Positions 1-64,000 of a stretch of DNA of 64,000 bases are shown piece after piece. The translations under genes and the position numbers were made by a program. Within the stretch, counting starts at the first letter, position 1; each line of letters starts with the position of its first letter. A model generated the notes under the pieces. The model had not been told where the DNA came from. It worked only from the letters and a program-made list of their open reading frames with translations, and did not search any database. Source of the stretch: Gemmatimonadaceae bacterium (GTDB lineage: Bacteria > Gemmatimonadota > Gemmatimonadetes > Gemmatimonadales > Gemmatimonadaceae); assembly GCA_040901985.1 (NCBI GenBank), contig JBBDYC010000008.1, forward strand, positions 144,490-208,489, given 5' to 3'.

Positions 1-1086
1 CGATGCCGACGAGGGGTCGCCGGTGGCCGACTTCGGGGTGGCCACGAGCGGCCGGATCCCCGCCCACGACGCGACGACGTCGGCGGCGGTGAGGTGCGAC
101 TCGGGGAAGAAGCGGTTGCAGGCGTTGAGCAGGTACGTTACGTCGGCGCGCGAGGCGCGGACCTCGTGCGGGTGCTCGTCGGTGCGCGTGTCGGTAGTGC
201 CGATGATCGTGTGCCCGCCGCTCGCCGGGAGGGTGAACAGCACGCGCCCGTCGTCCGGCGAGAGCATCGTCACCGCGCCGAGGTTGCCGACCCGCGCCGC
301 GGGGACGGCAATGTGCACGCCCTTGGTGCCGCGCACGGCGGGTCCGGCGTTGGGATCCTCCAGGCGCGCGATCTCATCGGTCCACGGTCCGGTGGCGTTC
401 ACCACGAGCCGCGCCTGCACGGGCACCTCCTGGCCGCCGAGCGCATCGTGCACGATTGCGCCGGTCGCGTTGCCGTGCGGCGAGGCGAAGGTGAGCGCAG
501 TGACCGGCGCGTGGTTGACCACCACCGCGCCGTGCGCCGCCGCGTCAAGGACGTTGGCCAGGGGCAGTCGGGCGTCGTCGCAGCCGGCGTCCCAGTATGC
601 GGCGCCGCCGCGGAGATCCTCCTTGGCAAGCCAGGGCTCGGCGGCGAGCACGCCTGCGGCGTCGAGCCGGCGATGGCGCCCGACGTTCCGGAACATCGCG
701 AGCGCGTCGTAGAGCGTAAGGGCGGCGGCGAGCTTCCAGCGGGAGACGCGGGCGCCACGATAGACCGGCCAGGTGAACCGGAGCGGGCGCACGAGGTGCG
801 GCGCGAGCTTGAGCAGGCGCCGACGCTCGCGGCTCGCCTCGAAGACCAGATGCAGGTACCCGTGCTCGAGGTAGCGCACGCCGCCGTGAATCAGCCGGGA
901 CGACCGGCTCGACGTCCCGCTCGCAAAGTCGCCGGCGTCCACGAGGGCAACGCTGAGGCCGCGCCGCACGGCGTCGCGCGCCACGCCGGCGCCGGTGATC
1001 CCGCCGCCGATCACGAGCAGGTCGAATCGGCGGTCGGCAAGCCCAAGGAGGCGCTGGACCCGACGCGGGGGGAGGGGGTTCGGCAC
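1..1086 (-). CDS. glpD: FAD-dependent glycerol-3-phosphate dehydrogenase/oxidase (3' end runs off the window)
   Basis: Hand translation of the minus strand from GTG 1086 gives FDLLVIGGGITGAGVARDA...GDFASGTSSRSSRLIHGGVRYLE, the GlpD N-terminal signature. Absent from the ORF track because it is truncated by the window edge. Confidence 0.9.
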   Translation of the reverse strand, partial: MPNPLPPRRVQRLLGLADRRFDLLVIGGGITGAGVARDAVRRGLSVALVDAGDFASGTSSRSSRLIHGGVRYLEHGYLHLVFEASRERRRLLKLAPHLVRPLRFTWPVYRGARVSRWKLAAALTLYDALAMFRNVGRHRRLDAAGVLAAEPWLAKEDLRGGAAYWDAGCDDARLPLANVLDAAAHGAVVVNHAPVTALTFASPHGNATGAIVHDALGGQEVPVQARLVVNATGPWTDEIARLEDPNAGPAVRGTKGVHIAVPAARVGNLGAVTMLSPDDGRVLFTLPASGGHTIIGTTDTRTDEHPHEVRASRADVTYLLNACNRFFPESHLTAADVVASWAGIRPLVATPKSATGDPSSAS

Positions 1087-1167
1087 GGGGGGAGATTATC
1101 GCCCGGTGCGCCCGGGCGACAGCCGTACGCGACTGCGCGAGTGCGGCGCCCTCCCTACCTTTATAGG

Positions 1168-2463
1168 ATGCCCATCTACGAGCCGGGGCGGCGCGTCGCG
1201 ATCATTGACGGCGTGCGCACCCCCTTCGCCAAGGCCGGCACCACCCTCCGGGCGCTCAGCGCGATCGAGCTCGGCAAGATCGCAGTGAGCGAGCTGGTGC
1301 ACCGGACCGATCTCGACCCCGCGACGGTGGACCTGCTGATCTTCGGCACCGTCATCCCCTCGGTGCTCGCGCCGAACATCGCGCGGGAGATCGCGCTGAT
1401 GCCGCTCCTCCCCAAGAAGGTGGACGCCTACAGCGTATCGCGCGCCTGCGCGTCGGCCAACCAGGCGATCACCGACGCGGCGGACCAGATTGCGCTCGGG
1501 CACGCCGAGGTGGCGATTGCCGGCGGCGCCGAGTCGCTGTCGAACGTGCCGATTCTCCATTCGCGCGGATTTTCCGATGCGCTCGTCGCGGCGTCAAAGG
1601 CCAAGTCGCTCTCGCAGCGCGTGCAGGCCTTTGCGAAGATCCGCGCCAAGGACTTCATCCCGATCACGCCGGCGATTGCCGAGCCGACCACTGGCGAGAC
1701 GATGGGGCAGTCGGCGGAGAAGATGGCCAAGCTCAACGCGATCTCGCGCGCCGCGCAGGACGCGCTGGCGCTGGCATCGCACCGCAACGCCGCCGCCGGT
1801 ACGGCCGACGGGCGCCTGACCGCGGAGATCGTGCCGGTCCCGGTTCCGCCCAAGTATGAGTCGGCGATGACGAGCGACAACGGGATCCGCGCCGATGCCA
1901 CGGCGGAGGCGCTCGCCGCCCTCAAGCCGGTGTTTGACAAGCGGTACGGGACGGTGACGGCGGGGAACGCCTCGCCGCTCACCGACGGCGGCGCGGCGGT
2001 GTTGCTGATGCGCGAGGACGTGGCGCGCGCGCGCGGCTACACGCCCAAGGCGTACATCCGCTCGTACGCGTACGCGGCGATCGATCCGGGGGAGCAGCTG
2101 CTGCAGGCGCCGGTGCTTGCCGCGCCGGTGGCGCTCAAGCGGGCCGGCATCACGCTCACCGACGTGGCGCTTGTCGAGATGCACGAGGCGTTCGCCGCGC
2201 AGGTGCTCTCGAACCTTGCCGGCCTCGAGTCGGCGTACTGGGCCGAGCGCGCCGGGTTCAGCGCGCCGGTGGGGGCGGTGGACCGGGACCGGCTGAACGT
2301 GATGGGCGGCTCGGTGGCGATCGGCCACCCGTTCGGCGCGACGGGCGCCCGCATCACGACGACGCTCGTGAACGAGCTCGCGCGACGCGACGGACAGTTC
2401 GGCCTGATGACCGTCTGCGCGGCCGGTGGGCTCGGCTTCGCGATGGTCGTGGAGCGCGCGTGA
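1168..2463 (+). CDS. fadI: Acetyl-CoA C-acyltransferase (3-ketoacyl-CoA thiolase)
   Basis: RTPF, SRACAS (catalytic Cys), EMHEAFAAQ, GHPFGATG and CAAGG motifs. ATG 1168 chosen because the ORF-track extension is antisense to glpD. Confidence 0.92.
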   Translation: MPIYEPGRRVAIIDGVRTPFAKAGTTLRALSAIELGKIAVSELVHRTDLDPATVDLLIFGTVIPSVLAPNIAREIALMPLLPKKVDAYSVSRACASANQAITDAADQIALGHAEVAIAGGAESLSNVPILHSRGFSDALVAASKAKSLSQRVQAFAKIRAKDFIPITPAIAEPTTGETMGQSAEKMAKLNAISRAAQDALALASHRNAAAGTADGRLTAEIVPVPVPPKYESAMTSDNGIRADATAEALAALKPVFDKRYGTVTAGNASPLTDGGAAVLLMREDVARARGYTPKAYIRSYAYAAIDPGEQLLQAPVLAAPVALKRAGITLTDVALVEMHEAFAAQVLSNLAGLESAYWAERAGFSAPVGAVDRDRLNVMGGSVAIGHPFGATGARITTTLVNELARRDGQFGLMTVCAAGGLGFAMVVERA

Positions 2464-4625
2464 GCCAGGCCCTCGCAGTGAAGGTGGAGCGCAGCGTCGC
2501 GGTGATCACCTTCGACCTGCGCGGCGAGCCGGTCAACAAGTTCACGCCGGCGGTGATCGAGGAGTTCACGACGGTGCTGGCGCAGCTCGAGAAGGATCCC
2601 GACGTCGAGGCGGCCGTGCTGATCAGCGGCAAGTTGGGGACGTTCATCGCCGGCGCCGACATTGACCAGTTCCTCGAGTTCCGGACCGCCGCCGACGCCC
2701 AGCGGGCGAGCGCGTTCGGCCACGCGATGATGCAGCGGATCGAGAGCGGACGGGTGCCGATCGTCGTGGCCATTGACGGCGCGTGCCTCGGCGGCGGACT
2801 CGAGCTCGCACTCGCCTGCGCGTATCGCATTGCCGCCGACTCACCGAAGACGGTGCTGGCGCTCCCCGAGGTGCAACTCGGCTTGATTCCCGGCGCCGGC
2901 GGCACGCAGCGCCTGCCGCGCTGCGTCGGTCTGCAGGCGGCGCTCGATATGATCCTCACCGGAAAGAACGTCCGCGCCCGGAAGGCGCTGCAGACGGGCC
3001 TGGTGGACGAGCTCGTGCATCCGAGCATCCTGCGCCAGGTCGCCGTGCAGCGCGCGCAGGAGCTCGCCGGCGGGGCAATCGAGCGCGTACGCGACGATCG
3101 GCGGCGCGGCGCCAAGGAGCTCTTGCTCGACGCCAACCCGATTGGCCGCGCGCTGGTGTTCCGCCAGGCGCGCGAGATGACGCAGCGGAAGTCCAAGGGC
3201 CACTACCCGGCGCTCTTTGCGGCGCTCGAGGCCGTCGCCGCGGGATTCCACGGCGACCCGGCGGACGGCTTTGCCACTGAGGCGCGGCTCTTTGGCGAGA
3301 TGGCAATGACGTCGGTCTGCCGCGAGCTGATGTTCCTCTTCTATGCGACCACGGCCCTGAAGAAGGACAGCGGGGTGGTTGGCGCGGCCGCCGCGGCCCC
3401 CGCCGCGCTCCCGGTGCCGCGCATCGCCGTGCTCGGCGCCGGGTTCATGGGCGCCGGGATCGCCGCCATCAGCGCAATGCAGCAGGTCCCGGTGCGCTTG
3501 AAGGACACCGCGCCTGAGCGGGTGGCCAAGGGCATTGCCGCGGTGCGCGAGGTGCTGAAGGACCGGTTGACCAAGCGGCAGGTCACGCGCCAGCAATTCG
3601 ACGACCAGGTCTCGCTGATTGCCGGAACGGCGGACTACCGCGGATTCGGACGCGTGCCACTGGTAATCGAGGCGGTGTTCGAAGACCTCGCGGTGAAGCA
3701 CGCCGTGCTGCGGGAGGCCGAGGCGGTCCTCGCCGAGGACGCGATCTTCGCGACGAACACGAGCACGATTCCAATCGCAAAGATCGCCGCGGCGAGCAAG
3801 CGACCGGAGCGCGTCATCGGGATGCACTTCTTCTCGCCGGTGCACAAGATGCCCCTGCTCGAGGTGATCGTCACCCCGCGCACGGCGCCGGAGGTGGTCA
3901 CCACGGTCGTCGAGTTCGGCCGGAAGATCGGCAAGACGGTGATCGTCGTGAGCGATGCGCCGGGGTTCTACGTGAACCGGATTCTCGCACCATACGTGAA
4001 CGAGGCGGGACGGCTGCTCGACGAGGGCGCGGCGGTGGACGCGATTGACAGGGCGATGGGCGAGTTCGGGTTTCCGGTCGGGCCAATCAACCTCATTGAC
4101 GAAGTGGGCCTCGACATCGCCGGCAAGTCCGGGGCAATCATGGCCGAGGCGTTCGGCGACCGGATGCAGCCGAGCGTGGCGCTGCAGAAGGTCGTCGGCG
4201 CCGGCCGGCTCGGACGGAAAGGCAAGCAGGGCTTTTACGCGTACGACGACAAGGGCAAGCGCGAAGGCGTGGACGAGAGCGTCTATCGGCTCTATCCGGG
4301 TGGCGCCAAGCGGAGGGAGGTGCCGCGCGAGGAGATCCAGCGCCGCCTCTCCCTCGCGATGGTGAACGAGGCCGCGCGCTGTCTCGAGGAGGGAATCGTC
4401 CACTCGGCGCGCGACGGCGACGTGGGCGCGGTGTTCGGGATAGGATTTCCGCCGTTCCGCGGCGGACCGTTCCGCCATATGGATGCGGTGGGCATCCCGG
4501 AGATCGTGCGGCAGCTGGAGGCGCTCGACGCGACGTCCCCCGGACAGTTCCGGCCGGCGGCACTGCTGGCGAAGATGGCGCGCGAGAACACGCGGTTCTA
4601 TCCGAGCGAGGGAAAGCCAGTATGA
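2460..4625 (+). CDS. fadJ: Fatty acid oxidation complex subunit alpha (enoyl-CoA hydratase/3-hydroxyacyl-CoA dehydrogenase)
   Basis: FIAGADI, GGGLELALAC, PEVQLGLIPGAGGT, GAGFMGAG, HFFSP motifs; GTGA overlap with the thiolase. Confidence 0.93.
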   Translation: MSQALAVKVERSVAVITFDLRGEPVNKFTPAVIEEFTTVLAQLEKDPDVEAAVLISGKLGTFIAGADIDQFLEFRTAADAQRASAFGHAMMQRIESGRVPIVVAIDGACLGGGLELALACAYRIAADSPKTVLALPEVQLGLIPGAGGTQRLPRCVGLQAALDMILTGKNVRARKALQTGLVDELVHPSILRQVAVQRAQELAGGAIERVRDDRRRGAKELLLDANPIGRALVFRQAREMTQRKSKGHYPALFAALEAVAAGFHGDPADGFATEARLFGEMAMTSVCRELMFLFYATTALKKDSGVVGAAAAAPAALPVPRIAVLGAGFMGAGIAAISAMQQVPVRLKDTAPERVAKGIAAVREVLKDRLTKRQVTRQQFDDQVSLIAGTADYRGFGRVPLVIEAVFEDLAVKHAVLREAEAVLAEDAIFATNTSTIPIAKIAAASKRPERVIGMHFFSPVHKMPLLEVIVTPRTAPEVVTTVVEFGRKIGKTVIVVSDAPGFYVNRILAPYVNEAGRLLDEGAAVDAIDRAMGEFGFPVGPINLIDEVGLDIAGKSGAIMAEAFGDRMQPSVALQKVVGAGRLGRKGKQGFYAYDDKGKREGVDESVYRLYPGGAKRREVPREEIQRRLSLAMVNEAARCLEEGIVHSARDGDVGAVFGIGFPPFRGGPFRHMDAVGIPEIVRQLEALDATSPGQFRPAALLAKMARENTRFYPSEGKPV

Positions 4626-6295
4626 TCGGCAGGAGAGAGAGGGGAGGTGAAACAGGGTGGCCCGTGCGGGCCGCCCTGTGCGTAGGCCTGCTCTCCGTCA
4701 TCGCGCTGACGCCGCTCCTTGCGCAGCAGACGCGGGCCGAGCGGTCGAACTATACGGAGACCTCCACGCATGCCGACGTCGTGGCATTCCTCGACTCGCT
4801 CGACCGGGCGGCGCCGGGCCGGATGGTGCGCGGCGAGGTCGGGCATTCGGTCGGGGGCCGGGCGATCCAATTCGTCGTCGTGTCACGGCCGCTGGTGCGC
4901 ACGCCCGCCGCGGCGCGCGGCTCGGGGAAGCCGATTGTCTACGTGCAGGGCAGCATCCACGGCGGCGAGGTGGAGGGAAAGGAGTCGTTGCAAGCGATCC
5001 TGCGCGACCTCGTCTTGTCGCCACGGCCGAACGTCCTCGACTCGATTGTCCTGATTGCGGTGCCGGTCTACAATGGCGACGGCAACGACGCCCTCGGGCC
5101 GCAGGAGCGCCAACGCGGGTCGCAGAACGGGCCGGCGATGGTCGGCACGCGTCCGAACGGCGCGGGGCTTGACCTCAATCGCGACTACATCAAGGTCGAG
5201 TCGCCCGAGGCGCGTGGGTCACTGGCGTTCTTTTCGGCGTGGGACCCCGACGCCTTCGTGGACCTCCACACGACGGACGGATCGTACCACGGCTATGCGC
5301 TGACCTACTCACCGTCGCTGCATCCGGCGGCGATGGACGGCGCGCTCGCGCCTGCCGGCCCCTGGACGCGCGACACGCTGCTGCCAGAGATCCGCCGCCG
5401 GGTCCGCGAGCGGCGCGGCTACGAGACATTCGACTACGGCAACTTCGTCGGCGCCTTCAACGGCCGCGATGACCCAACGAGCCTCGAGAAGGGCGGCTGG
5501 GAGACCTACGAGCACAAGCCGCGCTTCGGCACCAATTACTACGGCCTGCGCAACCGGGTCAGTGTGCTGAGCGAGGCGTACTCACACGATCCGTTCGAGC
5601 GGCGCGTGGAGGCAACGACCGCCTTCGTGCTCGAGCTGCTTTCGTACCTCGCCGAGCAACACGCGACCGTGCTCGCGCGGACGCGCACGCCGGTCGCGGC
5701 GCTCGTCGCCGCGCGCCGTCCCAAGGTGGCGCTCCGCGCGACGATGACCCGCGCCCCGTTCCAGGCGCCAATCCTCGTCGAGCAGTTGCAGCCCACGGGC
5801 GACTCAATGCGCCACGAGGCCGGCCTGCGGTCCGGCTTCCGCCGCGCCCATCGCGCGACCGCGGTGACGATGCCGGTCTGGGATCGCTTCGATGCGACGC
5901 TCAGCCGTGCGCTGCCCGAGGCGTGGATTTTCGACCCGGCGCAATCGGCGGTGGTCGAGCGGCTCGAGGCGCACGGAATCGCCGTGACGAGGCTGCGCGC
6001 CGCGACGACAGTGGCCGGCGAGCGGTTCGCCGTGGATTCGATCGTCCGGGCGCCGCGCCCGTTCCAGGGTCACCAGGAGGTACGCGTCGAGGGCATCTGG
6101 AGCGCCGCCACGCTCGAGCTGCCCGCCGGCACGATCGTCGTCAGCGCCCGGCAGGCAAGCGCCGTGCTCGCCGCGATCCTGCTCGAACCGGAGAGCGACG
6201 ATGGGTTCACCACCTGGAATGTGTTCGACGATGCGCTCGCCGTGGGCGCCGCACACCCGGTGCGACGCGCGTTGCAACCGGTGGCGCCGCGGTGA
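4622..6295 (+). CDS. Secreted M14-family zinc carboxypeptidase-like protein
   Basis: Signal peptide; IHGGE (HxxE), LNRD and DLH Zn/substrate motifs. Confidence 0.8.
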   Translation: MIGRRERGGETGWPVRAALCVGLLSVIALTPLLAQQTRAERSNYTETSTHADVVAFLDSLDRAAPGRMVRGEVGHSVGGRAIQFVVVSRPLVRTPAAARGSGKPIVYVQGSIHGGEVEGKESLQAILRDLVLSPRPNVLDSIVLIAVPVYNGDGNDALGPQERQRGSQNGPAMVGTRPNGAGLDLNRDYIKVESPEARGSLAFFSAWDPDAFVDLHTTDGSYHGYALTYSPSLHPAAMDGALAPAGPWTRDTLLPEIRRRVRERRGYETFDYGNFVGAFNGRDDPTSLEKGGWETYEHKPRFGTNYYGLRNRVSVLSEAYSHDPFERRVEATTAFVLELLSYLAEQHATVLARTRTPVAALVAARRPKVALRATMTRAPFQAPILVEQLQPTGDSMRHEAGLRSGFRRAHRATAVTMPVWDRFDATLSRALPEAWIFDPAQSAVVERLEAHGIAVTRLRAATTVAGERFAVDSIVRAPRPFQGHQEVRVEGIWSAATLELPAGTIVVSARQASAVLAAILLEPESDDGFTTWNVFDDALAVGAAHPVRRALQPVAPR

Positions 6296-6329
6296 TGTCC
6301 AGTCCCCTCGATCCCTTCCGGCACCCCTG

Positions 6330-7271
6330 ATGCTCCGCAAGTCGCTGCTGTACCTCTCGCACCAACCGCGGATCTTTCGCTTTGTGCGCAACAATCGGCT
6401 GGCCAAGCGGTTGGCCTCCCGCTTCGTGGCCGGCGAGACCATCGCCTCCGCCTGCGACGCGGTGGCCGAGCTCAACAGGAAACGGATCACCGCCTCGCTC
6501 GACCTGCTCAGGGAATCGGTGGGCAACGAGGCCGAGGCGCGCGCGACCGGCAGGCAGTATGTCGAGCTCCTCGACGAGATCGCCCGGCGCAAGCTCGACG
6601 CCAAAGTCTCGGTGAAGCTCACCTCGCTCGGCCAGGACATCCGTGACGACCTCTGCGAGGAGATCACGCGCTCAATCCTCACGCGGGCCAAGTCCCACGG
6701 GAGCTTCGTCCGGTTGGATATGGAGGGGAGCGCGTACACCCAGCGCACGCTCGACTTCTTCGCCGCGCGGCTGCAGGCCGACTTTCCCGACACCGTGGGC
6801 ATCGTGCTCCAAAGCGCGCTCCGCCGCACGCTCGACGACGTCGAGTGGGCGATTGGCCGGCAGTGCCGCGTGCGGATCTGCAAGGGCGCGTACCTCGAGC
6901 CGGCGACGGTGGCCTTTCCCTCCAAGCGCGACGTGGACGCAACCTTTGTGGAGGCGATGCAACGCCTGATGGAGCGCGGCCGCTATCCCGGCATCGCGAC
7001 GCACGATGACGTGATCATCGGCGAGGCGCGGCGGCACGCCGTGGCCAAGGGGATCGGCCCCGACCGGTTCGAGTTCCAGATGCTCTACGGCGTGCGGCGC
7101 GACCTGCAGGAACAGCTCGTCGCCGAGGGCTGGCGACTGCGCGTGTACGTGCCGTTCGGGACGCAGTGGTATCCCTACCTGATGCGGCGGCTCGCCGAAC
7201 GTCCGGCCAACATCGCCTTCATCACCGGGAACGTGATGCGGGAGATGGTCTCGCGTCGCCGTTCCGCGTGA
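6330..7271 (+). CDS. Monofunctional proline dehydrogenase
   Basis: FVAGE, SVKLT, DME, RICKGAY, IATHD, EFQMLYG, YLMRRLAER motifs. Confidence 0.9.
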   Translation: MLRKSLLYLSHQPRIFRFVRNNRLAKRLASRFVAGETIASACDAVAELNRKRITASLDLLRESVGNEAEARATGRQYVELLDEIARRKLDAKVSVKLTSLGQDIRDDLCEEITRSILTRAKSHGSFVRLDMEGSAYTQRTLDFFAARLQADFPDTVGIVLQSALRRTLDDVEWAIGRQCRVRICKGAYLEPATVAFPSKRDVDATFVEAMQRLMERGRYPGIATHDDVIIGEARRHAVAKGIGPDRFEFQMLYGVRRDLQEQLVAEGWRLRVYVPFGTQWYPYLMRRLAERPANIAFITGNVMREMVSRRRSA

Positions 7272-7287
7272 GGTCCGCGTCTCGCCG

Positions 7288-7665
7288 ATGAGCCGCTTTC
7301 TGCCGGCGGACCACAGCAAGGGCGACGAGCACACGATCGGCGGCTATGCGGCGGTGCACGGCCGGCCGGCCGCCTTCGACGCGCGCGACGGACTGTCGTA
7401 CAGCGTGGAGATCCTCGTTGACGCCGCTGCCGATCCGCGCGGCCGCTTCGGCGCTTACCTGTTCTTTCTCCGTTGGCGGCGAATCGGCGAGGAAGGCGTC
7501 GAGGGACACCTGGAGAGCGCCTGCTTGGAGTTCGGCGAGACGCGACAGGAGGCGATGGATGCGCTCGGCGCGTGGTCCATCGAACGCGCCCAACGCGAGC
7601 TCGACGCGCTCCTCGACGCCGAGGCAGCGCGCGGCGCGCCAAGCGACGACGGGGACGACGCGTGA
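7288..7665 (+). CDS. Hypothetical protein
   Basis: 125-aa ORF with protein-like composition that fills the gap and overlaps the rsgA start (GTGA). Confidence 0.7.
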   Translation: MSRFLPADHSKGDEHTIGGYAAVHGRPAAFDARDGLSYSVEILVDAAADPRGRFGAYLFFLRWRRIGEEGVEGHLESACLEFGETRQEAMDALGAWSIERAQRELDALLDAEAARGAPSDDGDDA

Positions 7666-8606
7666 GCGCACGCCAGGGCGTGGTCGTCGAGGGGACCGGC
7701 GGGGTCTGGCAGGTGCGGACCGGCGACGGCGCAATGGTGCCGGCCTCGCTTGCCGGCCGGCTCAAGCAGGAGGACCGAGGAACCCTCAAGCTGGCCGTCG
7801 GCGATCACGTCACCATCGAGCCCGAGGAGCGCGGGGAGTCCTGGCGGATTACGGCGATCGGCGAGCGCCACGGCGTGTTGGCGCGCCGCGAACCCGGCGG
7901 CCGTCGCGGCGAACGCGTAATCGCCGCCAACGTGGACCAGGTGCTCGTCGTGTTCGCGGTGGCCAAGCCCGAGCCGCACCTCCGGATGATTGACCGGTTC
8001 CTCGTGGTCTGCGAGGCGAACGACCTGCACGCCCACGTCGTGCTCAACAAGGTGGACCTCGCGGGCGTCGGCGCGCCGGCCGATGCCGTCGAGGCGCTCG
8101 CGCGGCCCTATGAAGCGGCGGGATACCCGGTGCATCGCACGAGCGTGAAGCGCGGCGACGGCCTCGAGGAGCTGCGCGCCGTCCTCCGTGGCCGCATCAC
8201 CGTGGTCACCGGGCCGTCCGGTGTGGGGAAGTCGTCGCTCCTCAACACGCTGCACCCGGGGATTGCCCTGCGGACGGCCGAGATCTCCGAGTCGGTGAAC
8301 AAGGGGCGGCACACCACGGTCGGGGCGAAGCTCATTCCGCTCCCCGATGGCGCCGAGAGCTACCTCGTGGACACGCCGGGACTGCGCGAGATCGGGATGT
8401 GGGGACTGCCCTCCGAGTCACTCGACCAGTGCTTTCCGGAGTTCCGCCCCTACCTCGGTGAGTGCCGGTTCCAGGACTGCAAGCACGAGGTGGAGCCGGA
8501 GTGCGCGGTGCGGCGCGCGCTCGGTGCGGGGAAGGTGGACGCGGGCCGGTACGACAGCTATGTCAAACTCCTGGGGGAACTCACGCTGTCTGAACGCGTG
8601 TGGTGA
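7662..8606 (+). CDS. rsgA: Ribosome small subunit-dependent GTPase A
   Basis: Circularly permuted GTPase motifs NKVD, GPSGVGKS, GRHTT, DTPG; C-terminal CRFQDCKHEVEPEC zinc finger. Confidence 0.93.
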   Translation: MSARQGVVVEGTGGVWQVRTGDGAMVPASLAGRLKQEDRGTLKLAVGDHVTIEPEERGESWRITAIGERHGVLARREPGGRRGERVIAANVDQVLVVFAVAKPEPHLRMIDRFLVVCEANDLHAHVVLNKVDLAGVGAPADAVEALARPYEAAGYPVHRTSVKRGDGLEELRAVLRGRITVVTGPSGVGKSSLLNTLHPGIALRTAEISESVNKGRHTTVGAKLIPLPDGAESYLVDTPGLREIGMWGLPSESLDQCFPEFRPYLGECRFQDCKHEVEPECAVRRALGAGKVDAGRYDSYVKLLGELTLSERVW

Positions 8607-8677
8607 CCGGTTCCGGCCGCTGCCCCGCCGCCCCGAACTCGCAGGTGGCGACGGACGGGCTGCGCGCGCTGAACTGA

Positions 8678-9313
8678 CTACGGGCTGAGCCGCTCGATCA
8701 CCCAGCCGCTCCCGGCCGGCCGATACCGCAGCCGGTCGTGCAGGCGGCTCTCGCGGCCCTGCCAGAACTCGAACGACTCGGCGATGAGGCGGAATCCGCC
8801 CCAATGCGGCGGCCGCGGAACGTCGCCGCCGGCGTGTTCGGCTTCCAGCTCGGCGTGTCGTGCCTCGAGTGACTCGCGACTGGCGATCACCGAACTCTGC
8901 GCCGACGCCCAGGCGCCGAGTTGGCTGCCGCGCGGGCGGGTCCGGAAATACGCGGCGGACTCCTCGGCGCCCAGACGCGTCACGCGGCCGCTGATCCGCA
9001 CCTGTCGCTCGAGAGGCCCCCACCAGAAGCAGAGCGCGGCGCGGGCGTTGGCCTCGAGCTCGCCGCCCTTCCGGCTGCGGTAGTCGGTGAAGAAGACGAA
9101 CCCCTCTGCCGCAACCTCCTTCAACAGCACCATCCGGCAGTTTGGGGCGCCGTCGACGTCGGCGGTGGCGAGCGCCATCGCGTTCGGCTCCATCACCTTG
9201 GCCTCGGCGGCCTGCGCGAACCAGCGGTGGAACTGTTCCACCGGGTCCGCCGCAACGTCGAACTCGTCAAGGCGCTCGCGACGGTACTCCTCGCGCAGGT
9301 GGGTGATGTCCAT
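8678..9313 (-). CDS. pdxH: Pyridoxamine 5'-phosphate oxidase
   Basis: LREEY, EPNAMALAT, RMVLLK, RPRGSQ, EFWQGRESRLHDR, C-terminal RLSP. Confidence 0.95.
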   Translation of the reverse strand: MDITHLREEYRRERLDEFDVAADPVEQFHRWFAQAAEAKVMEPNAMALATADVDGAPNCRMVLLKEVAAEGFVFFTDYRSRKGGELEANARAALCFWWGPLERQVRISGRVTRLGAEESAAYFRTRPRGSQLGAWASAQSSVIASRESLEARHAELEAEHAGGDVPRPPHWGGFRLIAESFEFWQGRESRLHDRLRYRPAGSGWVIERLSP

Positions 9314-9319
9314 GACCGG

Positions 9320-9345
9320 CAGGTGGGAGGTGGGAGGTGGGAGGT
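9320..9345 (-). repeat. Heptamer tandem array (TCCCACC)n in the pdxH 5' leader
   Basis: caggtgggaggtgggaggtgggaggt on the + strand, 6 nt from the pdxH ATG. Confidence 0.85.
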
Positions 9346-9463
9346 ATGAGGAAACTACACGACACCGCTCCCTCACACCTTGGAATTCTCTCGCCCACAA
9401 GCGCTCTCTGGCAAGGTCCTCGCCGGAACCTTTGCGGCGGGCGGGGATTGGTGTCACGTTCCC

Positions 9464-10063
9464 ATGATGACCGAACCGCTGGCGCCGGCCGCCAAATCGC
9501 ACGCCGAGTTCAGCGCGCTCGCCCTGACCGCGCTCGACGACGTCTATCGCTTCGCCCGCTCGCTCACCCGCGATGAGGCCGACGCGGAGGATGTCGTGCA
9601 GGAGACCTATCTGCGCGCGTTCAGGAGCTGGACGACCTTCCAGCCGGGGAGCGATGTCCGGCGGTGGCTCTTCACGATTGCCCGCAACGTTTTCCTGCGG
9701 TCGCTTGAGCGAGGGAAGCGCGAGGTCACGCTCGATGACGATGGCGCGGAGATCGTGGACGCCGCGCAGGCGCAGGATCAGTGGATCCAGAAGGGGCTCG
9801 ACCCGCTCCTCGACCGGGCCGACCTCGGCCCGGCCATTCGCGCCGCGCTCGACGAGATCCCCGAGACGTATCGCTCGGCGGTGGTGTTGGTGGACCTCGA
9901 GGACCAGTCGTACGAGGACGCGGCGGAGGTGCTCGGCGTACCGGTCGGCACCGTGCGTTCGCGCCTCTTCCGCGGTCGCAAGCTGCTGCAGGAACGGCTT
10001 TTCGCCTACGCGCAGGATGCCGGATTTCTCACCCCGTCCGGGCCAACCCGGAGTGACAGATGA
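9464..10063 (+). CDS. ECF RNA polymerase sigma-70 factor (SigR/SigH-like)
   Basis: Region 2 DAEDVVQETYLRA...WLFTIARN; region 4 SYEDAAEVLGVPVGTVRSRLFRGR. Confidence 0.92.
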   Translation: MMTEPLAPAAKSHAEFSALALTALDDVYRFARSLTRDEADAEDVVQETYLRAFRSWTTFQPGSDVRRWLFTIARNVFLRSLERGKREVTLDDDGAEIVDAAQAQDQWIQKGLDPLLDRADLGPAIRAALDEIPETYRSAVVLVDLEDQSYEDAAEVLGVPVGTVRSRLFRGRKLLQERLFAYAQDAGFLTPSGPTRSDR

Positions 10064-10323
10064 TGCACAATGATGCAGGAGCCGTCCCCGACTGCAATGG
10101 CGCGATGGCCCGCCTCTTCGAGCTCCTCGACGGGGAACTCACGCCGGAGGTCGAGCGGCAGGTGCGGTCGCACATCACGTCGTGCCCCGATTGCTTCACC
10201 CACGCCGACTTCGAGAAGCGGTTCCTCGCCGCGCTCCACGCGGCGAAGGCGGGGGGCGCGGCGCCCAAGCAATGCCGCGAGCGCGTGATGACGGCGCTCC
10301 GCACCGCCGGGTTCACCGGGTGA
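10060..10323 (+). CDS. Zinc-binding anti-sigma factor (zf-HC2/ZAS)
   Basis: LLDGEL...HITSCPDC (HxxxCxxC); ATGA overlap with the sigma gene. Confidence 0.88.
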   Translation: MMHNDAGAVPDCNGAMARLFELLDGELTPEVERQVRSHITSCPDCFTHADFEKRFLAALHAAKAGGAAPKQCRERVMTALRTAGFTG

Positions 10324-10844
10324 CCGTTCCCGAAGGCACGCAGGCGCATCGCGAAGAGGCGCGCACGCAGGGCGCGCTCCAGTGCGCCGTACTCACCGTC
10401 AGCGATTCACGCACCGCCGCCACCGACGAATCCGGCCCGTTGATCCGCCGGCTCCTCGAGGGCGCCGGACATACCGTCCTCGCGCACGACCTCCTGCCGA
10501 ACGACGAGGCACGGGTGCGCACACACGTGCAGCAGTGGCTCGCGCGCGGCGACCTCCAGGCGATCCTCATCACCGGCGGGACCGGGCTCGGCACGAAGGA
10601 CCGGACGATCGAGGCGGTGCGGCCGCTCTTCGAGAAGGAGATTCCCGGCTTCGGCGAGCTGTTTCGCCTGTTGAGCTACCAGGAGCAGATTGGCACCACG
10701 GCCATCCTGTCGCGCGCAGTGGCGGGGTCGGCTCGGGGCGCGGTGATCGTCTCGATGCCCGGCTCGCGGGCGGCGGTGGAACTCGCGGTCACGCGGATCC
10801 TCGTGCCGGAGCTGCCGCACCTCTTGCGCGAGGTCCGCCGCTGA
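10320..10844 (+). CDS. moaB: MoaB/MogA-family molybdenum cofactor biosynthesis protein
   Basis: VLTVSDSR, DESG, ITGGTG, EIPGFGE, SRAVAG, MPGS motifs. Confidence 0.85.
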   Translation: MTVPEGTQAHREEARTQGALQCAVLTVSDSRTAATDESGPLIRRLLEGAGHTVLAHDLLPNDEARVRTHVQQWLARGDLQAILITGGTGLGTKDRTIEAVRPLFEKEIPGFGELFRLLSYQEQIGTTAILSRAVAGSARGAVIVSMPGSRAAVELAVTRILVPELPHLLREVRR

Positions 10845-10850
10845 CGGTGC

Positions 10851-11276
10851 CTACCCCTCGAGATCCAATGTCCAGCTGACCGGCATGTCCGGGTCGAGGG
10901 TGTCGCGGACCGAGCAGTACTTGGTGACCGCGAGCTCGATGGCGCGCTCGGCGTGCGGGCGCTCGATCCCCGCGCCGCGGATGCGGAACTTCATCAGCAC
11001 GCTGGTCACGCGCGGTGGGACGGCCGCAGCGCGATCGCCGATGACCTCGATGCTCAGCGCCTCCACCGGCGTGCGCCGCTTGGCGAGGATCTCGGCCACG
11101 TCAATTCCCGAGCACGAGGCGAGCGCGCACAGCAGCGCGTCCACCGGGCTGGGGCCGGTCTCGCGTCGCCCGTCGGTGCGGAAGGTCTCGCGTCCCGGCA
11201 GGCCGGAATCGAATCGTTCGTCTCCCGCCCAGGTCGCGACGATCCTCGCCGGCGGCTTGGTCTTCACTTCGGTCAC
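10851..11276 (-). CDS. OsmC/YhfA-family protein
   Basis: GPSP...LASCSGIDV...KYCSV (two conserved Cys). Confidence 0.87.
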   Translation of the reverse strand: MTEVKTKPPARIVATWAGDERFDSGLPGRETFRTDGRRETGPSPVDALLCALASCSGIDVAEILAKRRTPVEALSIEVIGDRAAAVPPRVTSVLMKFRIRGAGIERPHAERAIELAVTKYCSVRDTLDPDMPVSWTLDLEG

Positions 11277-11337
11277 GGTGGCTCCTGGTCACGCGTTCTC
11301 ACGTCGGCCGATTGGCTGGACGAAAGCTAGTCGAGCG

Positions 11338-11670
11338 TCAGCCGATCTTCGTGCCGTTGGCGACGGGCGAGTCGGGGAGGAGCAGGACGACGTCCGTCGG
11401 GTCGGGCATTGCGCCGAGGACGAGCACCTGGCTCTCGAAGCCGGCGATGCGCCGCGTGCCGAGGTTCACCGCCGCGACGACCTGCCGCCCGACGAGATCC
11501 TCGGGGCGGTAGCGCTTGGTCAACTGGGCGCTGGACCGCCGGACCCCGAGCTCGGCGCCGAAGTCAATGGCGAGCCGGAGCGACGGCTTGCGCGCCTCGC
11601 GGAACGGCTCCGCCGTCACGACCGTCCCGACCCGCAAGTCGAGCGCTTGGAACTCCTCAGGCGTCGCCAT
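11338..11670 (-). CDS. csaA: CsaA-type tRNA-binding/secretion chaperone
   Basis: FQALDLRVG, IDFG, SSAQLT, IAGFESQVLVLG. Confidence 0.88.
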   Translation of the reverse strand: MATPEEFQALDLRVGTVVTAEPFREARKPSLRLAIDFGAELGVRRSSAQLTKRYRPEDLVGRQVVAAVNLGTRRIAGFESQVLVLGAMPDPTDVVLLLPDSPVANGTKIG

Positions 11671-11716
11671 TTGGCTAATCTACAGGCACTTGGCCGCCCA
11701 GGAGGGAAGCGGGCAG

Positions 11717-11760
11717 TCCCACCTCCCACCTGTCACCTCCCACCTGTCACCTCCCACCTG
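11717..11760 (+). repeat. Heptamer tandem array (TCCCACC/TGTCACC)x6
   Basis: tcccacc tcccacc tgtcacc tcccacc tgtcacc tcccacc tg, just upstream of ATG 11769. Confidence 0.9.
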
Positions 11761-11768
11761 TCGTCCAG

Positions 11769-12092
11769 ATGTCCCAGTACGAAAAACACGTCTTCGTCTG
11801 CACGAGCGGCAAGGAGTGTCTGGCGGCCAACTCGCCCGACGTCTTCAAGCAGCTCAAGGACGCGGCGCGTGCGGCAGGGATTACGCAACAGGTGAGGATC
11901 AACCACTCCGGCTGCACCGGCCAGTGCGGCCACGGACCGATGGTTGTCGTGTATCCCGAAAACGTCTGGTACGGCGGCGTGACGCTCGCACGCGCGGCGC
12001 GGATCTTCGACGAGCACCTGGTGGGCGGGCGGGCGGTGGAGGAGTATCGCTATGTCGCGCCGCCGGGCGAGAACAAGGTGACCAAGGAGTGA
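11769..12092 (+). CDS. Thioredoxin-like [2Fe-2S] ferredoxin
   Basis: HVFVCTSGKEC...SGCTGQCGHGPMVVVYPENVWY...EHL. Confidence 0.9.
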   Translation: MSQYEKHVFVCTSGKECLAANSPDVFKQLKDAARAAGITQQVRINHSGCTGQCGHGPMVVVYPENVWYGGVTLARAARIFDEHLVGGRAVEEYRYVAPPGENKVTKE

Positions 12093-12118
12093 GTGGCGAC
12101 TCCCGGCCGGCGCCGGTG

Positions 12119-12430
12119 ATGGAGCCCTATGCGCGCCACGTCCTCGTCTGCACCGGCGGGTTCTGTTCGCGCGAGCGCGGCGGACGCGCGCTCTATGCCC
12201 AGCTCGCGCAGCTCCTCGAGCGCGAGGACCTCCTCTTCGGGCCGACGCGGGTGAAGCGCAGCGAGGCCCCCTGCCTCGGCGTCTGCGATGGCGGGCCCAT
12301 CGTCGCGGTTTACCCCGAGGGGGTCTGGTACGCCGGGGTCACCCCGCCGTTGATGGAGCGGATCGTCGTCGAGCACCTGCGCGACGGGCGCGAGATCCGG
12401 GAGGCAGTCTTCCACCGATTGGGCGGGTGA
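12119..12430 (+). CDS. Second thioredoxin-like [2Fe-2S] ferredoxin
   Basis: HVLVCTGGFC...PCLGVCDGGPIVAVYPEGVWY...EHL. Confidence 0.88.
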   Translation: MEPYARHVLVCTGGFCSRERGGRALYAQLAQLLEREDLLFGPTRVKRSEAPCLGVCDGGPIVAVYPEGVWYAGVTPPLMERIVVEHLRDGREIREAVFHRLGG

Positions 12431-12488
12431 CCCGCTTGCGGACGCCGTGGCGGGCGCGAGATTTCTGCCCACCCAATCTCCCACGGCG

Positions 12489-12776
12489 ATGACGAGCAAG
12501 GACCATCAGATCGGCGAAGTGATGTACGAGCGCACGATGACTGCCGGACCAGTCGTGCGGATTCGGCGCGTCGAGCCGTCTGGGGGCGGTGCCGTGTGCG
12601 GGGTGATCGAAGTGGACCGCCGGGCTGGCACGCCCCGCGCTGCTGAGGGCGGCATCCCGCCGGCGGTGATGGCGGTGGAGGGCGAGACCGAGGCCGCGGT
12701 GGTGGCATCGCTCCTCCCGTTCGTCGAGGACGACTCGGCGATCGCGCGTCTCCTGGCGGCGCGAGGGATCCGCTAG
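12489..12776 (+). CDS. Hypothetical protein
   Basis: Protein-like ORF with G/C-ending codons; start uncertain (12447 or 12489). Confidence 0.6.
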   Translation: MTSKDHQIGEVMYERTMTAGPVVRIRRVEPSGGGAVCGVIEVDRRAGTPRAAEGGIPPAVMAVEGETEAAVVASLLPFVEDDSAIARLLAARGIR

Positions 12777-13450
12777 GGCGCCTGCGGGAGCGTGTAGTCC
12801 CAGATCCGCTCCGAGCCGTCGGGCTGCGAATAGCGCGCGCGGACGGTCTCACCCGGACGCGCGGTCACGATCCCATTCCGCGGCCGCGGCCCGCCGTGCG
12901 TGAATTTCAAGGCCCCGATGTAGTACTGGCCAAGGATCTCGAACGACGCCGGCTCGGTGGTGGCGTAGTGGAGGTTTGCCGAGCGCACGCCGGAGTACTG
13001 GCGGACGGCCAGCAGGGTCCGGTCGAGGCTGCCGAGCGTGTAGTAGAAATCCCGTCCGGGCACGTCGTTGCCGATCCAACGCCCGCCGAGCGACCGCACA
13101 ATCGCCTCGGCCTCGCGTGGGTCGCGGCCGTCGCGCATCGTCACGGTGAGCCGCTGGCACTCGTAGATCCACTTCCGGCGGTCGTGACAATAGCCGAAGC
13201 CGATGCGGACCACCTCGCTGTCGCCCGCGCTCGTGATGATGTCAATCGGGATCACCGTACCGACGGGGAGCCGATAGTCGAGGTCGAGCGGCTGGGCGGC
13301 GACGCCGATCAGTCCGCCGTCGGTGGCATCGCCCCAAAGGTAGATGTGCAGTTCCGGCCGGAGCTCAGGGGCGAGGAGGGGTGCCGTCGGTGCCACATCG
13401 CACGAGACGAGCGCAACGGCCAGCAGGAGGCCTGCGCCGCCACTCCTCAC
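12773..13450 (-). CDS. Hypothetical lipoprotein
   Basis: Lipobox-like LVSC after a hydrophobic stretch; GTGA overlap with the cupredoxin gene. Confidence 0.65.
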   Translation of the reverse strand: MRSGGAGLLLAVALVSCDVAPTAPLLAPELRPELHIYLWGDATDGGLIGVAAQPLDLDYRLPVGTVIPIDIITSAGDSEVVRIGFGYCHDRRKWIYECQRLTVTMRDGRDPREAEAIVRSLGGRWIGNDVPGRDFYYTLGSLDRTLLAVRQYSGVRSANLHYATTEPASFEILGQYYIGALKFTHGGPRPRNGIVTARPGETVRARYSQPDGSERIWDYTLPQAP

Positions 13451-13791
13451 TCGACGATGATCGTGCCCGACATTGCCGCGCCGTGGAGCGTGCAGAGGTA
13501 CGGGTAGCTGCCGACCGTCGGAAAGTCGCGCTGGTAGGTCCCGGACGACTGGTTGACCGAGGCGGGGCCGTCATCGAATGTGACATTGTGCAGCGCGCTG
13601 CCGGCGTTCCACGTCCAAGTCACCGTGGAGCCGCTCGGCACCCTGGAGGTGGACGGGCTGAAGAAGTTGTTGCCGACCTTGATCTCCGTGCTTGTGCCGC
13701 TGCCGCCGGTGATGACGCCGTCACCGCAGGCGGCCAGCGCCGCGACCACCACCATCGCACCGAGTACTCGGCGAATGCGCATTGCGTCCAT
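13447..13791 (-). CDS. Plastocyanin/azurin-family cupredoxin lipoprotein
   Basis: GGAGG RBS; LAAC lipobox; HNVTF and YLCTLHGAAM type-1 Cu ligands (H, C, H, M). Confidence 0.85.
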   Translation of the reverse strand: MDAMRIRRVLGAMVVVAALAACGDGVITGGSGTSTEIKVGNNFFSPSTSRVPSGSTVTWTWNAGSALHNVTFDDGPASVNQSSGTYQRDFPTVGSYPYLCTLHGAAMSGTIIVE

Positions 13792-13823
13792 TGCCACCTC
13801 CGGAGATGGAGTCTGGGCAGACG

Positions 13824-13852
13824 TTGACGGCGCGCGCAAGGCCGTGTATCGT
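13824..13852 (+). promoter_or_regulatory. Sigma70-like promoter for the leader peptide/phhA transcript
   Basis: TTGACG-17 nt-TATCGT; the leader ATG lies 7 nt after the -10 box. Confidence 0.65.
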
Positions 13853-13859
13853 GAGGAAG

Positions 13860-13952
13860 ATGCGCACCACCACTACCCCCGCGACGTATTCGTACGTCAG
13901 CACCTACGCACCCCGTGACCCGGGGCGTGGAGCTTGGGGTGTGCGCACGTAA
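13860..13952 (+). CDS. Putative Tyr-rich attenuator leader peptide MRTTTTPATYSYVSTYAPRDPGRGAWGVRT
   Basis: 30-codon ORF with 3 Tyr codons within 7 codons, between the promoter and an intrinsic terminator, upstream of phhA. Confidence 0.7.
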   Translation: MRTTTTPATYSYVSTYAPRDPGRGAWGVRT

Positions 13953-13977
13953 CGACGCGCAACGACCGATTCCTCCG

Positions 13978-14009
13978 CGGCCCGTGGACCTCCACGGGCC
14001 GTTTTTTTT
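13978..14009 (+). terminator. Intrinsic terminator in the phhA leader (attenuator)
   Basis: cggcccgtgg-acct-ccacgggccg perfect 10-bp stem followed by T8. Confidence 0.9.
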
Positions 14010-14033
14010 CGTCCCTCAGCCGAGAGCACCCCC

Positions 14034-14813
14034 ATGCAGCCCCATCCAGATCACGCCGCGCCGTCCGTCGTCGCCTCCGAGGCGCTCCCCGCGTTCGTCG
14101 AGCAGCGCTACGCGGCGTACACCGACGAGGAGCACGACGTCTGGGGGATCCTGTACGCGCGGCGGATGGCGGCGCTCGAGGAGACCGCCAGCCGGGTCTT
14201 CCTGGATGGCGCCGAGCGAATTGGCCTCGCGCCCAACCGTGTGCCCGAGCTGGCCGAGGTGAACCGGCGGTTGGGGCCGACCACTGGCTGGAACGCCGTC
14301 GGGGTGGGCGGCTTCATCCCAGCCGCCGGATTCTTCCAATGCCTCGCGCAACGCCGCTTTCCGACGACGCTGATCGTGCGGCCGCGCGCGCAGCTCGATT
14401 ACCTCCCCGAGCCGGACATCTTCCACGACGTGTTCGGGCACGTGCCGCTCCACGCCGACCCGGTCTTCGCCGATTTCCTGCAGCGCTTCGGCGCGCTGGC
14501 GGCGACGGCCACCACCGAGGCGGAGACGACGGCGATGGCGCGGCTCTTCTGGTTCACCGTCGAGTTCGGCCTGGTGCGCGAGCGCGGTGCGACGCGGATC
14601 TACGGCAGCGGGTTGATTTCGTCGCACGGCGATGCCGCCAACGCGCTCGGCCCTGCCTGCGACCGGCGCCCGTTCACGCTCGACGCGGTGATCGGCCAGC
14701 CGTTCGAGATTGACCGGCTGCAGGACGTGCTCTTCGTGGTGGAGTCGTTCGACCAGCTCTTTGAGGCGGTGGAGGCGCTCTGGGCGCGGCGCGGCGGCGG
14801 GGGCGCGCGATGA
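14034..14813 (+). CDS. phhA: Phenylalanine 4-monooxygenase
   Basis: LDYLPEPDIFHDVFGHVP and WFTVEFGL iron ligands (H, H, E); IYGSGLISS. Confidence 0.93.
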   Translation: MQPHPDHAAPSVVASEALPAFVEQRYAAYTDEEHDVWGILYARRMAALEETASRVFLDGAERIGLAPNRVPELAEVNRRLGPTTGWNAVGVGGFIPAAGFFQCLAQRRFPTTLIVRPRAQLDYLPEPDIFHDVFGHVPLHADPVFADFLQRFGALAATATTEAETTAMARLFWFTVEFGLVRERGATRIYGSGLISSHGDAANALGPACDRRPFTLDAVIGQPFEIDRLQDVLFVVESFDQLFEAVEALWARRGGGGAR

Positions 14814-14853
14814 AGTTGCTCCGGCCTCCGGCGCGGACTAGGTTGCGCGGGGC

Positions 14854-15171
14854 ATGACTCCCTCCTCCGACGCCCGCCGCCAGTTGCTCGGCGCGGCGAA
14901 GAAGTTCCTGCTCGACTCGCCGAAGGCGCCGTCCGTGGCGCCGGTCGTCCCGCCGCGCCTTACGCCCGCCGCCCTGGAGAAGATCCCGATGTCCCGCTCC
15001 CGCGACCGCATCCTCGCCAACCTCGAGGAGATGTACACCGAGGCCTTCCAGCGGGCCAAGGAATCGGGCGACGACGCCCAGATGGCGACGCTCGACTTTG
15101 CCTACCGCCGCGAGCAGCTCTATTTCGAGATCCTGCTCGACGTGCGCGATGCCGTCGAGCGGAAGGGCTGA
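14854..15171 (+). CDS. Hypothetical protein
   Basis: 105-aa helical-looking ORF with typical codon usage. Confidence 0.7.
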   Translation: MTPSSDARRQLLGAAKKFLLDSPKAPSVAPVVPPRLTPAALEKIPMSRSRDRILANLEEMYTEAFQRAKESGDDAQMATLDFAYRREQLYFEILLDVRDAVERKG

Positions 15172-15196
15172 GGACGCACGGTCGCCGGACGCGCCG

Positions 15197-15403
15197 ATGC
15201 TCCGCCTGATCGTCAACGCCCGCATCGCGACCGGTGATCCCAGGCGCCCGTGGGCCGACGCGCTGCTGCTCGACGGGGACCGGGTGATGGCGATCGGGGC
15301 GAGCGCCGAGCTGCGCAAGCGCGCCCGGGCGGCGGACGTCGAGGTCGTGGATGCGCAGGGGGGCGTCGTCGAACCCGACGGCGCCCCCTACGTCACCCGG
15401 TGA
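15197..15403 (+). CDS. Small protein resembling the N-terminal beta module of YtcJ-like amidohydrolases
   Basis: LIVNARIATGDPRRPWADALLLDGDRVMAIG...VVDAQG; no catalytic barrel follows. Confidence 0.55.
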   Translation: MLRLIVNARIATGDPRRPWADALLLDGDRVMAIGASAELRKRARAADVEVVDAQGGVVEPDGAPYVTR

Positions 15404-15424
15404 GGCGCGATGCTCTGCACGTGG

Positions 15425-17533
15425 TCAGAACGCGGTGAGCTCCTCGAAGGCCCGCGCGAAGTCCGCCACCTGCGGCAGGATCGCGTCCTCGAGGGACGGG
15501 GCGTAGCCGACGAAGGTGTCGGTGCTCGCCACGCGCTTCACCGGCGCGTCGAGCCAGGCGAAGCAGTCGTCGGCGATCCGCGCCGCGATCTCAGCGCCGT
15601 ACCCCCACGAGATTGAGTCCTCGTACGCCACGAGCGCGCGGCCGGTCTTCCGCACCGACGCATAGACTGCCTCGCGGTCCCACGGCGCGAGCGTGCGAAG
15701 GTCAAGCACCTCGACCGCGATGCCCTTCTCCTCCTCGACCTGGTTGGCGGCGGCGAGCGCGCGCTGCACGGTGGCGCCGTAGGTCACGACCGTTGCATCG
15801 CGCCCCTCCTTCACGACCCGCGCCTTGCCGAACGGAATCATGAAGTTCGGGCCCGGATAGGCGGACTTGTTGTAGGTCTGGCGGTAGAGGTGCTTGTGTT
15901 CGAGGAAAATCACCGGGTCGTCGCAGCGGATTGCCGTCCGCAACAGTCCGTTGGCGTCGAGGGCGTTGCTGGGGCAGACGACACGGAGTCCGGGGCAGTG
16001 CGTGAAGAGCGAGGCGCCGGTCTGCGAGTGGTAGATCGCGCCACGGATGTAGCCGCCGTACGTGGTCCGGACCACCACCGGCGCGGCGAAGGCGTTGTTC
16101 GACCGCCAGCGCATCGTCGCCAGCTCGTCGCGCAGCTGCATGTAGGCCGGCCAGATGTAGTCGAAGAACTGGATCTCGACGACCGGCTTGAAGCCGCGGA
16201 GCGCCATCCCGATGGCGCGGCCGATGATGTTGGCCTCGGCGAGGGGCGAGTTGTAGACGCGCGTGCCGCCGAACTCCTTCTGCAGCCCCCACGTCACCTT
16301 GAAGACGCCGCCCTTGCCCTTGACCTTGCCGAGGTACTCCTCGCGCGAGACGTCGGCCACGTCCTCGCCGAAGACCACGATCGTCCCGTCGCGCCGCATC
16401 TCGTCCTTCATCGCCGCGTTGAGGAGGTCCACCATCGTCGTCGGGTCGCCGGAGAAGTGCGGGTCGTCCTCGGTGTCGAATTGCTCGCCGGTCGGGTCCA
16501 CGTCGGGCGAATACACGGCGAACGGCACCGTCGAGGGGTCGGGCTGCGGCTGGGCGAGCGCATCGTCAGTGGCCGCCAGCACCTCGGCATCCACCTCCTC
16601 GTGCAGCTTCGCCAGCTGCGCCTCGGTCACATAGCTCTCGTCGAGCAGCCACTTGGGGAACGTGACGAGCGGGTCGCGCGCCGCATCGGCGTTCCGTTCC
16701 GTGTCGGGGCGGTACATCACCTCGTCGTCGGAGAGCGAATGTGAATAGGGGCGGATGACCTTGGCGTGGACGAGCGCCGGTCCCTTTCGCTCCCGCGCGT
16801 AGGCGACGGCCTTCTGAATCACGTCATACGACGCGAGGAGGTCGCAGCCGTCCACCTCCTGGACGAGGAGTCCGGGGAACGACGCGACGAGTTTGGAGAT
16901 CGAGCCGCCTGCGGTGTTGACCTCGACCGGGACCGAGATGGCGTAGCCGTTGTCCTCGACGAGGTAGACGACCGGCGCCTTGAGGTTGCAGGCCGAGTTG
17001 AGCGACTCCCAGAACTCACCCTCGGACGTGGTGCCGTCGCCGGTGGTCACGAGGACGACTTCGTCCTTCCTGAAGTCGTCCTTGATGCCGAGGGTCTTGG
17101 CGCGGAGCACGGCCTCGGCGGAGCCGACCGCCTGCAGGAACTGCGTCCCGGTGGGGGACGAGGTGGAGACGATGTTGAGCTTCCGGTGGCCCCAGTGCGA
17201 CGGCATCTGGCGGCCGCCGGAGTTGGGGTCGATCGCTGCGCCGACGGCGGAGTAGAGCATCTCGGCCGGCGTCATCCCGAGCTGCAGGCAGAGCGCGCGG
17301 TCGCGGTAATACAGGTAGAACCAGTCGTGGGCCGGCTTGAGGACCATCCCGGCGGCGGTGAGCACGGCCTCGTGGCCGGCGCCGGAGATCTGGAAGAAGA
17401 TCTTGTTCTGGCGCTTGAGCTGGATCTCCTTGTCGTCGAGGCGGCGCGACAGGAGCATCGTGCGGTAGGCGGCGACGAGCTGGTCCTTCGTGAGGCCGTG
17501 GGTCGCTCGGCGGGCCTTGGCGGAGGTGGCCAT
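15425..17533 (-). CDS. 2-oxoacid (probably branched-chain) dehydrogenase E1, fused alpha/beta
   Basis: SGAGHEA, GRQMPSH, TPP motif GDG...EDN, HSLSDD; beta part GEDVA, PLAEA, EIQFFDY, FLEHK. Confidence 0.92.
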
Positions 17534-17823
17534 CGGGACGGGGCTGGGGTGGGAAGCCGGTACGCAATGAAAGATAACTCGGGCGGCGTTGCCATCGCCC
17601 GAGGAGGTGGGCCGCCGCTCACAAAGTTGCGACTTCACACCTTTGCCTTGCGCGCACTCAGGTGACCCCCCACTGATGACGCGCGTCATTCACTGCGAAG
17701 GGCGCGGCATGCCGCCGCCGCCCGCGATGGGAGGCCCGTGACCGGAACGTACGGACAGCCGTTCCAGCCGCATCTGCCACGGTCGCTGACAGCGACCGCG
17801 AATCACCGCCTCCTTCCCACAGC

Positions 17824-17870
17824 CGACACCCCGCCCGGGCACTCCGCCCCGTCGCGGGGTGTCGTCATTT
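17824..17870 (+). terminator. Strong hairpin, possible terminator/attenuator, upstream of the HNH gene
   Basis: cgacaccccgc/gcggggtgtcg 11-bp stem with inner gggc/gccc, followed by tcattt (weak U tail). Confidence 0.45.
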
Positions 17871-17883
17871 CCGGCGAGGTTCG

Positions 17884-18288
17884 ATGTCACATCGGCGCGT
17901 CCACAATGTCTCGCTCGCCCGTACCCCGCGCGGGCTATCCCGCCACGCTCGCTTCGTGCTTCACCAGCAGCACAAGCGCCAGGTCAAGCGAGCCACTTTC
18001 CGGGATTGTGGACGTCGTTGTGTCTATTGCGGGACCGCGCTCGGCCTCGAGAACGCCACACTGGATCACGTGATCCCGCTCTGCCGCGGCGGGAGCCACC
18101 AGCCGGGCAACCTGGTGGCGGCGTGCCAGCCCTGCAATCAACGGAAGGGGTCGCTCCTCCCCACCGAGTTCTTCAGCCGCTACCCGCACGCCGGCCAGAA
18201 CTTCATGCGCTTCGCGCGGGCGGTGCATCGGACGCTGAAGCGCGGCGCGAGACGGGCGGTCAGTCTGTACTACGCTCACGCGGCGTGA
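17884..18288 (+). CDS. HNH endonuclease (McrA-like, zinc finger)
   Basis: CVYCG...TLDHVIP..RGG...NLVAACQPCNQRKG; GAGG RBS. Confidence 0.88.
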   Translation: MSHRRVHNVSLARTPRGLSRHARFVLHQQHKRQVKRATFRDCGRRCVYCGTALGLENATLDHVIPLCRGGSHQPGNLVAACQPCNQRKGSLLPTEFFSRYPHAGQNFMRFARAVHRTLKRGARRAVSLYYAHAA

Positions 18289-19144
18289 GCCGAGGAGTCG
18301 AGCTCACGTCCTCGTAGTACAGCATCGCCCGCTTCCGGTCCGTCCCCCACGCGTAGCCGCCGAGTGCACCAGTCGAGCGAATCACCCGGTGGCAGGGGAT
18401 GAGGTAACTCACCGGATTGGCGCCGACCGCCGCGCCGACCGCGCGCGCGGCCTTGCGGTCGCCCACCGCGGTCGCGAGGTCGCCGTACGTCGTCACGCTG
18501 CCCGATGGGATCTCGAGCAATGCGCGCCAGACCTTGAGCTGGAAATTCGTCCCCTTCACGTGCAGCGAGAGCGCCGGCACCCGGTTGCTTCCCGGCGGCG
18601 GGAACGCCTTGGCCGCCGGGCCGCGCGTCGCGGCCTGGTCCGGCACAAGCTCGGCCAGCGGCCAGTCCTGCTTCAGCCGCTCGAGCGCATCGTGCCGCGC
18701 CTTCGGCTCCACGAATGCCAGATGACAGATGCCACGGGACGTCGCCGCCAACAGACACTCACCGAACGGGGTCGGGTGGAATCCGTAGCGCACCGTCACG
18801 CCGAGCCCGGCGCGCTGGTACTCGCCCGGCGTCACCGCCTCGGCGTTCACCACGAGGTCGTGCAGCCGTCCCGGTCCGGAGAGTCCGGCCGCATAGCTCA
18901 CCGCGAGCACCGGGCGCCGCTCGCGCAGCAGCCGCTTCACCACCTCGGCCGTGCGGTGCTGCACGAAGCGCTTGGGACTGATCCCCGCCCAGCGCGTGAA
19001 GACTTTCTGGAAATGCGACTCGCTCAACCCGACGTGCCGGGCCACCGTGCCGAGGCTCGGCGCGGTCGCGTGTTCGACGTCGAGAAAGCGGATCGCCCGC
19101 TCGATGCGGGCGTAGTCGGTCGTGAGTGTGGTGGCGGCGTCCAT
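18260..19144 (-). CDS. Ada-like AraC HTH / methylated-DNA-protein-cysteine methyltransferase
   Basis: LSESHFQKVFTRWAGISPK HTH; GTNFQLKVW, ARAVG, IPCHRV active site; no N-terminal Ada Zn domain. Confidence 0.9.
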   Translation of the reverse strand: MDAATTLTTDYARIERAIRFLDVEHATAPSLGTVARHVGLSESHFQKVFTRWAGISPKRFVQHRTAEVVKRLLRERRPVLAVSYAAGLSGPGRLHDLVVNAEAVTPGEYQRAGLGVTVRYGFHPTPFGECLLAATSRGICHLAFVEPKARHDALERLKQDWPLAELVPDQAATRGPAAKAFPPPGSNRVPALSLHVKGTNFQLKVWRALLEIPSGSVTTYGDLATAVGDRKAARAVGAAVGANPVSYLIPCHRVIRSTGALGGYAWGTDRKRAMLYYEDVSSTPRLTPRERSTD

Positions 19145-19219
19145 CGAACGGCTCCGGTGAGATGACGCCCGCACGTTACGTCTCGTAGCCATCGCCGACC
19201 ACCCGATTCTTGCGGTCCG

Positions 19220-21097
19220 TCAGAAGTCCACCGGCCGCAGGTAGCTCTCGCCGATGGCGGCGGCACTGAGCATCGCCACCGTCGGCAACTTGCGCTTCCA
19301 GTGCGTCGAGTCGAGCCGCGTGGTCACCAGCCGCAGCGCCTCGGCGTCAATGCCGCGGGCGAGGAGATCCTCGCGCGCCCACCCGTGCAGCAACCAGTTG
19401 AGGATCTCGTCTGCCACGGCGTACGACACGCCGAAGTCCCCCTCGTCCGTCTGGCCGGCAATCAGGTCGGCGCTCGCCGGCTTGGCGATGATCTCGGTCG
19501 GCACGCCGAGCCAGGAGGCGAGCGCCCAGACCTGCGTCTTGAAGAGGTCGCCAATCGCGTTCACCGGCGGCGAGTCATCGGCGTGCCAGGTGAAGTATCC
19601 GAGCAGGCGCTCGCTCTTGTTCCCGGTGCCGAGCGGGAGGGCGTGATGCTTGGCCGACAGGTCGAAGAGCGCAATCATCCGCATCCGGGCCATCACGTTG
19701 CCGCGCCTCGCCGCGGTCGCCTCCGGCTCGGCGGCGAGGTAGCCGTCCACGGCGGCCGAGATGTCGATCGTCCGCCCCTCGATGCCGAGCTGGTCGATCA
19801 CCAACTGGGCGTGGGCAAGGGAGTCGGGGCTCGAGGTGCGATGGGGCAGTCGCACGCCAATCACGTTCTTGGGCCCGAACGCGCGGGCGGCGAGGGTCGC
19901 GACGACGGCCGAGTCCACGCCTCCCGAGACGCCGACGACGGCCTTGGTGAATCCGCGCCGCGAGAACTCGTCCTGCAGGAACTGGACGAGCCATCGCTCG
20001 ACGAGCGCGGCGTCAATGTCGAGGGAAGGGGGCAGGCCGCGTGCGGTGTCGCCGCCAGCGACGACCGGAAGGGGCGGGTGCTCCGCCACGCCGGCCCCGG
20101 GCTTCGGCGCCGCCTTCCTGGCGGCCGCGCGTCCCTTGGCCTTCGTCTTGGCCTTCGTCTTGGCGGCGGGCTTCCTCGGCTCGGCCTCATCGTCGGCCGG
20201 GGGCAGGAGTCCGAGCGTGCGGTCGAGTTCCTTGCGCAGGAAGGGGAGTGCGCTCCGGAGGTCGGACAGGAGGGGGAGGTCCGACCGCACGCGCGTCACA
20301 TCGCCGAGGTTCACCGTGCCGGTGAGGAGCGCCTCCTCGAACACCGGGGCGCGGACGCGGACCTCCCCGTTCGGGCCGGCGATCAGCGACCCGCCCTGAA
20401 ACATCCGTCCCCCCTCGCTGCCGACGAGATTCGCCAGCACGCAGAACACCCCGTGCTCCTCCGCGATGTCCCGGATGAGCCGCTCCCAGCGCTCGACACT
20501 TCCGGGGCCCGGGACCTTGTCGTCGCGCGGCGCGGGGCCGCGCGCCGGCGCCGCAGCGAGAACACAGACCACCTGGGCGCCGTCGAGCGCGGCGATCGTC
20601 CCACTGAGCGAATGCCAGGCGTCCTCGCAGATGAGGATTGCCGCGCGGCCCCACGACGTGTCGAACGCCTCGATGCCGTACCCGCGGTCCACGAACCGCT
20701 CCTCGTCAAAGAGCGAGTAGGTCGGCAGGAAGTTCTTGCGATGGACGTGGCGGAGTTGTACCGGCCGGTCGCCGCCGAGGGCGATGCAGGCGGCGCTGTT
20801 GTAAAGCGTTCCCTCGTGCCGCTCGTAGAACCCGACAATCACGTCGAGCGGCGCGAGCGCCGGCACCAGCGCGCGCACGCGCGCGTCAAGCGCCTCGGCG
20901 AGCGCGTCGGCGCCGAGCGCGAGTTCGCGCACCCCGCCCTCGACGAAGTAGCCCGAGGTCACCGTCTCGGCAAAGACCACCAGCTGCGGGCGCGGGTCGA
21001 GCGCCGACGCCTGCGCCACGAGCGAGGCGATCCGGTCGAGGTTGGCGGCGAGGTCCCCCTTCCGGGGGCGGAACTGCGGGAGTGCGACGGTGAGCAT
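19220..21097 (-). CDS. nadE: Glutamine-dependent NAD+ synthetase
   Basis: Nitrilase domain (FAE, HRKNFLP, ICED) plus synthetase domain (GVSGGVDS, GNVMARMRM, GTGNKSE, ASADL). Confidence 0.93.
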   Translation of the reverse strand: MLTVALPQFRPRKGDLAANLDRIASLVAQASALDPRPQLVVFAETVTSGYFVEGGVRELALGADALAEALDARVRALVPALAPLDVIVGFYERHEGTLYNSAACIALGGDRPVQLRHVHRKNFLPTYSLFDEERFVDRGYGIEAFDTSWGRAAILICEDAWHSLSGTIAALDGAQVVCVLAAAPARGPAPRDDKVPGPGSVERWERLIRDIAEEHGVFCVLANLVGSEGGRMFQGGSLIAGPNGEVRVRAPVFEEALLTGTVNLGDVTRVRSDLPLLSDLRSALPFLRKELDRTLGLLPPADDEAEPRKPAAKTKAKTKAKGRAAARKAAPKPGAGVAEHPPLPVVAGGDTARGLPPSLDIDAALVERWLVQFLQDEFSRRGFTKAVVGVSGGVDSAVVATLAARAFGPKNVIGVRLPHRTSSPDSLAHAQLVIDQLGIEGRTIDISAAVDGYLAAEPEATAARRGNVMARMRMIALFDLSAKHHALPLGTGNKSERLLGYFTWHADDSPPVNAIGDLFKTQVWALASWLGVPTEIIAKPASADLIAGQTDEGDFGVSYAVADEILNWLLHGWAREDLLARGIDAEALRLVTTRLDSTHWKRKLPTVAMLSAAAIGESYLRPVDF

Positions 21098-21200
21098 CGG
21101 AGGAAAGTTGCCACCCTGACGGGGCGGAGGCGAGGCGGCACCCCGGCTGGCTGACCTGGGCGGCACCGCGATGCCGGTACCTGTGTAGAATTCGGTCACC

Positions 21201-23216
21201 GTGAGCCACTGGATCCGACCCCATTTCCGCGCCCTTTTCGTTGTCGGCGCCCTCGCTTCCGCCGACGCCTCTGCCCAGGGCGGGCCGGCGGCGGAGCCGT
21301 GGCGCATCGTCCAGCCACCGCAGTCGTCGCTGGTGTTCGCGCGCGACGGGTCGCTGATCGGCGAGATCGGCCGGGAGTGGCGGACCAACATCACGATCGC
21401 GAGTCTCCCCGCCTTCATCCCGGCGGCGTTCGTCGCGGTGGAGGATCGGCGCTTCTACCAGCACGACGGCGTGGACGTCGTCGGGATTGCGTCGGCGATC
21501 AAGGACAACATCCTTGGCGGGAGCCGCGGGGCGAGCACGATCACGCAGCAACTGGTCGGGAATATGCACCCCGAGATCATTGACCGGTCGGACCGGTCAA
21601 TCGGCCGCAAGCTCCGCGAGCAGCAGGCGGCGCGGGAGATGGAGCGGCATTACGGCAAGGCGCAGATCCTCGAGGCGTACCTGAACCAAATCCACTTCGG
21701 ACGCGGCTGGTACGGGATCGAGAGCGCGGCACGGCACTACTTCGGCAAGTCGGCGGCCGGGCTGACGATCGCCGAGGCCGCGTCGCTGGCGGCGCTCCCG
21801 AAGGGGCCGGCGATCTACGACCCGATCCGCTACCCCGACCGCAACCGAAACCGGCGAAACGCGATCATCGGCTTGATGCGCGACCAGGGCTACATCTCCG
21901 CCGACCAGGCGCGCGTGGCGCGCGCGCAGCCGTTGCGCGTGGCGCCCCACCACGGGATGTCGGCGCCGGCGCCGTACTTTGTGGACGCCGTGCGGGCGCA
22001 GCTGGAACGCGCGGGGATCCCGGTCACGGACGGGGGCTATCGCATCGTCACGACGCTCGACCCCGAGCTCCAGCGCTCGGCGGAATCGGCGCTCCTCGAT
22101 GGCACGGCGGCGATCGAGGCCGGTGAGCGCTACCCCCACGCCAAGCGTGCCGACCACCGCAGCGGCGCGCCGGCCTACCTCCAGGGCGCCGTCGTGGCCC
22201 TCGACCCGCTCACCGGGGACGTCCGTGCGCTAGTTGGCGGGCGGGACCACGCCACCGCGCCGTTCAACCGCGTGACCAACGGCGTGCGCCAGCCGGGCTC
22301 GACCTTCAAGCCGATCGTCTATGCGCGGGCACTGATGGATTCACTGCCGCCGAATGCCATCGTCGCCGACGACTCGATCGAGATCGTCTACGACGCGCAG
22401 TGGTACAGCCCGAGGAACGCCGACGGCGAGTTCCTCGGGCCGATCACCCTGCGGACGGCGCTGTCGCGCTCGCGGAATCCGGTGGCGGTCAGTCTCTGGC
22501 AACGCGTCGGCGCCGACTCGGTCATCGCGCTGGCGCGGCGGATGGGGCTCGCGTCGCCGATCGCGCCCTACCCGTCCAGCGCGATCGGCGCTTCGGCGGT
22601 GCGGCCGATTGACCTGGTGGCGGCGTTCACGGCGTTCGCCAACCTCGGCGCGTCGGTCAAGCCGCGGTTCGTGCTTCACGCGCAGGACCGCTCGGGGGCG
22701 ACGGTGTACTGGCAGGACGTGCGGATGCTGCCGCCGGCCATGGACTCCGCGGTCGCGTTCGTCGCCCTGCAACTGATGCGCGACGCGGTGGACCACGGGA
22801 CGGGGGCCGCCGTGCGCCGCTTCGTTCCGCCGAGCGTCCCGGTGGCGGGGAAGACCGGGACGACCGACGACAACACCGACGTCTGGTTCATCGGCCTGAC
22901 GCCGAATCTGGTGGCGGGTGTCTGGCTCGGGTTCGACCGTCCGAAATCCATTGCGCCGGGCGCGGCCGGCGGCGCGCTGGCGGCGCCGATTTTCGGACAG
23001 ATGTTGGCGCGGTGGGGTGGCGCCGCCGAGGAAGGGTGGGCGGTGCCGGAGGGCGTGGTGAGCGCGGAACTCGACCGGGACACGGGCGCCCTGGCGGAGT
23101 TCGACACTCCGGCCGAGCGGCGCGTGGTGGAGTTCTTTGTCGCGGGGACCGAGCCGCCGGCGCTCCGGCTCGATGCGCGGCGGCTCTTCCGGCTCGGCCC
23201 CCTGCCCCTGTTCTGA
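21201..23216 (+). CDS. Class A penicillin-binding protein (PBP1A family)
   Basis: EDRRF..H.GVD, GASTITQQL, RKLRE; transpeptidase STFK, SRN, KTGT. Confidence 0.92.
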   Translation: MSHWIRPHFRALFVVGALASADASAQGGPAAEPWRIVQPPQSSLVFARDGSLIGEIGREWRTNITIASLPAFIPAAFVAVEDRRFYQHDGVDVVGIASAIKDNILGGSRGASTITQQLVGNMHPEIIDRSDRSIGRKLREQQAAREMERHYGKAQILEAYLNQIHFGRGWYGIESAARHYFGKSAAGLTIAEAASLAALPKGPAIYDPIRYPDRNRNRRNAIIGLMRDQGYISADQARVARAQPLRVAPHHGMSAPAPYFVDAVRAQLERAGIPVTDGGYRIVTTLDPELQRSAESALLDGTAAIEAGERYPHAKRADHRSGAPAYLQGAVVALDPLTGDVRALVGGRDHATAPFNRVTNGVRQPGSTFKPIVYARALMDSLPPNAIVADDSIEIVYDAQWYSPRNADGEFLGPITLRTALSRSRNPVAVSLWQRVGADSVIALARRMGLASPIAPYPSSAIGASAVRPIDLVAAFTAFANLGASVKPRFVLHAQDRSGATVYWQDVRMLPPAMDSAVAFVALQLMRDAVDHGTGAAVRRFVPPSVPVAGKTGTTDDNTDVWFIGLTPNLVAGVWLGFDRPKSIAPGAAGGALAAPIFGQMLARWGGAAEEGWAVPEGVVSAELDRDTGALAEFDTPAERRVVEFFVAGTEPPALRLDARRLFRLGPLPLF

Positions 23217-23284
23217 CCCGCAGCGCCATTCGGATGTGACACAGGTCATCGGCGCCGCGCGTGTCACAGTGGCAGATTAACCAG

Positions 23285-24247
23285 ATGCTCCGCCCTGTCG
23301 TTTGCCCATTCCCACGCATCATCCTTGCCGCTGCTGCAGCCGCCCTCGGCGGCTGCAGCAGCGGCCCGACGACGGGCGGCTCGGCCAGCGACTACGTCCT
23401 GGAGATCCGGTGGCTCAGCACGCCGCCGACCGGGGCCACGCTGGAGGCGTTCGAGAGCGCGCGCACAACGATCCGGAGCACGATCACCGGGGCCCTCAGT
23501 CCGGTGATGCCGCCGGCCGGCTTCAACATCGCCGACTGCGATCCGAACGACACGAATCTCCAAGGCTTCCCCGACGTGCCGGCGGAGGCGATTCTCGGGT
23601 TGGTCGTCTACATCCAGATCCGTGAGATGGACGGCGTCGGCGGCAAGCTTGGCTCGGCCGGCCCCTGTCTCGTGCGGAGCGCCTCCCAGAAGTACCTGAC
23701 GGCGCTCGGCATCGTTCGGCTTGACGCGGCGGACGTGAGCAACCTGGAGGCGAATGGCCGGCTCGTCGCCGTCGTCTTGCACGAGTTGCTGCACGTGGTC
23801 GGGTTCGGCACCATCTGGCTGGAGAACGGCCTACGCGATACGACCGATGTGGATAATGCGCGATTTCTTGGCGCGCGCGCGCGCGCTGCCTGCGCGGAAG
23901 TACACGGAGGCGGCGCCGATTGCGCGACGACCGTGCCGCTGCACAGTGCGGACGGTGCCGGATCCGCTTACTCCCATTGGCGGGAGACGCTCTTCACGAA
24001 CGAACTGATGACCCCATTCCTGAACTCACCGCCGACGCCGTTCTCGGAGATGACGATCCAGTCGCTCGGCGACCTCGGCTATCAGGTGTCCAGCGTCCCC
24101 GCGCAGCCGTATCTCGTGAGCGGCACCTTCCTCCGCGCCGAGGGCGGCGCGCCGGAGCTGCCGCCGCAGGCGATGCCGGAGCCGACGCGGCCGGTCTTCA
24201 CGCTGGATGACGCAGGAAACCTGATCCCGTTCCGGAGTCCTCGATGA
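23285..24247 (+). CDS. Leishmanolysin-like (M8) zinc metalloprotease lipoprotein
   Basis: LGGC lipobox; LGSAGPC, HELLHVVGFG, SHWRE, ELMT Met-turn. Start at 23261 or 23285. Confidence 0.8.
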   Translation: MLRPVVCPFPRIILAAAAAALGGCSSGPTTGGSASDYVLEIRWLSTPPTGATLEAFESARTTIRSTITGALSPVMPPAGFNIADCDPNDTNLQGFPDVPAEAILGLVVYIQIREMDGVGGKLGSAGPCLVRSASQKYLTALGIVRLDAADVSNLEANGRLVAVVLHELLHVVGFGTIWLENGLRDTTDVDNARFLGARARAACAEVHGGGADCATTVPLHSADGAGSAYSHWRETLFTNELMTPFLNSPPTPFSEMTIQSLGDLGYQVSSVPAQPYLVSGTFLRAEGGAPELPPQAMPEPTRPVFTLDDAGNLIPFRSPR

Positions 24248-24537
24248 GGATCTGGGTCCCGATCCTGGCGCTTGGCGCCGCGCTGGCCGGGTGCGAACGG
24301 CGCCCGGCGGTGCCGCCGGCCGACGACGCGAGCGCGGACACGATCTCCGCGGGCGACAGCGTCGGCGGCGTTGACAGCGTCCGGTCGGGAAGCGCCGCGG
24401 TGACCGGGCGGACGCCTCCGAGGGTAGATACGACGGCGGCGCTGCCGGAAATCATCGGCTACGACTCGGCGTTCGGCCCGTTGTATGAGGTGGATTCCAC
24501 CGGCAAGTTGGTTCCCATCCGGCCGCGGCGTCCGTGA
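24244..24537 (+). CDS. Small lipoprotein
   Basis: LAGC lipobox; ATGA overlap with the upstream gene. Confidence 0.7.
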   Translation: MRIWVPILALGAALAGCERRPAVPPADDASADTISAGDSVGGVDSVRSGSAAVTGRTPPRVDTTAALPEIIGYDSAFGPLYEVDSTGKLVPIRPRRP

Positions 24538-24583
24538 AGCCGGTTCTGACACTCCCACCGTTGCATTCCGAGCAGGGGTTCTC

Positions 24584-26734
24584 GTGCTGAAGCGCCTGTT
24601 GATGGCGGCGGTGGTCCTGGTCGCCGTTGCGTCGTGCAAGGACGCCGCGCCCCCGGTGCCGGCGTCGGTGGTCGCCATCTCGGCGACCACGCTCCCGTCG
24701 GCGGTCGTGGCCAGCGTGGTCGCGACGGCGCCGACGTTCGAGGTGCGCACGGCAAGCGGAAAGGCGATCAAGAACGTGACGGTGAGCGTCGCGGTCACCG
24801 CGGGCGGTGGCTCCATCGCCAATGCGCCGGTGAAAACGCTCGCCGGCCCGACGCCGATTGGCGAGTGGACGCTCGGTACGGGCGCCGGCGGACAGTCGGT
24901 GACGGTCACCGTGCAGGACCTGGCGCCGGTGGTCTTCTCCCTCGAAGCCACGCCAGGCGCCCCGACGGCGGTCGTGATGGTCGAGGGCGACCTGCAGCGC
25001 GCGCCGGAGAACGGGCCGATCCCCAATCCGATCCGCGTCCGCGTCCGCGATGTTCATAACAACGGCGTCCCGGGCGTGACCGTGACGTGGGCGGTGGATG
25101 CGGGCGGCGGCGACCTCCCCTCGGGGACCACTTCGCTGAGCGACGCCACGGGAGTGGCGACCGCGCCGACTTGGACGGTCGGCCTCGACGGAAGCGGCGA
25201 GCAGGGACTCACGGCGACCGTCGGTGCACTGCCAACGGTGCGATTCACCGCCGTGGTGCAGGACCCGCCGGCGAGCATCACCGCGGAGACAGTGCCGCCA
25301 GGGAGCGTGATGGTTGGCTCGGTGATCAATCCCGCCCCCACCTTCGTGGTGCGCGATGCCGAGGGGAACGCCCTCTCGGGGCTCCCGGTGACGATCACCG
25401 TGACGGATGGCGGCGGGTCCGTGACCGGGGCGCCGGCCGTCTCGGCCGGTGGCGAGACGTCAATCGGCACGTGGACCGTCGGTACAACGCCCGGTTCCCA
25501 GGTCGTGACCGTCGCGGTGGATGGAGTGCCCGATGCGGTGTTCGCGACCACGACGGTCGTCGGTCCGCCTCACAACCTGGTGGTGGTTGAGGGCGGCGGC
25601 CAGAGCGCGCTCGCCGGCGCTGCGCTGGCGACGGCGATCCGTGTCCGGGTGCGTGACCTCTACAATAATCCGCTTCCCGGCGAGAGCGTGGCGTGGGGCA
25701 TCGCCGCCGGTGGGGGTAGCCTCTCCTCGGGCGAGAACTCGGTGGCCGACGGGGCGGGAGAGGCCACCGCGCCGACCTGGACACTCGGCCGACTCGGCGG
25801 GGATCAGGCGCTCCTCGCGTTCTCCGGGTCGGCGCAGTTGGTGATCCCCGCGACCATCCTGACGGCGTATCCGCTCGAGCTGCGTTATAACGGCGGGCTG
25901 CCGGCCGAGGGCGTGCAGCAGGCGTTCACGAACGCCGTGAATCGGATTCGCGCGACGATCGTCGGCGCGCTTTCGGCGGCAATCGTGACGTCGGAGTCCA
26001 CGCCGGGGCAGTGCGTGGCCGGGGTAACGATCGCCGAGACGGTACCGACCGAGGGCATCATCATCTACGCGACTGTGGAACCGATTGACGGGGCGGGCGG
26101 CATTCTCGGCTCGGCGGGCCCCTGCTATATCCGGAGCAGCAGCGCAGCGATCGGCCCTTCGCTGACGGTGATCGGCCGGATGCGCTTCGACAGTGCGGAC
26201 CTCGACAATATGCTGGCGCAGGGCACGCTCGAGTCGGTGATCCTGCACGAAATGCTCCACGTCATCGGCATCGGCACGCTCTGGGGAACGCTCGGCCTGC
26301 GGAACGGAACCGCGCCGACGGTGAAGCCGTTCTTCACCGGCACCCTCGCCAAGGACGCCTGCATCAACGACCACGGCGGCGGCGCGTTCTGCGGCGGCGG
26401 CGTGCCGATTGAGGACTGTCTCGATCTCACCGTCTCGTGCGGTAGCGGTACGATCAACTCGCACTGGAAGGAATCGGTCTTCCGCACCGAGCTGATGACG
26501 GGCTTCCTGAACACCGGCCTGAACCCGTTCTCGAAGATGACGGTCCAGTCGCTTGCCGATATGGGCTACACCGCGAACGTCCTCACCGCCGACGCCTACA
26601 CGGTGCCGCCGCCGAGCCTGATGGCGCTGTTGATGGCGCCGCCAGTGAAGCTGGCCGAGCCGACGGGCCCGATTGGGGTCGTGACCGAGTCGGGGCGGGT
26701 CGAGCCGATTGTCCGGCCTCCCGACGACCACTAG
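24584..26734 (+). CDS. Lipoprotein with four Ig-like (Big_1-like) repeats and a C-terminal leishmanolysin-like protease
   Basis: VASC lipobox; repeated xVRDxxxNxxxGxxVxxxVxxGGG units; HEMLHVIGIG, SHWKE, ELMTG. Confidence 0.82.
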   Translation: MLKRLLMAAVVLVAVASCKDAAPPVPASVVAISATTLPSAVVASVVATAPTFEVRTASGKAIKNVTVSVAVTAGGGSIANAPVKTLAGPTPIGEWTLGTGAGGQSVTVTVQDLAPVVFSLEATPGAPTAVVMVEGDLQRAPENGPIPNPIRVRVRDVHNNGVPGVTVTWAVDAGGGDLPSGTTSLSDATGVATAPTWTVGLDGSGEQGLTATVGALPTVRFTAVVQDPPASITAETVPPGSVMVGSVINPAPTFVVRDAEGNALSGLPVTITVTDGGGSVTGAPAVSAGGETSIGTWTVGTTPGSQVVTVAVDGVPDAVFATTTVVGPPHNLVVVEGGGQSALAGAALATAIRVRVRDLYNNPLPGESVAWGIAAGGGSLSSGENSVADGAGEATAPTWTLGRLGGDQALLAFSGSAQLVIPATILTAYPLELRYNGGLPAEGVQQAFTNAVNRIRATIVGALSAAIVTSESTPGQCVAGVTIAETVPTEGIIIYATVEPIDGAGGILGSAGPCYIRSSSAAIGPSLTVIGRMRFDSADLDNMLAQGTLESVILHEMLHVIGIGTLWGTLGLRNGTAPTVKPFFTGTLAKDACINDHGGGAFCGGGVPIEDCLDLTVSCGSGTINSHWKESVFRTELMTGFLNTGLNPFSKMTVQSLADMGYTANVLTADAYTVPPPSLMALLMAPPVKLAEPTGPIGVVTESGRVEPIVRPPDDH

Positions 26735-26737
26735 GCG

Positions 26738-29299
26738 CTAGGCGACGACGGCGAGCGGCTCGCCGGCCCCCTTGCTCGGTTCGGGGAGCAACGCGAGTGC
26801 GAGGACCTGCTCGAGCGACTCGACGAAGTGGAAGCGCAGCGCCTTCCGCGCCTCCTCCGGCACGTCCTCCACGTCGGCCTCGTTGTCCTTGGGCAGGATG
26901 ACGTCGGTGATGCCCGCGCGCAGCGCGCCGAGGACCTTCTCCTTGACGCCGCCGATCGGCAGGACGCGACCGCGGAGCGTGATCTCGCCGGTCATCGCGA
27001 GGTCCTTCCGCACGGGGCGTCCGCTCATCTCACTGGCCAGGGCGGTCGAGATCGCCACGCCGGCCGACGGGCCGTCCTTGGGAATCGCGCCGGCGGGCAC
27101 GTGGATGTGCGTCTCGACCGTCCCGAGCCGCGAGCGCGGAATGCCCAGCTTCTCGGCGTTCTTGGTGATGTAGGTGAACGCCGCACGAGCCGACTCCTTC
27201 ATCACGTCGCCGAGCTGTCCGGTGAGGATCAACGCGACCGGCGCCGCCGAGCCGGCCGCATCGCCGGGCGCCGGCGTCGTGATCGGACGCACCGAGGCCT
27301 CGACGAACATGATGTCGCCGCCCATCGGCGTGTAATACAGCCCGGTCGCGATCCCGACTTCGTGCGCGACGTTGGCCTTCTCGGGGTGCACCTTCGGCCG
27401 ACCGAGGAGTTCGCGCACCTCGTCGGCGGTGATGACGCCGTTCACCGTCGGGTCGGCGCCCGCCTTGGTGGCAATCCGCCGCGCGACCTTGCGCGCCACC
27501 TTGCCCACTTCGCGCTCGAGCTGCCGCACGCCGCTTTCGCGCGTGTACTTGGTCACCAACGCTGCGATCGCCCCGTCGTCGAACGTCAGCTCCTTGCCGG
27601 CGAGGCCGTTCTCCTCAAGCTGACGCGGGATCAGGTACTTCCTGGCGATCGCGGCCTTCTCGCGCTCGGTGTAGCCGGCGAACTCCACGACCTCCATCCG
27701 GTCGAGCAGCGGCCCGGGGATGTTCTGGATGAAGTTCGCGGTCGCGATGAAGAGGACCTCGGAGAGGTCGAATGGCACGCCGAGGTAGTGGTCCGTGAAG
27801 GTGTCGTTCTGCGCGGGGTCGAGCACCTCGAGGAGCGCGCTCGACGGGTCGCCTTGGAACGACACGCCGAGCTTGTCCACCTCGTCGAGCAGGAAGACGG
27901 GGTTCTTGGTCCCGGCCTGCTTCATCCCCTGGATGATCCGGCCGGGCATCGCGCCGACGTAGGTGCGGCGGTGGCCCCGGATGTCGGCCTCGTCGCGGGC
28001 GCCGCCGAGGGCGATGCGCACGTACTCGCGGCCGAGCGCGCGGGCGATGGACTTGGCGATGCTCGTCTTGCCGACGCCCGGCGGGCCGGAGAAGAGGAGG
28101 ATCGGTCCCTTGGCCATCGCGCGGGCCTTGGCCTCGCGCTTGTCGGTGATCGTGCGGGCGTCGTCGTCGTGGTTGCTCTTGCGTGGCGTCGGCGCCGACG
28201 GAGCCTCCTCGGCGCGCTCCTTGAGCTTCGCCACCGGGAACTCCCCGGTCCGGTCCATCTCGTCGGAGAGCTGCTGCGCGCGGAGTTGACGCACCGCGAG
28301 GAACTCGAGCACGCGGTCCTTCACGTCCTGCAGGCCGTAGTGATCCTCCTCGAGCACCGTCGAGGCGTGCGTGAGGTCGAGCTGGTCGTCCGAGCGCGTG
28401 TTCCACGGCAACTCGGCAATCCACTCGAGGTAGGTGCGAATGACCTGCGCCTCCATTGACTCGCGACCGGCGCGTTCGAGGCGCCCGAGCTCGCGCTCGA
28501 CCTCGGTGCGCGCCTCCTTGGGGAGCACAAGCTTGGTGAGCTTCGCGCGGAGCTCCTCAATCTCCTTGCTCTGGTCGTCGTCGCCGAGCTCCTTCTGGAT
28601 TGTCTTCATCTGCTCGCGGAGGAACATCTCGCGCTGGCGCTCGCCGAGTTCCTCCTGCACCTGCGACTTGATCTCGTCCTGCGCCTCGAGGAGCGAGATC
28701 TGGCGCTGGACGTGCACGAGGACCTTCCGGAGCCGCTCCTCGACGGAGAGGGTCTCGAGGAGACCCTGCTTCTCGGGGACGGAGAGCTCGATGTAGCCGG
28801 CCACGAGGTCGGCGAACCGGCCCGGTTCGGTGACCGAGTCGAGGACCTGGTGCACGACCTCCTCGGGGAGCCCGCGCCGCTCGCCGAGTTCACCGGCGCG
28901 CTCGCGAATCTCCTTGTGGAGCGCCTCGAACGCCGCATCCTTGTCGTCGAGCGGCGTCATCTCCTCGGCGTCCACGACCACGGCGGCGAGGAATCCCTCG
29001 CTGGTCGAGTACTGCAACGAGCTCGCGCGCTGTTCGCCGTGGAGGAGCAACTGGACGCCGCCGAGGCCGCGCTGGATCTGTCCAATTCGCGCCACGACGC
29101 CCATCGAGTAGAGGATCTCCGGCGCCGGTTCCTCGGCGTTGTCGCGCTGGGCGACGGCGAAGACCAACCGATCGCCCTTGAGCGCCGACTCGATGGCACG
29201 GAGCGTGCCCGGGCGGCCGGCCGCGATGGGCGCCGTGAGTCCGGGGAAGATGACCGTTCCACGAAGAGGAAGGACGGGAAGGGTCTGGCGAGTGGCCAT
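26738..29299 (-). CDS. lon: ATP-dependent Lon protease
   Basis: LPVLPLR N-domain; [15 protein letters not shown]; catalytic PKDGPSAG and GGVKEK. Confidence 0.96.
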
Positions 29300-29522
29300 T
29301 GAGGAGGTCCGGGTCCGCGAGAGAGGGGCGCGTGGGAGCGCCTGGGTAGGACCCAATCTCGCAAGGAGCGTTCCGCCCTGACTTACGACATCCTGGCGGG
29401 GATTGCAACTTTAGACCGCCGTCCTGACGTAGGGCCTGCCACGGTGCCACCGCGCATTGGTGTCAAGGCAAGCGGGGTGGTATCGTCCTCCGTTCGCCGG
29501 TCCCCGAATCCTGAACCGCATC

Positions 29523-31418
29523 GTGAGCGAATCCCGCCTCAGCCAGTCCGACGCCGAACTGCGCTCGCACGTCGTGCGGGTGCTCGACGCGCAGTACGAG
29601 GTGGAGAAGGAGGTCGGGCGCGGTGGGATGGGGATCGTGTACAAGGGACGCGACAGGCGGCTCAAGCGGCCGGTGGCGATCAAGGTCCTGCCCCCGGAGC
29701 TCGCGTTCCGCTCGGAGATCCGGTCGCGCTTCCTGCGCGAGGCGGAGATGGCGGCCCAGCTGAGCCATCCGCACATCGTGCCGATCTACTCGGTGGACGA
29801 GCGCGAGGGGCTCGTCTACTTCGTGATGGCGTTTGTCGAGGGGGAGAACCTCGGGACGCGCATCGCGACGCGCGGCCCGGTGCCGCCGGACGAGGCGCGT
29901 CGGATCCTCCGCGAGGTGGGTGACGCGTTGGCCTACGCGCACTCGCAGAACACCGTCCATCGCGACATCAAGCCGGACAATATCCTGCTCGACGCAACGA
30001 CCGGGCGCACGATGGTGACCGACTTCGGCATCGCGCGCGCGGTGAGCGAGGGCGCCGAGGCGAAGCTGACGGCGACCGGGATCGCAATCGGCACGCCGGC
30101 GTTCATGTCGCCCGAGCAGTCGGCGGGCGACCGCGACATTGATGGCCGCACCGACCTCTACTCGCTGGGGATCGTCGCCTACCAGATGCTCTGCGGCGAC
30201 CTCCCGTTCAACGCGACGAGCACCCCGGCGCTCCTCGTGAAGCATCTCTCGGAGCGGCCGGTCCCGATTGACCAGCGGGCGAACGTGCCGCCCGATCTCG
30301 CGCGGGCGGTGATGCTCTGCCTCGAGAAGAACCCCGAGGATCGCTTCCGCAATGCGCGGGAGTTCGTCCAGGCGCTGGAGACGGGCATCGTGCCGAGTCT
30401 GCCGGTGCGCGCGGGGACGGCGTATCCGCAATCCACGCCGTCGTGGACGCCGGTGGCGCCGATGGACCCCGACGCCCCGACGCCGGCGGAACTCGTGCGC
30501 TGGATGGACCCGAAGGTCATCGGGTTCCGGAAGGCGATCGCGCCGTTCCTCTTCGTGACCGGTGTGCTCTTTGTGATCTCGCTGATTGGCCCCAACCTGC
30601 TGATCATCTCGGCCTTCTGGGGCATCAGCGTCGCATACAAGTACGCACGCCTCTGGAGCGACGGCTATGACTGGCGCGACGTGTTCAAGCAGCCGCGCGA
30701 CAAGATGATCGTGGACGTGGCGGCGGAGACGCTCGACGACGCGAAGGCGATCTTCAGCCCGCAGAAGCGCGCCGAGGTGCGTGAGCGCGATCGTCGTCGC
30801 CGGCTGAGTGCGGGGACCGTCTCGCCGGAGTCCGGCGTGAACGCGCTCTCGACCGCCGATGCGGCAGCGCTCGGGTCGGGGCCCCACGCGGCGACGGCGC
30901 GCCAGGCGCTGCTGGACCGCGAGGAGGTGTTGCGCCTCGTGGAGACGTTACCCAAGGCGGATCAGGCGCGGATCCCGGACGTGGGGCCGACGGCGCGCCA
31001 GCTCGCCGAGAGCGTGCTCGGGCTGGCGTCGGCGCTGTCCACGCTCGAGGCCGAGGCCGGCACCGGGTCGCTGGCGGCGATGGGGCGGGAGATCACCACG
31101 CTCGAGGCGCAGGCCAATCCGCTCGACCACGCGGCGAGCGAGACGCGGGTCCGCCGGCTGGCCTCGCTCAAGCGCAACCGCCGGGCTGCCGCGGAGCTCG
31201 AGATGCGCCGCGGCGAGTACGCGGGGAAGCTCGAGAGCTGCGCGCTGGCGCTGCAGAACCTCAAGTACGACATCCTCCGGCTGAAGTCGGGAAACCAGAG
31301 CTGGCAGCACGTGACGTCGGTGGCCGAGGCGGCGATGCAGCTGGCGAAGGAAGTGGACAGCGCGGTGTACGTGGGGGATGCGATGTCCCGGCTGGAGCGT
31401 CCCGCGCGACGTGAGTGA
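29523..31418 (+). CDS. Ser/Thr protein kinase with a 2TM segment and C-terminal coiled coil
   Basis: GRGGMG, VAIK, HRDIKPDN, DFG, SPEQ; hydrophobic hairpin; helical C-terminus. Confidence 0.92.
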   Translation: MSESRLSQSDAELRSHVVRVLDAQYEVEKEVGRGGMGIVYKGRDRRLKRPVAIKVLPPELAFRSEIRSRFLREAEMAAQLSHPHIVPIYSVDEREGLVYFVMAFVEGENLGTRIATRGPVPPDEARRILREVGDALAYAHSQNTVHRDIKPDNILLDATTGRTMVTDFGIARAVSEGAEAKLTATGIAIGTPAFMSPEQSAGDRDIDGRTDLYSLGIVAYQMLCGDLPFNATSTPALLVKHLSERPVPIDQRANVPPDLARAVMLCLEKNPEDRFRNAREFVQALETGIVPSLPVRAGTAYPQSTPSWTPVAPMDPDAPTPAELVRWMDPKVIGFRKAIAPFLFVTGVLFVISLIGPNLLIISAFWGISVAYKYARLWSDGYDWRDVFKQPRDKMIVDVAAETLDDAKAIFSPQKRAEVRERDRRRRLSAGTVSPESGVNALSTADAAALGSGPHAATARQALLDREEVLRLVETLPKADQARIPDVGPTARQLAESVLGLASALSTLEAEAGTGSLAAMGREITTLEAQANPLDHAASETRVRRLASLKRNRRAAAELEMRRGEYAGKLESCALALQNLKYDILRLKSGNQSWQHVTSVAEAAMQLAKEVDSAVYVGDAMSRLERPARRE

Positions 31419-33414
31419 CGACCCACTCTTCGCACGGTGCGTGGCGGCGGTCGCGGGGCTCTATGAGATCGAGGCCGAGATCGGTCGCGGTGGGATGGCG
31501 GTGGTGTACCGGGCGCGCGACACCCGCCTCCGCCGCCGCGTCGCGCTGAAGGTCCTCCCGCCGGAGCTTGCCTACCGCGAGGAGGTGCGCACGCGATTCC
31601 TCCGCGAGGCCGAGATGGCGGCGCGGCTGTCGCACCCCCACATCGTCCCGATCCACTCGGTGGACGAGGCCAACGGCCTCGTCTACTTCGCAATGGGACT
31701 GGTCGAGGGAGAGTCACTCGCCGCGCGGTTGCACCGCGAGCCGCGCCCACCGGTCCCCGAGGTGCGGCGGATCCTGCGGGAGGTGGCCGACGCCCTCGAC
31801 TACGCGCATCAGCAGGGCGTGGTGCACCGCGACATCAAGCCCGACAACATCCTGCTCGAGCGGAGCAGTGGCCGCGCGCTCGTCACCGACTTCGGGATCG
31901 CCCGCGCCGCCGAGGGGGACCAGCGCCTGACGGCCACCGGGATCGCCGTCGGCACGCCGTCGTATATGAGCCCGGAACAGGCGATGGGCGAGCGCGAGGT
32001 GGATGGCCGCGCCGACCTCTATTCGCTGGGGATCGTCGGCTACCAGATGCTCGCCGGCGAGCTGCCGTTCCAGGCGACCAACACGCCGGCGATGCTGATG
32101 AAGCACCTCAGCGAGCGCCCGCGCCCGCTCGCGCAGGTGCGCGACGACCTGCCGCAGAACCTGGTCCTGGCCATCGAGACCGCGCTCGAGAAGGGCCGCG
32201 ACCAGCGGTGGTCGGACGCCGCGCTCTTCCGCGCCGCGCTGGCCGATGACGCGCCCTTGCCGGCGCCGCGCCGGAGCCGCGGTTCGGGCGCGATTCCCCT
32301 CGTGCCGGAGTCGGTCGAGCCGATCCCCGCCCTCGAGCGGATCAACGAGCTCCGCCAGCGCACACCCCTCCCTGCCCCCGCCTTCCCGCCGCTGCCGAAC
32401 GACTGGATGTTCGACCCGAGCACGCGCGAGCACGGGAAGGAGGCGCTCCGCCAGTGGCGCGAGGAGACGCGAAAGTGGAAGGAGCGGGTGCGGGGCCAGC
32501 CGCGGGCGGTGCGCGAGGAGTTGCGGGTCGCCGCGCAGTCGCTGAGCCACGTCCGGCTGCAGCAGCGCACGGCCGAGGAGCGGATCGCGCGGCTGCGGCG
32601 CAAGATCGGCGGCGCGGCGGCGGCGATTGCAGTGATGACCGTGATCAACCTCGTCACGTCGCCGGGCTTCCCCTGGGTGCTCTTCCCGGCGCTCGCGTTC
32701 GGCTTTGGCATTGCGAAGGGGTTCAGCGACCTCTGGGCCGACGGGATTCCGTTACGCGACGTCTTTCGCAGCCCGGCCCGGCCGCGGCACCGCGGCGACG
32801 AGCAGCCGCTCGGCCGACTCGAGGCGCGACTCCCGGCGCCGGCGGCCTCGTCGGTCGCCGAGGCAGTGCTCGACAGCGTGCCGGCCGAGGTGCTCGACGG
32901 TCCCCGGGGCCCGGTAGTCCGCGAGGCCTATGAGGCACGGGCGCAGATCCGTGCGCTTCTTGCCCGCCTCCAGGCGAGCGAGAAGTCACTGCTCCCGGAG
33001 ATCCTCCCCACCGTCGAGGCGCTTGTCGAGCGCGCGCGGACGCTGGCGATTGCCCTCCATTCGCTCGACGAGGATGCCTCGCCGGAGGCGCTGGTGCGCC
33101 TGCAACGACGCCTCTCAGAGGCCGAGGCGCAACCGGAAGACGCGCCCGAGCGGGCGCGCCACGTAGACCTCCTCCGCCGCCAGCTGAGCACCCTCACCGA
33201 GCTCGCCGAGCGGCGCACCGAGCTGGCCCGCCAGCAGGATCACGCGGTGCTCGTACTCGGGACGATGAAGCTCGACCTGATGAAGTTGCGCAACTCGGGC
33301 ATCGCCGCGCGACTGTCCGATCAGGGGCCGCTCACTGAGGAGATGCGTGCGCTCGCGCGCGATGTGCAGCGCGTCGCCGAGGCGGTGGACGAGTCACGCG
33401 AGCCGCGCAAGTAG
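31411..33414 (+). CDS. Paralogous Ser/Thr protein kinase with a 2TM segment and C-terminal coiled coil
   Basis: GRGGMA, VALK, HRDIKPDN, DFG, SPEQ; INLVTSPGFPWVLFP 2TM-like motif. Confidence 0.92.
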   Translation: MSDDPLFARCVAAVAGLYEIEAEIGRGGMAVVYRARDTRLRRRVALKVLPPELAYREEVRTRFLREAEMAARLSHPHIVPIHSVDEANGLVYFAMGLVEGESLAARLHREPRPPVPEVRRILREVADALDYAHQQGVVHRDIKPDNILLERSSGRALVTDFGIARAAEGDQRLTATGIAVGTPSYMSPEQAMGEREVDGRADLYSLGIVGYQMLAGELPFQATNTPAMLMKHLSERPRPLAQVRDDLPQNLVLAIETALEKGRDQRWSDAALFRAALADDAPLPAPRRSRGSGAIPLVPESVEPIPALERINELRQRTPLPAPAFPPLPNDWMFDPSTREHGKEALRQWREETRKWKERVRGQPRAVREELRVAAQSLSHVRLQQRTAEERIARLRRKIGGAAAAIAVMTVINLVTSPGFPWVLFPALAFGFGIAKGFSDLWADGIPLRDVFRSPARPRHRGDEQPLGRLEARLPAPAASSVAEAVLDSVPAEVLDGPRGPVVREAYEARAQIRALLARLQASEKSLLPEILPTVEALVERARTLAIALHSLDEDASPEALVRLQRRLSEAEAQPEDAPERARHVDLLRRQLSTLTELAERRTELARQQDHAVLVLGTMKLDLMKLRNSGIAARLSDQGPLTEEMRALARDVQRVAEAVDESREPRK

Positions 33415-34227
33415 GGCATCGAGCGAGCGGCGCAGTTGGTCCGGCGAATCCTCCGGCACGAAATGCGCGGCGCCAGCGATGACCTCGAAGGTCGCCCCGG
33501 GTATCGCCGCGGCAAGTCGCGCGCCCTGGGCCACCGGGTAGAAGGGGTCGTCGTGGCCCCAGATCACGGCTGCCGGGATGCGCAGCTCGCCTAGCCGAGC
33601 CGACCACTCGGCGGTGCCGCACTCGCCGAGAGCGGCAAGATGCCTGGCCAACGCGTCGCGACCGGCGCGGGTGGTAAAAGCGTGGAGGCAGGTGTCGAGC
33701 GTGAGGTGGCTCCTGTCGGTGTCGGCGAAGCCGCGGCGCACGCCGCCATGCACCAGGCTGGCCAGGAGTCCGGGCGGCGCGCGACGGGCAAGCGGGCCGA
33801 TCGCCCGGGCCACCCGGGCCATCCGGCGCGGCGGAATCCCGAACCCGGCGCTGCCGACCAGTGCCAGCGCCGAGACGCGCTCTGGCCACTGTACGGCGAC
33901 CGCCTGGGCCACCCCGCCCCCCAAGCCGTGGCCGACCAGGCAGGCGCGGGCGATACGGAGCTCGTCGAGCAGGGAGAGGACCGCACGCGCGTGCGCCCCG
34001 CAGCCGGCCGACCCACCTTCTCTCGGAAGCGGGTCGCTCCTCCCGTAGCCCGGGAGGTCCAGGACTACGAGCCGATGCCCCGCCGGGAAGTCGCGGACCA
34101 CCGCGTGCCAGAGTCGCGACGACGTGGGGAATCCGTGGAGGAAGACGACCGGGTCTCCGGCCCCGCGCGACCCCGCCGCGTAGTAGTAGAGCCGCCGTCC
34201 ACCGATATCCACGAACTCACCGCGCAT
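33394..34227 (-). CDS. Alpha/beta-hydrolase fold protein lacking the nucleophile
   Basis: FLHGFP, DLPGYGRS, GHGLGG elbow, WGHDDP, AHFVPED. Confidence 0.85.
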   Translation of the reverse strand: MRGEFVDIGGRRLYYYAAGSRGAGDPVVFLHGFPTSSRLWHAVVRDFPAGHRLVVLDLPGYGRSDPLPREGGSAGCGAHARAVLSLLDELRIARACLVGHGLGGGVAQAVAVQWPERVSALALVGSAGFGIPPRRMARVARAIGPLARRAPPGLLASLVHGGVRRGFADTDRSHLTLDTCLHAFTTRAGRDALARHLAALGECGTAEWSARLGELRIPAAVIWGHDDPFYPVAQGARLAAAIPGATFEVIAGAAHFVPEDSPDQLRRSLDALLARLA

Positions 34228-34363
34228 TGCTGGCAATCTGGCGCTTTCCGCGCAAAAGGGTATCCTTTACGGCTTCGGTGGGGTCCGACTTTTGTGCATA
34301 AGCCCCAACTTGTTGTCTCATAAGGCGTTAGCTAAGGATTTTCGTTTGACCATACCGATCGTT

Positions 34364-35485
34364 GTGCCGGCGTCGATCTTCGCGCCGCCGCCGCCGCCGC
34401 AGCCGACCGTCGATTTTGCGCTTGAGTGGCTGTTGAGCCACGCGTCACCGCCAATCCAGTACCGGGCGGCGATGGACGTCGCCAAACTCGGGTCGTCGGT
34501 CCCGCCGGATTTCGCCCTCATCCCGTACGGCTACGCGCCGGCAATCGAACTCGGCGTGCAGGCGTCGTCGGCGGGCATCTGGAACGACGCGATGCTCACA
34601 CTTCCGACGCAGCGGGCCGAGCATTTCGAGGGCATCGGGACGATCCCTGCCTATCGGCGACTGCTTGAGTACGGCTGGGACAAGGACGGGCCGGCGCTCT
34701 ACCACGCGCGGCGGAACCTCTTCCGCCTGCTCGCCGAGGACAGCGAGCGCGAGCAGCTGTACGAGCTCGCGCCGACGCGTCCGCGCGTGGAGCCGGAGTA
34801 CCTCCAGGCGCAGCGACAGTTGTTGCGCGAGGCGGCGGGCGCCGCGCTCGCCTCGGCGGGGTTCGAGAGCGACCCGCGGCTGCGCGGTCTCGCCCGACGG
34901 ACGATCGACCGAATTGCCGAGTTCCTCCGCTCACCGCTCGCCGAGAAGCCGTGGATCCGGGTGGGGAATCGCCAGGTGCTGCACCCGGACGCATCCCCGC
35001 CGTCCATCTACGCGCTGCACCTGATCGCCCATATGCCGCTCTTCCAGAGCGAGCACTACGAGGCGATGGAGCTGCTCTACGCCTATCTTACGCGGCCGTT
35101 GCCGCGTCAGGAGTCGGTGCAACAGGTCGGGTCGCACCTCGTGCCGATGCCGTACGTCGTCCTCGGCGACCGCCTGCCGCATCGCAACGCCGTCGAGGCC
35201 GACGTGCCGTTCGCACTGGCGTGGCTTGAGCTGGTGGCGCGGCTCGGCTACCTCCGCCGCAACGAGACGTGGACGAAGATGTACGAGCGCTTCGTGGACG
35301 ACTGCGGGCGCGACGGCGTCTGGCATCCGCACAAGGGGATGGCGATGCCGAAGAGCTCCGATCCGTACGTCTGGCCGATGTATCCGCTCGAACAGACTCA
35401 CGGTGGGGACGAGCGGTGGGCCGATGTGACGTTCCGGGTCGGTCTCATCGCGCGGCTCTCGGGACGCCCGATCAACCTGGTCTGA
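34364..35485 (+). CDS. Hypothetical all-alpha protein, possibly prenyltransferase/terpene-cyclase-like toroid
   Basis: ALEWLL...IQYR N-terminus and DGVW QW-like motif. Start uncertain (ORF is open from 34292). Confidence 0.6.
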   Translation: MPASIFAPPPPPQPTVDFALEWLLSHASPPIQYRAAMDVAKLGSSVPPDFALIPYGYAPAIELGVQASSAGIWNDAMLTLPTQRAEHFEGIGTIPAYRRLLEYGWDKDGPALYHARRNLFRLLAEDSEREQLYELAPTRPRVEPEYLQAQRQLLREAAGAALASAGFESDPRLRGLARRTIDRIAEFLRSPLAEKPWIRVGNRQVLHPDASPPSIYALHLIAHMPLFQSEHYEAMELLYAYLTRPLPRQESVQQVGSHLVPMPYVVLGDRLPHRNAVEADVPFALAWLELVARLGYLRRNETWTKMYERFVDDCGRDGVWHPHKGMAMPKSSDPYVWPMYPLEQTHGGDERWADVTFRVGLIARLSGRPINLV

Positions 35486-35507
35486 CGGTCGGCCGGGGCG
35501 CGGTCGC

Positions 35508-36383
35508 GTGGCCAATCGCCTGCCGATCGACGAGTGGTTCCCCGCCGGGGTGCCGGGGATTCGCGTGCGGCGCGTCCGCGACGCCGATGGCCTGACGCTT
35601 CGCGTCCTCGAGGCCGGCCCGGCCGCCGGTCCGCCGGTGTTGCTGCTGCACGGCTGGGCGGTGACGGCCTATCTCTGGCGGCACAACATCCTCGCGCTGG
35701 CGGCGGCGGGACATCGCGTCGTCGCGCCGGACCTCCACGGGCACGGGCTCTCCGATGCGCCGGCGGCGCCGGGGAGCTACCGCCTCGAGGCGTTCGTCCG
35801 CTCGGTGCTCGGGCTGATGGACGCGCTGGCGCTCCCGCGCGCGGCGATTGTTGCGCAGTCAATGGCCGCCAAGGTCGCGGTGCAGCTGGCGTTCGACGCG
35901 CCGGCGCGCGTGTCGCGGCTGGTGCTCTTCGGCGCCGTGGGGTTTGGATTGGTGCCGCCCTGGCGCGCGCTCGCGCCGCTGCTGCCGGCGCCGCCGGGCG
36001 ACCTCCCCTCGAAGCTCGTGCCGCGCCAGCTGGTGGCCTTCGTGCAGCGGCGCGTGTATGGCAAGCTCGGGTGGTTCACCGAGCGCGACGTGGACGAGTA
36101 CTGGGCACCGACGCAGTTTCCGGCGGTGGTGCGCGCGGCGCTCCAGATGCTGCGGGAGTTCCCGTGGTCGCTCTGGGAGGCGGCGCCACTCGCGCGGCTG
36201 ACGACGCCGACGCACTTGATCTTCGGGACGCGGGATCGGACAGTGCGGCCCGGCCAGGCGAAGCGTCTCGCGGCAGCGCTCCCCCACGGGAGGCTCACCT
36301 GGATCGTGGACGGCGGCCACGTGGTGATGGAGGAAGTGCCGGATCGGGTGAACGCAATGTTATTGGCTGACCTCGCCGACTAG
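35508..36383 (+). CDS. Alpha/beta hydrolase
   Basis: LLHGW, PDLHGHGLSD, AQSMA (Ser nucleophile), GTRD, GGH. Confidence 0.85.
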   Translation: MANRLPIDEWFPAGVPGIRVRRVRDADGLTLRVLEAGPAAGPPVLLLHGWAVTAYLWRHNILALAAAGHRVVAPDLHGHGLSDAPAAPGSYRLEAFVRSVLGLMDALALPRAAIVAQSMAAKVAVQLAFDAPARVSRLVLFGAVGFGLVPPWRALAPLLPAPPGDLPSKLVPRQLVAFVQRRVYGKLGWFTERDVDEYWAPTQFPAVVRAALQMLREFPWSLWEAAPLARLTTPTHLIFGTRDRTVRPGQAKRLAAALPHGRLTWIVDGGHVVMEEVPDRVNAMLLADLAD

Positions 36384-36393
36384 GTTTCGGGGG

Positions 36394-37596
36394 ATGCCAA
36401 CGAAACAAAAGGTCGCGGAGGACGTGGCGACACCGACGCTCGCCCAGGCGGAAGCGAGCACGATCGAGATCACGTTCGCCGACCTCGGCCTGAGCGACCC
36501 GATGCTCGCGTCGCTGGTCGCGGCGGGCTACGAGCGGCCGACGCCGATCCAGGCGCAGGCGGTGCCGCTCGCGCTCCAGGGGCGCGACCTGATGGGGCTC
36601 GCGCAGACGGGCACCGGGAAGACCGCCGCATTCACCATCCCGATCATCGAGCGGCTGATGGGCGGACCGAAGCGGACGCGCGCGCTGATCCTCACGCCGA
36701 CGCGCGAGCTCTGCCAGCAGGTGGAGGCGAGCATCCGCAAGTACGGCCAGGGCACGGGGCTCGAGGTCGTCTCGGTGTACGGTGGCGTCGGGTACGACAC
36801 CCAGGTCGAGGCGTTGCGCGGGGGGGTGGACGTGATCGTCGCGACGCCGGGCCGGTTGATAGACCACCTCGAGAAGCAGAACGTGGTGTTCGACGACATC
36901 GAGGTCCTCGTGCTCGACGAGGCGGACCGGATGCTCGATATGGGGTTCGCGCCGCAGATCAACCGGATCGTCGCGGCGATCCATCCCTACCGGCAGACGC
37001 TCCTCTTCTCGGCGACGATGCCGCCCGAGGTCGAGGCGCTGGCGCGGAAGTACCTGCGGAAACCGGTGGTGGTGCAGGTCGGGCGGCGGTCGGCGGCGGC
37101 GAGCACCGTGCGCCACTACGTCTACCCGGTGCCGAAGCACAAGAAGACCGAGCTCCTGACACACCTGCTCGGCGAGATGCTGGCGAACGATTCGGTGCTG
37201 GTGTTCACGCGGACCAAGCACGGCGCCGACAAGGTCGTGCGGCACGTGCTGGACGCCGGGTTCAAGGCCGACGCGCTGCACGCCGACAAGACCCAGGCAC
37301 AGCGGGAGCTGGCGCTGCAGCGGTTCAAGGACGGCAAGGTGCAGGTGCTCGTCGCGACGGACATCGCCCAGCGCGGCCTCGACATCACGGGGATCTCCCA
37401 CGTGATCAACTACGACGTGCCGCAGCAGGCCGAGGACTACGTGCATCGGATCGGGCGCACGGGCCGCGCGGCGAAGGAGGGGGACGCGTTCACGTTCATG
37501 TGCGCCGACGAGATCGGGATGGTGCGGACGATCGAGCGGATGGTGGGCCAGGAGATTCCGCGGATCTCGGTCATCGGGTATGACTTCGGGACTTGA
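36394..37596 (+). CDS. DEAD-box RNA helicase (RhlE-like)
   Basis: PTPIQ, AQTGTGKT, PTREL, DEAD, SAT, HRIGRTGR. Confidence 0.95.
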   Translation: MPTKQKVAEDVATPTLAQAEASTIEITFADLGLSDPMLASLVAAGYERPTPIQAQAVPLALQGRDLMGLAQTGTGKTAAFTIPIIERLMGGPKRTRALILTPTRELCQQVEASIRKYGQGTGLEVVSVYGGVGYDTQVEALRGGVDVIVATPGRLIDHLEKQNVVFDDIEVLVLDEADRMLDMGFAPQINRIVAAIHPYRQTLLFSATMPPEVEALARKYLRKPVVVQVGRRSAAASTVRHYVYPVPKHKKTELLTHLLGEMLANDSVLVFTRTKHGADKVVRHVLDAGFKADALHADKTQAQRELALQRFKDGKVQVLVATDIAQRGLDITGISHVINYDVPQQAEDYVHRIGRTGRAAKEGDAFTFMCADEIGMVRTIERMVGQEIPRISVIGYDFGT

Positions 37597-37607
37597 ACCA
37601 CCTGCCG

Positions 37608-38033
37608 TCACCACGATGTCCGCATCCGTCCGAGCCGACTGACGGTCAGCGTCTCGGCGCGTGCGCCGATCGTGAGGACGATTGTCGAGTTCGCCACGCC
37701 GTAGCCGAGTCCTGATGGGGCGTAGGTGACTGTGTCGCGCGAGGCGCGGAGGGCGACGCGGTGCAGCCGGGCGAGCTGGCGGAGGAGCAGGGTGTCGCCC
37801 GCGCTTTCGACGCGGACGCTCCCCGCCGCTTCGTCCACGATGAGCCGGGCGGAGGCGCCGCGGCGGATGGCGGCGGCACGGGCGAGGGTGAGTGCGCCGG
37901 CCACCTCGTGCGCCGCCTGGCGGAGCCGGAGTCCGTCGAGGACATACTGCGCGCGCGGGATGCCGATCCCGGCGACGAGCGCGGTGAAGGTGCAGACGAC
38001 GATCAGCTCGGCGAGGGTGACCCCGGGGCGCAT
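37608..38033 (-). CDS. GspH/FimT-family prepilin-like protein
   Basis: G|VTLAELIVV prepilin cleavage motif; ARAAAIRRG; YAPSG. Confidence 0.8.
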   Translation of the reverse strand: MRPGVTLAELIVVCTFTALVAGIGIPRAQYVLDGLRLRQAAHEVAGALTLARAAAIRRGASARLIVDEAAGSVRVESAGDTLLLRQLARLHRVALRASRDTVTYAPSGLGYGVANSTIVLTIGARAETLTVSRLGRMRTSW

Positions 38034-38161
38034 TGGCGGCCTCCTGAACGGGCGGACGGGACGCGCGCAGGGTAGGTAGATTCTTCCACGCGACCGGCAC
38101 CCCGCCGCCGCACGCCGGTGCGCGCCGTTGCGCCGCCCCCCCCCCAGCTCGGACCGCGCCG

Positions 38162-38419
38162 ATGCCCTCGCTCACCGCCCGTCTCCGCGCCTTGGCCGTT
38201 GCCGTCGTTTTCGCCGGCGCTTGCTACACCGACCCGCAGCAGCAGCTGGACCAGGCGCAGCAGCTGACCGACCTCGCCGACATCCTGAACGACCTCACCC
38301 TGCGGACCACGGAACTGCAGTTCACGCTCGACTCGCTCCGCGGCGTCGTGGCGCGCCAGGACAGCACGATTGCGCGTCTGGCGAACCTGGCCGGCGTGGA
38401 CTACCGAACGCTGAGATGA
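38162..38419 (+). CDS. Small coiled-coil lipoprotein
   Basis: AGAC lipobox-like sequence then a heptad-rich helix. Confidence 0.7.
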   Translation: MPSLTARLRALAVAVVFAGACYTDPQQQLDQAQQLTDLADILNDLTLRTTELQFTLDSLRGVVARQDSTIARLANLAGVDYRTLR

Positions 38420-38421
38420 CG

Positions 38422-38456
38422 GGTGACAGCCGACAGGTGAGAGGTGAGAGGTAACA
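38422..38456 (-). repeat. Degenerate heptamer array, reverse orientation
   Basis: ggtgaca gccgaca ggtgaga ggtgaga ggtaaca. Confidence 0.75.
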
Positions 38457-38541
38457 TAGGAGACGGGAGAGCCCTCGCGGTTGTCCATCCCCTCCCGCGG
38501 CACCACCTTACTGTTCCAAGGGACTTAGCGCGGCGACGCCC

Positions 38542-38564
38542 TCCCACCTCCCACCTCCCACCTG
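38542..38564 (+). repeat. Heptamer array (TCCCACC)x3 before pfkA
   Basis: tcccacc x3, then tgtagtccag, then ATG 38573. Confidence 0.85.
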
Positions 38565-38572
38565 TAGTCCAG

Positions 38573-39655
38573 ATGCGTCTCGCGATCTCCACCGGCGGCG
38601 GCGATGCGCCCGGGCTCAATGCGGTGATCCGCGCCGCCGTCCTCTCGGCGCTCGGACGCGGGTGGACGGTGCTCGGCGTCAAGCGCGGCTACGCCGGGTT
38701 GCTCGGCGAGGACGAGGTGATCCCGATGACCGCCGAGACCGTGCGCGGCATTGCGCACCTCGGCGGGACGATCCTCCGCACGACCAACCGCGGCAATCCG
38801 TTCGCCTTTCCCGTCCGGCAGAAGGACGGTTCGTGGAAGGAGGTGGACCGCTCCGACGAACTCATCGGGAACGCACGCAATCTCGGAATCCAGGCGATGA
38901 TCTCGATCGGCGGCGACGGGTCGCTGGCAATCGCCCAGAAGCTCGTGGACAAGGGGATGCGGATCGTCGGCGTGCCGAAGACGATTGATAACGACGTCGC
39001 GGGCACCGTGACGACGTTCGGCTTCGACACCGCGGTGCAGACGGCGATCGAGGCGATTGACAAGCTGCATACCACGGCGGAGAGCCACGACCGGGTGATG
39101 GTGCTGGAGGTGATGGGCCGCGATGCGGGGTTCATTGCGCTGCATTCCGGCGTATCTGGGACGGCGGACGTGGTGCTGATCCCCGAGATCCCCTGGCGGG
39201 TCGAGCACGTCTGCGACGCGGTGATGGAGCGCGACCGCAGCGGGCGGAAGTTCGCGATCATCGTGGTGGCCGAGGGGGCGCACGAAGACGGCGGCGCGGC
39301 GTCGGTGGTCGGCGAGTCGCTGCCGGGGCAGGAGCGTCGCGTCGGCGGGATTGCCCAACGCCTGGCGCGGACGATCCAGGACCGGACCGGGAAGGAATGC
39401 CGGTCAATGGTGCTCGGGCACCTGCAGCGCGGGGGGATGCCGACCGGGTACGATCGCCTGTTGGCCACGCGGTTCGGCGGCGCCGCCGCGCAGGCGGTGG
39501 CGGACGGGAAATGGGGCCATATGGTCGCGCTGCAGACGCCGAACATCGTCACGGTCCCGATCGCCGAGGCGCTCCGGGAGCCGAAACGGGTGGACCCCTC
39601 GCACGACGTCGTGCAGACGGCACGGCGGCTGGGCATCAGCTTCGGGGACGAATGA
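38573..39655 (+). CDS. pfkA: 6-phosphofructokinase
   Basis: TGGGDAPGLN, GGDGS, PKTIDND, EVMGR, LGHLQRGG. Confidence 0.93.
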   Translation: MRLAISTGGGDAPGLNAVIRAAVLSALGRGWTVLGVKRGYAGLLGEDEVIPMTAETVRGIAHLGGTILRTTNRGNPFAFPVRQKDGSWKEVDRSDELIGNARNLGIQAMISIGGDGSLAIAQKLVDKGMRIVGVPKTIDNDVAGTVTTFGFDTAVQTAIEAIDKLHTTAESHDRVMVLEVMGRDAGFIALHSGVSGTADVVLIPEIPWRVEHVCDAVMERDRSGRKFAIIVVAEGAHEDGGAASVVGESLPGQERRVGGIAQRLARTIQDRTGKECRSMVLGHLQRGGMPTGYDRLLATRFGGAAAQAVADGKWGHMVALQTPNIVTVPIAEALREPKRVDPSHDVVQTARRLGISFGDE

Positions 39656-39726
39656 GTGCCGACCTGATACGTCCGAACGCGCGTTCCCCTCTCGGGTACG
39701 ACCAAATCCCCCATCATCGCGTGCCA

Positions 39727-40152
39727 ATGACCGGACCGTTGCGGAACGCCCTCGTCCTCCTTGCGCTTGCCGCGGCCCCGCTGGCGCTCGGCGCGCAGGG
39801 GAGCACACGGCGACCCGCGCCGCCGCCGACCATCCCTGCACACATGATCCCCCCGGCGGGAAAGTGCCGCATCTGGATGGCGAACGTCGCGCCCGCGCAG
39901 CAGCCGGCGCCGACCGACTGCCAGACCGCGTTGCGCCAGAAACCGTCAGATGGCACCGTGATCTTCGGACCCTCGCCGCGGAGCTCGGATTCCACGGCGT
40001 TCGACTCGAAGCCCGCGCCGCGCCCCGACTCCGCCGCGCGCGACATCACGCTCCGCCCCGACTCCGCCGCGCGCGACACCACGCCGCGTGCGCCGGCCAC
40101 GCCACGCGGCCGCCCGCAGCGCCCCCAACCGCGAGCCCCGGAGCGGCCGTAA
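39727..40152 (+). CDS. Secreted Pro-rich hypothetical protein with a PPxGxCRIW motif
   Basis: Signal peptide; IPAHMIPPAGKCRIWMANVAPAQQPAPTDC; duplicated RPDSAARD. Confidence 0.65.
   Translation: MTGPLRNALVLLALAAAPLALGAQGSTRRPAPPPTIPAHMIPPAGKCRIWMANVAPAQQPAPTDCQTALRQKPSDGTVIFGPSPRSSDSTAFDSKPAPRPDSAARDITLRPDSAARDTTPRAPATPRGRPQRPQPRAPERP
40021..40078 (+). repeat. 25-nt direct repeat with 33-nt period inside a CDS
   Basis: cgccccgactccgccgcgcgcgaca at 40021 and 40054. Confidence 0.8.
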
Positions 40153-42755
40153 GCGACCCCGCGCTCCGCCCCGTCCGCGACCCGTACCTCCCGCCGGACC
40201 ACGACGCCTTCGTGCGCGGCGGCGGTGAGCGCGGACGGATCATCGTCATCGCCCCAACGCGCGCGGCCTGCGAGACGATCGAACTCGGCTTCGGCCTCGA
40301 CATCGAGACGCTGCTCTGGACGACGCGGGGGAGTGACCTGACGGCGCTCGCCACGCGCCTTGCCGTCTCCGACGCTCGCCCGCGCGAGGGATTCGGCATC
40401 GTCGCCGGCACCGGCACCGGCAAGACCCTCGCCGTGAAGCCGATTGCCAGGGCGCTGCTGGCGACCGATGCCCTGCGCGTTGGCGTCGTGAACCGCGAGC
40501 GCGAGGCGACGCCCGAGACGCCGACGTGGAACGTCGTGATCGTCACCACGGGGATCGCGCGCCGGTGGTTCCAGGACGGCGACATCCGGCCGCACGACAC
40601 GCTCGTGGTGGACGAGATCCATCAGACCTCGGCCGAGCTCGAACTCTGCCTGGCGCTGGGCAAGCGCACGGGGTGCCGATTCATCTGGCTCTCCGCCACC
40701 GTGGACCCGAGCTTCTACGCGCGCTACCTGCACGCCGCCGAGGTGATCGAGTCGAGCGCGTTCGACCCCACGCGCGCGGCGCGGGTGGAGGTCGAGCGCA
40801 AGAAGCCGGTGGCGTTCCTCGACGACCGCTTCCTCCAGCGGGCGGTCCGCGAGCGGCGCGGGATCGGCGTCTTCCTGCCGACGCGGGCGGGGGTCGAGGA
40901 AGTCGCCTCGGACGTCGGCGCGCGCCATCCGCGGATGGCGGTCGCGTTCTACCACGGCGGCGAGCCGATCCGCGTGATCCGTCCCTTCCTCGAGGGCGAG
41001 GTGGAGAAGCCCTTCCTCCTTGCGATGACGGCGGCCGGGCAGAGCGCGCTCAACGTGCGGGGCCTCGACACGGTCGTCATAGACGACACGCGTTTTGCCA
41101 ACGTCGTCGAGCAGGGCCGCAATGTGCTGACGCGGCTGCACCTCGGCGCCAACGAGATCCTGCAGATGGCGGGGCGCGTGCACGGGCGGGTGGCCGGCGG
41201 GCGCGTCTTCATCCTCTCCGACCGCGACATCCGGTTCGACCAGCTACGGCCGACGGCGCCGGAGTTCCAGCTCGCCGGCGACTCCGAGCGCGTGGCGCTC
41301 ACCTGCGCCGCGCTCGGCGTGCGGGCCGACGAACTCGACCTCCCTGTGCCGCTCGACAAGCGCTCGTACCGCGAGGCGGTGGCCTTCCTCGAGTCGCGCG
41401 GGATCATCGAGAACGGCCGGTTGACGACCTACGGCAAGGCAGTCGAGGCGATGCCGGTGGACCGTGCCTGGGCCGAGCTGCTGGTGCACTGCGATGACGA
41501 CCTGCTGCCGGTGGTGGCGGTGATGGCGAGCGTGGAGTCGCTGCACCGGATGACGCGCGAGGACCGCGACCTGGCCGGCCTGGTCGTGGCGGGGAGCGAC
41601 CACCTCACCACGTACAACGTTTACGCCGAGGCGTACACGAAATGCGGTTTCCTCGGTGAGGTGTATGGCCTGCCGCGCCAGCTCTTCGATCCGAGCATCG
41701 AGCGGTGGGCCGAGGGACGCGGCGTGCTGGTCAAGGCGATCGAGGACTCGGCGCTGGCGATGGCGAGCATCTACCGGTCGGTCGGGCTACCGCTGCCGCA
41801 GGCGATGCCGCGGACGACGTCGGCGGTGGAGCGGCGGTTCATCGCGCTGCTCGCGCGGATCCAGCCGTTTGCGCTGGTGATTGACGAGGAGACGGCCACC
41901 GGCGACGAGGCGCGGGTCTCGAAGACGAGCGTCTGCGGGAGCTGGGGGGCGGTTGCCGGCACGCTGCGCTACTTCGCCGACAAGTTCGGCGTGCCGCGGG
42001 CGGCAATCGAGGGCACGCAAATCCCGCGCGACCTCGTGCGCGAGCACGCCACGGTCCACGCGCCGCGGCTGGTGTACGATGGCGCGCACCGGGACCGTCC
42101 GCTCGCGCTCGAGCGCCGGGTGACGTACTTCGGGTTCGAGCTGGAGCGCGAACGCACGCCGGTCTCGACGTTCCCGCCGGGGATGGAAGACGCGGCGCGG
42201 CGCACCCTCGCCGAGGCCTTGGCGCGTGGCGAGGCGCACCACGCGGCGGTGATGCGCAACCGGGCGCCGATTGACGAGGTGCGCGAGGTCTGGCGGCGCA
42301 GCGGCGGCACCACGCCGCGACTGGCGCAGGCCGAGCTCGCGGCCTGGTACGATTCCGCACTCGCCGGGGTCGCCGACCTCGACGGATTCCGCGCCGCGCC
42401 GCTCCGGTTCGACCCCGACGCGTTCGTCCCGGCGGCCGATCGCGCACGTTGGATGGCGCTCCCCGGGGCCGCCGAGGTGCGCGACCGCACCGTGACGCTG
42501 CACTACGAGGTGGAGGAGGACGCCGACGGCGCGCGCGGGGTGGTACGGCTGCAGATGCCGGAGAAGTTGGCGCGCACGCTGGTCGAGGAGGAACTCCCTG
42601 CGCTCGACCGGCCGCTGCGCTTCGCGGTCAGCCGTGGGGCGCGCGGCACCGTGAAGGGGAATTCGCTCGGCGAGGTGCAGGCGATGCTGCAGGAGCCGTT
42701 TACGCCGCAGGAGAAGCAGCGCGGACCTCAACGCGGCAAGCGGCGCCGGCGCTAG
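40149..42755 (+). CDS. DEAH/HrpB-like SF2 helicase
   Basis: AGTGTGKT, DEIH, LSAT, FLPT, QMAGRVHGR. Start uncertain (in-frame GTA 40149 or GTG 40212). Confidence 0.85.
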   Translation, partial: VSDPALRPVRDPYLPPDHDAFVRGGGERGRIIVIAPTRAACETIELGFGLDIETLLWTTRGSDLTALATRLAVSDARPREGFGIVAGTGTGKTLAVKPIARALLATDALRVGVVNREREATPETPTWNVVIVTTGIARRWFQDGDIRPHDTLVVDEIHQTSAELELCLALGKRTGCRFIWLSATVDPSFYARYLHAAEVIESSAFDPTRAARVEVERKKPVAFLDDRFLQRAVRERRGIGVFLPTRAGVEEVASDVGARHPRMAVAFYHGGEPIRVIRPFLEGEVEKPFLLAMTAAGQSALNVRGLDTVVIDDTRFANVVEQGRNVLTRLHLGANEILQMAGRVHGRVAGGRVFILSDRDIRFDQLRPTAPEFQLAGDSERVALTCAALGVRADELDLPVPLDKRSYREAVAFLESRGIIENGRLTTYGKAVEAMPVDRAWAELLVHCDDDLLPVVAVMASVESLHRMTREDRDLAGLVVAGSDHLTTYNVYAEAYTKCGFLGEVYGLPRQLFDPSIERWAEGRGVLVKAIEDSALAMASIYRSVGLPLPQAMPRTTSAVERRFIALLARIQPFALVIDEETATGDEARVSKTSVCGSWGAVAGTLRYFADKFGVPRAAIEGTQIPRDLVREHATVHAPRLVYDGAHRDRPLALERRVTYFGFELERERTPVSTFPPGMEDAARRTLAEALARGEAHHAAVMRNRAPIDEVREVWRRSGGTTPRLAQAELAAWYDSALAGVADLDGFRAAPLRFDPDAFVPAADRARWMALPGAAEVRDRTVTLHYEVEEDADGARGVVRLQMPEKLARTLVEEELPALDRPLRFAVSRGARGTVKGNSLGEVQAMLQEPFTPQEKQRGPQRGKRRRR

Positions 42756-42765
42756 GCGAGACGGC

Positions 42766-43398
42766 TCAGCCGCGCCGCCGGGCGCGCTTGGCCTTGGCCC
42801 GATTGCCGCAACTGCGCATATCGCACCACCGGCGCGTGCGGGAGCGCGTGACGTCAATGAAGACGCGTGGACAGCGACGGTCGGCGCAGTTGTGGATCCG
42901 CACGAGTTCGCCGCGCACCAGCGTGTCCACCGCCGACTCGATGACCGGGATCACCAGTCCACTGAAGGCGTCGCCGACGGGGACGAAGCTGCGCGCATAG
43001 CCGCCGTCGGGGAGCGCCTCGACGCGCCGCGTGCCGACCGAGCGGCCGAGGACGCGGTTGATCTCCTCGAGCGCGGCCTCGCGCGCCCGTTCGCCCTGGT
43101 CGGTGCGGCCGCGCTCGGCGAGCGCGCGGAGGGCTGCGCGGACGCGTCGGGCGTCCACCAGCGCCGCCGTCGCGCCCGACGGCTGCTCGAGCGCGCGGCG
43201 CTGGAGCGCGGCGGCACGTTCGGTGTCCACCACGCGCGCCGCGGCGAGCCAGCCCACGAACCGCTCGAACGATCCGATCGTATCGTGACGGACGCCGAGG
43301 CGCGCGTCGTCGGTGTTGACGAAGTCGAGCCAGAGGCGGCCGCCGACGAAGACGAAGGGCGGCGCGCCGAACGTGGCTCGCTGACGGGGGCGCGGCAT
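42766..43398 (-). CDS. ABATE/CGNR zinc-finger protein
   Basis: LWLDFVNT; CADRRC...RRWCDMRSCGNRAK. Confidence 0.9.
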   Translation of the reverse strand: MPRPRQRATFGAPPFVFVGGRLWLDFVNTDDARLGVRHDTIGSFERFVGWLAAARVVDTERAAALQRRALEQPSGATAALVDARRVRAALRALAERGRTDQGERAREAALEEINRVLGRSVGTRRVEALPDGGYARSFVPVGDAFSGLVIPVIESAVDTLVRGELVRIHNCADRRCPRVFIDVTRSRTRRWCDMRSCGNRAKAKRARRRG

Positions 43399-43454
43399 CG
43401 GGCGAAGATAGCGTCGCGCGCCCCGGTCCGGCGGGACCGCTCGCCGGCGCGACG

Positions 43455-44372
43455 CTACGCCTTCGGTGGCCGCAGCACGAGGGTCGGGCGAAGTCCGGAG
43501 CGGATCAACTTGTCGGCGACGGACCCGAGGAGGAACCGCGACAGCCCACGCCCTTGCGTGGCCACGGCAATGCAGTCGGGGTCCGTTTCCTTGATGTGGT
43601 CGAGCACGGCGCGGGTCGGCGAGAGCTCCACGCGCACGGTGGCGTGGGTGATCAGGCCGGCCGCCTCGAGCTCGCGTGCCACGACATCGAGTTCCGCCTT
43701 GGCCCGCGCCGCCGAGATGTCCACGCCGTACGGGTCGGGCGTGTCGGCGGCGAGCGCCGAGACGACATCGCCCGGCACATAGGGCGAGATGGCGCGCACG
43801 AGGTCCACCTGTGCGCCGAAGAGGACGGCGAGGGCGCGGGCGACGGGGAGGATCGCGGCGGCGTTGTCGCTGCCGTCGAGCGTGACCATGATGCGCCGCG
43901 GCGTGAACGGGACGTCGGCGCGCGCGTCGTTGGCCGGCAGGGCGAGCACCGGACGGTGCGAATGGCGGATGACGGCATCGGTGATGGACCCGAGCCACGC
44001 CGGGGCGAAGCCGCCGGCGCCGTGGGTGGTCATCACAATCAGGTCGGCAGCGATTTCGTCGGCGACCTGCGTGATCAGTCCCGCCGGGCTCCCGTCCTCG
44101 ACGTGGGCGGTCACGGGGAGTCCCCCGTCGGCGCCGAGTCGCGACGCCCGCGCCGTCAGGTACTGCCGTGCCCGCTCGCGCAGGGAATCGTCGGCGCGCA
44201 GCATATCCTGCGTCATGATGCCCTCGGCGGTGGCGCCGACGATGGCGAGCGGGGTGTGCGCCCGGACAAGGTGAACCGCTCCCTCGGCGCGACGGGCGAT
44301 GTCGAGGGCGATCGGCAGCGCACGCTCGGCGAGCGATGAGCCATCAAGCGGGACGAGGACGGTCTTGAGCAT
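43455..44372 (-). CDS. Tandem-domain universal stress protein
   Basis: VLVPLDGS, MTTHGAGG..LGS; second domain LDGS, ATQGRG..LLGSVA. Confidence 0.9.
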   Translation of the reverse strand: MLKTVLVPLDGSSLAERALPIALDIARRAEGAVHLVRAHTPLAIVGATAEGIMTQDMLRADDSLRERARQYLTARASRLGADGGLPVTAHVEDGSPAGLITQVADEIAADLIVMTTHGAGGFAPAWLGSITDAVIRHSHRPVLALPANDARADVPFTPRRIMVTLDGSDNAAAILPVARALAVLFGAQVDLVRAISPYVPGDVVSALAADTPDPYGVDISAARAKAELDVVARELEAAGLITHATVRVELSPTRAVLDHIKETDPDCIAVATQGRGLSRFLLGSVADKLIRSGLRPTLVLRPPKA

Positions 44373-44490
44373 CTGAACCTCCGGGCGGGAATGCGGGGCG
44401 GGGTGACCGTGGCCCGCCCCACCATGGTACCATTCTAGCCCGGCGATGGCCGTCGGTGATACTCCCCACCCCTTGTCAGGTGACCCCTCA

Positions 44491-44925
44491 GTGAGCGTGC
44501 CCGGCCCACTCCCCTACCGTGTGCAGGAACGTGTGCGCTGGAGCGACTGCGACCCGCTCGGCATCATCTACTACGGCGCCTTCATCCGGTTCTTCGAGGC
44601 GGCCGAGCACGAGATGTTCCGGGCGGCGGGGCTGCCCTACGAGGTGATGCGCGTCCAGCGCCACGTCCAGCTGCCGCGCAAGGCGTTCGCGATGGAGTTC
44701 CACTCGCCGGCGCAGATGGATGAGCTGCTCGATGTCGAGGTCGGCGTGACGCGCATCGGCGAGACGTCCATCACGATGCGCTTCGAGGCCTACCGGGCAT
44801 CGGACCGCGCACACCGGGCGACGGCCACGCTGACCGTCGTCTGCGTCGAGAAGGAGTCCATCACGAAGCGGCCGCTGCCGGACTTCGTGAAGGAGGCGCT
44901 CAGGGCGTACCTGGTCCCGGCGTGA
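44491..44925 (+). CDS. Acyl-CoA thioesterase (4HBT/YbgC hot-dog fold)
   Basis: RVRWSDCDPLGIIYYG...FFEAAE. Start at 44446 or 44491. Confidence 0.85.
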   Translation: MSVPGPLPYRVQERVRWSDCDPLGIIYYGAFIRFFEAAEHEMFRAAGLPYEVMRVQRHVQLPRKAFAMEFHSPAQMDELLDVEVGVTRIGETSITMRFEAYRASDRAHRATATLTVVCVEKESITKRPLPDFVKEALRAYLVPA

Positions 44926-46378
44926 CCGGTGTGCCGACGCCTGGCGTGAGGGAGCGGCTGTTGGCCTCCATCGCGCGGCTCACGCGCCGCTGCAGCCGCT
45001 GGAGCCCGTCGTAGGCGGCGTACTTGAAGGCGTCGCTGAGGGTCGGATAGTTGAAGACGCTCTGGATGAAATAGTCGAGTGTGCCCTCGAACTGGAGCAC
45101 CGCGGCGGGGATGTGGATCAGCTCGCAGGCGCCCTCGCCCATCACGCTGGCGCCGACCAGGCGTTGGTCGCCGACCCGAAAGATGAGCTTCACGAACCCC
45201 TCCGTGTCGCCGATGATCTGGCCGCGCGGGTTGCCGCGGAACGACGCCTTTCCCACCTCGACCTTGAGTCCCTTGGCGCGTGCCTCGTCCTCGCCGAGGC
45301 CGACGGTGGCGATCTCGGGGACGGTCCAGACACCGTACGGCAGGATTGTCGAGACCTGCGTCTTATAGCGGAGGTCGAAGGCGTGGCACATCGCCACCCG
45401 CCCCTGTTCCATCCCGGTGCTGGCGAGGGCGGGAAAGCCGACGACGTCGCCGGCGGCGTAGATGTGCGGCGTGGAGGTGGTGTAGTTGGCGTCCACGGTG
45501 ACGAAGCCGCGTGCGTTGGCCTTCACGCCGGCCGCCTCGAGCCCGAGATCGCCGGTATTTCCCTCGCGGCCGGCGCAGTAGAGCACGCAGTCGGCGGCGA
45601 GCTCGCGGCCGTCGCCGAGGACGACGGTCGCCACGTCACCGTCGACCCGGACCCCGCTGACCGCCGCGTCGAGCACCACCTGGACGCCGAGCCGGCGGGT
45701 CATCTCGTTGCGGAGGGCGTCGGAGAGGTCGGCGTCGAGCTGCATCAGCAGCCGCTCCCGGCTGTTGATCAGCGTGACCCGCACGCCGAGCGCGGCGAAG
45801 ATGCCGGCGTACTCGCAGCCAATCACGCCGCCGCCGATCACGACCAGCCGCCGCGGGATGGCGGTCAGCGAGAGGACGTCGTCGCTGTCCACGACGATTC
45901 GGCCGTCGAACGGGATCTCCGGCGGATGCGACGGGCGCGATCCGGTCGCGAGCAGGAAGACGTCGGCGGTGATGCGGCGCTCGGGCTGCTTGTAGCGGGC
46001 GACCTCCACGGTGTGGGGATCCACGAACCGCGCCGCGCCCTGCACCCGGGCGATGCCGTGCCGCTCGAGATTCTGCTCGATCATCAGCCAGGCCTGCTCG
46101 ACCACCGCGCGCTCCCGGTGCATGAAGTCGCCGATCGTGATGTCGGCCTTCACCCGGTACTCGACGCCGTAGAGCCCGCGCTGGCGGAGGCCGCTCAGGT
46201 ACAGCGCCGTCTCGCGCAGGGTCTTCGAGGGGATCGTGCCGGTGTTGACCGCGGCGCCGCCCGGCTTGGGGGCGCGTTCGATCAGGCAGACGGACTTGCC
46301 GAAATAGGCGACCTGGGCGGCGCCCTTCTCGCCAGCCGGTCCGCTTCCGATCACGCAGAGGTCGTAGTGCTCGGCCAT
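44900..46378 (-). CDS. sthA: Soluble pyridine nucleotide transhydrogenase
   Basis: IGSGPAGE, TGTIPSKTLRE (no redox Cys pair), GGGVIGCE, FNYPTL. Confidence 0.9.
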   Translation of the reverse strand: MAEHYDLCVIGSGPAGEKGAAQVAYFGKSVCLIERAPKPGGAAVNTGTIPSKTLRETALYLSGLRQRGLYGVEYRVKADITIGDFMHRERAVVEQAWLMIEQNLERHGIARVQGAARFVDPHTVEVARYKQPERRITADVFLLATGSRPSHPPEIPFDGRIVVDSDDVLSLTAIPRRLVVIGGGVIGCEYAGIFAALGVRVTLINSRERLLMQLDADLSDALRNEMTRRLGVQVVLDAAVSGVRVDGDVATVVLGDGRELAADCVLYCAGREGNTGDLGLEAAGVKANARGFVTVDANYTTSTPHIYAAGDVVGFPALASTGMEQGRVAMCHAFDLRYKTQVSTILPYGVWTVPEIATVGLGEDEARAKGLKVEVGKASFRGNPRGQIIGDTEGFVKLIFRVGDQRLVGASVMGEGACELIHIPAAVLQFEGTLDYFIQSVFNYPTLSDAFKYAAYDGLQRLQRRVSRAMEANSRSLTPGVGTPVTPGPGTP

Positions 46379-46449
46379 AGCGCGAAAAAGTAGGGCCCGC
46401 GACGCCGGAGCGCGAGGCGGTCGCCCCCCCATCGCCTTATCTTTCCCGG

Positions 46450-47658
46450 ATGACGCCCGAGTCCACGTACTTCCGGAAGGGGTTCGGCCTGAAGGCCGAG
46501 GTGCAGGAGACCCTGACCACCGACTACGACGGCCAGCTCGTGGACCTCCTCCTCGCGCGGGACCACACGCTCGAGGCGGGGCCGGTCACGATCCGGCTGG
46601 CCAAGGAGTTCGGCTTCTGCTACGGCGTCGAACGGGCGGTGGAGTACGCCTACCAGACGCGGGCCAAGTTCCCCGACAGGCGGATCTACCTGGCCGGCGA
46701 GATCATCCACAATCCGCACGTGAATGCCAAGCTGCGCGAGATGGGGATCATCTTCCTCGCGCCAAGCGACACGGGGTTCGACTACACCGCCGTGCAGCCG
46801 GAGGACGTGGTGATCCTGCCGGCGTTCGGCGTGACGATCCACGACTTCGAGACGCTGCGCGCCAAGGGGTGCGTGATGGTGGACACGACCTGCGGATCGG
46901 TCCTCAATGTCTGGAAGCGCGTCGAGGCGTACGCCCGTGACGGGTTCACCTCGCTGATCCACGGCAAGTACTACCACGAGGAGACCCGGGCGACGGCGTC
47001 GCAGGTGGAGAAGCATCCCGACGGCACCTACCTCGTGGTGCGGGACATGGCACAGGCCGAGGACGTGATGGCGTACCTCGAGGGGCGCGGCGACCGCACG
47101 GCCTTCCTGGCGAAGTACGCGCACGCGGCGAGTCCGCATTTTGACCCCGAAGTGCACCTGCGGCGGATCGGCGTCGCCAACCAGACGACGATGCTGGCGC
47201 GCGAGTCGCTGGCGATCGGCGAGGCGATCGGTGCGGCGATGGAGCGCACCCACGGGGCGGAACACCGCGCGGCGAACTTCCGGACCTTCGACACGATCTG
47301 CAGCGCGACGCAGGACCGGCAGGACGCGGTGAACGCGTTGCTCACGGAGCCACTCGACGTGATGCTGGTGATCGGGGGCTACAACTCGAGCAACACGATC
47401 TCGCTGGCGGCGCTCTGCGCCGAGCGCGTGCGGACCTTCCACGTCGAGGATGCGGCGGGGATCGATCCGGCGCGGGGCGTCGTGCGGCACCGCGACCTCG
47501 CCACGGCCACGGAGGTCGAGACCGCCGATTGGATCGCGGCGCCGGGTCCGATCCGGATCGGCATCACCGCCGGGGCGAGCACGCCGAACAACAAGATCGG
47601 CGAGGCGGTGGCGCGGGTGCTGATGACGCGCGGCGTGGACTTGGCCGCAATCGTCTGA
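46450..47658 (+). CDS. ispH: 4-hydroxy-3-methylbut-2-enyl diphosphate reductase
   Basis: GFCYGV, IIHN, DTTC, HEE, TICSATQDRQ, SSN, TAGASTP. Confidence 0.95.
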   Translation: MTPESTYFRKGFGLKAEVQETLTTDYDGQLVDLLLARDHTLEAGPVTIRLAKEFGFCYGVERAVEYAYQTRAKFPDRRIYLAGEIIHNPHVNAKLREMGIIFLAPSDTGFDYTAVQPEDVVILPAFGVTIHDFETLRAKGCVMVDTTCGSVLNVWKRVEAYARDGFTSLIHGKYYHEETRATASQVEKHPDGTYLVVRDMAQAEDVMAYLEGRGDRTAFLAKYAHAASPHFDPEVHLRRIGVANQTTMLARESLAIGEAIGAAMERTHGAEHRAANFRTFDTICSATQDRQDAVNALLTEPLDVMLVIGGYNSSNTISLAALCAERVRTFHVEDAAGIDPARGVVRHRDLATATEVETADWIAAPGPIRIGITAGASTPNNKIGEAVARVLMTRGVDLAAIV

Positions 47659-47684
47659 GCGCGCGCCCTGCGGATGTCCCACGC

Positions 47685-48656
47685 GTGAGCCGGCCGGCGA
47701 GCGAGACCCACGGTTTCATCGCCCTCGAGGGGGGCGATTCGCGGATTGAGGTCGTGCCATCGCTCGGCGGGCGCGTGCGGTCACTGCACCTGTTCGGCCG
47801 CGAGTGGCTCCTTGAGGGGGATGCGGCGAGCCATCCGCGCGCCGGCCGCTCGCCGCTCGCCGCCGCCGGCTGGGACGAGTGCGCACCGTCGCTCGGCGGC
47901 GGGGCGATGCCCGACTGGGTGAAGGGCGTTGGTGGGCGCGCACTGACGATCGGCGGCGAGGCGCGGCTCCAGGTGCCGGAGACCCGGCTGCACACCGAGC
48001 CAGACGGCCATCACCTCACCTGCATCTGGCGTGGCGAGCGGATGCCGTGGGTGCTGAGCCGGACGCTGCTCGTGCGGCCGGATGGCGCGGTCGAGGCGCG
48101 TTACGAGGCGCTGACGACGGGCCCCGACCGCCTTCCGTTCCTGTGGAGCGCGCAGTTGCTCTTTGCCCTGACCGCGCGGACGCGCCTACGGTTGCCCGAC
48201 GGCGGCCGCCTCCGAATCGCCTCGCTGGCGGGCGCGACGATGGAGGGCGAGGTGATGGAGGGCGAGGGGACGTGGCCCCGCCTGCGTCTCGACGGGAAGT
48301 CCCGCGACCTCTCGACGCCCTGGGCGGTGCCGCGGCGGACGCAACTGAATGCGTGGCTCGACCTTCCCAGCGCGCGCTCGGTGATCCAGCTCTGGCAGGA
48401 CGACGCGCGGCTCACGTTGAGCACCGACGGCGCCGGCGTTCCCTACTGCGGCGTGATGATTGACCGCAGCGGGGCTCAGCGGACGCGTGAGCGGACGCTG
48501 GCCTTCCGCCGCGCGGCGGTGCCGACGCTCGCGCTCACGCCGTCGCTTGGCGCGCCGGACCGCTACAGCGAGGCGCTGGGCGCCTGGCAGTCAATGACCT
48601 GGCTCGTTCCGGGCGAACCGCGGCGCTGGACGATGGCGATCCGCGCCGGCACGTGA
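47685..48656 (+). CDS. Aldose 1-epimerase/galactose mutarotase-like protein (degenerate)
   Basis: VVPSLGGRVRSL...REWL...GWDEC; LVPGEPRRW C-terminus. Confidence 0.65.
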   Translation: MSRPASETHGFIALEGGDSRIEVVPSLGGRVRSLHLFGREWLLEGDAASHPRAGRSPLAAAGWDECAPSLGGGAMPDWVKGVGGRALTIGGEARLQVPETRLHTEPDGHHLTCIWRGERMPWVLSRTLLVRPDGAVEARYEALTTGPDRLPFLWSAQLLFALTARTRLRLPDGGRLRIASLAGATMEGEVMEGEGTWPRLRLDGKSRDLSTPWAVPRRTQLNAWLDLPSARSVIQLWQDDARLTLSTDGAGVPYCGVMIDRSGAQRTRERTLAFRRAAVPTLALTPSLGAPDRYSEALGAWQSMTWLVPGEPRRWTMAIRAGT

Positions 48657-49552
48657 GCCCCGTGGCGTCAGCGCTCGACCGGCTACTTGAGGGACTCGTG
48701 GACTACGCCGGGCTCTTTCCGCCGGCCGCGCTGGCGATGCCCGACGCGGTGCGCCGCTACGCCGCGTACCGCGCCGCCACACATCGCGCGCTTCTCGCGC
48801 GCTTCGTCGTGCCCGTCGCGCGGCTGGACGAGTTCGTGGCGGCGGCGCGCGGGGCCGGTCAGTCGCCGGCCGCCGGGCCGTGGCCGCTCGCCGTCCTCGC
48901 AGCGGTACCCGATGCGCCCACGCTCGACGCGTTCCGTGCCGCCCACGGCGCGCGATGGCGGATTGACACCGTCGAGGCCAAGGCGTCCGACACGGCGACG
49001 ATTGCCGCGCTGGCCGACGCGATCGGTTCCCGGTACACGACCTACGTCGAGATCCCGGTGCACGACGACCCGTCGGCCCTCGTGGCGGAGCTGGCCGCCC
49101 GTGGACTCCGTGCCAAGCTCCGCACCGGCGGCGTGTCGGCCGACGCCTTTCCGACGCCGACCGAGGTCGCGCGGTTCCTCGACGCGTGCCAGCGGCTCGG
49201 CGTGGCGTTCAAGGCGACGGCGGGACTCCACCACCCGTTGCGCGGCGAGTACGCGCTGACCTACGACGCGGCGAGCGCGCGCGGGACGATGTATGGTTTC
49301 CTCAACGTCTTCCTCGCCGCCGTCCTGCTGTACGCCGGTCACGATGTCGGGGTCGTGGCGCCGCTGCTGGAGGAGCGCGACGCCACCGCCATCGCCATCA
49401 CGCCGGAGGCAATCATTTGGCGCGGACTGCGCGCCGACGCCGCAGTGATCGCGGCGGCGCGCGAGCGGTTCGCCGGTTCGTTCGGCTCCTGTTCGTTCGA
49501 GGAGCCGGTGCAGGACCTCGCTGCCCTGACCCTTCTTCCCCCGCCGCGATGA
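48653..49552 (+). CDS. Conserved hypothetical protein coupled to fahA
   Basis: LVDYAGLFPPA, KLRTGG, FKATAGLHHP, GFLN, SFGSCSFEEP. Confidence 0.8.
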   Translation: MSPVASALDRLLEGLVDYAGLFPPAALAMPDAVRRYAAYRAATHRALLARFVVPVARLDEFVAAARGAGQSPAAGPWPLAVLAAVPDAPTLDAFRAAHGARWRIDTVEAKASDTATIAALADAIGSRYTTYVEIPVHDDPSALVAELAARGLRAKLRTGGVSADAFPTPTEVARFLDACQRLGVAFKATAGLHHPLRGEYALTYDAASARGTMYGFLNVFLAAVLLYAGHDVGVVAPLLEERDATAIAITPEAIIWRGLRADAAVIAAARERFAGSFGSCSFEEPVQDLAALTLLPPPR

Positions 49553-50874
49553 CGACCGACGCGACGCACGATCCCACGCTCCGCTCCTGGGTGACGTCGG
49601 CCCACGAAACGGGATGCGACTTCACGCTCCAGAACCTCCCGCTCGGCGCATTCCGTCCCGCCGGCAGCGCCGCCGCGCCGCGACTCGGCGTCGCGATCGG
49701 CGACCGCGTGCTTGACCTCGCGCACGCGCGCGCCGCCGGGTGGCTCGACGGACTGCACGTCGAGGCGGTAGAGGCGTGCGGCGAGCCGACACTGACGCCG
49801 CTCTTCGCCGTCGGGCGCGCGGCGCTGACGGCGCTCCGCGGGCGGCTGAGCGTCCTGCTGCGCGCCGATACGCCGGAGGGCGCACGCGCGCGCGACGACG
49901 GCGCGCTCACCATCCCGATGGCGGAGGTCGAGATGGCGCTCCCCGCGGCGGTCGGCGACTACACGGACTTCTACGCCTCGATTGACCACGCGATGAACGT
50001 CGGGCGGATGTTCCGGCCGGACAATCCGCTCCTGCCGAACTACCGTCACGTGCCGATTGGCTACCACGGCCGGGCCTCCTCGCTGGTGGTGAGCGGCACA
50101 CCGGTGCGCCGGCCGCGGGGCCAGACGGTTGCGGCGCCCGAGGGTCCGCCGACGTTCGCTCCCAGTGGCCGGATGGACTACGAACTCGAGGTGGGTGCGT
50201 TGATTGCCGGCGGGAACGCGCTCGGCGCGACGATCCCGCTTGCCGAGGCCGAGGCGCATCTCGCGGGGCTCGTGCTGGTGAACGACTGGTCGGCGCGCGA
50301 CATCCAGACGTGGGAGTACCAGCCGCTCGGCCCCTTCCTGTCGAAGAGCTTCGCGACGTCGGTGTCGCCGTGGGTGATGACACTCGACGCGCTGGCACCG
50401 TTCCGCGTGCCGGCGCGCGCGCGCGACGCGGGAGAGCCGCCGCCGCTGGCATACCTGAACGACGCCGCCAACGAGGCGGCGGGCGGGATTGCCCTCACGC
50501 TCGAGGCCTGGTTGCGCACGGCGCGGATGCGCGAGGCCGGCGAGGCGGCGGTGCGGCTCAGCAACGGGAGCTTCACGCGGATGTACTGGACGCTCGGCCA
50601 GCTGCTCACGCATCACGCGAGCAATGGCTGCAACCTGCGGCCGGGCGACCTGCTGGCGAGCGGGACCGTCTCCGGGCCGACGCCGGGGTCGCGCGGCTGC
50701 CTGCTCGAGCTGGCCGAGCGCGGGAGCAAGCCGGTGACACTGCCCAACGGCGAGACGCGGCAGTTCCTCGCCGACGGCGACGAGGTGATCCTCCGGGGCT
50801 GGTGCGAACGGCCGGGGGCGGCGAGAGTTGGACTTGGCGAGTGCCGCGGCGTGTTGCTGCCGTCGGCGGGCTGA
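49549..50874 (+). CDS. fahA: Fumarylacetoacetase
   Basis: FTLQNLP, GDYTDFYAS, YHGRASS, DYELE, NDWSARDIQ, KSFAT, SGT. Confidence 0.94.
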   Translation: MTTDATHDPTLRSWVTSAHETGCDFTLQNLPLGAFRPAGSAAAPRLGVAIGDRVLDLAHARAAGWLDGLHVEAVEACGEPTLTPLFAVGRAALTALRGRLSVLLRADTPEGARARDDGALTIPMAEVEMALPAAVGDYTDFYASIDHAMNVGRMFRPDNPLLPNYRHVPIGYHGRASSLVVSGTPVRRPRGQTVAAPEGPPTFAPSGRMDYELEVGALIAGGNALGATIPLAEAEAHLAGLVLVNDWSARDIQTWEYQPLGPFLSKSFATSVSPWVMTLDALAPFRVPARARDAGEPPPLAYLNDAANEAAGGIALTLEAWLRTARMREAGEAAVRLSNGSFTRMYWTLGQLLTHHASNGCNLRPGDLLASGTVSGPTPGSRGCLLELAERGSKPVTLPNGETRQFLADGDEVILRGWCERPGAARVGLGECRGVLLPSAG

Positions 50875-50904
50875 CGGTCGGCCTCCCCTCATCCGGAGCG
50901 AGCA

Positions 50905-51786
50905 ATGCGGTCCCTGTACCTGGTCGGCGCGTTGGTTCCCGTCCTCTTTCTGCCGCGCTCGCCGGCGCTCGCACAGGGCGGCACCGACGTCTGGGTCGCC
51001 ACGCTCGCCGAACGCGGCTCGGCGCTCACGGTCGGGACGCCGCGCAACCTCACGGCGCGCGCCGGCTACGACAACCAGCCGTCATTCACGCCCGACGGGT
51101 CGGCGGTGCTCTTCACCTCGATCCGCGACGATGGACAGTCGGACATCTGGCGCGTGGCGGTCGCTGGGGGCGCACCGCGGCGCGTGACCGCGACGGCTGA
51201 GAGCGAATACTCGGCGACGGCGACGCCGGACGGGCGCGGCTTCACGGTGATCCGTGTCGAGGCCGACTCGACGCAGCGGCTCTGGCGCTTTCTGTGGGAC
51301 GGGAGCGCGCCGACGCTGATCCTTCCCGGGCTCAAGCCGGTCGGGTATCACGTCTGGGTCAGCGACGGCGCGCTCGGCGCCTTCGTGCTCGGGAGCCCGA
51401 ATGCGCTCGTGCTCGCCGATCCGCGCACCGACCGCGTGGACACGCTCGCGCGCCGGATCGGGCGGGCGTTCGCGCGGGTGCCCGGGCGCGATGCGTTCAC
51501 ATTCGCCCAGCTTGTCGGCGACACCGTCTGGTTCAGCGAAGTGGACGTGCGCACGAGGGGCGTCCGGAGGCTGATGGTGGCGCCGCCCGGGGGCGAGTAC
51601 CACGTGTGGACACCCAACGGACAGCTGATCGCCACGGCGGGGTCGCGGCTGTATCGCTGGACCGACGGCCGGTGGGACGTGCTGGCCGACTTCGCGGTGC
51701 ACGGCATCCGCGGGATCTCGCGGATCGCGCTGAGTCCGCGCGGGGACCAGGTCGCGTTCGTCACCGAGGATCGCCCGACGCCGTGA
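50905..51786 (+). CDS. Secreted TolB-like (PD40) beta-propeller protein
   Basis: Signal peptide; YDNQPSFTPDG, TPDG, SPRG repeats. Confidence 0.78.
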   Translation: MRSLYLVGALVPVLFLPRSPALAQGGTDVWVATLAERGSALTVGTPRNLTARAGYDNQPSFTPDGSAVLFTSIRDDGQSDIWRVAVAGGAPRRVTATAESEYSATATPDGRGFTVIRVEADSTQRLWRFLWDGSAPTLILPGLKPVGYHVWVSDGALGAFVLGSPNALVLADPRTDRVDTLARRIGRAFARVPGRDAFTFAQLVGDTVWFSEVDVRTRGVRRLMVAPPGGEYHVWTPNGQLIATAGSRLYRWTDGRWDVLADFAVHGIRGISRIALSPRGDQVAFVTEDRPTP

Positions 51787-52532
51787 GCGAGCCGACCTTC
51801 GCCGACCATTTCTCGGGACACGCCTCGGCCTACGCGGCCTATCGGCCGCGCTACCCGGCGACACTCTTCGAGTGGTTGACCTCGGTGGTGCCGGGCACCG
51901 AGCAGGCGTGGGATGTCGGGACGGGGAGCGGGCAGGTGGCCCACGGGCTGGTGACCCGCTTCGCCCGCGTGGTGGCGACGGATCCGAGCGCCGCGCAGGT
52001 CGCGCAGGCGGCGCCCCATCCGCGGATTCGCTATGCGGTCTCCGCGTACGAGAGCGGACTCCCCGACGCCAGCGCGCAACTCGTCGCCGTCGGTCAGGCG
52101 CTGCATTGGTTTGACCTTGACGCATTCTTCGCCGAGGCGCGCCGGGTGCTGCAGCCGCGCGGGGTGGTGGCGGCGTTCGCCTATGCGCACAGCCGGGTCA
52201 CGCCCGAGGTGGACCGCTGGGTGCGCGAGTACCACGACGTCACGCTCAGGGACCTCTGGGCGCCGGAGCACCACCTGATCCACCAGGGATACCGGTCGCT
52301 CCAGTTGCCGCTCGACGAGATCGCCGCGCCGGCGTTCGAGCTCTGCGAGCAGTGGACGCTGGCGCAGTATGGCGGCTTCCTCCGCACCTGGTCGTCCGTG
52401 CAGCGCCTCATCGCGCGCGAGGGAGAGGAGCGGGTGGTCGCCTTCGAGACCGGGCTGGCCGAGCGGTGGGGCGAGGCGCGCGTGCGCCCGGTGCTCTGGC
52501 CGCTGGTGCTTCGCGTCGGCACGCTGCGCTGA
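51783..52532 (+). CDS. Class I SAM-dependent methyltransferase
   Basis: FADHFS, YRPRYP, WDVGTGSGQ, QALHWFD. Confidence 0.9.
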   Translation: MSEPTFADHFSGHASAYAAYRPRYPATLFEWLTSVVPGTEQAWDVGTGSGQVAHGLVTRFARVVATDPSAAQVAQAAPHPRIRYAVSAYESGLPDASAQLVAVGQALHWFDLDAFFAEARRVLQPRGVVAAFAYAHSRVTPEVDRWVREYHDVTLRDLWAPEHHLIHQGYRSLQLPLDEIAAPAFELCEQWTLAQYGGFLRTWSSVQRLIAREGEERVVAFETGLAERWGEARVRPVLWPLVLRVGTLR

Positions 52533-52609
52533 GCGCGCCACCGGACAATGCCTTGCGCGGCGGCTGTGACCGCGGCCAGCTTCAACGCTCCCACGCCCCC
52601 ACTGAGCCA

Positions 52610-53077
52610 ATGCCGAGCAAAGCCGTCCCGCGTCCGTCGAAGCCGAGTGCCCATCCGGTCCGTGATGCCGCCGACGCGCTCTTCCGTACGGCGCGCGAGA
52701 GCTGTCATCAGCACGGACGCCTGACGCGGATCCTCTCGCACGGACCGGAGGAGCGGGAGTTCAACGAGGCGTGCGCGGTGGCCGAGCTCTGCGACCGCTT
52801 TCTCGTCGAACAGATGGCGCACTATAAAGAGGTGGCGGCGGCGGGGCGGGGAACCGAGCCGGAGGACTGGTGGCACGCCGCCAACGGGCTCTGGATGGCG
52901 GCCCGCGAGTATGGGAGGCGGCAACTGGGCAGCGACGCGGTGGCCTCGCGCTCGAAGCGCCACGACGCGGCACAGCTCGGCGAAATCACGCTGGAGTACG
53001 AGTTGGAGCTTTCGGCGCGGATGGCGCTGAAGCAGGCGATCACGGCCTACGCCGCGCTCCGCCCCGACGCGGAGTGA
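52610..53077 (+). CDS. Hypothetical helical protein
   Basis: 155-aa ORF with normal codon usage. Confidence 0.65.
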   Translation: MPSKAVPRPSKPSAHPVRDAADALFRTARESCHQHGRLTRILSHGPEEREFNEACAVAELCDRFLVEQMAHYKEVAAAGRGTEPEDWWHAANGLWMAAREYGRRQLGSDAVASRSKRHDAAQLGEITLEYELELSARMALKQAITAYAALRPDAE

Positions 53078-53078
53078 G

Positions 53079-55013
53079 TCAGGGCGTGTCGGCGACCTCG
53101 GCCCACGCGGCGAGGGCCCCGTCGAGTGCGCGCCGGGCTTTCGCGAGGTCCTGATCGAGCGCCGCCGCCCGGCGCGCGCCCTCGGCCGAGCCGTCGTACA
53201 GGTCAGGATTGGCGAGCTGCGTCTCGAGCTCGGCCACCCGCGACTCCCAGCGCGCCGCGGCGCGCTCGGCGTCCTCGGCGGCGCGTTTGCGTTCGCGCGT
53301 GGTGGCGCGCGCGGTTGGCGGCGCGGCCGCCTTGCCGCGTACCTGCGCCTTCTCCTTGGCGCGCTTCGCCCCGGAGGCGTCGGCCCCGGCGCGCGCGGCG
53401 CGCCGCGAGTGCTCCTGCTGCGCCTCCTCCCACTCGACGAACGTCCCGTTGAAGTCGTTGACGTGCGTGCCGTCGAACGCCCAGACGCGAGTGGCGAGCT
53501 CGCGCAGGAAGGCGCGGTCGTGGCTGACGAGGATCACGGTGCCATCGTACTCCTCGAGCGCGTCCTCGATCGCCTCGATGCTCTCGACATCGAGGTGATT
53601 GGTCGGTTCGTCGAGGACGAGGAGGTTGGCGTGGGCAAGGGTGATGATCGCCAGCGCCATCCGGGCGCGCTCGCCGCCGGAGAGCGTGGCGATTCCGCGC
53701 ATCACCTCCTGGCCGGTAAAACCGAACGCACCGAGGTGGTTCTGGATCGCGCCGCGGCCCCAGAGCGGCCGCAGGTCGGCGATCGCGTCGTACATTGTCT
53801 TGGCGAGCGGGAGGTCGGCGAGGTCCTGGCGGAACCAGGCAGGTGAGATTGACCCGCCGACCTTCGCCTCGCCGGCCGCCGGCGCGCGGTGACCGAGCAA
53901 CGTGGCGAGGAGCGTGGACTTGCCGGCGCCGTTGGGTCCCACGAGGGCGATGCAGTCGCCGCGCCGGGCGACGCCGGTGAAGTCCGAGACGAGGACCCGG
54001 TCCGCGACCTGCACCGTGAGCCGGTTGGCGGCGATGACTTGGTCGCCGCCGCGCTCGGCGGCGTCGAGCCGAAGCACCATCGCCCCCTCGGTGCCCGGTG
54101 GCGGCGTCAGGCGCGGCAGGCGCTCGAGCCGCTTGCGGCGCCCCTTCGCCTGAGCGGTGTTCACGCCGGCGATGTTGCGGCGGATGTAGTACTCCTCCTT
54201 GGCGATGAACTTCCGCTGGCGCTCCACCTCGCGGTCGCGCGAGAGGCGCCGTTCGGCGCGCTGGGAGACAAAGCTCGAGTACCCGCCGCGGTAGCTCTCG
54301 CCGGTGCCCCCTTCGAGGTGAAGGATGTGGTCGGCGACGACGTCGAGGAAGGCGCGGTCGTGGCTGATGACGATGATTGACTCGTCGCATTCCCTGAGCC
54401 AGTCCTGGAGCCAGGTCGTGGTGTCGAGGTCGAGGTGATTGGTCGGCTCATCGAGGAGGAGGAGTTCGGCCGGTGCGATGAGCTGCGCGGCGAGGCCGAC
54501 GCGCCCCCGCTCGCCGCCGCTCAGCGTGCCGATCGGTCGCGTCTTCGACTCCTCGGCGTCAAAGCCGAGCCCTTGGAGCACCGCGTCCACGCGCGCGTGG
54601 AAGGTGTAGCCGCCGAGATGGGCAAAGTGCTCTTGGTCGCGGCCGAATCGCTGCAGGACGTCGTCGGGCGTGCGCTCGCCGAGCTCGGCGAGTCGCTCGG
54701 CCTGCTCGGCGAGCGAGTGCTCGAGCGCGACGACCTCGCGCCACGCGGCGGCGGCGGCCTCCCAGACCGTCGTCACGCCTTCAAAGGCGCGATGCTGGTC
54801 CAGCAGCGCGTGGCGCAGCCCCGGCTGCCGCGCGACGCTCCCCGTGGACGGCGACAGCGCGCCGGTCAGGATTCGGAAGAGCGAGGTCTTGCCGGAGCCG
54901 TTGCGCCCGACGATTCCCCAGCGTTCGCCGGCGGCGACGGTGAAGGTGACGTCGGACAGCAGTGTGGTGGCGCCGAACGAGATGCCGACACCGGAACACG
55001 AGATCAGGGTCAC
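53079..55013 (-). CDS. ABC-F family ATPase (Uup/YheS-like)
   Basis: Two NBDs (GRNGSGKT, GPNGAGKS, LSGGE x2, DEPTNHLD x2), no TM domain, C-terminal coiled coil. Confidence 0.93.
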   Translation of the reverse strand: MTLISCSGVGISFGATTLLSDVTFTVAAGERWGIVGRNGSGKTSLFRILTGALSPSTGSVARQPGLRHALLDQHRAFEGVTTVWEAAAAAWREVVALEHSLAEQAERLAELGERTPDDVLQRFGRDQEHFAHLGGYTFHARVDAVLQGLGFDAEESKTRPIGTLSGGERGRVGLAAQLIAPAELLLLDEPTNHLDLDTTTWLQDWLRECDESIIVISHDRAFLDVVADHILHLEGGTGESYRGGYSSFVSQRAERRLSRDREVERQRKFIAKEEYYIRRNIAGVNTAQAKGRRKRLERLPRLTPPPGTEGAMVLRLDAAERGGDQVIAANRLTVQVADRVLVSDFTGVARRGDCIALVGPNGAGKSTLLATLLGHRAPAAGEAKVGGSISPAWFRQDLADLPLAKTMYDAIADLRPLWGRGAIQNHLGAFGFTGQEVMRGIATLSGGERARMALAIITLAHANLLVLDEPTNHLDVESIEAIEDALEEYDGTVILVSHDRAFLRELATRVWAFDGTHVNDFNGTFVEWEEAQQEHSRRAARAGADASGAKRAKEKAQVRGKAAAPPTARATTRERKRAAEDAERAAARWESRVAELETQLANPDLYDGSAEGARRAAALDQDLAKARRALDGALAAWAEVADTP

Positions 55014-56782
55014 ACGTCGGTCGGCGTGGGTACCGTCAGGTCGCCGGTGTCGAGCGCGCGCCTGGCCAGGCCGAGGAGGCGCTCGTCCTGGTGGTGGTCG
55101 AGCGCACGGATGGCCCGCCGGGCGCGCCGCATCGCCATCGGGACGAAGATGCGGGCCGCGTCGAGGTCGGCCGCGGCGCCCTCCTCGCCCCGCTCCACAA
55201 TTGCCCGGGAGGCGCGGGAGAGCACTGCCGTGGCGAGGTAGATGTCCATCGCCGCATTGGCCATCCGCTCCTGGAGCATCTGGCGCTCGATGATCCCCTT
55301 GCCGTGCTCGATCAGCGCCTTCTCCACCGCCTTGCCGAGGGCGTGGATGTTGGTCGCCACGAGGTCGGCCTCGTCCTCGAGCGCCTGGTGGACCTGGGTG
55401 AACCGCTCCTTCGTCACCGTGCGCTTCACGCGGCCGGTGAGGTAGCTCGAGATCGCGCCGATGGAGTGGAGCGGGTCCTTGAACGCCTTGCCGACCTTCT
55501 TCAGCTCCTCGCCTGGCTGCTGGAGCCCCATCAGCGCGATGAGCGCACGGAGGATCTCGTTGGTGCCCTCGAAGATCAGGTTGATGCGCGCGTCGCGCAC
55601 CGCGCGCTCATAAGGGAACTCCTTGGAGTAGCCGATCCCGCCGGCGATCTGGAGGGCCTCGTTGGCGGTGCGGAAGGCGAGCTCCGACGCGAAGATCTTG
55701 CAGGAGGCGGTCTCGAGCGAGAAGTCCACGCCGCCGCGGTCCATCATCGCCGCGCAGAGCATCCAGCCGGCGTCGGCGGCGTAGCAGTCGGCGGCCGCCG
55801 CCGCGATCTTGCGCTGGATCATCTCGAACGACGCAATCGGCCGCCCGAACTGCTCGCGCTCCTTGGCGTAGGCGATCGCCAGCGCCATCATCCGCCGCGT
55901 GCCGCGCGACGAGGCGGCGGCGAGGCCAAGCCGCCCGGAGTTGAGGATCTCGAGCGCGATCTTGAAGCCGTGGCCGACCTCGCCGAGCAGGTCGTTCGCC
56001 GGGACCTTGACGTTCTCGAACGTGATCGCGCGCGTATCGCTCGCCTTGATCCCCATCTTCTCCTCGATCTTGCCGAGCGAGACGCCGCTCGCGTGCGCAT
56101 CCACGATGAACGCCGTCACGCGCTGCTTGGTCTTCCCGCCCTCGGTGACCGGGACCTTGGCGAAGACCGTGAAGACGCCCGCGTAGCCGGCGTTGGAGAT
56201 CCAGATCTTCGTGCCGTTCAGCACGTAGTGCGACCCGTCGGCGGCGGGGACGGCGGTGGTGAGCATCGCCTGCGCGTCGGATCCGGATCCGGGTTCGGTC
56301 AGGCAAAAGGCGCCGATCAGGTCGCCGCTCGCGCAGCGCGGTAGCCAGCGCTGCTTCTGGTCCTCGGTGCCGAAGAGGATGATCCCCTTGATGCCGATGC
56401 TCTGGTGCGCGCCGAAGTAGACGGCGAGCGAGGCGTCGTGCGCGCCGATTTCGCCGAAAACGCGGTTGAAGGTCATCGCCGAGGCGCCGAATCCGCCGTA
56501 GGCCTCGGGGATGTTGAGCCCCATCAGGCCGAGTTCGGCCATCCCCTGGCGGACCGCGTCGGGGAACTTGCCGTCGTGGTCGAGCTTTGCCGGGTCAACG
56601 TTGTCGTTGGCCCAGCTGCGGAACGCGTCGAGGATCGCGGCGAGGGACTCCCTCTCCTCGACGCTCGGGAGCGGGAACGGAAAAACCAGTTCCTCGAGGA
56701 TCTCCCCCTGAAAGACGCCGCGGGTGAAGGACGGGTTCCGGTCGGGGTCGGCGAGGTGGGGGGCGTTGGCAGCGGCGGTCAT
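55010..56782 (-). CDS. Acyl-CoA dehydrogenase (VLCAD/ACAD9-like)
   Basis: AHQSIG, FCLTEPGSGSDA, NGTKIWISN, REQFG, IFEGTNEI. Confidence 0.92.
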   Translation of the reverse strand: MTAAANAPHLADPDRNPSFTRGVFQGEILEELVFPFPLPSVEERESLAAILDAFRSWANDNVDPAKLDHDGKFPDAVRQGMAELGLMGLNIPEAYGGFGASAMTFNRVFGEIGAHDASLAVYFGAHQSIGIKGIILFGTEDQKQRWLPRCASGDLIGAFCLTEPGSGSDAQAMLTTAVPAADGSHYVLNGTKIWISNAGYAGVFTVFAKVPVTEGGKTKQRVTAFIVDAHASGVSLGKIEEKMGIKASDTRAITFENVKVPANDLLGEVGHGFKIALEILNSGRLGLAAASSRGTRRMMALAIAYAKEREQFGRPIASFEMIQRKIAAAAADCYAADAGWMLCAAMMDRGGVDFSLETASCKIFASELAFRTANEALQIAGGIGYSKEFPYERAVRDARINLIFEGTNEILRALIALMGLQQPGEELKKVGKAFKDPLHSIGAISSYLTGRVKRTVTKERFTQVHQALEDEADLVATNIHALGKAVEKALIEHGKGIIERQMLQERMANAAMDIYLATAVLSRASRAIVERGEEGAAADLDAARIFVPMAMRRARRAIRALDHHQDERLLGLARRALDTGDLTVPTPTDV

Positions 56783-56891
56783 CGGTCCGTCACGGGTCGG
56801 GGGATGCAGGGAAGATACTCGGCCGGAGGGCGAATCGGCGCGCGCGGCCCGGTCGCCTTGCCTCGCGCGCGCCCGCTGTCGAGAATGAAGG

Positions 56892-58010
56892 ATGCAACTC
56901 GCGCAATTTTCCGAGCACCTCCCGGCGCCGCTGCTCCGCAGCGGCCCCTTCGACGTCCTGGTCTGGCAGTGGCTGGCGCTGCTGGCGTTGATCCCGCTCT
57001 CGGTGACGGTCGGCCGGCTGCTGAGCCGCCCGACGCGCGCGGTGCTGAAGCGCCTGGTCCTGCGGACGGAGAACAATTACGACGACGCGCTGCTCTCGGG
57101 GTCGCGCGAACCGATCATCCTGCTCTGGTCGGTGGCGGCGTCGCTCGTGCTGTTGCCATTGGTGGACCTTGCCGGGCCGGCCCGTGCCGGAGTCCTTGAG
57201 GTCCAGAAGTCGCTGGCGATCATCGCCGTGTTCTGGATGGTGCTGCGGGCGATTGGGGTGCTGCAGGACGCGCTGCCGAAGGCACCCTGGGCGGAGACCC
57301 GACCGGCCGCTCGCTCCCTGATCCCGCTCGGCGGGCGGATTGCCGGCGTGATGGTCTTTGCGCTGGCGGTACTCACCGTCCTCTCCCAGTTCGGGTTCCG
57401 GGTCGGAACGATCCTCGCCGGGCTCGGCATCGGCGGCATCGCAGTGGCGCTCGGCGCCCAGAAGTCCCTCGAGCATTTCTTCGGCTCCGTCTCGATCGGG
57501 ATTGACCAGCCCTTCCGCGTCGGCGACTGGGTCTCAGTCGGCGGGGTCGAGGGTACGGTTGAGGCGATCGGCTTGCGGTCGTCGCGGCTCCGGACGATGG
57601 ACCGGACGGTCGTCACGATCCCCAACGGCCAGCTGGCCGAGGCGCAGTCGGAGAACTTCGGCGAACGCGAGCGGATTCGGCTGCGGGCGGTGGTCGGTCT
57701 CGAGTACGGGACGAGCGCGGCGACCATCCGGAAGGTCCGCGACGAGATCGAGGCAGCGCTGCGCGCGCATCCGCGCACCTGGCCCGACCGGGTGGTGGTG
57801 CGATTCCAGCAGTTCGGCGCGTCGTCGCTCGACCTCGAGGTGTTCTGCTGGATCCAGACGACGGTGATTGACGAGTTCCGGGCGATCCGCGAGGAGCTCC
57901 TGCTCGCGATCATGGACGTGGTGGAGCGGAACGGGGCGAGCTTCGCGTTCCCGACGCAGACGGTCCACGTCCGGCAGGGTGGTGGCACGCCGCCGGGTCA
58001 GCCGTTGTAG
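56892..58010 (+). CDS. Small-conductance mechanosensitive channel (MscS family)
   Basis: GLGIGGIAVALGAQ, PFRVGDW, GTVEAIGLRS, IPN, FAFPTQ. Confidence 0.92.
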   Translation: MQLAQFSEHLPAPLLRSGPFDVLVWQWLALLALIPLSVTVGRLLSRPTRAVLKRLVLRTENNYDDALLSGSREPIILLWSVAASLVLLPLVDLAGPARAGVLEVQKSLAIIAVFWMVLRAIGVLQDALPKAPWAETRPAARSLIPLGGRIAGVMVFALAVLTVLSQFGFRVGTILAGLGIGGIAVALGAQKSLEHFFGSVSIGIDQPFRVGDWVSVGGVEGTVEAIGLRSSRLRTMDRTVVTIPNGQLAEAQSENFGERERIRLRAVVGLEYGTSAATIRKVRDEIEAALRAHPRTWPDRVVVRFQQFGASSLDLEVFCWIQTTVIDEFRAIREELLLAIMDVVERNGASFAFPTQTVHVRQGGGTPPGQPL

Positions 58011-58582
58011 AGCGGTCCGCCGAGTTCCCTGTAGCGCCGCAACACCGCGCGCCCCTCGTCGCGCAGGAGGCCCTCCACGATCTCGACCCCGCGTTCCCGC
58101 AGGTAGGCGAACGACTGGGCAAAGACCGGGCCCTCGTCGAAGCCGATCGCCAGGGCGTCCTCGCGCGAGGCGGCGATCACGACCCGGGTCACGCCGCTCC
58201 AGAGCGTCGCGCCAAGGCACATCGCGCAGGGCTCGGCGCTGGTGAAGAGCTCGTGCGCCGGACGGCCATCGGCGCCGAGCGTGTAGGAGGCGATCCGCTT
58301 CTGGGCGAGCTGGAACGCGACCATCTCGGCGTGTAACGTGGAGTTGTTGAGCCGCACCACCGAGTTCACGCCGACGCCGATCAGCAGGCCGCTGGCACGC
58401 TCGAAGATGGCGGCTCCGAAGGGGCCGCCGGTACGCCGCTCGACGTTCTCGCGGGCGAGCCGGACGGCGAGGCGCATCCGGGACTCGTCGTCGTCGTACG
58501 GGTGCGTAAAGTCCACCGCCTCGGCCACCCAGGTCGGGAGCGAGACGGCAGTCTCGAGCATCGGCGGACGGTCCCAGCGCAT
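57998..58582 (-). CDS. Nucleoside/guanine deaminase (CDA family)
   Basis: GGPFGA, HAE, EPCAMC, GFDEG. Start at 58582 or 58561. Confidence 0.88.
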   Translation of the reverse strand: MRWDRPPMLETAVSLPTWVAEAVDFTHPYDDDESRMRLAVRLARENVERRTGGPFGAAIFERASGLLIGVGVNSVVRLNNSTLHAEMVAFQLAQKRIASYTLGADGRPAHELFTSAEPCAMCLGATLWSGVTRVVIAASREDALAIGFDEGPVFAQSFAYLRERGVEIVEGLLRDEGRAVLRRYRELGGPLYNG

Positions 58583-58653
58583 CGTGTCGTGGAGTATGCG
58601 CTCCGCCCACCCGCGGCGCTATATTCGGCGCACCCCTCAACCCCCGGCGGCCC

Positions 58654-59931
58654 GTGGCCAGTACGATCCTCCTGCTCGGCTTGCTCTACTTCTTCGCGCA
58701 CTTCCTGTCGAACACGTTCGACCGGTCAAAAGTGCCGGACGTGCTCGTGCTGATGATCCTCGGAATCATCGTCGGCCCGGTGCTGAAGTGGACGTCGCCG
58801 GACGCGTTCGGCAACGTCGGGAGCGTGCTGACCACGGTCGCGCTGGCGGTGATCCTGTTCGAGAGCGGGACGACGCTCAACCTCGGGGACATCGCCCGCT
58901 CGGCGCGGAGCACGCTGCAGGTGACACTGGTGACGGCGTTCGGGACGATCGCGGTCGTGGGCGTGGTGGCGGCGATCGTGCTCGAACTGCCGCCCCTCAG
59001 CGCGTTCATCCTCGGGGCGATCGCGTCGGGGACCTCGGCGGCGGTGGTGATCCCGATGGTGAAGGTCCTCCGGGTCCGGGAGCGCGCCGGCACGGTGATG
59101 ATCCTCGAGTCGGCGATCACCGACGTGACGTCCATCGTCATCACGGTCGCGCTGCTGCAGGCGGCAGTGCAGGGGGAGATGCACGTGGGCCGGATGATCG
59201 GGCAGACGCTTTCCTCGCTGGTCTTCGCGGCCGTGATTGGGGTTGCCGGCGGCATCGGCTGGCTGATGATCTGGCAGAAGGTGCGCGAGTTCCCGACGAC
59301 GATCTTCACGACGCTGGCGTCGGCCTTCGTGCTCTACGGGTTCGCCGAGTTGCTCGGCTTCGCCGGCGCGATCGCCGTGCTGGCCTACGGGATCACGCTC
59401 TCGAACCACGAGCAGTTCAGGCGGACGGGCCTCTTCAAGGAGCGTCCGTTCTCGGGCGTGACGCCGGTTGAGTCGGACTTCTACAAGGAGATCGTCTTTC
59501 TCCTCAAGACCTTCTTCTTTGTCTATCTCGGGATCTCGATGCGGATCACCGACGTGTCACTCCTCGCCGCGGCGGTGGCGCTGATGGCACTGGTCTACAT
59601 CGGCCGCCTGGTTGTCGCGCCGTTCATCCTGCCGCGCACGATCAACCGCCGCGACGCCTCGGTGATCGCGGTGATGATCCCGAAGGGGCTCGCCGCCGCC
59701 GTGCTCGCCGGCCTGCCGCTCGAGGCCGGCGTCGCGGGCGGCGAGATCATCCAGGCCACGACGTACGCGATTGTCCTCGTGAGCATCACCCTCACGGCGC
59801 TCCTCGTGACGATCAAGGACGTCCCGCCGCTGGCACAGGTCTTCGGCCGCGTGCTCGGCGACTTCCCCGAGACCGTGCCCGACGACGGCCCGCGACTGAC
59901 CCCGACGGTCGGGACGCCGCCGGTCGAGTGA
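58654..59931 (+). CDS. Cation:proton antiporter (CPA1, NhaP-like)
   Basis: Multiple TM helices; LFESG, TSAAVV, ESAITD, PKGLAAA. Confidence 0.88.
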   Translation: MASTILLLGLLYFFAHFLSNTFDRSKVPDVLVLMILGIIVGPVLKWTSPDAFGNVGSVLTTVALAVILFESGTTLNLGDIARSARSTLQVTLVTAFGTIAVVGVVAAIVLELPPLSAFILGAIASGTSAAVVIPMVKVLRVRERAGTVMILESAITDVTSIVITVALLQAAVQGEMHVGRMIGQTLSSLVFAAVIGVAGGIGWLMIWQKVREFPTTIFTTLASAFVLYGFAELLGFAGAIAVLAYGITLSNHEQFRRTGLFKERPFSGVTPVESDFYKEIVFLLKTFFFVYLGISMRITDVSLLAAAVALMALVYIGRLVVAPFILPRTINRRDASVIAVMIPKGLAAAVLAGLPLEAGVAGGEIIQATTYAIVLVSITLTALLVTIKDVPPLAQVFGRVLGDFPETVPDDGPRLTPTVGTPPVE

Positions 59932-59953
59932 CCGGCGGGCCGTGGGCGGATCG

Positions 59954-61099
59954 CTAGACCAGCACCCGCCGGAAGATCGCGACCGCCTGCCGCATCTCGG
60001 CCATCGTGCCGATCGAGATGCGCGTGTGGTTGGTCAGGGGCGGGAACGGCCGGCCGACGGCAATGCCTTCGGTGAGGCAGGAATCGCGGAACTGCCGGCC
60101 GTCCCGCCGGATGTCCACCAGCACGAAGTTCGTCTGCGAGGGCATCACGCTGAAGCCGGCCTCGGTGAACCAGCGCGTCGTGAACGCGCGCGCCTCGCGG
60201 TTGAGCTCCTGTTCGCGCCGCATCTGCGCCGGCTCGCCGAGCGACGCGATCGCCGCCGCCTGCGCCAGCGCGCCGACGCCGTTGGCGAGCCGCAGCCGCT
60301 CCATCCGCCCGAGCGTCGCCGGCTGGCCGAAGGCGTAACCGACCCGCATGCCGGCCAGCCCGTAGATCTTCGAGAAGGTCCGGCTGATGAAGACGCGCGG
60401 CTGCGTGGCAATCAGCGGAAGCGCCGACGCATACGACGGGTCGTCCACGAACTCGTGGTAGGCCTCGTCCACGAGGATCACGACCTCGGCATCGGCGGCG
60501 AGCACGGCGCGGATGAACGCGTCCACCCGTTCCTTGCCGTGCACGTGCCCGGTCGGGTTGTTCGGGTTGCAGAGGAAGACGAGCCCGGCGCCGCGCGATT
60601 CACGCGCCATCCGGTCGAGGTCAATGGCCAGACCGGCGTCGAGCGGCACCTCGCGGAATGGCAGTCCGAGCGTCCGCGCATATTGGGCCGGGGTCTCAAA
60701 GCTCGGGGCGGCGGTGACGAGATGCCGGGTCGGCGAACAGAACGCCTGCACGGCCAGCCGGAGGATCTCCCCGGAGCCGGAGCCGAGCATCACTTGGTCG
60801 GCGGCGACGCCGTTGGCACTGGCGATCGCCGCGCGCACGGCACCCTCGGTGCTCGCCGGGTAGTGCGCCGCCGTGTGGAACGCGTCGGTCATCGCGCGGA
60901 TCGCCGCCGGCACGGGGCCGTTGGGATTCTCGTTCGAGTGGAGTCGGATGATGGCGCGCGCCCGGGCGAGTCGCGCCGCCTCGGCGGGCGAGGCCGTGGC
61001 GGCCTCGAGGCCGCGCGCGCTCACCCACGCCGGCAGGGTCAGGGCGCCGGCTCCACCGACGCCAAGGGCACGTACGAACGCGCGACGAGAGACCGCCAT
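59954..61099 (-). CDS. Tat-exported PLP aminotransferase class I/II (HisC-like)
   Basis: SRRAFV twin-Arg signal; SNENP, CNPNNPTG, DEAY, SRTFSKIYGLAGMRVG. Confidence 0.87.
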   Translation of the reverse strand: MAVSRRAFVRALGVGGAGALTLPAWVSARGLEAATASPAEAARLARARAIIRLHSNENPNGPVPAAIRAMTDAFHTAAHYPASTEGAVRAAIASANGVAADQVMLGSGSGEILRLAVQAFCSPTRHLVTAAPSFETPAQYARTLGLPFREVPLDAGLAIDLDRMARESRGAGLVFLCNPNNPTGHVHGKERVDAFIRAVLAADAEVVILVDEAYHEFVDDPSYASALPLIATQPRVFISRTFSKIYGLAGMRVGYAFGQPATLGRMERLRLANGVGALAQAAAIASLGEPAQMRREQELNREARAFTTRWFTEAGFSVMPSQTNFVLVDIRRDGRQFRDSCLTEGIAVGRPFPPLTNHTRISIGTMAEMRQAVAIFRRVLV

Positions 61100-61143
61100 C
61101 AGACGCTCCGGAACGGGATGTCGGAGAAGCTACAGCGTCCCGG

Positions 61144-62331
61144 TCACCGCGCCAGCGCGGGGAGCTCGCGCCAGAGCACGACGGCGCCCGCCGCGCCCAT
61201 CGCCACGGCGACGACGATCCCCGCCGCGGAGAGCCAGCGGGGATGCCGGTAGTCCCCCACAATGCCGGAGCGGCGGGCGGCGATGAGCATCGTGCCCAGC
61301 GCCAGCGGGAGGATCAGCCCGTTCAGCGCGCCGACGAGGATAAGCGTGCGCACCGGCCGCCCGATCAGGACGAATGCAAGGGCGCTCACCGCGATGAAGG
61401 CGACCACGACGCGGGTCCACTGGCGGTCGAGCGCCCCGTGCAGCCCGCGCAGGAAAGACACCGAGGTGTACGCCGCGCCGACGATGCTCGTCACCGCCGC
61501 CGCCCACATCACCACGCCGAAGAGTCGGAACCCGAGCTCGCCGGTGGCGTGCCGGAAGACGCTCGCCGGCGGGTTGGCCGGGTCAAGCGCCAGCCCGCGG
61601 TGCACGACGCCGAGCGCCGCGAGGAAAAGCACCACCCGCATCAGCGAGGCGATGCCGATTGCGAGGAGGGCCGAGCGGGTGACCTGCCCCAGCGATTCCC
61701 GCCCCGCGATGCCGGCGTCCACCAGCCGGTGCGCGCCGGCAAACGTGATGTAGCCGCCGACCGTCCCGCCGACGATCGTGACGATTGCCAACAGGTCCAC
61801 GCGCTCGGGCACAAAGGTGCGGTGGACGGCCTCGCCGAGGGGCGGCGCCGAGGCCACCGCGACGTACCAGGTGAGTGCGACGAGCACGGCGCCGAGCGCC
61901 ATCGCGAACCGGTCCATCGCCCGCCCGGCCTCCTTGACGAGGAAGATCGTGATCGCGATCGCGCCACTGATCACCGCGCCGACGGCGACCGGGATCCCGA
62001 GGACGACCTGCAGCCCGAGCCCCGCCCCGGCGACGTTGCCGATGTTGAACGCCAGCCCGCCGAGGGCCACCAGGAGCGCGAGCGCCGTGCCGAGTCCCGG
62101 CGCCACGTCGTCAGCGATCGCCGGCGCGCGACGGCCACTCACCGCGATCACGCGCCAGATGTTCAGTTGCGCGACGAGGTCAATCACGATGCTGACGAGA
62201 ATCGCAAATCCGAAGCTTGCCCCGAGCCGTTCGGTGAAGACCGCGGTCTGGGTGAGGAAGCCCGGCCCGATGGCCGAGGTGGCCATCAGGAAGGCGGCGC
62301 CGATCAGGACGCGGCGGAATCCAGTGCGCAA
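61144..62331 (-). CDS. NRAMP-related transporter (YcsG-like)
   Basis: FLMATSAIGPGFLTQT, GGTVGGYITFAGAHR; about 11 TM segments. Confidence 0.85.
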   Translation of the reverse strand: MRTGFRRVLIGAAFLMATSAIGPGFLTQTAVFTERLGASFGFAILVSIVIDLVAQLNIWRVIAVSGRRAPAIADDVAPGLGTALALLVALGGLAFNIGNVAGAGLGLQVVLGIPVAVGAVISGAIAITIFLVKEAGRAMDRFAMALGAVLVALTWYVAVASAPPLGEAVHRTFVPERVDLLAIVTIVGGTVGGYITFAGAHRLVDAGIAGRESLGQVTRSALLAIGIASLMRVVLFLAALGVVHRGLALDPANPPASVFRHATGELGFRLFGVVMWAAAVTSIVGAAYTSVSFLRGLHGALDRQWTRVVVAFIAVSALAFVLIGRPVRTLILVGALNGLILPLALGTMLIAARRSGIVGDYRHPRWLSAAGIVVAVAMGAAGAVVLWRELPALAR

Positions 62332-62374
62332 CCGATCTCCCAGGTGACGAGTGCGGCGGCGTTGACGCCGGCGC

Positions 62375-64000
62375 TCAGCGTGCGAACGGCGCCGCGGCGT
62401 GCACGATGCGTCCGCCGACGACGGTCAACAGCGCCTTCACGTCCTTGAGCCGCTCCGGCGCAATCGCAAAGAGGTCGTGGTCGAGCACCACGAGGTCCGC
62501 CAGCATCCCGACGGCCACCGGCCCCTTGATCGCCTCCTCGCCGGCTGCCCAGGCATTGTTCACGGTGTAGGCGCGCAACGACGTCTCGAGGTCGAGGCGC
62601 TCCTCCGGAAACCAGCCGCCCTCCGGCTGGCCATCGAGCGTGCGGCGCGTCACCGCCGCGTAGAGGATCTTCATCGGGTCCGCCGTATACCAGGACGCGT
62701 TCGTCCCCGGCCAGTCGGACCCGAACGTGAGCATCACGCCGGCGTCGTGGAGCGTGCGGAAGGCGTAGGCCCAGCGTGCGCGCTCGCCGATCCGCTCCTC
62801 CATCCACCGCATGTCGTCAATCGCGTGGTACGGCTGCACCTCGGCGATGATCCCGAGCCGGGCGTAGCGCTCCGCCACGTGCGCGCCGCGCAGCACCTGC
62901 GAGTGGATGATGCGGAAGCGCCGCTCCCGCTCGGGATTCTCGCGCATCACCGTCTCGTAGAGCGTCAGCAGGGTGTCAATCGCCTCGTCACCGATGGCGT
63001 GGACCTGCGGCCAGAGGCCGGCCCGGTCGGCGCCGTGGAGGTTGCGGAGCATATTGCCCGCCGGCTGCATCCCCGAGCCGGCGCCGCTCGTGGCGCCGGT
63101 GTTGGTGGAGTCGCGCCAGCTGCCGCGTTCGCCGGAGTGCAGCTGCGGCTCATAGAACCGCGCGGTCGAGTTCCCCTGGATGCCGTCCACGAAGCCCTTG
63201 AGGCCACCGATCCGGAGCCACTCGTCGCCAAAGCCGTGCGGGATCCCGACCGCGGTCAGCTCGTCCCACTTGTCGAGGGTCGGGCGCGCGTAGACGCGGA
63301 CGGTGAGCTCGCCGAGTTCCTTGAGCGCGTGGTACACGGGGAACTGCTCGCGCGGGGTGATGTCGTGGATCCCGGTGACGCCCATCTCGTTGAGGTGCGC
63401 GATCGCCACGCGGGCCTCGCGCAGGCGCTGCTCGAACGACTTGGGCGGGATTGCCGCGCGCACCCGGCGGAGCGCCTCGCCGCTGACGCGTCCGGTGGCG
63501 CGGCCACCCTGGCACTCGAGCCCGGCCACCGGCTCGTCACAGGAGAGGCCGGCCGCAGCGAGCGCGATGGCGTTCGCCAGATATGCCGAACGGTCCCAGC
63601 GCTGGAGGAGCAGCGGCGTCCGGGGGGTGATCGAGTCCACGATGCTGCGGTCGGGGGAGAATCGCCGCCGTGCCGCGCCGGGCGCCGGGGCGGCGCCGGC
63701 GCTCTGCGCGCGCCAGTCCTCGTAGGCGCCCCAGTCGCCGCCGGTGATCCAGGCGTCGGCCGGCAGCCGGTCGCGCGCCGCCTTTACGCGTGCCGCAAAC
63801 GCCCGCGGCTCGGCCACGTCGAGGAGGTTCACGCCGAGCAGGAGCGCGCCGGCCTGGCCAAAGTGCGTGTGGTTGTCAATGAAGCCCGGCGTGGCGAAGC
63901 GCCCCCCGAGCGCAATCACGCGCGTGCGCCCGGTGCGATGGGGCGCGACATCGGCATCGGAGCCGACGGCGATGAACTTCCCGTCGCGGATCGCGACCGC
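62375..64000 (-). CDS. YtcJ-like amidohydrolase (5' end outside the window)
   Basis: GFIDNHTH, KGFVDG, VHAIGD, RIIHSQ, FGSDW, ADLVVLD. Confidence 0.9.
   Translation of the reverse strand, partial: AVAIRDGKFIAVGSDADVAPHRTGRTRVIALGGRFATPGFIDNHTHFGQAGALLLGVNLLDVAEPRAFAARVKAARDRLPADAWITGGDWGAYEDWRAQSAGAAPAPGAARRRFSPDRSIVDSITPRTPLLLQRWDRSAYLANAIALAAAGLSCDEPVAGLECQGGRATGRVSGEALRRVRAAIPPKSFEQRLREARVAIAHLNEMGVTGIHDITPREQFPVYHALKELGELTVRVYARPTLDKWDELTAVGIPHGFGDEWLRIGGLKGFVDGIQGNSTARFYEPQLHSGERGSWRDSTNTGATSGAGSGMQPAGNMLRNLHGADRAGLWPQVHAIGDEAIDTLLTLYETVMRENPERERRFRIIHSQVLRGAHVAERYARLGIIAEVQPYHAIDDMRWMEERIGERARWAYAFRTLHDAGVMLTFGSDWPGTNASWYTADPMKILYAAVTRRTLDGQPEGGWFPEERLDLETSLRAYTVNNAWAAGEEAIKGPVAVGMLADLVVLDHDLFAIAPERLKDVKALLTVVGGRIVHAAAPFAR

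Follow-up and report, generated by a model that had tools for sequence, protein, structure and literature searches.

The closest described relatives of the leader reported here are the classical leader-peptide attenuators trpL, pheL-pheA, hisL, thrL, and leuL, whose mechanism is set out in PMC2659441. Table 3 of that source, citing Camakaris 1980, also lists aroF-tyrA of E. coli and Shewanella with a proposed "attenuator sensing tyr-tRNA" (PMC2659441), and a motif with Phe codons, uORFC-13-1, has been described before aroF in Acholeplasma (PMC8632094). In mycobacteria, leaderless short ORFs with polycysteine act as attenuators (bioRxiv 10.1101/834739). In Pseudomonas, phhABC is governed by the protein activator PhhR from a sigma-54 promoter and serves Phe and Tyr catabolism (PMC1173090); the accessible part of that paper also mentions putative attenuators before tyrA operons, with leader peptides unmentioned there. 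PMC3082878 and PMC4833913 yielded nothing relevant. Our search of the open full-text literature returned no Tyr leader at phhA and no attenuators in Gemmatimonadota, consistent with the initial annotation of this DNA, which knew of no Tyr attenuator described for phhA.

We analyzed a stretch of 64,000 nucleotides (hereafter the window) from the genome of a Gemmatimonadaceae bacterium, in which phhA, the gene for phenylalanine hydroxylase, is preceded by a Tyr-rich leader (Table 1). With a probability of roughly 0.9, this leader attenuates transcription through a translating ribosome that responds to the supply of charged tRNA-Tyr, so that phhA would be transcribed when Tyr is short. This was also the reading of the initial annotation, and it is supported by conservation, by covariation in the terminator and the 1:2 helix, by a fold scan, and by related leaders whose codons match the pathway they precede. 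The leader is apparently an unpublished Tyr variant of classical attenuation, a mechanism class that is itself old.

Table 1. Positions in the window of phhA and of the elements of its leader.
Feature	Positions	Strand	Details
Sigma-70-type promoter-like site TTGACG-17-TATCGT	13824..13852	+	-35 at 13824-13829, -10 at 13847-13852
Leader peptide ORF (uORF), 30 codons, likely leaderless	13860..13952	+	ATG 7 nt past the -10 box
Tyr codon cluster, predicted stall site	13887..13907	+	2-5 Tyr in each of 35 leaders
Segment 1	13906..13915	+	Partner of segment 2 in the 1:2 anti-antiterminator
Segment 2, antiterminator strand	13919..13932	+	Conservation and folding; covariation not above shuffles
Segment 3, 5' arm of the terminator with its preceding bases	13973..13987	+	Pairs with segment 2 in the 2:3 antiterminator
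Intrinsic terminator, 3:4 hairpin and T8	13977..14009	+	-23.7 kcal/mol; covariation
phhA, phenylalanine 4-hydroxylase, 259 aa	14034..14813	+	NF008877; relatives with solved structures

The promoter-like site, the 30-codon uORF with its Tyr codons and late Trp, the terminator with T8, and phhA were all recovered where the initial annotation had placed them, and the likeness that it drew to trp, his, and phe leaders extends to the product-rich uORF, the 1:2 helix (−13.5 kcal/mol, 13905–13930), and the 3:4 terminator. Tyr stands at uORF codons 10, 12, and 16 and Trp at codon 26; when the intergenic region was shuffled 3000 times with its dinucleotides preserved, a uORF with three Tyr in eight codons never arose. 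The promoter-like site is the sole one in 13300–15200, where shuffles would yield 0.1. The terminator hairpin (13977–14002) has a perfect 10-bp core (13978–14001), or 11 pairs counting the closing G-U, and is followed by T8 at 14002–14009. The phhA start codon lies 24 nt past the end of this element, leaving a putative ribosome-binding site outside the hairpin. Given that a terminator-like site by itself is not above chance at this locus (1 found against 1.0 expected), the case rests on conservation. An Rfam search of 13500–14300 produced no leader family among its five weak matches (E 2.1–4.9).

PhhA scored 306 bits with NF008877 (phenylalanine 4-monooxygenase), well over the cut-off of 247, and 251 with TIGR01267, just under the cut-off of 264.75. 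Its best relatives with solved structures are bacterial phenylalanine-4-hydroxylases (E 1.5e-55), and its nearest named relatives are from Gemmatimonadota; family membership thus predicts that it converts Phe to Tyr. A divergent gene for a cupredoxin-like lipoprotein with weak halocyanin/plastocyanin matches lies on one side (13447–13791, − strand), and a 105-aa ORF without an NCBIfam match lies downstream of phhA (14854–15171, + strand). Because these two neighbors were matched only in loci of the same genome among the loci compared, we did not count them as parts of the system.

A PhhA match was found in 30 of the 61 related genomes. We defined a leader as an ATG-initiated ORF of 15–45 codons with at least two Tyr within nine codons, followed by a hairpin and a T run, and applied this rule to all 110 phhA loci, where it was satisfied at 35 (34 of them distinct) and at none of the 75 others. 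The carriers are assemblies of Gemmatimonadaceae, Gemmatimonadales, and Longimicrobiales, together with one labeled Thermoanaerobaculia (Acidobacteriota; L048), whose phhA and leader group with the Gemmatimonadota clade, perhaps through transfer or mis-binning. No leader was present at the Acidobacteriaceae and Phycisphaerales loci or in a second Gemmatimonadota PhhA clade (42–50% identity). In one relative (L023, G026:C75), phhA appeared as two overlapping matches, reflecting a frameshift or an assembly error, with the leader intact. In a FastTree phylogeny of 82 PhhA sequences, with those from outside Gemmatimonadota thinned to about a third and L023, L035, and duplicates left out, all 40 leader-bearing rows fell in one clade (support 0.75); six members of this clade are leaderless, which we read as losses. 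Tyr makes up 12.1% of leader codons and 1.4% of codons in the genome's long ORFs, an enrichment of about 9-fold, and Phe and Trp contribute 0.5% and 0.9% of leader codons, respectively. Both Tyr codons are in use across the 35 leaders (64 TAC, 48 TAT), the pattern to be expected if selection acts on the encoded residue.

The uORF looks leaderless. A TTG-type −35/−10 pair, by a loose pattern, precedes 29 of the 34 distinct phhA leaders, and the ATG falls 5–10 nt past a −10-like box in 27 of these 34 and in 37 of the 40 further leaders described below. Transcription usually starts 6–8 nt after the −10 box. At this distance the transcript would start on the uORF or right beside it, with no room for a ribosome-binding site.

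Covariation was strongest in the terminator: 98.7% of cells in alignment A1 were paired and 17 had changed on both sides, with 0 of 500 shuffles as good, and the 1:2 helix (13906–13915 with 13921–13929) was 87.6% paired with seven double-change cells (2 of 500 shuffles for score), although kinship among the leaders can inflate both tests. The 2:3 antiterminator was paired in 86% of cells, and its covariation did not rise above shuffles (57 of 500 for pairing, 178 of 500 for score) because the helix is nearly invariant; mismatches are frequent at two of its ten pairs. Support for 2:3 is indirect: all 34 leaders share the same bases at 13919 and 13922, both third codon positions, although the encoded residues vary, and one of the two pairs in 2:3 only; leader L045 carries joint changes in segments 2, 3, and 4. 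Thus, of the conserved Tyr codons and covarying stems that the initial annotation had looked to in an alignment of upstream regions from relatives, the codons, the terminator, and the 1:2 helix stood, and the 2:3 helix did not surpass shuffles.

The antiterminator itself had to be redrawn. The initial annotation had paired cgtggag (13926–13932) with the 3' arm of the terminator, but segment 2 forms a duplex of −24.1 kcal/mol with the 5' arm in the window versus −16.3 kcal/mol with the 3' arm. The 5'-arm duplex is the stronger one in 34 of 34 leaders, and the 3'-arm pairing is also less conserved (72% of cells). The better partner is 13973–13987, and we rejected the 2:4 pairing, since the complementarity to 13990–13996 is a by-product of the resemblance between segment 2 and the 5' arm.

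We then folded each leader as a transcript ending where the 5' arm ends, masking bases up to 13 nt beyond the start of the A-site codon, an assumed ribosome footprint. In this comparison with and without a ribosome, which the initial annotation had suggested, the ribosome made the difference: when the last Tyr codon occupied the A site, the 2:3 core formed in 33 of 34 leaders, versus 5 of 34 without a ribosome. It also formed in 31–32 of 34 for stalls at codons −3 to −1, in 30 at +1, in 6 at +2, and in none from +4, the loss beyond +2 following from the mask itself. The last Tyr lies 17 nt from the segment-2 core in 24 of the 34 leaders. The late Trp listed in the initial annotation, 10 codons past the last Tyr, is not conserved, and a stall there yielded no antiterminator in the scan, which rules it out as a sensor. 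When full leaders were folded to equilibrium, the terminator formed in 34 of 34, the stall mask included, so the switch must be kinetic, with read-through resting on the order of folding. Kinetic switching is usual for attenuators.

From this anatomy, we propose that the transcript begins with the uORF ATG, or with a few bases ahead of it, and that a ribosome loads on the leaderless message. When Tyr is plentiful, the ribosome would pass the Tyr codons and cover segment 2, or 1:2 would re-form, so that 3:4 could fold and transcription would stop at T8. When Tyr is scarce, it would stall on the Tyr codons and cover segment 1, leaving segment 2, which begins about 15 nt beyond the point where the last Tyr codon starts, free to form 2:3, and the polymerase would read into phhA. 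Together with PhhB, encoded at an unlinked locus, PhhA would then convert Phe, likely imported in this genome, to Tyr.

The same scaffold occurs before other amino acid genes. We searched a covariance model over the 61 relatives and 151 genomes of the phylum, placed phhA and tyrA near the hits with PF00351 and PF02153 matches, and examined 47 hits, of which 40 had a uORF and an amino acid gene identified by Pfam. The seven dropped hits were a contig-end duplicate (L120), three without a matching uORF (L124, L126, L160), one with a Phe/Tyr uORF before a gene without identification (L158), and two before purA that matched in the terminator-like part only (L159, L171). At the latter two loci, a similar hairpin and T run follow a short ORF without a codon cluster and are possibly the terminator of the upstream gene.

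The retained leaders differ in their codons. Seven new phhA leaders, one from the unpublished genome G193, together contain 25 Tyr and no Phe codons; four before tyrA or chorismate mutase-tyrA contain 14 Tyr and 1 Phe; seven before DAHP synthase followed by tyrA contain 27 Tyr and 8 Phe; 13 before other DAHP synthase genes contain 30 Tyr and 36 Phe; one before a chorismate mutase-prephenate dehydratase (pheA) fusion contains 4 Phe and no Tyr; and eight before hisG contain 50 His and 1 Tyr. Leaders of DAHP synthase genes are thus dominated by Tyr where tyrA directly follows and mix Phe and Tyr elsewhere. The codon cassette thus tracks the pathway product, and phhA is handled like tyrA; in five genomes (G002, G018, G080, G091, G115), phhA and a tyrA unit each have such a leader. 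That the cassette follows the product is our strongest argument for sensing of aminoacyl-tRNA and for an anabolic role of PhhA. The common terminator and segment-2 sequence suggests shared descent of these leaders rather than convergence.

Some of these loci have features of their own. The His-rich hisG leaders come from eight Gemmatimonadota genomes (L122, L125, L152, L161, L162, L167, L168, L172). Among the DAHP synthase leaders (L118, L119, L121, L123, L137, L139, L140, L146, L148–L151, L153–L157, L163, L164, L169), that of L150 begins with GTG. In L170 (535–2301), a pure Phe leader precedes a chorismate mutase-prephenate dehydratase-DAHP synthase fusion that runs off the locus. The model found no match in 20 control loci, including leaderless phhA genes and the DAHP synthase-tyrA operon of G032, and its best match upstream of 10 additional phhA genes had an E of no less than 0.14. 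The genome of the window had no second leader copy at a meaningful score; its DAHP synthase gene is without a leader, and hisG was not found in it. We consider it likely that Gemmatimonadota possess one homologous, modular family of leaderless attenuators, in which the cassette was swapped (Tyr, Phe plus Tyr, Phe, His) as the leader was copied before phhA, tyrA, DAHP synthase, pheA, and hisG, and in which the Tyr form is an undescribed sensor of Tyr-tRNA that marks PhhA as an anabolic source of Tyr, no other such source having been found in this genome.

The metabolic setting bears on this role. As the initial annotation had suggested, we checked the genome for tyrA and did not find it: at 99.97% completeness, profile searches gave no PDH_N or PDH_C match, and tblastn with the TyrA proteins of four relatives gave none either. 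Neither chorismate mutase family was matched. In relatives, aroH (chorismate mutase) follows mltG, as in G016 and G031; at the syntenic site here (G000:C12, about 15535–15585; L186:1236–1285) aroH is missing and the neighbors are 48 nt apart. Since chorismate mutase, like tyrA, was not found, Phe is likely imported. DAHP synthase, chorismate synthase, two PF00275 matches, prephenate dehydratase, and PhhB are present. Given the missing aroH and the lack of a hisG match, the organism may depend on an external supply of several amino acids. PhhA therefore likely makes Tyr from imported Phe in this genome, and here the biosynthetic role that the initial annotation gave it is likely; as a general explanation for leader carriers, absence of tyrA does not hold. 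No PDH_N match exceeded the cut-off in 18 of 23 carriers, but the same was true of 15 of 16 genomes of the genus without phhA, many of them incomplete, and in the phylum sample five of nine carriers have PDH_N (one of the five being the unpublished G193). We rejected a strict link between leader-controlled phhA and loss of tyrA, as several relatives carry both genes. Genes for Tyr catabolism form a cluster elsewhere in the genome, unlinked to phhA, with hppD, acetoacetate-CoA ligase, and a weak hmgA match (a weak match to TIGR01015 and none to PF04209). Tyr is thus probably also degraded in this organism by the hppD cluster, and PhhA may additionally serve breakdown.

A catabolic role is central to one alternative, in which the nascent peptide, of a conserved Y-Y-A-P-R-x-x-G-R type, senses a free metabolite in the manner of TnaC: it arrests the ribosome when free Phe (the substrate) or Tyr is present, and phhA is induced for catabolism. 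Downstream of the Tyr cluster the peptide is partly conserved (Ala-Pro/Thr-Arg, followed by Thr/Pro-Gly-Arg), as this alternative would have it, yet in the Thr/Pro-Gly-Arg stretch it is the nucleotide sequence that is fixed, with invariant third positions and residues that vary among 11 amino acids, and the stretch recurs in His leaders, while the number and spacing of Tyr vary freely. Likewise, the presence of hppD and the downstream catabolic cluster is offset by the lack of linkage between phhA and hppD and by near-identical leaders before tyrA and DAHP synthase, where substrate induction would be senseless. We therefore regard arrest by the nascent peptide as quite improbable.

A mixed aromatic sensor, responding to Tyr plus Trp or Phe, appears highly improbable for the window, whose cluster is Tyr only, with its Trp 10 codons later at a position where a stall leaves no antiterminator, and the low Phe and Trp content of the leaders in general also speaks against it. 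Such a sensor would fit the mixture of Phe and Tyr in DAHP synthase leaders and the Trp (8 of 41) and Phe (3 of 41) found in or beside the Tyr cluster of distinct phhA leaders. The Trp-bearing ones (L015, L021, L036, L045, L138, L142, L143, L165) could mean co-sensing of Trp at those loci. Finally, the dominance of 3:4 at equilibrium and the loss of the leader in six clade members would agree with a constitutive terminator and leaky read-through, the uORF being incidental or a vestige. However, this is scarcely credible in view of the Tyr enrichment, the fixed spacing to segment 2, the covariation of 1:2, and the codon identity that follows the pathway in the 33 non-phhA loci.

If attenuation by Tyr-tRNA is correct, the range of classical leader-peptide attenuators extends to tyrosine, and a bacterial phenylalanine hydroxylase is regulated for biosynthesis, the role it has in animals, in contrast to its place at the entry to catabolism in Pseudomonas. 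The Tyr, Phe, and His cassettes on one scaffold would form a natural series for the study of specificity change in attenuators, and the leader raises the question of whether a leaderless ribosome is coupled to transcription tightly enough to attenuate. It would also offer a compact candidate Tyr sensor and regulatory annotation for a poorly cultured phylum.

The phhA leader shares with the classical attenuators a product-rich uORF, the 1:2 and 3:4 helices, a predicted 2:3 helix, an intrinsic terminator, and a predicted stall that masks segment 1. It differs from them in its predicted sensing of Tyr, in an apparently leaderless uORF, in matching no Rfam family, and in its target, a pterin-dependent hydroxylase usually classed as catabolic. 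With the mycobacterial Cys attenuators it has in common a short ORF, apparently leaderless here, a run of codons for one amino acid, and a design repeated at several loci; there, the stalled ribosome frees a ribosome-binding site and the output is translational, whereas here the output would be an intrinsic terminator. The aroF-tyrA attenuation and uORFC-13-1 resemble the phhA leader in sensing aromatic amino acids in a 5' leader, but the available portions of those sources describe no Tyr-codon leader peptide and concern neither phhA nor Gemmatimonadota. In Pseudomonas, the same enzyme is placed under the protein activator PhhR, in contrast to the RNA leader predicted to answer Tyr shortage here.
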